Source of the DNA: Candidatus Baldrarchaeum yapensis | GTDB lineage: Archaea > Asgardarchaeota > Baldrarchaeia > Baldrarchaeales > Baldrarchaeaceae | Reading direction: 5' to 3' | Assembly (NCBI GenBank): GCA_016840465.1 | Contig: JAEOSH010000069.1 | Location: 1 to 9,751 of the forward strand | DNA: 9,751 bases | Shown: positions 1-9,751 of the stretch, in pieces | Position numbering within the stretch: position 1 is the first letter of the stretch | Layout: each line of letters begins with the position of its first letter | The notes under the pieces: generated by a model | What the model saw: the letters and a program-made list of their open reading frames with translations, nothing else | Told to the model about the DNA's origin: nothing | Database searches by the model: none | Position numbers and translations under genes: made by a program

Positions 1-298
1 CGTCGAACTCTATGAAGTATTCGATCGTCGACTCATTGATACTTCCCTTCAGGCGAACACTTGCAGACTCATGAGTCGAGAACCCGTATATGATATCTTT
101 AACTTCCTTGAACCCAAATTTCACCCTTACAATCTCTTCGATGTTATGACCCTTGAAAATGAATTTCACGAGGTGCAAAACCTTCACGATGTTGCTTTTC
201 CCCGAAAGATTTGGCCCTATCAGGGCGTTAAACTTCCCAAGCTTTAACCTTACGTTACGAAGTGATAAGAGGTTCTTGACTTCCAGTTCTGAGATCAT
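1..298 (-). CDS. ABC/SMC-type P-loop ATPase (AAA_15/AAA_21-like), N-terminal part, runs off the window edge
   Basis: Manual translation, not in the ORF track: MISELEVKNLLSLRNVRLKLGKFNALIGPNLSGKSNIVKVLHLVKFIF... The 'I..LEVKN..S' start and Walker A GPNLSGKS are typical. Open to position 2; alternative in-frame ATG at 310. Confidence 0.85.
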   Translation of the reverse strand, partial: MISELEVKNLLSLRNVRLKLGKFNALIGPNLSGKSNIVKVLHLVKFIFKGHNIEEIVRVKFGFKEVKDIIYGFSTHESASVRLKGSINESTIEYFIEFD

Positions 299-426
299 TT
301 TAAGCACCATGTATGCTTTAATCTACTGGTTTGGTCAATTCATTTGTTGCCACATTAATGTCATCTCCTTAAACGTTTAAAAATTGACTTGCTGTTAAAG
401 TGGCTCACCGAACCTAGGCCTTCATG

Positions 427-789
427 CTAGGATTTGATTCCTTTTCTCTTGAGGACTTCTTTTATTTTCTTTAGAAGCTCTTCCTTAGCCGATCGATAAA
501 GTTCGAGGGTTTCCTCTATTTCGGGTAAAGTTACGCTCTCGGGCGAATAATCCGCCTTTTTCCTTAGGGCGTAAAGATGTCTGAGCGCCATTGCCGCCGT
601 CAGCAATCCCTTGTTTTCGATGGCATTGGCGAGTTTATCATCTCTTCTGGGGATGCGCTCGTTTAATAGTGTGAGTAGTTCGCATGAGAGTCTATGTAGA
701 GAAAAGTAGAGTGCAGAGGCGCATTTGTTCGCATTTCCCCGTTTAAGATCATCAAATGCCTCTTTTTCTAATCTTCCAGCTTTCTCCAT
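427..789 (-). CDS. HEPN domain protein (COG1895/UPF0332-like, R-x4-Y type)
   Basis: 120 aa, helical; N-terminal 'CASALYFSLH' and C-terminal 'LYALRKKADY' match archaeal HEPN signatures. Overlaps the upstream MNT-like gene by 22 bp. Confidence 0.8.
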   Translation of the reverse strand: MEKAGRLEKEAFDDLKRGNANKCASALYFSLHRLSCELLTLLNERIPRRDDKLANAIENKGLLTAAMALRHLYALRKKADYSPESVTLPEIEETLELYRSAKEELLKKIKEVLKRKGIKS

Positions 790-1397
790 CCGGCAATCAC
801 AAAATTATCTGCAAGCTTTCTATCGCTCACGATGAGGGGGCTTATACTCACGCCGTAGATGCGCTCTACCTCAGCCTCCATCTCGGCAATTGCACGCATC
901 GCCCTCACAAAGTTACCCCTGATTACTACCAATACATTGCTCTCGTAGATCATTGCGTCCTCATCGGGCGCCACAACAACTTCCAGAACTTCATCTCCGA
1001 GGCTTTTCCTGATTTTATTGTAAAACTCTTTCACGGCGGAGATCCAGTCACCAATTTTCACATCCGCCGCCATTTGCGAGCGAATAAAGGAGTTTATGAA
1101 GCCGACATCCTTTTTGCTCACGATGAGGGGGCTTATACTCACGCCGTAGATGCGCTCCACTTCCGTCTCTGCTCTGACAACTGTATGCCTTACCTCAGCG
1201 GAATTCCTCCTAACTATGACTAATACGTTGCTATCGTACACCATTGCTTCTTCGTCAGGCGCCGCAACAACTTCTAAAAGATCATCTCCCAGTTCTTCTT
1301 TTACTCTCTCGAAAAACTCGGTGATTGCAGAAGCCCACTTACTTCCGCTGAGGACTATCGGCAACCTCAGGATCTCCTCTTTAGTGGACGAAACCAT
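768..1397 (-). CDS. Tandem two-domain minimal nucleotidyltransferase (MNT)-like protein, catalytic motifs degenerate
   Basis: Two ungapped repeats 97 codons apart, 43/74 identical aa by hand count. Each reads 'EF...LGD..LEVV.APDE.AM.Y(D/E)SNVLV....EVERIYGVSISPLIVS', which follows the MNT layout, but GS is replaced by AP and DxD by DxN/ExN. ATG 1397 is preferred (GTGGTG RBS); the ORF track starts at GTG 1412. Confidence 0.7.
   Translation of the reverse strand: MVSSTKEEILRLPIVLSGSKWASAITEFFERVKEELGDDLLEVVAAPDEEAMVYDSNVLVIVRRNSAEVRHTVVRAETEVERIYGVSISPLIVSKKDVGFINSFIRSQMAADVKIGDWISAVKEFYNKIRKSLGDEVLEVVVAPDEDAMIYESNVLVVIRGNFVRAMRAIAEMEAEVERIYGVSISPLIVSDRKLADNFVIAGWRKLED
825..1157. repeat. Perfect 42-bp direct repeat, two copies (825-866 and 1116-1157)
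   Basis: gctcacgatgagggggcttatactcacgccgtagatgcgctc occurs twice, 291 bp apart, and encodes ERIYGVSISPLIVS in both MNT-like domains. Confidence 0.97.
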
Positions 1398-1424
1398 GGA
1401 CACCACTTTCACTTTTATGCTCCA

Positions 1425-1438
1425 TAATTAACTTTTGA
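1425..1438 (-). promoter_or_regulatory. Candidate BRE/TATA for the MNT-HEPN transcript
   Basis: Minus strand reads tcaaaagTTAATTA about 28 nt upstream of ATG 1397. Confidence 0.4.
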
Positions 1439-1508
1439 CACTTGGCAGATAAAACGTTGTTTCTTGGCCATGGTTTCCACTTAGGGGAGGAATACAGAAT
1501 AACCCCTA

Positions 1509-1537
1509 TATATTTAAATATGCCGATATAAGGATAT
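1509..1537. promoter_or_regulatory. Operator-like motif, copy 1 (ATAT-N4 x4; TATATT-N10-GATATA), overlapping a TATA-like TTTAAATA
   Basis: TATATTTAAATATGCCGATATAAGGATAT has ATAT at 1510, 1518, 1526 and 1534; 22/29 identical to 5303-5331. Confidence 0.65.
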
Positions 1538-1617
1538 ATTAATGTGAGTCTGAGATTTCCCGAGGAGAATCAAGAGGGTGCAAGACGTAAGCAAGGTTGA
1601 ATTATGGGGGATGAATA

Positions 1618-1974
1618 ATAGCTAAAAGTGCCGTTTGGTATCCAGTAATCTTTCCGGATAGATGTGATGGATGCAAAAACCGTGAGGTCCCCAGATGCGT
1701 CGAGTTCTGCCCTCATGGTGTCTTCGGGATACGTGAAGGGAAAGCAGTTGTGCTGAGACCTCAAAACTGTGTATATGGATACACATCATGCGAGTTCATT
1801 TGTCCAAGAAGAGCAATTGCTTTTCCCCAGCATACTATGATCTTTCCCAGGATAAAGAAGGAAGATAAAGGCTTGCTCCGTAAAGTTACATGTAGAATCT
1901 GTGGGAAAGTCTTCTGGACAAACAGAGATGTGGATATATGCTTTGATTGCGAAGCTAAACAAAAGTGTGTATGA
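1618..1974 (+). CDS. Dicluster-type ferredoxin with C-terminal Zn-ribbon (118 aa, probable ATA start)
   Basis: The frame is open from 1615, after TGA 1612-1614: (M)AKSAVWYPVIFPDRCDGCKNREVPRCVEFCPHGVFGIREGKAVVLRPQNCVYGYTSCEFICPRRAIAFP...VTCRICGKVFWTNRDVDICFDCEAKQKCV. GGGGGATGA RBS-like sequence sits just upstream. The track's GTG 1750 start would delete the first Cys motif. Confidence 0.85.
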   Translation: MAKSAVWYPVIFPDRCDGCKNREVPRCVEFCPHGVFGIREGKAVVLRPQNCVYGYTSCEFICPRRAIAFPQHTMIFPRIKKEDKGLLRKVTCRICGKVFWTNRDVDICFDCEAKQKCV

Positions 1975-2332
1975 TGAATCTAGAAGTAGCCTTTAAGGAA
2001 ACTCTTGGAAGCACCCCCGTTTCTTATAGCATTTTGAATTTGCACGACACTTGTTAGGTGGATTCTAAATTTTTGGGATGTTTTCTTGTGCTTCGAACAG
2101 CCTCCAATTACATGACCTCATATCCTTTTAGCTCCTTAACGATTGCTAATAAAAGTTTCAACCCTCCTGCTAACAAATTGACTTTTGATTCTTTCAGATT
2201 CAATATCCAACTTCTTTCCGCAGGATTTTCGCTTCTGATTGAGCCCTATGATTAAATGACCGTTCAGTACGTCTCTGATTACGTCTGAAACATCAACACT
2301 AGCAATGGGGCGGAGGCGGTTTCATAATTTAG

Positions 2333-2350
2333 AAAAAACAAGATTTATAA
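2333..2350 (+). promoter_or_regulatory. Archaeal BRE + TATA promoter for the acyl-CoA ligase
   Basis: A-rich aaaaaacaaga followed by TTTATAA (2344-2350); GTGAGGGG RBS-like sequence before ATG 2407. Confidence 0.55.
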
Positions 2351-2406
2351 CTTATTAGGATATTCTATATTTTCCCGAAATTAGAAGGAGAATGTGAGGG
2401 GCCCAC

Positions 2407-4047
2407 ATGAGTGCGTACAACTATCAGTTGATAATAAAAAATATTCTTGAGTGGGGTGTTAATCGAGCGCCGAACAAGGAGATTGTGTACAGAGACCTAG
2501 TAAGGTACACATGGTCTCAGTTTTATGAGAGGGTGAAGAGGCTTGCGAATGCGCTCGAAGAGCTTGGGGTCAAGAGGGGGACGAAGGTGGCAGTGCTCGA
2601 CTGGGACACGCACAGGTACCTCGAGCTGTACTTTGCTGTTCCCATGATGGGAGCCATACTCCACACCATAAATTTGCGTTTGCCCCCGGAGCACATCCTG
2701 TACACCATGAAGCACGCCGAGGACGAGGTTCTCGTGGTGAGGGACGAGTTCCTTCCGATTGTTGAAAGAGTAAAGGACATGCTTCCAGAGAGTTTGAGGA
2801 CGTTCATAATCACGTCGGATACTGGGACGATGCCAGAAACGAAGTTAGAGCCCGCCTACGACTACGAATCGCTCGTCAAGGAGGCGTCTCCCGACTACGA
2901 GTTCCCCGAACTGGACGAAAACACCGATGCCACAATCTTCTACACGTCCGGAACTACGGGACTCCCAAAGGGAGTGATCTTCACGCATAGACAGATAACG
3001 CTTCACACATTGTGTGTTGCTCTTGTATCCCTATTCCCTGGGGAATTTCATTTAACGTCTCAAGACGTAGTGATGCCACTTGTTCCGTTCTTCCATGTGC
3101 ATTCTTGGGGAATGCCGTATGTCGCAGCACTCCTGGGAACGAAACTCGTTCTTCCTGGAAGGTACGATTGGGATTTGATACTTGAACTCATGCGGAAGGA
3201 GGGCGTCACCTACACCTATTGCGTGCCAACGATTCTTCATGCATTAGTTTATCATCCAAAAGCGGAGGAGTACAGGGACGTGTTTTCAAGGCTGAGAGCG
3301 TCAATTGGAGGCGCAGCTCTTCCAAGGGGATTGGCTTTACGAGCGAGAGAACTGGGAATGAAGGTTACCTCAGGATATGGTCTCTCCGAAACCTGTCCGG
3401 TACTCACGATTTCTGGATACAAGGAGCACATGCTCGACTGGCCGGAGGATAAGAAGCTCGAGGTAAGATTAAAGACAGGATTACCAATTCCACTGGTTAA
3501 ATTGAGAGTTGTTAATGAGAAGGGAGAGGATGTGCCCAAGGACGAAAAGTCAATTGGAGAGATAGTTGTGCGTGCGCCTTGGTGCACGCGTGAGTACTAC
3601 AAGGATCCTGAGAAGACGAAGGAACTGTGGAAGGATGGGTGGTTGCACACAGGCGATCTTGCCGTCTGGGATGAAGACGGATATGTAAAGATCGTCGGAA
3701 GGCTCAAGTTTGTGATAAAGAGCGGAGGGGAGTGGATCTCCCCGCTGATACTAGAAGACCTGTTAAGCACGCATCCCGCGGTCTCCGAGGTTGCAGTGAT
3801 CCCGGTGCCCCACGAGAAGTGGGGAGAGAGACCCATTGCGGTAATAGTTCCGAAGGCCGAGTACAAGGACAAGATCACCGAGGACGATTTGAGAAAATTC
3901 ATGCTGAAGTTGGCCGACGAGGGCAAGGTTGCGAAGTGGTGGATTCCGGACAGGTTCATCTTCACGGATTCGCTTCCGAAGACCGGAACCGGGAAGGTGG
4001 ATGTGCTGAAACTGATAGAACAGTACAAGACACTAAAACTAGAATGA
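2407..4047 (+). CDS. AMP-forming acyl-CoA ligase, AlkK/ttLC-FACS/DmdB-like subfamily
   Basis: 546 aa with YTSGTTGLPKG P-loop, GYGLSET, GWLHTGD, IKSGGEWIS, HEKWGERP and LPKTGTGK. 'DWDTHRYLELYFAVPMMGAILHTINLRL' and 'VPFFHVHSWGMPY' are typical of this subfamily. Substrate is not determinable from sequence. Confidence 0.95.
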   Translation: MSAYNYQLIIKNILEWGVNRAPNKEIVYRDLVRYTWSQFYERVKRLANALEELGVKRGTKVAVLDWDTHRYLELYFAVPMMGAILHTINLRLPPEHILYTMKHAEDEVLVVRDEFLPIVERVKDMLPESLRTFIITSDTGTMPETKLEPAYDYESLVKEASPDYEFPELDENTDATIFYTSGTTGLPKGVIFTHRQITLHTLCVALVSLFPGEFHLTSQDVVMPLVPFFHVHSWGMPYVAALLGTKLVLPGRYDWDLILELMRKEGVTYTYCVPTILHALVYHPKAEEYRDVFSRLRASIGGAALPRGLALRARELGMKVTSGYGLSETCPVLTISGYKEHMLDWPEDKKLEVRLKTGLPIPLVKLRVVNEKGEDVPKDEKSIGEIVVRAPWCTREYYKDPEKTKELWKDGWLHTGDLAVWDEDGYVKIVGRLKFVIKSGGEWISPLILEDLLSTHPAVSEVAVIPVPHEKWGERPIAVIVPKAEYKDKITEDDLRKFMLKLADEGKVAKWWIPDRFIFTDSLPKTGTGKVDVLKLIEQYKTLKLE

Positions 4048-4067
4048 TCTCAGAAACTTCTCGTCCT

Positions 4068-4090
4068 TTTACGATTTTTATTTATTTTCC
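4068..4090 (+). terminator. T-rich archaeal terminator candidate
   Basis: Several T tracts (ttttacgatttttatttatttt) about 20 nt after the ligase stop codon. Confidence 0.35.
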
Positions 4091-4269
4091 GGGATTATTT
4101 CGTAACTTCAGAGGTTAAGCAACCACAATTAAGTGGACAAGAAACAGCGTTAAGAGAAGTCTTCCAGATATAAACATGTTCTTCCCCATCCACTGGCAAG
4201 AAGTCTGTCAAATTTGCAATACTCCACGTATACTGGTGACATGAGCACGATTTCTCGAAAGCTTCGTAG

Positions 4270-4510
4270 TTCTGATCGAAAAACAAGAGATGCATCAGGT
4301 GGGAGAACACAATCCTCGCCCTCACCATGTGCTAGGACCTGCGGAACATCCCATTGAGCCCTAAAAGCTATCCCAGATCCCTGTGCAACTCCTCGAACGC
4401 CCATCAGTTACTCCGGTAATGTAGTGTGGTCCATAAGACATAGGTTTGCACGTCTCCAGTAGCAGTTGAGGATTCCTCCTTCTCCTGTGCATGAGAAGAA
4501 ACCGGATAGC
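4270..4510 (-). pseudogene. Decayed IS4/IS701/ISH3-like DDE transposase C-terminal remnant
   Basis: Minus-strand reading 'IRFLLMHRRRRNPQLLLETCKPMS', then after a frameshift 'HYRSN*WAFEELHRDLG*LLGLNGMFRRS*HMVRARIVFSHLMHLL'. This resembles the Y-x2-R-W-x-I-E-x2-H-R-x2-K catalytic-Glu region; several stops. Boundaries approximate. Confidence 0.45.
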
Positions 4511-4898
4511 TTCATCAAGGTGATTCTTCTTTCAAGTTTTACCGTAATCCGGCACGAACCTCAGCAACTCCCTCTTAACCTCTCACTGATGAACATTGTG
4601 AGAATCACAACACTTTATCGTGGTTGTCCGTGCCTGATCTCTCAGATATTTTGAATATTTTCGGCACGGACTTTCCTTCATAGGGTCAGGTTCTTATCCC
4701 CGCACCGGGAGGATGTCGAGGTACTCATTGGGGGCACCTGTAAAGTAATCAACCATCGCATTGATATGGAGCGGGACGTTTAACGTTCAAGTTAACACTC
4801 TCAGATCGACGCCCGGCTGTGAGTGGAAATGCTAATGTTAAATTTATTATGAAACAGTTTCAAATTTCGCTAAAGGATTTTAAGGCAAGTGTCAGGTG

Positions 4899-5234
4899 TT
4901 AAAAGCGCAAAGCTTTAATGCTTCTACTGATACGTGACACGAGTATTTCTGCCGCCAGATCTAAGATCTTTAAGACGCGAGGATCAGAAATTCTGTAATA
5001 GATTGATCGACCGCGTCTTTCGGCGATCAGGATACCGCTTTCCACCAAGTTCTTAAGATGTTGCGCGACTGTCGACTGCGACCTTCCCGTCGCAGGGATT
5101 ATATCACACTGGCAGATGCTCTCCTCTCCGTGTTCCATTATCACTTTCAATATCTTTAGACGTATAGGATCTGATAATGCTCTAAAGAATCGTGCCATAG
5201 TGTCTAGGAAGCTTTCTTCCATTAAATGATTCAT
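4899..5234 (-). CDS. arsR: ArsR/SmtB family transcriptional regulator with alpha3 CxC motif
   Basis: 'ARFFRALSDPIRLKIL', 'ESICQCDI', 'SQSTVAQHLKNLVESGIL' and 'ERRGRSIYYRI' give a winged HTH. ATG 5234 follows GGGGTG; the track starts at GTG 5243. Confidence 0.93.
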   Translation of the reverse strand: MNHLMEESFLDTMARFFRALSDPIRLKILKVIMEHGEESICQCDIIPATGRSQSTVAQHLKNLVESGILIAERRGRSIYYRISDPRVLKILDLAAEILVSRISRSIKALRF

Positions 5235-5266
5235 TAGGACCACCCCATGAGATCGCGATTAATTAC

Positions 5267-5274
5267 TTTTAAAA
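5267..5274. promoter_or_regulatory. Candidate bidirectional TATA element (TTTTAAAA) between arsR and the Fe-S/dsr operon
   Basis: Palindromic TTTTAAAA about 33 nt from the arsR ATG and about 29 nt before the operator-like motif. Confidence 0.4.
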
Positions 5275-5302
5275 TACCACAGATTTCCATCTTATGTATT
5301 GG

Positions 5303-5331
5303 TATATCGTAATATGCTGATATATCAATAT
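5303..5331. promoter_or_regulatory. Operator-like motif, copy 2 (TATATC-N10-GATATA inverted repeat; ATAT-N4 x4), probable ArsR site
   Basis: TATATCGTAATATGCTGATATATCAATAT has ATAT at 5304, 5312, 5320 and 5328, and lies in the divergent arsR intergenic region. Confidence 0.7.
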
Positions 5332-5349
5332 GTCGGAAAAATCGAAGAG

Positions 5350-5949
5350 ATGATGCTTATGCATAGAAAATCCGATAAGAGCCTGCTGAGCCTTCTGATA
5401 GGAAATAAGCTTGTTAGAAATGTAAAAATAAACGAAATACTGCCATGTATTTCCGATAAAGAGAGAATACGTGTTGTATGTCAAGTGGATAGGGAATTAA
5501 CCGATGTGCTTCCAGTGCTCTACCTCTACATTCCGAATGCGACATATAACGAAAGGACTGGTGCACTCACTTTCATGTACAAGCAACACATGATTACGAT
5601 ATTTAAATCGGGGAAAATAACGGGGACATACATGCGCGACCGTAAGGAGGCGGAGCAGATAATGATGGAAGTAAAAGACCTGATAAACAGAGCGATAGTG
5701 TATGTAATGACACACGGTCCCCCCTCTAAAGACTTAATAGCATCGAAGAAACCCGTTTCCGCGTTAACGGTACAAAAGCACCTTCCGGGAACAAACTGTG
5801 GAAAATGCGGAGAGAAGACTTGTTATGCGTTTGCGGTTAAGGTATCCACGGGAGAGAAGGATATTGATGAATGTCCGGAGTTGAAATTGCCTGAAAATCT
5901 GGAAAAGTACCATGAGCTTAGGAAACTACTAAGGCCAATAGTCATCTGA
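5350..5949 (+). CDS. COG4871-like protein: N-terminal TBP-like fold plus C-terminal putative Fe-S domain (PF04060-like)
   Basis: 'PCISDKERIRVV...LTF...MITIFKSGKIT...D..EA' N-domain and 'LPGTNCGKCGEKTCYAFAVKV..GE..IDECPEL' four-Cys domain. Start is probably ATG 5350-5359; the track's TTG 5299 overlaps the operator. Confidence 0.85.
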   Translation: MMLMHRKSDKSLLSLLIGNKLVRNVKINEILPCISDKERIRVVCQVDRELTDVLPVLYLYIPNATYNERTGALTFMYKQHMITIFKSGKITGTYMRDRKEAEQIMMEVKDLINRAIVYVMTHGPPSKDLIASKKPVSALTVQKHLPGTNCGKCGEKTCYAFAVKVSTGEKDIDECPELKLPENLEKYHELRKLLRPIVI

Positions 5950-5952
5950 ACG

Positions 5953-6288
5953 GTGGTACCCTTGCGAATCCTACTGGCAATTACGAAATCCAGTTATCCG
6001 GCAAATCTTCTCTCTCTGATCAAATTATTCATTAGAACCTGTTTCGAGAAGCAACATGCCGTGTCAATGTACTTTCTTGGAGACGGCGTATACGCATTGC
6101 GCCTTTTTAAAGATCTCATAGATGAAGGAGAATCTGGGCTGATAGAGGTTTTTGTGAGAAAGGAGGATGCCGAGGCGAGAGGAGTAACTAAGTTCATTCA
6201 GACAAATCGCGTAAGATTTCCTAAGGACTTCATGAAGCGCTTAGTCATGAGCGTTATGGAGAGAGCGGATAAGGTGGTATTCTTATGA
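5953..6288 (+). CDS. DsrH/TusB-like subunit (DsrE/F/H fold, lacks the catalytic-position Cys)
   Basis: 'MYFLGDGVYAL' and 'EDAEARGV', ending 'ADKVVFL'. Possible TTG start at 5962; ATGA overlap with the next gene. Confidence 0.7.
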   Translation: MVPLRILLAITKSSYPANLLSLIKLFIRTCFEKQHAVSMYFLGDGVYALRLFKDLIDEGESGLIEVFVRKEDAEARGVTKFIQTNRVRFPKDFMKRLVMSVMERADKVVFL

Positions 6289-6671
6289 GTAAAACTCTGA
6301 CAATAGTGCTCCTCAGGGAACCATATGCAAGTCAGTACGCCGATATAGCACTCGAGATCGCAGAGATGGCCTTAAATTTGGGATACAAGGTTCGATTGTT
6401 CCTCTACATGAGTGGGGTACATGCAGCCAAGCGGGGTCAATCGCCGTTGAGATTTCCTAACTTTGAAAGAAAATTGCGGGAACTTTTGACTCGTGGATTG
6501 AAAGTTATCGCATGCGGTAGATGCGCCTCAGCAAGAGGATACATCGAGAATTCTGCAAACGAAGAGGGTAATTTTTCAACATCTCAGTATGTGGAGGGAG
6601 TCAAAGTTATGAGCATATACGAGCTTGCGGATTGGATTAAAAACTCTGACAGGGTAATAATGTTGGGGTGA
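6285..6671 (+). CDS. dsrE: DsrE/TusD-like sulfur-carrier subunit
   Basis: 'LTIVLLREPY', 'LFLYMSGV', 'ACGRCASARG' and 'L..WI..SDRVI'. The first Cys is 8 residues before the G of RG, as for TusD Cys78. Confidence 0.88.
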   Translation: MSKTLTIVLLREPYASQYADIALEIAEMALNLGYKVRLFLYMSGVHAAKRGQSPLRFPNFERKLRELLTRGLKVIACGRCASARGYIENSANEEGNFSTSQYVEGVKVMSIYELADWIKNSDRVIMLG

Positions 6672-6677
6672 TGGGCG

Positions 6678-7034
6678 CTGGAGCCGGAATTGATACTTAT
6701 TCTATCAAAACCGCCTTACGGTAGCGAAGATGTTATCAGTATGCTTTTTATAGCATTAGCGGCGGTATCCCGCGGAATAAAGACTACTATTATTTTAATA
6801 GATGATGGTGTTTACACAGCCTTACGGGATCAGAGGCCGGAGGGGTTAAAATATCCCAGCGTCGAAGATCTCATATACCTGATCATAACCGATGCCGAGA
6901 TCTTCGTTCATGAAGATTCTCTGAAGGAAAGGGGTATCAGCGGAGAGGATTTGATAGAGGGAGTCAATGTTTCATCTGATGACGAAATAGTAGAGGTGCT
7001 TCTCACCAAGACTGGTGCTTTCCTTTTGTGCTGA
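6678..7034 (+). CDS. dsrF: DsrF/TusC-like subunit
   Basis: 'ILSKPPYGS', 'ILIDDGVY' and 'VHEDSLKERGI'. The frame opens after TGA 6671; CTG 6678 fits the GGGGTGA RBS (track start TTG 6690). Confidence 0.85.
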   Translation: MEPELILILSKPPYGSEDVISMLFIALAAVSRGIKTTIILIDDGVYTALRDQRPEGLKYPSVEDLIYLIITDAEIFVHEDSLKERGISGEDLIEGVNVSSDDEIVEVLLTKTGAFLLC

Positions 7035-7124
7035 GAAATACACGTAAGTGGATGTGGATAAAGAATACTTATGTTATAAAACGGATCTCGTTCATTTAGT
7101 TTTCCCCGAGACCTCCCTTGTCAT

Positions 7125-7295
7125 CTATAGGTTTCTCTTTATTTTCTGAATCTCTCTTACCTTTTTCAGCACCCATAGATAACGGCTTATCAAGGTTCTT
7201 TTCTTTCTTAGACGATAAGTCATTGACCCCGTGGTTATTCCAGTCTTCTTCGCCTCCCTATAATGCTTAAAAATATCTTCCTCCGGCTTGTCCAC
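7125..7295 (-). CDS. Possible 56-aa Lys/Arg-rich small protein or gene fragment
   Basis: GTG start after GAGGGA: MDKPEEDIFKHYREAKKTGITTGSMTYRLRKKRTLISRYLWVLKKVREIQKIKRNL. Absent from the ORF track (shorter than any listed ORF); no family recognised. Confidence 0.3.
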   Translation of the reverse strand: MDKPEEDIFKHYREAKKTGITTGSMTYRLRKKRTLISRYLWVLKKVREIQKIKRNL

Positions 7296-7483
7296 ACTAT
7301 TCCCTCTTCATGTTTTCGAATTTAAAATGATTAAAAAAATTGTCGAGACAATATGTATCAGGGAACAATTAGTGCGACTGTAAGTAAAAACATCAGACAT
7401 CTCCTCGCGAGCGTATTGTATAGAAATAAAGGTAAGGAAAATCAACTATTCCGAAAAATACTCCCGTTGAAAGAATTGACTAC

Positions 7484-7990
7484 TCAGGAAGAGTTATAGT
7501 AAACGTAGATTTTGACCGTGCCGCTCTTCTCGGCGGTTACCTCCTTAACAGTATATGTAACCTTGATGTAGACATCGTACGTGCCCGCACTGACAACTTT
7601 GGACTCGCGGAATCCGGTATCCGTGTTTATTAGGTTAAAGACATAACTCGCACCATCTTCCCCGGATTTAAATAGTTCGATTGTTACGTTGAACACCTCA
7701 AAGTCTTGGGTTGTATTTAGATCCAACTCGAAAGTTATCTCATAGTCTGCCGCGAGTTGCAACGTCGCAACACTTCCAAAGTCTTTTGTGCCCGAAGAGC
7801 CAGAGGGAATGGCCCCCAGATCTAAGCTTACAACGTCAGGGCTGAAGGTGGGACCCGGTAGAATCCGGTATCCGATTTCAACCTTGCCGATAAGTACTAA
7901 TGCGACTGCTACGCCGACAATCATAAGGATTGTCAACATCGCCACGACACTTTTGGAAGATATTTTGCTGACACCCGCGACCCTATCCAT
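7484..7990 (-). CDS. Exported or membrane-anchored beta-rich surface protein, unknown function
   Basis: N-terminal hydrophobic segment 'VVAMLTILMIVGVAVALVLIG', then S/T/G/V-rich beta-strand patterns and NTT/NVT sequons. GGAGGAG RBS; 13 bp downstream of the PLD gene. Confidence 0.75.
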   Translation of the reverse strand: MDRVAGVSKISSKSVVAMLTILMIVGVAVALVLIGKVEIGYRILPGPTFSPDVVSLDLGAIPSGSSGTKDFGSVATLQLAADYEITFELDLNTTQDFEVFNVTIELFKSGEDGASYVFNLINTDTGFRESKVVSAGTYDVYIKVTYTVKEVTAEKSGTVKIYVYYNSS

Positions 7991-8003
7991 GGCCGCTCCT
8001 CCA

Positions 8004-8618
8004 CTACTCCTCGCTCAGTATCGTTTCGAAGTACTCCTTATATTCTTTTGCAATCTCTTCGCTGACTATTTTTATGGATGTTTCGCGGTTATAGTAGAGA
8101 GCCGCCTCGCTCCAGTTGTGGGATCCCACGTACACTATGTAATCGTCTATTATTACAAGCTTCATGTGGTCAGTTTCAGTATCATTGTCCAGATAAACAG
8201 TAACGTTGTGAGAAGAGAGGTAGTAGTACGCCTCGAGGTTATCGTCCAATGTTTCCCAGTAGGTTCTGTACTCGATGATCACGGTGACATTGACGCCCCG
8301 CTCTTTTGCGTAGACGAGTTCTCTGATAAGGTCATTGGCCCAGTCATAAGGATCGTCAGGGTCGTATATCATTGAGTACATTGCGACCATTATGCTCTTG
8401 TTTGCGCTCCTGAGATCCTCAATCAGAGAATAGTAGTATTCTTTGTCCCGAAGTACGTAAACCTCGTACCCTATTTGGTAATTTACCCCAATCTCCCCTA
8501 TTTTTGTAGAATCACTCGTGGTCCCATTCGAACTTCGGGATCCCGTTCCGTACCACATAAGCATCCCTAAGAATAGGAATATTAAGATGCACGCCACGGC
8601 GTTTCTGAGCATGCGCAT
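8004..8618 (-). CDS. Membrane-anchored single-HKD phospholipase D/Nuc superfamily protein
   Basis: 'HMKLVIIDDYIVYVGSHNWS' = HxK(x4)D(x6)GSxN, plus 'A.ERGVNVTVI' and 'NRETS'; N-terminal TM/signal segment. Alternative ATG at 8612. Confidence 0.92.
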   Translation of the reverse strand: MRMLRNAVACILIFLFLGMLMWYGTGSRSSNGTTSDSTKIGEIGVNYQIGYEVYVLRDKEYYYSLIEDLRSANKSIMVAMYSMIYDPDDPYDWANDLIRELVYAKERGVNVTVIIEYRTYWETLDDNLEAYYYLSSHNVTVYLDNDTETDHMKLVIIDDYIVYVGSHNWSEAALYYNRETSIKIVSEEIAKEYKEYFETILSEE

Positions 8619-8627
8619 CCCCCCGAC

Positions 8628-8639
8628 TTATTATAATAA
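8628..8639. promoter_or_regulatory. Perfect 12-bp AT palindrome TTATTATAATAA upstream of the PLD operon
   Basis: Directly visible 10 nt upstream of ATG 8618; could be a TATA box, an operator, or chance. Confidence 0.3.
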
Positions 8640-8935
8640 TATACGTGTTGCTGTCAAACTTTTATTTTTCGTGAGGATGCGGAATGCATAGTAGCTGGAA
8701 TTTTTGTAATTGAAAGAGTTGAGAATGTCTTAGGCCTGCAGAGAAGCGCTACAGAGCGTAAAGGTAAACAATAACATGAAGGGTGTTCGGAGAAAGTAAA
8801 CTCCATTTATTTTGAGGTTAATCCAAAAAGAGGACGCACCTGCTCTGCCTATTTGATGATTCTAGGCTGAGGTGAGATGTCTCTGAGGATGTTGTATTGT
8901 GAAAAGTGTAGGAGAGTAGAGCCCACCAAAAGGTT

Positions 8936-9732
8936 GTCCTTTGTCAAACCCTACACCTCAATCACCCCCGCCACCTATCAGCACGAAGAGGCCGGCCAGC
9001 GCCTCCAGCCTCAGCATCCGCTTAACGTTGTGCGCCGCCGCCCTGAAAACAACAAACGAGGCCACACTCTCAGGATCCCTGTACCGTACCTCCCGAACAC
9101 GGTCGAACACCGCCGCTCCACGCTCACAGTTCTTCCTCCTGCGATACATCCGGGCCGAGAAACCCCCGGCCGCCCGACGAAGAATGCGACACGAAAACAC
9201 GCGCGACGGCCTAACCTGAAAGTCGATGCCCCTCTGAAACGCCTCCACGCAGTTCCCCCTCACGAAAAACTCGCGATCAGCGTAGAGAATCGAACCACGC
9301 GGAATCACACCCATGGCCTCCGAGATGTCCCGCGACCTCGTCGCCCACGCGAACATGTCCACCCCTATGTCGTAGATGAACTTTATGTCGACAACCGCCC
9401 TCGAAAGTACGACCCTCCCCCGCACAAACCTCTCCTCGAGAAACCCCACCGGAACGGCGGTCCCGTCCGCAACGAACTCCTCCGCATCGCCGCACCCCGA
9501 GAGGCCCCGAATGAGTAGGCCCCCCTGACATCTCAACCAGTTCAGGAACTCCAGAACTCACTGCCGGAGGCGGGGGTTCCTGTAGTGGTAGCGCAGAGTT
9601 TCCGCGATCGGGACCCTGTGCCTCGCGTCACCGGAAACCCTCATGTCGATCCCGGCCTCGATTGCGCGCCCCCTTATACCTTTGAAGCTGATGGGCTGTG
9701 GGGACATTTCCTTCAGGATCAGGAGGGCTACC
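8936..9732 (-). mobile_element. IS5-like insertion sequence, truncated by the contig end
   Basis: Visibly GC-richer than the flanks and carries a DDE transposase. Candidate terminal IR GTCCTTTGTCAAACCC (8936-8951) resembles IS903-group ends, but the partner end is not in the window. Confidence 0.7.
8958..9732 (-). pseudogene. DDE transposase (IS5-like) with one in-frame TGA at 9558-9560
   Basis: Track ORFs 9558-9749 and 8958-9536 are the same frame, joined by TGA-VLEFLNWL. Catalytic triad: 'FVADGT' (D), 'ILYADREF' (D), 'YRRRKNCERG' (E); ends with 'AAAHNV'. Confidence 0.8.
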
Positions 9733-9751
9733 CTGTCTCTTATACACATCT
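9733..9751. other. Tn5/Nextera mosaic-end adapter (library artefact)
   Basis: Exact CTGTCTCTTATACACATCT forms the last 19 nt of the window. Confidence 0.98.

Follow-up and report, generated by a model that had tools for sequence, protein, structure and literature searches.

Does a short sequence that stands in front of two different genes mark them as targets of the same repressor? The question is raised by a 9,751-nucleotide contig of Candidatus Baldrarchaeum yapensis (the whole of which is called the window below), where a stretch upstream of a ferredoxin gene (1509-1537) resembles a stretch 3.8 kb away, beside a gene for an ArsR/SmtB-type repressor (5303-5331). The original prediction took the two as copies of one operator and the ferredoxin as a member of the ArsR regulon. 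We asked how rare this sequence is, what else it accompanies, and which of the neighboring genes it could control.

A periodic ATAT array in two intergenic regions

Direct comparison bears out the likeness: the two 29-mers are identical at 22/29 positions (18/22 over the first 22), both carry ATAT at offsets +1, +9, +17 and +25, that is, with a period of 8 bp, and both contain a TATAT(T/C)-N10-GATATA inverted repeat. Site A (1510-1545) consists of exact units at 1510, 1518, 1526 and 1534 followed by a degenerate fifth unit, ATTA, at 1542, and site B (5296-5331) of exact units at 5304, 5312, 5320 and 5328 preceded by a degenerate GTAT at 5296; neither is assigned to a strand. The identity ends sharply on both sides, with no match in the 20-bp flanks, and therefore no duplicated segment is involved. 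As the ATAT units supply 16 of the 22 identities, while the remaining 13 positions match at 6, the signal is a periodic array together with a short common core, ATATGCNGATATA. Both predicted copies are thus real, but two things had been missed: the genome holds a third array (on contig C91), and site B lies inside a 34-bp palindrome (5297-5330) centered on its second unit, at 5312, the 12-nt arms of which (5297-5308 and 5319-5330) are 92% complementary and form a 12-10-12 inverted repeat. An Rfam search of the window gave no match.

Site A is located in a 217-bp divergent region between a leftward gene (768-1397, minus strand) and the ferredoxin (1615-1974, plus strand), 113 bp away from the start of the former; on the other side, the ATA at 1615 is 78 bp off. 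Site B occupies a 115-bp region between the ArsR gene (4899-5234, minus strand) and an Fe-S/Dsr operon (5350-7034, plus strand), and 19 bp separate its end from the ATG at 5350. Site A also includes a TATA-box-like octamer, TTTAAATA (1513-1520), which is absent from site B; nevertheless, a TATA-like sequence is found in or abutting each of the three genomic arrays (TTTAAATA in site A, GATATATC at site B and GTATATATCC at the third, site C), just upstream of the rightward genes.

In a frequency scan of the host genome (G000; 2.27 Mb, 100 contigs, 46% G+C) that had been proposed beforehand, the array proved to be rare and not a common feature of AT-rich DNA. Exact ATAT-N4-ATAT-N4-ATAT-N4-ATAT occurs three times, at sites A and B and at C91:3864-3891, and four-unit arrays at the other periods from 5 to 12 are absent from this genome. 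When one mismatch is allowed (15/16), the only additional period-8 matches are A and B themselves moved by one unit. Exact three-unit arrays number seven at period 8, as against 0-2 at other periods, and six of these seven fall within sites A, B and C. The best genome-wide match of site A is site B (with one tie) and vice versa. No such array was found in the scan upstream of the acyl-CoA ligase gene, as the original prediction had remarked.

Could A and B be alike by simple coincidence, both being in AT-rich intergenic regions that contain TATA? The bulk of the identities does come from an AT-only 4-bp unit, the remainder matching at fewer than half of the positions, and rare matches are expected from a large scan over many windows. 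Against this, among 6000 random pairs of host intergenic regions of the same sizes as the A and B regions, only 0.05% reach at least 22/29 (P = 0.0005) and 0.2% reach the same segment score; the excess at period 8 in the host genome (3 vs 0) points the same way, as does the independent recurrence of this period beside ArsR homologues in other lineages (10 vs 0, see below). We thus consider a coincidence highly improbable, and this explanation close to refuted.

Two further loci of the host genome carry arrays. Site C (contig C91, 3856-3899, with the four-unit array at 3864-3891) is built of two 16-bp direct repeats, CCATATGRRTATATAT. The 89-bp region in which it stands separates two divergent genes, one unknown (386 aa) and the other for an archaeal ATPase (PF01637) that carries a TrmB-like winged helix; the ATG of the latter is 21 bp from the end of the site. 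The other locus, C21:6178-6197, has an exact three-unit array inside a near-perfect palindrome, GCAAATATTGGAATATGTAAATATTTGC (6172-6199; L107 3673-3700); some 500 bp separate it from a tRNA gene downstream, in a gene-poor stretch that offers no clear target, and it is possibly background.

Recurrence of the array beside ArsR homologues

The repressor of the window is a winged-helix protein of 111 aa (PF01022 HTH_5, E=3.3e-11, 43.3 bits against a cut-off of 22). Its helix 3 contains the C-x-C of As(III)-type ArsR proteins (ESICQCDII), and the cysteines of this CQC are its only ones. The host genome encodes 28 HTH_5-like proteins; this ArsR is the only one of its clade, and no arrays are found at the remaining HTH_5-like genes. 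Arrays scoring 11/12 near a second ArsR-like gene, on contig C67, were rejected: they lie inside coding sequence and the protein lacks a CxC.

Looking for the array upstream of orthologues gave a two-sided outcome. An identical ArsR occurs on 15 contigs, all from strains more than 99% identical in which the sites are invariant, so footprinting by close orthologues is uninformative, and relatives between 55% and 100% identity were absent from the collections searched. Distant homologues did carry the array. Our sample was the 29 ArsR homologues with the best E-values (34-55% identity) in 400 same-phylum genomes, with no other criterion of choice; nearly all of them keep CQC or CVC in helix 3. 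At period 8, the 88.8 kb around them hold 10 exact three-unit arrays; each of the periods 6, 7, 9, 10, 11 and 12 gives zero. At 6/29 loci in four genera (L076, L077, L086/L090/L092 and L088), an exact array precedes the ArsR start by no more than 150 bp, compared with 0/29 at each of the six control periods (best score 11/12), and four more loci have upstream arrays scoring 11/12. The genomes concerned contain only 2-6 such arrays per 1.9-4.2 Mb; by our own arithmetic, the chance of meeting one in a given 150 bp is about 2-4 x 10^-4 per genome, or some 10 times higher if only intergenic DNA is counted.

Like the window, some homologue loci (L088 and L103) contain a second array, there at a distance of about 1 kb. 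At L088/L126 (G009:C71, 49593-49640), this second array, of 5-6 units, is separated by about 1.1 kb from the one near ArsR and lies between convergent gene ends. More generally the picture in the relatives is mixed, because three-unit arrays are also found at a few unrelated places, for example at convergent gene ends or in coding sequence. In genome G315, whose ArsR homologue also has an array, one array is upstream of another small winged-helix gene, and a four-unit array (L115, G315:C4, 1768-1803) is located 31 bp upstream of a 357-aa gene that resembles an ArsP/permease on the mere appearance of its sequence; a gene resembling a TauE/SafE exporter, on the same ground, is nearby. The ArsP/permease-like gene is a possible remote regulon member in this relative.

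What recurs in the relatives is a run of three consecutive ATATs (20 bp), with spacers that are neither conserved nor symmetric. An ATAT reads the same on both strands, which makes direct and inverted repeats indistinguishable here. The interleaved dimers of the original prediction (units 1+3 and 2+4) were a guess; the three-unit run and its free spacers suggest instead that the TpA-rich units would be read by shape or flexibility and not as base-specific half-sites. The recognition helices of ArsR dimers normally lie 10-11 bp apart, the spacing of the major groove, and a period of 8 bp is unusual in this respect.

The motif could be real and yet have another reader: it might be a core-promoter element, made of tandem or bidirectional TATA boxes bound by TBP/TFB, or the site of a different factor. 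The octamer TTTAAATA, a good archaeal TATA box, is present in site A and in the sites of Bathyarchaeia, L113 and L142, and a TATA box is as long as one period; moreover, the ATPase-fused winged helix encoded next to site C differs from ArsR and could bind the adjoining array, and one G315 array stands in front of another small winged-helix gene. However, a four-unit array is found upstream of only three of the approximately 2,200 G000 genes, and is thus no general promoter feature; site B lacks the octamer altogether; the arrays, at 20-36 bp, are longer than a TBP site; and they recur beside ArsR genes whose other neighbors differ. We regard a reader other than ArsR as unlikely. Most probably, judging from this distribution, the period-8 ATAT array is the operator of the CxC-type ArsR clade.

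Candidate target genes at sites A and B

The operon facing site B encodes an Fe-S protein (PF04060; 5350-5949) followed by DsrH-like (5953-6288), DsrE (6285-6671) and DsrE/F-like (6690-7034) proteins, all on the plus strand and divergent from ArsR, and is the presumed target of this site. The same layout recurs in family f8 (G010, G020, G136), where a DsrH/E/F-like trio is transcribed away from the ArsR homologue and the region between them conserves a AATATATTAATAT block. In other genera, the ArsR neighbor is a GcvH/LbpA-like or another redox gene, and orthologues of the Fe-S protein (35-47% identity) occur mostly in other contexts. Autoregulation is uncertain, since site B is placed some 25 bp beyond the likely arsR TATA.

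At site A the presumed target is the ferredoxin, a 2x[4Fe-4S] protein with a C-terminal Cys4 ribbon, whose upstream region thus holds one of the only three four-unit arrays of the genome. Its reading frame lacks ATG, GTG and TTG as possible starts and opens with ATA ATA after a TGA (1612-1614), with the Shine-Dalgarno-like GGGGGATGA before it, and the likely start is the ATA at 1615, which fits the N-termini of 34 homologues (53-75% identity, 112-135 aa). Five independent assemblies agree fully on the sequence, although no gene caller reports it in the five strain contigs.

Ferredoxins recur in ArsR-divergent units of two other lineages. In Bathyarchaeia (L070-L074), the gene for a 95-aa ferredoxin, 37% identical to that of the window over 70 residues (E=3e-11), is divergent from an ArsR gene (44% identity). 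The region between these genes has diverged except for two long invariant blocks, each with ATAACAATATTTAAAT and one before each gene; the ArsR-proximal copy consists of three ATAT units at period 8 and has the 12-mer ATATTTAAATAT in common with site A, a 12-mer that site A shares with the ArsR-proximal sites of three other lineages in all. At L142/L143, in a metagenomic lineage, a CVC-type ArsR (41% identity) is divergent from an operon of thioredoxin-like, ArsP, small ORF and ferredoxin genes; this ferredoxin is 58% identical to that of the window, and the 83-bp intergenic region has four period-8 units. Seven distinct contexts of ferredoxin homologues were compared, and arrays scoring at least 11/12 at any period other than 8 were absent from these loci. 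Several contexts are of the arsenic type: L112 has ArsR and an ACR3-like permease; L113 an ArsM-like methyltransferase, a CVC-type ArsR preceded by the palindrome GTAGCAATATTTAAATATTGCTAC, and an ArsC of the LMW phosphatase type; L139 an ArsC-type gene, a methyltransferase and DGC genes. The array accompanies the ferredoxin or its operon at L142/L143 and in the Bathyarchaeia, and is absent at L112, L113 (upstream of the ferredoxin), L139, L140 and L109/L111, the last being the closest homologue (75% identity). In ten relatives with ArsR arrays, a search for the ferredoxin gave two weak matches, neither with an array. The link between ferredoxin and ArsR is therefore recurrent but not universal.

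ArsR might also bind site A without controlling the ferredoxin, acting instead on the leftward genes (a pair of 209 aa and 120 aa), or the site might be non-regulatory or decaying. The 209-aa gene (768-1397), a tandem duplicate, is the alternative target, and the array stands in a divergent region from which both genes start. Gene decay may also affect the ferredoxin, given that it lacks a canonical start, a view with which its omission by the gene callers would agree; its nearest homologue has no array; and the linkage of A and B varies among strains. On the other hand, the leftward gene appears to have a TATA-like box of its own, TTAATTAT (1424-1431), a putative promoter far nearer its start than the array. 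The ferredoxin frame is intact, preceded by its Shine-Dalgarno-like sequence, unchanged between assemblies and of the same length as in homologues, and related ferredoxins lie in ArsR-divergent units elsewhere. A role for site A that leaves the ferredoxin aside thus seems improbable to us. Its place in the regulon, as originally proposed, finds backing in the site A array and in the two lineages described above and is weakened by its arrayless closest homologue; on balance, the ferredoxin is probably a member of the predicted ArsR regulon.

The variable linkage is visible at position 4291, where the contigs of five other assemblies of the species start or end exactly; beyond it, one of them (L062) continues into different sequence with PIN, MazE-like and PaREP1 genes. 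Linkage of the ferredoxin/ligase block to the ArsR block is consequently not shared by all strains. An 850-bp stretch (4048-4898) has no convincing gene. At the other end of the window, strain contig L058 aligns only to 9732, and the terminal 9733-9751 reads CTGTCTCTTATACACATCT, which we take to be a Nextera transposase adapter, so that these final 19 bases probably do not belong to the genome. Beside this contig end, an ORF on the minus strand (8958-9536), overlapped by a plus-strand ORF, has a weak DDE_Tnp_1 transposase match (E=2.5e-5) and is likely an IS remnant.

A predicted operator and its relation to known systems

How could the array work? We propose that a row of period-8 ATATs (three to five units, 20-36 bp) would be the docking site of an ArsR/SmtB clade marked by C-x-C in helix 3. 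The sole host member of this clade, protein 4899-5234, would bind site B, site A and probably the C91 array and, since the arrays contain or abut TATA-like sequence, the bound repressor would block TBP/TFB at the rightward genes. A ligand at Cys41/Cys43, arsenite-like or sulfane sulfur, would then release it. In this scheme we infer ArsR binding, promoter occlusion, the inducer and the control of the ferredoxin from site A. An assumption that the promoters are leaderless was dropped: host upstream profiles dip in Shine-Dalgarno fashion between -13 and -8 and lack a TATA peak at any fixed distance, and hence TATA assignments are not secure and are to be read as provisional. Taken as a whole, from the clade and its three host sites to ferredoxin control, the TBP/TFB block and release by a ligand, the scheme appears reasonably probable to us.

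The nearest known operators are the 12-2-12 imperfect inverted repeats of SmtB, CzrA and CadC, together with that of the R773 ArsR. The window's system resembles these in having a small winged-helix repressor with a C-x-C in helix 3 and an AT-rich symmetric site in the repressor's own divergent promoter region. There are, however, key differences: (i), the TGAA...TTCA core of the 12-2-12 consensus is absent from sites A and B, and only ATAT recurs, every 8 bp and three to five times, with unconserved, asymmetric spacers; (ii), the setting in the window is an archaeal TATA/BRE promoter. By its sequence, protein 4899-5234 looks like an ordinary ArsR/SmtB member, and it is its predicted operator that departs from the consensus. 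The window has no ars efflux or reductase genes and the host genome no ACR3/SBF match.

Among archaeal regulators, MDR1, Phr, TrmB/TrmBL1 and LrpA are repressors that occlude TATA/BRE, and the mechanism proposed here is of the same type: a bacterial-type repressor placed on or beside the TATA box of the gene that it controls. These proteins belong to other families and bind other palindromic sites; to our knowledge, none has been described with an 8-bp periodic ATAT array. A literature search for an ATAT/8 operator likewise found no description.

The functionally closest systems are bacterial: SoxR and sHdrR of Hyphomicrobium denitrificans (compare SqrR/BigR), ArsR-type repressors responsive to sulfane sulfur that occupy more than one intergenic region within a single sulfur island, where dsrE, tusA and lbpA genes are under their control (PMC12423496, PMC10451225). 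Relatives of the window ArsR similarly adjoin DsrEFH-like and GcvH/LbpA-like genes. SoxR and sHdrR have their cysteine pair in helices 2 and 5 (PMC12423496, PMC10451225), whereas the window ArsR lacks that pair and has the CQC only; the likeness drawn here concerns the genes controlled.

Next to nothing is known of the regulons of uncultured archaea. If an operator is countable, can be checked against other spacings and stands beside one ArsR clade across families and phyla, it would predict which genes respond together. Here the array ties an Fe-S/DsrHEF-like module and a ferredoxin-Zn-ribbon family, both of unknown role, to each other and to arsenic-type clusters. We tentatively go one step further, on ground that we hold to be a little less than even: the ATAT/8 array, read mainly via DNA shape or flexibility and less by contacts to bases, might be a shared operator code of the CxC-type ArsR clade in at least two archaeal phyla, marking an undescribed arsenic/thiol-stress regulon (a DsrEFH-like carrier with its Fe-S protein, ferredoxin-Zn-ribbon, ArsP and thioredoxin-like proteins) that could be predicted from sequence in uncultured archaea. 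Because a period of 8 bp is odd for a winged-helix dimer, this protein-DNA pair would be a worthwhile structural target.

What the first reader, a model, noticed from the sequence alone, without database searches (positions are those of the whole stretch)
4899..7034. ArsR-controlled archaeal module: TBP-like/Fe-S protein plus a complete DsrH-E-F-like trio with no TusA or DsrC/TusE nearby
Seen: four tightly coupled genes (gaps of a few bp, one ATGA overlap) divergent from arsR. The DsrE-like subunit keeps the TusD-Cys78-equivalent Cys within CGRC; the other two subunits lack it, as in DsrEFH/TusBCD. No tusA, dsrC/tusE, dsrAB, mnmA or cysteine desulfurase gene is in the window. Known: DsrEFH/TusBCD pass persulfide sulfur to DsrC/TusE, and the function of COG4871-type proteins is unresolved as far as I know. 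Inference: an inducible sulfur relay whose partner is the co-encoded Fe-S protein (as sulfur donor/acceptor, redox partner or cluster-repair client), with the co-regulated ferredoxin supplying electrons. This is the best candidate here for an uncharacterised system.
Basis: partly seen in the sequence, partly recalled or inferred. Interest (0 to 1): 0.78.

Follow-up and report, generated by a model that had tools for sequence, protein, structure and literature searches.

The report
ArsR-linked DsrEFH-like plus Fe-S module
An Asgard archaeon carries a small regulated operon that pairs a three-subunit sulfur-carrier-like complex with an uncharacterised iron-sulfur protein; the same four genes travel together in several archaeal phyla, often inside arsenic-resistance gene clusters, which points to an undescribed thiol/sulfur redox system tied to arsenic or sulfur stress.

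Summary
Only the DsrE-like subunit has the Cys78-equivalent cysteine, inside an invariant CxxC. The 96%-complete genome shows no TusA, DsrC/TusE, rhodanese or DsrAB-type sulfite reductase.

New here:
- The Fe-S gene is conserved with this DsrE/F/H subfamily. It lay within 5 kb in 29 of 33 related loci, in four gene orders, in Asgard archaea, Bathyarchaeota, Methanobacteriaceae, Methanomicrobiales and Methanothrix.
- The Fe-S protein also occurs fused to a cysteine desulfurase and to a Se/S-carrier domain.
- The module often sits in genuine ars loci, with ACR3 above the equivalog cut-off, ArsC-like, ArsP-like and ArsE-like thioredoxin genes.
- The adjacent ArsRs share the As(III)-type CxC motif.
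- Complex prediction gave weak support only (0.53 against a best control of 0.26).

All three subunits score below the TusBCD/DsrEFH equivalog cut-offs. The best solved sequence match of the DsrE-like subunit is YchN.

Best reading (about 0.5): a metalloid- or sulfur-stress-inducible dithiol/persulfide redox relay, with the Fe-S protein as acceptor or reductase in place of DsrC/TusE. The "co-regulated ferredoxin" is not supported. I found no paper on this module. I rate it a new variant of a known kind.

The parts
4899..5234 (-). arsR: ArsR/SmtB-family winged-helix repressor, 111 aa from the ATG at 5234 (the ORF runs on to the GTG at 5243). Its only cysteines are the CQC in ESICQCDI.
   Evidence: HTH_5 43.2 bits and NF033788 77.8 bits against a cut-off of 55. 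The C[VQ]C[ED]I motif is shared by 10 of 11 ArsRs found next to related modules. Called as 111 aa on identical contigs.
5297..5330 (.). Candidate ArsR operator in the 124-bp divergent intergenic region: inverted repeat TATTGGTATATC-N10-GATATATCAATA, overlapping an AT-rich TATA-like stretch upstream of the Fe-S gene.
   Evidence: 12-nt arms, 92% complementary. Related intergenic regions also hold AT-rich inverted repeats, some with ATATC/GATAT half-sites. This is weak evidence in AT-rich DNA, and binding is untested.
5359..5949 (+). The N-terminal domain has the fold of one TBP repeat and carries an invariant Cys in a 'PC' motif. The C-terminal domain is a CX2CX4CX16C [4Fe-4S] domain like the N-terminus of the corrinoid Fe-S protein. 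Alternative starts lie at 5314 and 5341.
   Evidence: PF04060 55.9 bits. The four cluster cysteines and the N-terminal Cys are invariant or nearly so. AF2 model pLDDT 94.9. Foldseek matches archaeal TBPs (rmsd 2.0-2.9 A over 81-84 aligned columns) and 2ycl_A (37% identity over 54).
5953..6288 (+). DsrH/TusB-like subunit, 111 aa, with no conserved cysteine.
   Evidence: PF04077 21.2 bits (below the 24.4 cut-off) and TIGR03011 29.9 bits (below 49.2). All 26 orthologues hit PF04077. The alignment has no invariant Cys.
6285..6671 (+). DsrE/YchN-like subunit, 128 aa, with an invariant CxxC (Cys77, Cys80). Cys77 corresponds to DsrE/TusD Cys78.
   Evidence: PF02635 84.3 bits; TIGR03012 43.7 bits (below 89.25). 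The best solved sequence match is YchN 1jx7 (E 1.4e-7), which has CKTC at the same place; alignments to 2hy5_A and 2d1p_A place Cys77 on Cys78. C77 and C80 are invariant in 28 orthologues.
6690..7034 (+). DsrF/TusC-like subunit, 114 aa, with no conserved cysteine.
   Evidence: PF02635 53.8 bits; TIGR03010 40.2 bits (below 94.15). The alignment of 28 orthologues has no invariant Cys.
1615..1974 (+). Possibly associated, not shown to be co-regulated: a ferredoxin-like ORF with two Cys clusters and a C-terminal CxxC...CxxC. It has no ATG/GTG/TTG start before 1750, and the frame opens with ATA ATA.
   Evidence: 38% identity over 78 aa (E 3e-14) to the ferredoxin of the ArsP-Trx operon that lies divergent from the Bathyarchaeota module. 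It is separated from arsR by the acyl-CoA ligase gene and about 850 bp.

Best explanation
The locus is a self-contained, repressor-controlled operon.

Regulation. ArsR has the As(III)-type CxC site. It most likely sits on the inverted repeat in the divergent promoter and releases it when a thiol-reactive metalloid, or possibly reactive sulfur, ties up its two cysteines. This step is inferred.

Products. The operon then makes a DsrE/F/H-like hetero-oligomer. Only the DsrE-like (YchN-type) subunit is reactive, through a CxxC whose first Cys sits at the DsrE/TusD Cys78 position. It also makes a dedicated partner protein built from one TBP-fold domain with an invariant Cys and a CFeSP-type [4Fe-4S] domain.

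Proposed mechanism. Sulfane sulfur, or a thiol-bound metalloid adduct, is taken up on Cys77. It is resolved by Cys80 or passed to the partner's Cys. The partner's [4Fe-4S] cluster brings in low-potential electrons, probably from ferredoxin. These regenerate the dithiol or release the sulfur as sulfide. The Fe-S protein therefore takes the place that DsrC/TusE or TusA hold in the classical relays.

What is shown: the genes, the motifs, the fold, conserved synteny across phyla, the fusions, the ars context, and the absence of classical partners. What is inferred: oligomer formation, the direction of sulfur and electron flow, the inducer, and the physiological role, namely arsenic or sulfur-stress defence in anoxic, sulfidic habitats.
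For: 1. Conserved module. Of 33 loci found with the DsrE-like alignment, 27 have the Fe-S gene inside or directly beside the E-F-H genes, and 2 more have it within 4 kb. The four gene orders are FeS-H-E-F (window), E-F-FeS-H (Methanobacteriaceae, Methanomicrobiales, Bathyarchaeota), FeS-E-F-H (Methanothrix, L168) and H-E-F...FeS (Jordarchaeia).

2. Co-occurrence. In 400 Asgard genomes, all 9 genomes with a close DsrE orthologue (E below 1e-39) also have a full-length Fe-S orthologue (E 1e-52 or better), against about 29 of 400 overall. These 9 genomes are only 3 lineages, so they are not independent.

3. Sulfur link of the Fe-S protein. It is fused to a class-V aminotransferase of the cysteine-desulfurase type (P0104, 330.9 bits) and to the Se/S-carrier domain PF11823 (P0065, E 1.5e-15). 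The N-terminal Cys is invariant in all forms.

4. Redox character of the CxxC. The motif is invariant. The review PMC13188914 lists a DsrE-like selenoprotein family with UxxC. The preprint 10.1101/2022.07.06.499078 describes a CxxC DsrE-like protein, SaoD, next to an ArsP-family exporter and a thioredoxin-like protein.

5. Electron-transfer domain. The structural match is to the [4Fe-4S] N-terminal domain of CFeSP, 2ycl_A. All four Cys ligands are invariant.

6. ars context in unrelated lineages:
- Methanobacterium oryzae: ArsR-DGC-ArsC-like-DUF166-ACR3-E-F-FeS-H.
- An Asgard contig: ArsC-like, ArsP, Trx, ArsR-DGC-FeS-ArsR-Usp-ACR3.
- L168: ACR3...ArsR-FeS-E-F-H, with ArsC-like on the opposite strand.
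- A probable bacterium: ACR3-ArsP-Trx-DGC-(desulfurase-FeS fusion).
ACR3 scores are 335-466 bits against a cut-off of 282.8.

7. Regulator. The ArsRs next to the module share C[VQ]C[ED]I. From established knowledge this corresponds to the alpha3 ELCVCD As(III) site of R773 ArsR.

8. Classical partners are absent genome-wide: no TusA, DsrC/TusE, rhodanese or NIR_SIR hit.

9. Complex prediction of E+F+H with the Fe-S protein scored 0.53 (median of 3 runs) against a best control of 0.26. The tool's verdict was 'weak support'. That mark was reached by 58 of 80 solved complexes and 2 of 110 mismatched pairs, but scores of 0.60 or under were reached by only 7 of those 80 and by both false passes. 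Runs agreed in at least 72% of contacts, and the partner's pLDDT was at least 79.
Against: - No biochemical or expression data exist for any member; I found no paper on it.
- The window's own genome lacks ACR3, LMW-type ArsC and ArsP hits. It has only an unlinked ArsB-family permease. An arsenic role is therefore not evident in this organism itself.
- The Methanothrix loci and about half of the Methanobacteriaceae loci show no ars genes near the module.
- In most Asgard genomes the Fe-S gene occurs without the trio, next to ArsR, DGC-domain, GcvH-like and thioredoxin-like genes. Its partnership is therefore not exclusive to DsrE/F/H.
- CxC ArsR sensors can respond to other thiol-reactive species.
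- The complex score is in the range where passes are more often wrong than right unless the prior is good.
- Kin are not independent: the Methanobacteriaceae loci count as one lineage.
Confidence: 0.5

Rival explanations
1. The Fe-S protein is a regulator or sensor, not a catalytic partner. Its TBP-fold domain binds DNA, or binds ArsR, and the [4Fe-4S] cluster senses redox state or sulfide. It tunes ArsR-dependent transcription, and the DsrE/F/H genes are merely one regulated output.
For: - The fold of one TBP repeat.
- Forms of about 265-283 aa with an N-terminal winged-helix-like extension (P0024, P0030; weak HTH_20/HxlR/HTH_5 hits with E 0.001-0.009, below the cut-offs).
- In Asgard genomes the gene very often lies directly next to arsR on the same strand, as FeS-ArsR or DGC-FeS-ArsR.
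- It occurs without the trio in most Asgard genomes.
Against: - The gene is embedded between dsrF-like and dsrH-like genes in about 25 Methanobacteriaceae species and in Bathyarchaeota.
- Its fusions to a cysteine desulfurase and to a Se/S carrier point to sulfur chemistry.
- The HTH hits are all below Pfam cut-offs, and most N-terminal extensions gave no hit at all.
- A single TBP repeat is not shown to bind DNA.
- The C-terminal domain resembles an electron-transfer module (2ycl_A).
Confidence: 0.15
2. The DsrE-like hexamer is a metalloid chaperone or buffer. Its CxxC binds As(III)/Sb(III) directly and hands it to an exporter, much as ArsD does. No sulfur transfer is involved.
For: - An invariant vicinal-type dithiol on the only reactive subunit.
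- Repeated placement beside ACR3 and ArsP-like permease genes and under a CxC ArsR.
- The SaoD precedent in a system proposed to handle metal or organometal species.
Against: - The own genome has no ACR3 or ArsP hit, and the module stands alone in Methanothrix.
- This reading leaves the conserved Fe-S partner unexplained.
- It also leaves the partner's fusions with a cysteine desulfurase and a Se/S carrier unexplained.
Confidence: 0.15
3. The trio is a conventional TusBCD/DsrEFH sulfur relay. It serves tRNA 2-thiouridine synthesis or Dsr-type sulfur oxidation, with its partners encoded elsewhere.
For: Three paralogous subunits are present, and Cys77 sits at the Cys78 position. The best NCBIfam hits are the TusD, TusC and TusB models.
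Against: - All three scores are far below the equivalog cut-offs: 43.7 against 89.25, 40.2 against 94.15, and 29.9 against 49.2.
- No TusA, DsrC/TusE, rhodanese or DsrAB-type hit in a 96%-complete genome.
- The extra Cys80 and closer sequence similarity to YchN.
- An ars-type regulator and context.
- From established knowledge, archaea use the Ncs6/Urm1-type route for s2U34; this was not tested here.
Confidence: 0.03
4. The module handles selenium (selenide or perselenide delivery, or detoxification) rather than sulfur or arsenic.
For: - The Fe-S protein is fused to the PF11823 'putative Se/S carrier' domain.
- DsrE-like (UxxC) and DUF166 families include selenoproteins, according to PMC13188914.
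- The thioredoxin-like neighbours give sub-threshold hits to (seleno)protein models TsoX and SaoT.
Against: No Sec codon is present in the window genes. The neighbours' hits are all below cut-offs. The named context genes are arsenic genes, not selenium genes. Selenium utilisation in this genome was not examined.
Confidence: 0.05

Closest known systems
DsrEFH (Allochromatium vinosum, PDB 2hy5) and TusBCD (E. coli, PDB 2d1p) sulfur-relay heterohexamers
   Same: Three small paralogous subunits of the DsrE/DsrH fold are encoded together. Only the E/D-type subunit carries the reactive Cys, at the Cys78 position.
   Different: - All three subunits score below the equivalog cut-offs.
- The gene order here is H-E-F.
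- A second invariant Cys makes a CxxC.
- No DsrC/TusE, TusA or DsrAB is in the genome.
- A dedicated Fe-S partner gene is present.
- The regulation and context are of the ArsR type.
E. coli YchN (PDB 1jx7), a DsrE-family protein of unknown function
   Same: It is the best solved sequence match of the DsrE-like subunit (E 1.4e-7). It has the same CxxC (CKTC) at the aligned position.
   Different: From my recollection of the literature, YchN is a homo-oligomer encoded alone. Here there are two Cys-less paralogues and an Fe-S partner. YchN's own function is unknown, so the comparison gives no mechanism.
SaoD, the DsrE-like CxxC protein of the SAO system of Clostridioides difficile and other anaerobes (Haft preprint, bioRxiv 10.1101/2022.07.06.499078)
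   Same: It is a DsrE-family protein with an invariant CxxC. It is encoded with an ArsP-family exporter (SaoE) and a thioredoxin-like protein (SaoT), in a system proposed to handle metal or organometal species. The Bathyarchaeota relative of this module has the same kinds of neighbours.
   Different: No SaoD model hit at E 0.01 or better for the window protein. SaoD is a single protein without F/H paralogues or a TBP-fold Fe-S partner. The SAO system is bacterial and rich in selenoproteins.
N-terminal [4Fe-4S] domain of the corrinoid iron-sulfur protein large subunit (AcsC/CdhE; PDB 2ycl, 4c1n), also found in RnfB (Pfam PF04060)
   Same: The C-terminal 55-60 residues of the Fe-S protein match this domain in sequence (PF04060 55.9 bits; 37% identity) and in structure, with all four Cys ligands.
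   Different: There is no corrinoid-binding or TIM-barrel part. Here the domain is joined to one TBP-like repeat carrying an invariant Cys.
Classical ars operons (arsR-arsC-acr3, arsP, arsD/arsA)
   Same: A CxC-type ArsR repressor is divergent from, or upstream of, the module. Relatives of the module lie in the same operon or locus as ACR3, ArsC-like and ArsP-like genes.
   Different: None of the four module proteins belongs to a described ars gene family. The window itself has no pump or arsenate reductase gene.

Membership tests
TusBCD / DsrEFH (equivalog level) | Score above the NCBIfam equivalog cut-offs for TusD/DsrE (TIGR03012), TusC/DsrF (TIGR03010) and TusB/DsrH (TIGR03011) | tested here: not met
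   43.7 against 89.25, 40.2 against 94.15, and 29.9 against 49.2 bits.
TusBCD / DsrEFH (equivalog level) | Reactive Cys at the position of DsrE/TusD Cys78, with Cys-less partner subunits | tested here: met
   Cys77 aligns with Cys78 of 2hy5_A and 2d1p_A. No invariant Cys in the F-like or H-like alignments.
TusBCD / DsrEFH (equivalog level) | A sulfur donor/acceptor set in the same genome: TusA, and DsrC or TusE | tested here: not met
   No PF01206 or PF04358 match in the 96%-complete genome. There is also no rhodanese or NIR_SIR hit.
TusBCD / DsrEFH (equivalog level) | Assembly as an alpha2-beta2-gamma2 heterohexamer that carries persulfide | not testable with these tools
   In the complex job the E+F+H chains folded with pLDDT 92, but stoichiometry and persulfide loading need experiments.
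DsrE/DsrF-like and DsrH-like Pfam families (PF02635, PF04077) | Score above the Pfam gathering cut-off | tested here: met
   E-like 84.3 and F-like 53.8 bits against 22.7. H-like 21.2 against 24.4 for the window copy, but all 26 orthologues hit PF04077, best E 3.7e-13.
CxxC-type DsrE-like proteins (YchN; UxxC DsrE-like selenoproteins) | CxxC (or UxxC) with the first residue at the Cys78 position | tested here: met
   CGRC here, and C77/C80 are invariant in 28 orthologues. YchN has CKTC at the aligned place. The UxxC family is listed in PMC13188914.
[quoted passage not shown] | Match to the NCBIfam SaoD model and presence of the SAO gene neighbourhood | tested here: not met
   No SaoD hit at E 0.01 or better. 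No SAO genes in the window.
ArsR/SmtB metalloregulators, As(III)-sensing alpha3 type | ArsR-type winged helix, with a CxC in the helix before the recognition helix (ELCVCD-like) | tested here: met
   NF033788 77.8 bits against 55. ICQCDI aligns with CVCEI/CQCDI of 10 of 11 neighbouring ArsRs. The comparison with the R773 ELCVCD site rests on established knowledge.
ArsR/SmtB metalloregulators, As(III)-sensing alpha3 type | As(III)-dependent release from an operator | not testable with these tools
   Only a candidate inverted repeat was found, at 5297-5330.
PF04060 FeS domain (CFeSP/RnfB N-terminal [4Fe-4S] domain) | Score above the cut-off, four Cys ligands, and the same fold | tested here: met
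   55.9 bits against 23. C153, C156, C161 and C178 are invariant. Foldseek match to 2ycl_A, 4c1n_G and 4djd_C, with 35-37% identity.
TATA-binding protein family (PF00352) | Two TBP repeats forming a DNA-binding saddle, with a score above the Pfam cut-off | tested here: not met
   One repeat only. 18.2 bits against 22.9. Structural similarity to a single repeat: rmsd 2.0-2.9 A over 81-84 aligned columns, 17-24% identity. It is TBP-like in fold but is not a TBP.

The most novel reading that the evidence does not exclude
The four genes encode an unrecognised arsenic-resistance determinant of anaerobes. It would be an Fe-S-driven thio-arsenic/persulfide reductase. The DsrE-like Cys77 abstracts sulfane sulfur from thioarsenate or As-S adducts, or supplies sulfur to them. 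The TBP-fold [4Fe-4S] protein reductively resolves the resulting persulfide or disulfide with ferredoxin electrons. This would link the sulfur and arsenic cycles in sulfidic hot springs, fens and paddy soils, from Asgard archaea to methanogens.
Probability: 0.12. Interest if true: 0.85.

Novelty: new variant of a known kind. Interest (0 to 1): 0.68.

Why it matters
DsrE-family relays are understood only where they feed DsrC or TusE. Large numbers of archaeal DsrE/F/H-like genes have no assigned acceptor.

This analysis identifies a candidate acceptor or reductase for one such subfamily. It is a protein family with no literature that I could find, combining a TBP-like fold with a CFeSP-type cluster. 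The four genes form a mobile module shared by Asgard archaea, Bathyarchaeota and several methanogen orders.

The module's repeated placement in ars loci suggests that anaerobes use sulfur or dithiol chemistry in arsenic defence, in a way not covered by the known ars genes. That idea can be tested directly in cultured carriers such as Methanobacterium oryzae.

Tried and rejected
- Word-index homologue searches were almost empty: 1 hit for the Fe-S protein and 3 for DsrE. The exhaustive phmmer search and the genome scans were needed instead.
The single genome-contig scan was therefore run with the DsrE-like alignment.
- The class-level genome search was uninformative, because the class holds only 5 species.
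- Rfam and tRNA scans of the window found nothing.
- No ferredoxin or other family was found in 4050-4899 or 7035-7483.
- The sigma-70 promoter scan gave counts no higher than shuffles (6 against a mean of 5.8), and it does not apply to archaea.
- The N-terminal 205 residues of the 384-aa Bathyarchaeota form are not a detectable duplicate of the family (hhalign probability 0.6%). That extension remains unassigned.
- Literature searches for COG4871, TsoR/TsoX, DsrEFH with methanogens, DUF166/DsrE/arsenic, YchN/CxxC and DsrE/arsR/acr3 found no description of this module.
- The NCBIfam 'TsoR' and 'BigR' hits of ArsR are far below their cut-offs (47 against 115, and 27.7 against 155 bits). The persulfide-sensor alpha2/alpha5 Cys pair is absent, so I did not file the regulator as BigR/SqrR-like.
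- The classical TusBCD/DsrEFH reading was rejected on the cut-offs and the missing partners.

Full report
**1. What is in the window**

The window is a whole 9.75-kb contig (C41) of a 2.27-Mb, 100-contig genome that is 96% complete. The titles of the closest related records are Candidatus Jordarchaeia, Jordarchaeales and Freyarchaeota, and these sit in the same phylum sample. The organism is therefore an Asgard archaeon. Its class holds only five species in the collection. Earlier scan notes call it Baldrarchaeia; I did not test that.

- arsR: 4899-5234/5243, minus strand.
- Fe-S gene: ends at 5949. The start that fits the homologues is the ATG at 5359 (196 aa).
- dsrH-like: 5953-6288.
- dsrE-like: 6285-6671, with an ATGA overlap onto dsrH-like.
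- dsrF-like: 6690-7034.

Identical proteins in the same arrangement occur on 14 other contigs, including one of 218 kb. The flanks hold unrelated genes (acyl-CoA ligase, PLD-like nuclease, PIN/MazE pairs), and one strain lacks the acyl-CoA ligase gene.

**2. The trio is DsrE/F/H-like but is not TusBCD/DsrEFH**

The E-like and F-like proteins clear the Pfam PF02635 cut-off. The H-like protein is just under the PF04077 cut-off, but all 26 orthologues hit that family. All three are far below the NCBIfam equivalog cut-offs for TusD, TusC and TusB.

The best solved sequence match of the E-like subunit is E. coli YchN. Cys77 aligns with Cys78 of DsrE (2hy5) and TusD (2d1p). YchN has a CxxC at the same place. 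Cys77 and Cys80 are invariant in 28 orthologues, whereas the F-like and H-like alignments have no invariant Cys.

The review PMC13188914 lists a DsrE-like selenoprotein family with UxxC. This argues that the motif is a redox-active pair and not only a persulfide carrier.

The genome shows no TusA, DsrC/TusE, rhodanese or DsrAB-type protein. It does have class-V aminotransferases, one of them scoring 505 bits.

**3. The Fe-S protein**

An exhaustive phmmer search found 666 representatives at E 0.001 or better and 160 at E 1e-10 or better. The alignment shows an invariant CX2CX4CX16C and a nearly invariant N-terminal 'PC' cysteine.

The AlphaFold model is confident, with a mean pLDDT of 94.9. 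Foldseek matches the N-terminal half to single repeats of archaeal and eukaryotic TBPs (rmsd 2.0-2.9 A over 81-84 aligned columns). It matches the C-terminal part to the [4Fe-4S] N-terminal domain of the corrinoid iron-sulfur protein (2ycl_A, 37% identity).

Domain fusions are informative:
- One form carries a full class-V aminotransferase of the cysteine-desulfurase type (P0104).
- Others carry the PF11823 'putative Se/S carrier' domain (P0065, E 1.5e-15).
- Some carry a weak winged-helix-like N-terminus (P0024, P0030).
- Forms of 370-384 aa have an unassigned N-terminal half.

**4. Conservation of the four-gene module**

| Lineage | Arrangement |
|---|---|
| Bathyarchaeota MAGs (DsrE 60-62% identical) | Fer4-Trx-Trx-Trx-ArsP-like, divergent from ArsR-E-F-FeS(384 aa)-H |
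| About 25 Methanobacteriaceae species and one Methanomicrobiales MAG | E-F-FeS-H, usually preceded by DUF166 |
| Methanothrix and metagenomic contig L168 | FeS-E-F-H |
| Jordarchaeia | ArsR divergent from H-E-F, with the Fe-S gene 4 kb away beyond GcvH-like, two DGC-domain genes and a thioredoxin-like gene |

In all, 29 of the 33 loci found with the DsrE-like alignment have the Fe-S gene within 5 kb. Two of the four exceptions lie on a short contig or at a contig end.

Within 400 Asgard genomes, all 9 genomes with a close DsrE orthologue also have a full-length Fe-S orthologue, against about 29 of 400 overall. These 9 genomes are only three lineages.

The reverse does not hold. Most Asgard Fe-S genes lack the trio and sit with ArsR, DGC-domain, GcvH-like, thioredoxin-like, ferredoxin and ACR3 genes.

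A second, more distant E-F-H trio (35-43% identity, also with CxxC) is widespread in Asgard genomes without the Fe-S gene.

**5. The arsenic context**

- In Methanobacterium oryzae the module is the tail of ArsR-DGC-ArsC-like-DUF166-ACR3-E-F-FeS-H. ArsC-like genes precede the module in about ten Methanobacteriaceae or Methanomicrobiales loci.
- The closest Fe-S homologue (47% identity) lies in ArsR-DGC-FeS-ArsR-Usp-ACR3, with ArsP-like, thioredoxin-like and ArsC-like genes beside it.
- Contig L168 reads ACR3 ... ArsR-FeS-E-F-H, with an ArsC-like gene on the opposite strand.
- The desulfurase fusion lies in ACR3-ArsP-Trx-DGC-fusion on a probably bacterial contig.
- The ACR3 assignments are above the equivalog cut-off: 335-466 bits against 282.8. 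The LMW phosphatase-like genes hit arsenate reductase models best, but below their cut-offs.
- The ArsRs next to these modules share C[VQ]C[ED]I. From established knowledge this corresponds to the alpha3 As(III) site of R773 ArsR. The window's ArsR has no other cysteine, so a BigR/SqrR-type persulfide switch is unlikely.
- A 12-nt inverted repeat (5297-5330) in the 124-bp divergent region is a candidate operator. Similar AT-rich repeats occur in related loci, but this is weak evidence.

Against an arsenic role in this particular organism:
- The genome shows no ACR3, LMW ArsC or ArsP hit. It has only an unlinked ArsB-family permease.
- Several methanogen loci have no ars neighbours.

**6. Physical partnership**

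A complex prediction of E+F+H with the Fe-S protein as the scored partner gave 0.53 (three runs: 0.52, 0.53, 0.59). The controls gave 0.00, 0.00 and 0.26. The tool's verdict was 'weak support'. The runs agreed in at least 72% of contacts, and the partner's pLDDT was at least 79. By the tool's calibration, passes at 0.60 or under are more often wrong than right unless the prior is good. Here the synteny gives a reasonable prior, so I count this as a modest addition only.

**7. Mechanism**

I commit to the following, at about 0.5. This is a metalloid- or sulfur-stress-inducible dithiol/persulfide redox relay. The YchN-type CxxC subunit, scaffolded by two Cys-less paralogues, takes up sulfane sulfur or a thiol-reactive adduct. 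The TBP-fold/[4Fe-4S] protein, through its invariant Cys and its cluster, accepts the sulfur or reduces it with low-potential electrons. It thereby replaces DsrC/TusE/TusA.

The genes, motifs, fold, synteny, fusions and context are shown. The flow of sulfur and electrons, the inducer and the physiological role are inferred.

Rivals:
- The Fe-S protein is a sensor or co-regulator of ArsR (0.15).
- The complex is a direct As(III) chaperone (0.15).
- The module handles selenium (0.05).
- It is a classical TusBCD/DsrEFH relay (0.03).

**8. The ferredoxin**

The only ferredoxin-like ORF (1615-1974) is 2.9 kb from arsR, behind the acyl-CoA ligase gene. It has no canonical start codon before 1750. 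It is 38% identical to the ferredoxin that neighbours the Bathyarchaeota module. An association is possible, but co-regulation is not supported.

**9. Novelty**

Full-text searches found no paper on COG4871, or on a DsrE/F/H module with an Fe-S partner or in ars operons.

The nearest published ideas are two. One is Haft's SaoD, a CxxC DsrE-like protein encoded beside an ArsP-family exporter and a thioredoxin-like protein. The other is the unexplained regulation of DsrE/F-like genes by arsenite in Thioalkalivibrio.

I rate this a new variant of a known kind: a DsrE-family relay with a new partner family and a new context. Interest is 0.68.

Noticed in passing
window 1615-1974 (+): A ferredoxin-like ORF of 119 codons (two Cys clusters plus a C-terminal CxxC...CxxC) has no ATG/GTG/TTG start before codon 46. 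The open frame begins ATA ATA, right after two short out-of-frame ATG mini-ORFs (1604, 1611).
   Followed up: partly
window 4050-4899: About 850 bp between the acyl-CoA ligase gene and arsR has no convincing gene. Two overlapping minus-strand ORFs (4095-4328, 4150-4404) have no family hit, and no Rfam or tRNA match was found. On identical contigs a gene caller reports only the 84-aa ORF.
   Followed up: partly
window 7484-8618 (-) and 2-310 (-): A PLD-like nuclease (PLDc_2 84 bits; weak DrmC/NucT hits) is followed by a 168-aa protein with an N-terminal hydrophobic segment and no family. At the contig start there is the N-terminus of an AAA_15/AAA_21 (AbiEii-like) ATPase. On longer contigs PIN/MazE pairs lie nearby. 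The module therefore sits in a variable, defence-like region.
   Followed up: no
window 9001-9500: A GC-rich stretch (61% against a 46% genome average) has strongly negative GC skew (-0.32). It is overlapped by ORFs on both strands (8877-9518 plus, 8958-9536 minus), and the plus-strand one gave no Pfam or NCBIfam hit. There is no Rfam match.
   Followed up: no
L016, L072, L081, L082, L085, L091, L093 (Asgard genomes) and L012/L073: A recurrent cluster of a small ferredoxin, a GcvH-like protein (some forms fused to a DGC domain), two DGC-domain genes and a thioredoxin-like gene lies next to the TBP-fold Fe-S gene and an ArsR, sometimes with a lipoate-protein-ligase-like gene nearby. This may be a second uncharacterised dithiol system in the same regulon.
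   Followed up: partly
L103-L123 (Asgard genomes, family f31 and others): A second, more distant DsrE-F-H trio in the canonical E-F-H order is widespread in Asgard genomes. It is 35-43% identical to the window's DsrE-like protein and also has CxxC (CGLC). It has no Fe-S partner gene and no ArsR nearby, but often has an extra divergent DsrE-like gene.
   Followed up: partly
L130-L149 (Methanobacteriaceae) and own genome C56:45187-45876: A DUF166 gene directly precedes the E-F-FeS-H genes in about 20 Methanobacteriaceae loci. Its best NCBIfam hit is the '(seleno)protein DfsP' model, below the cut-off. In the window's genome a DUF166 gene instead lies next to a 603-aa CdhE-like protein that carries the same FeS domain.
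   Followed up: no
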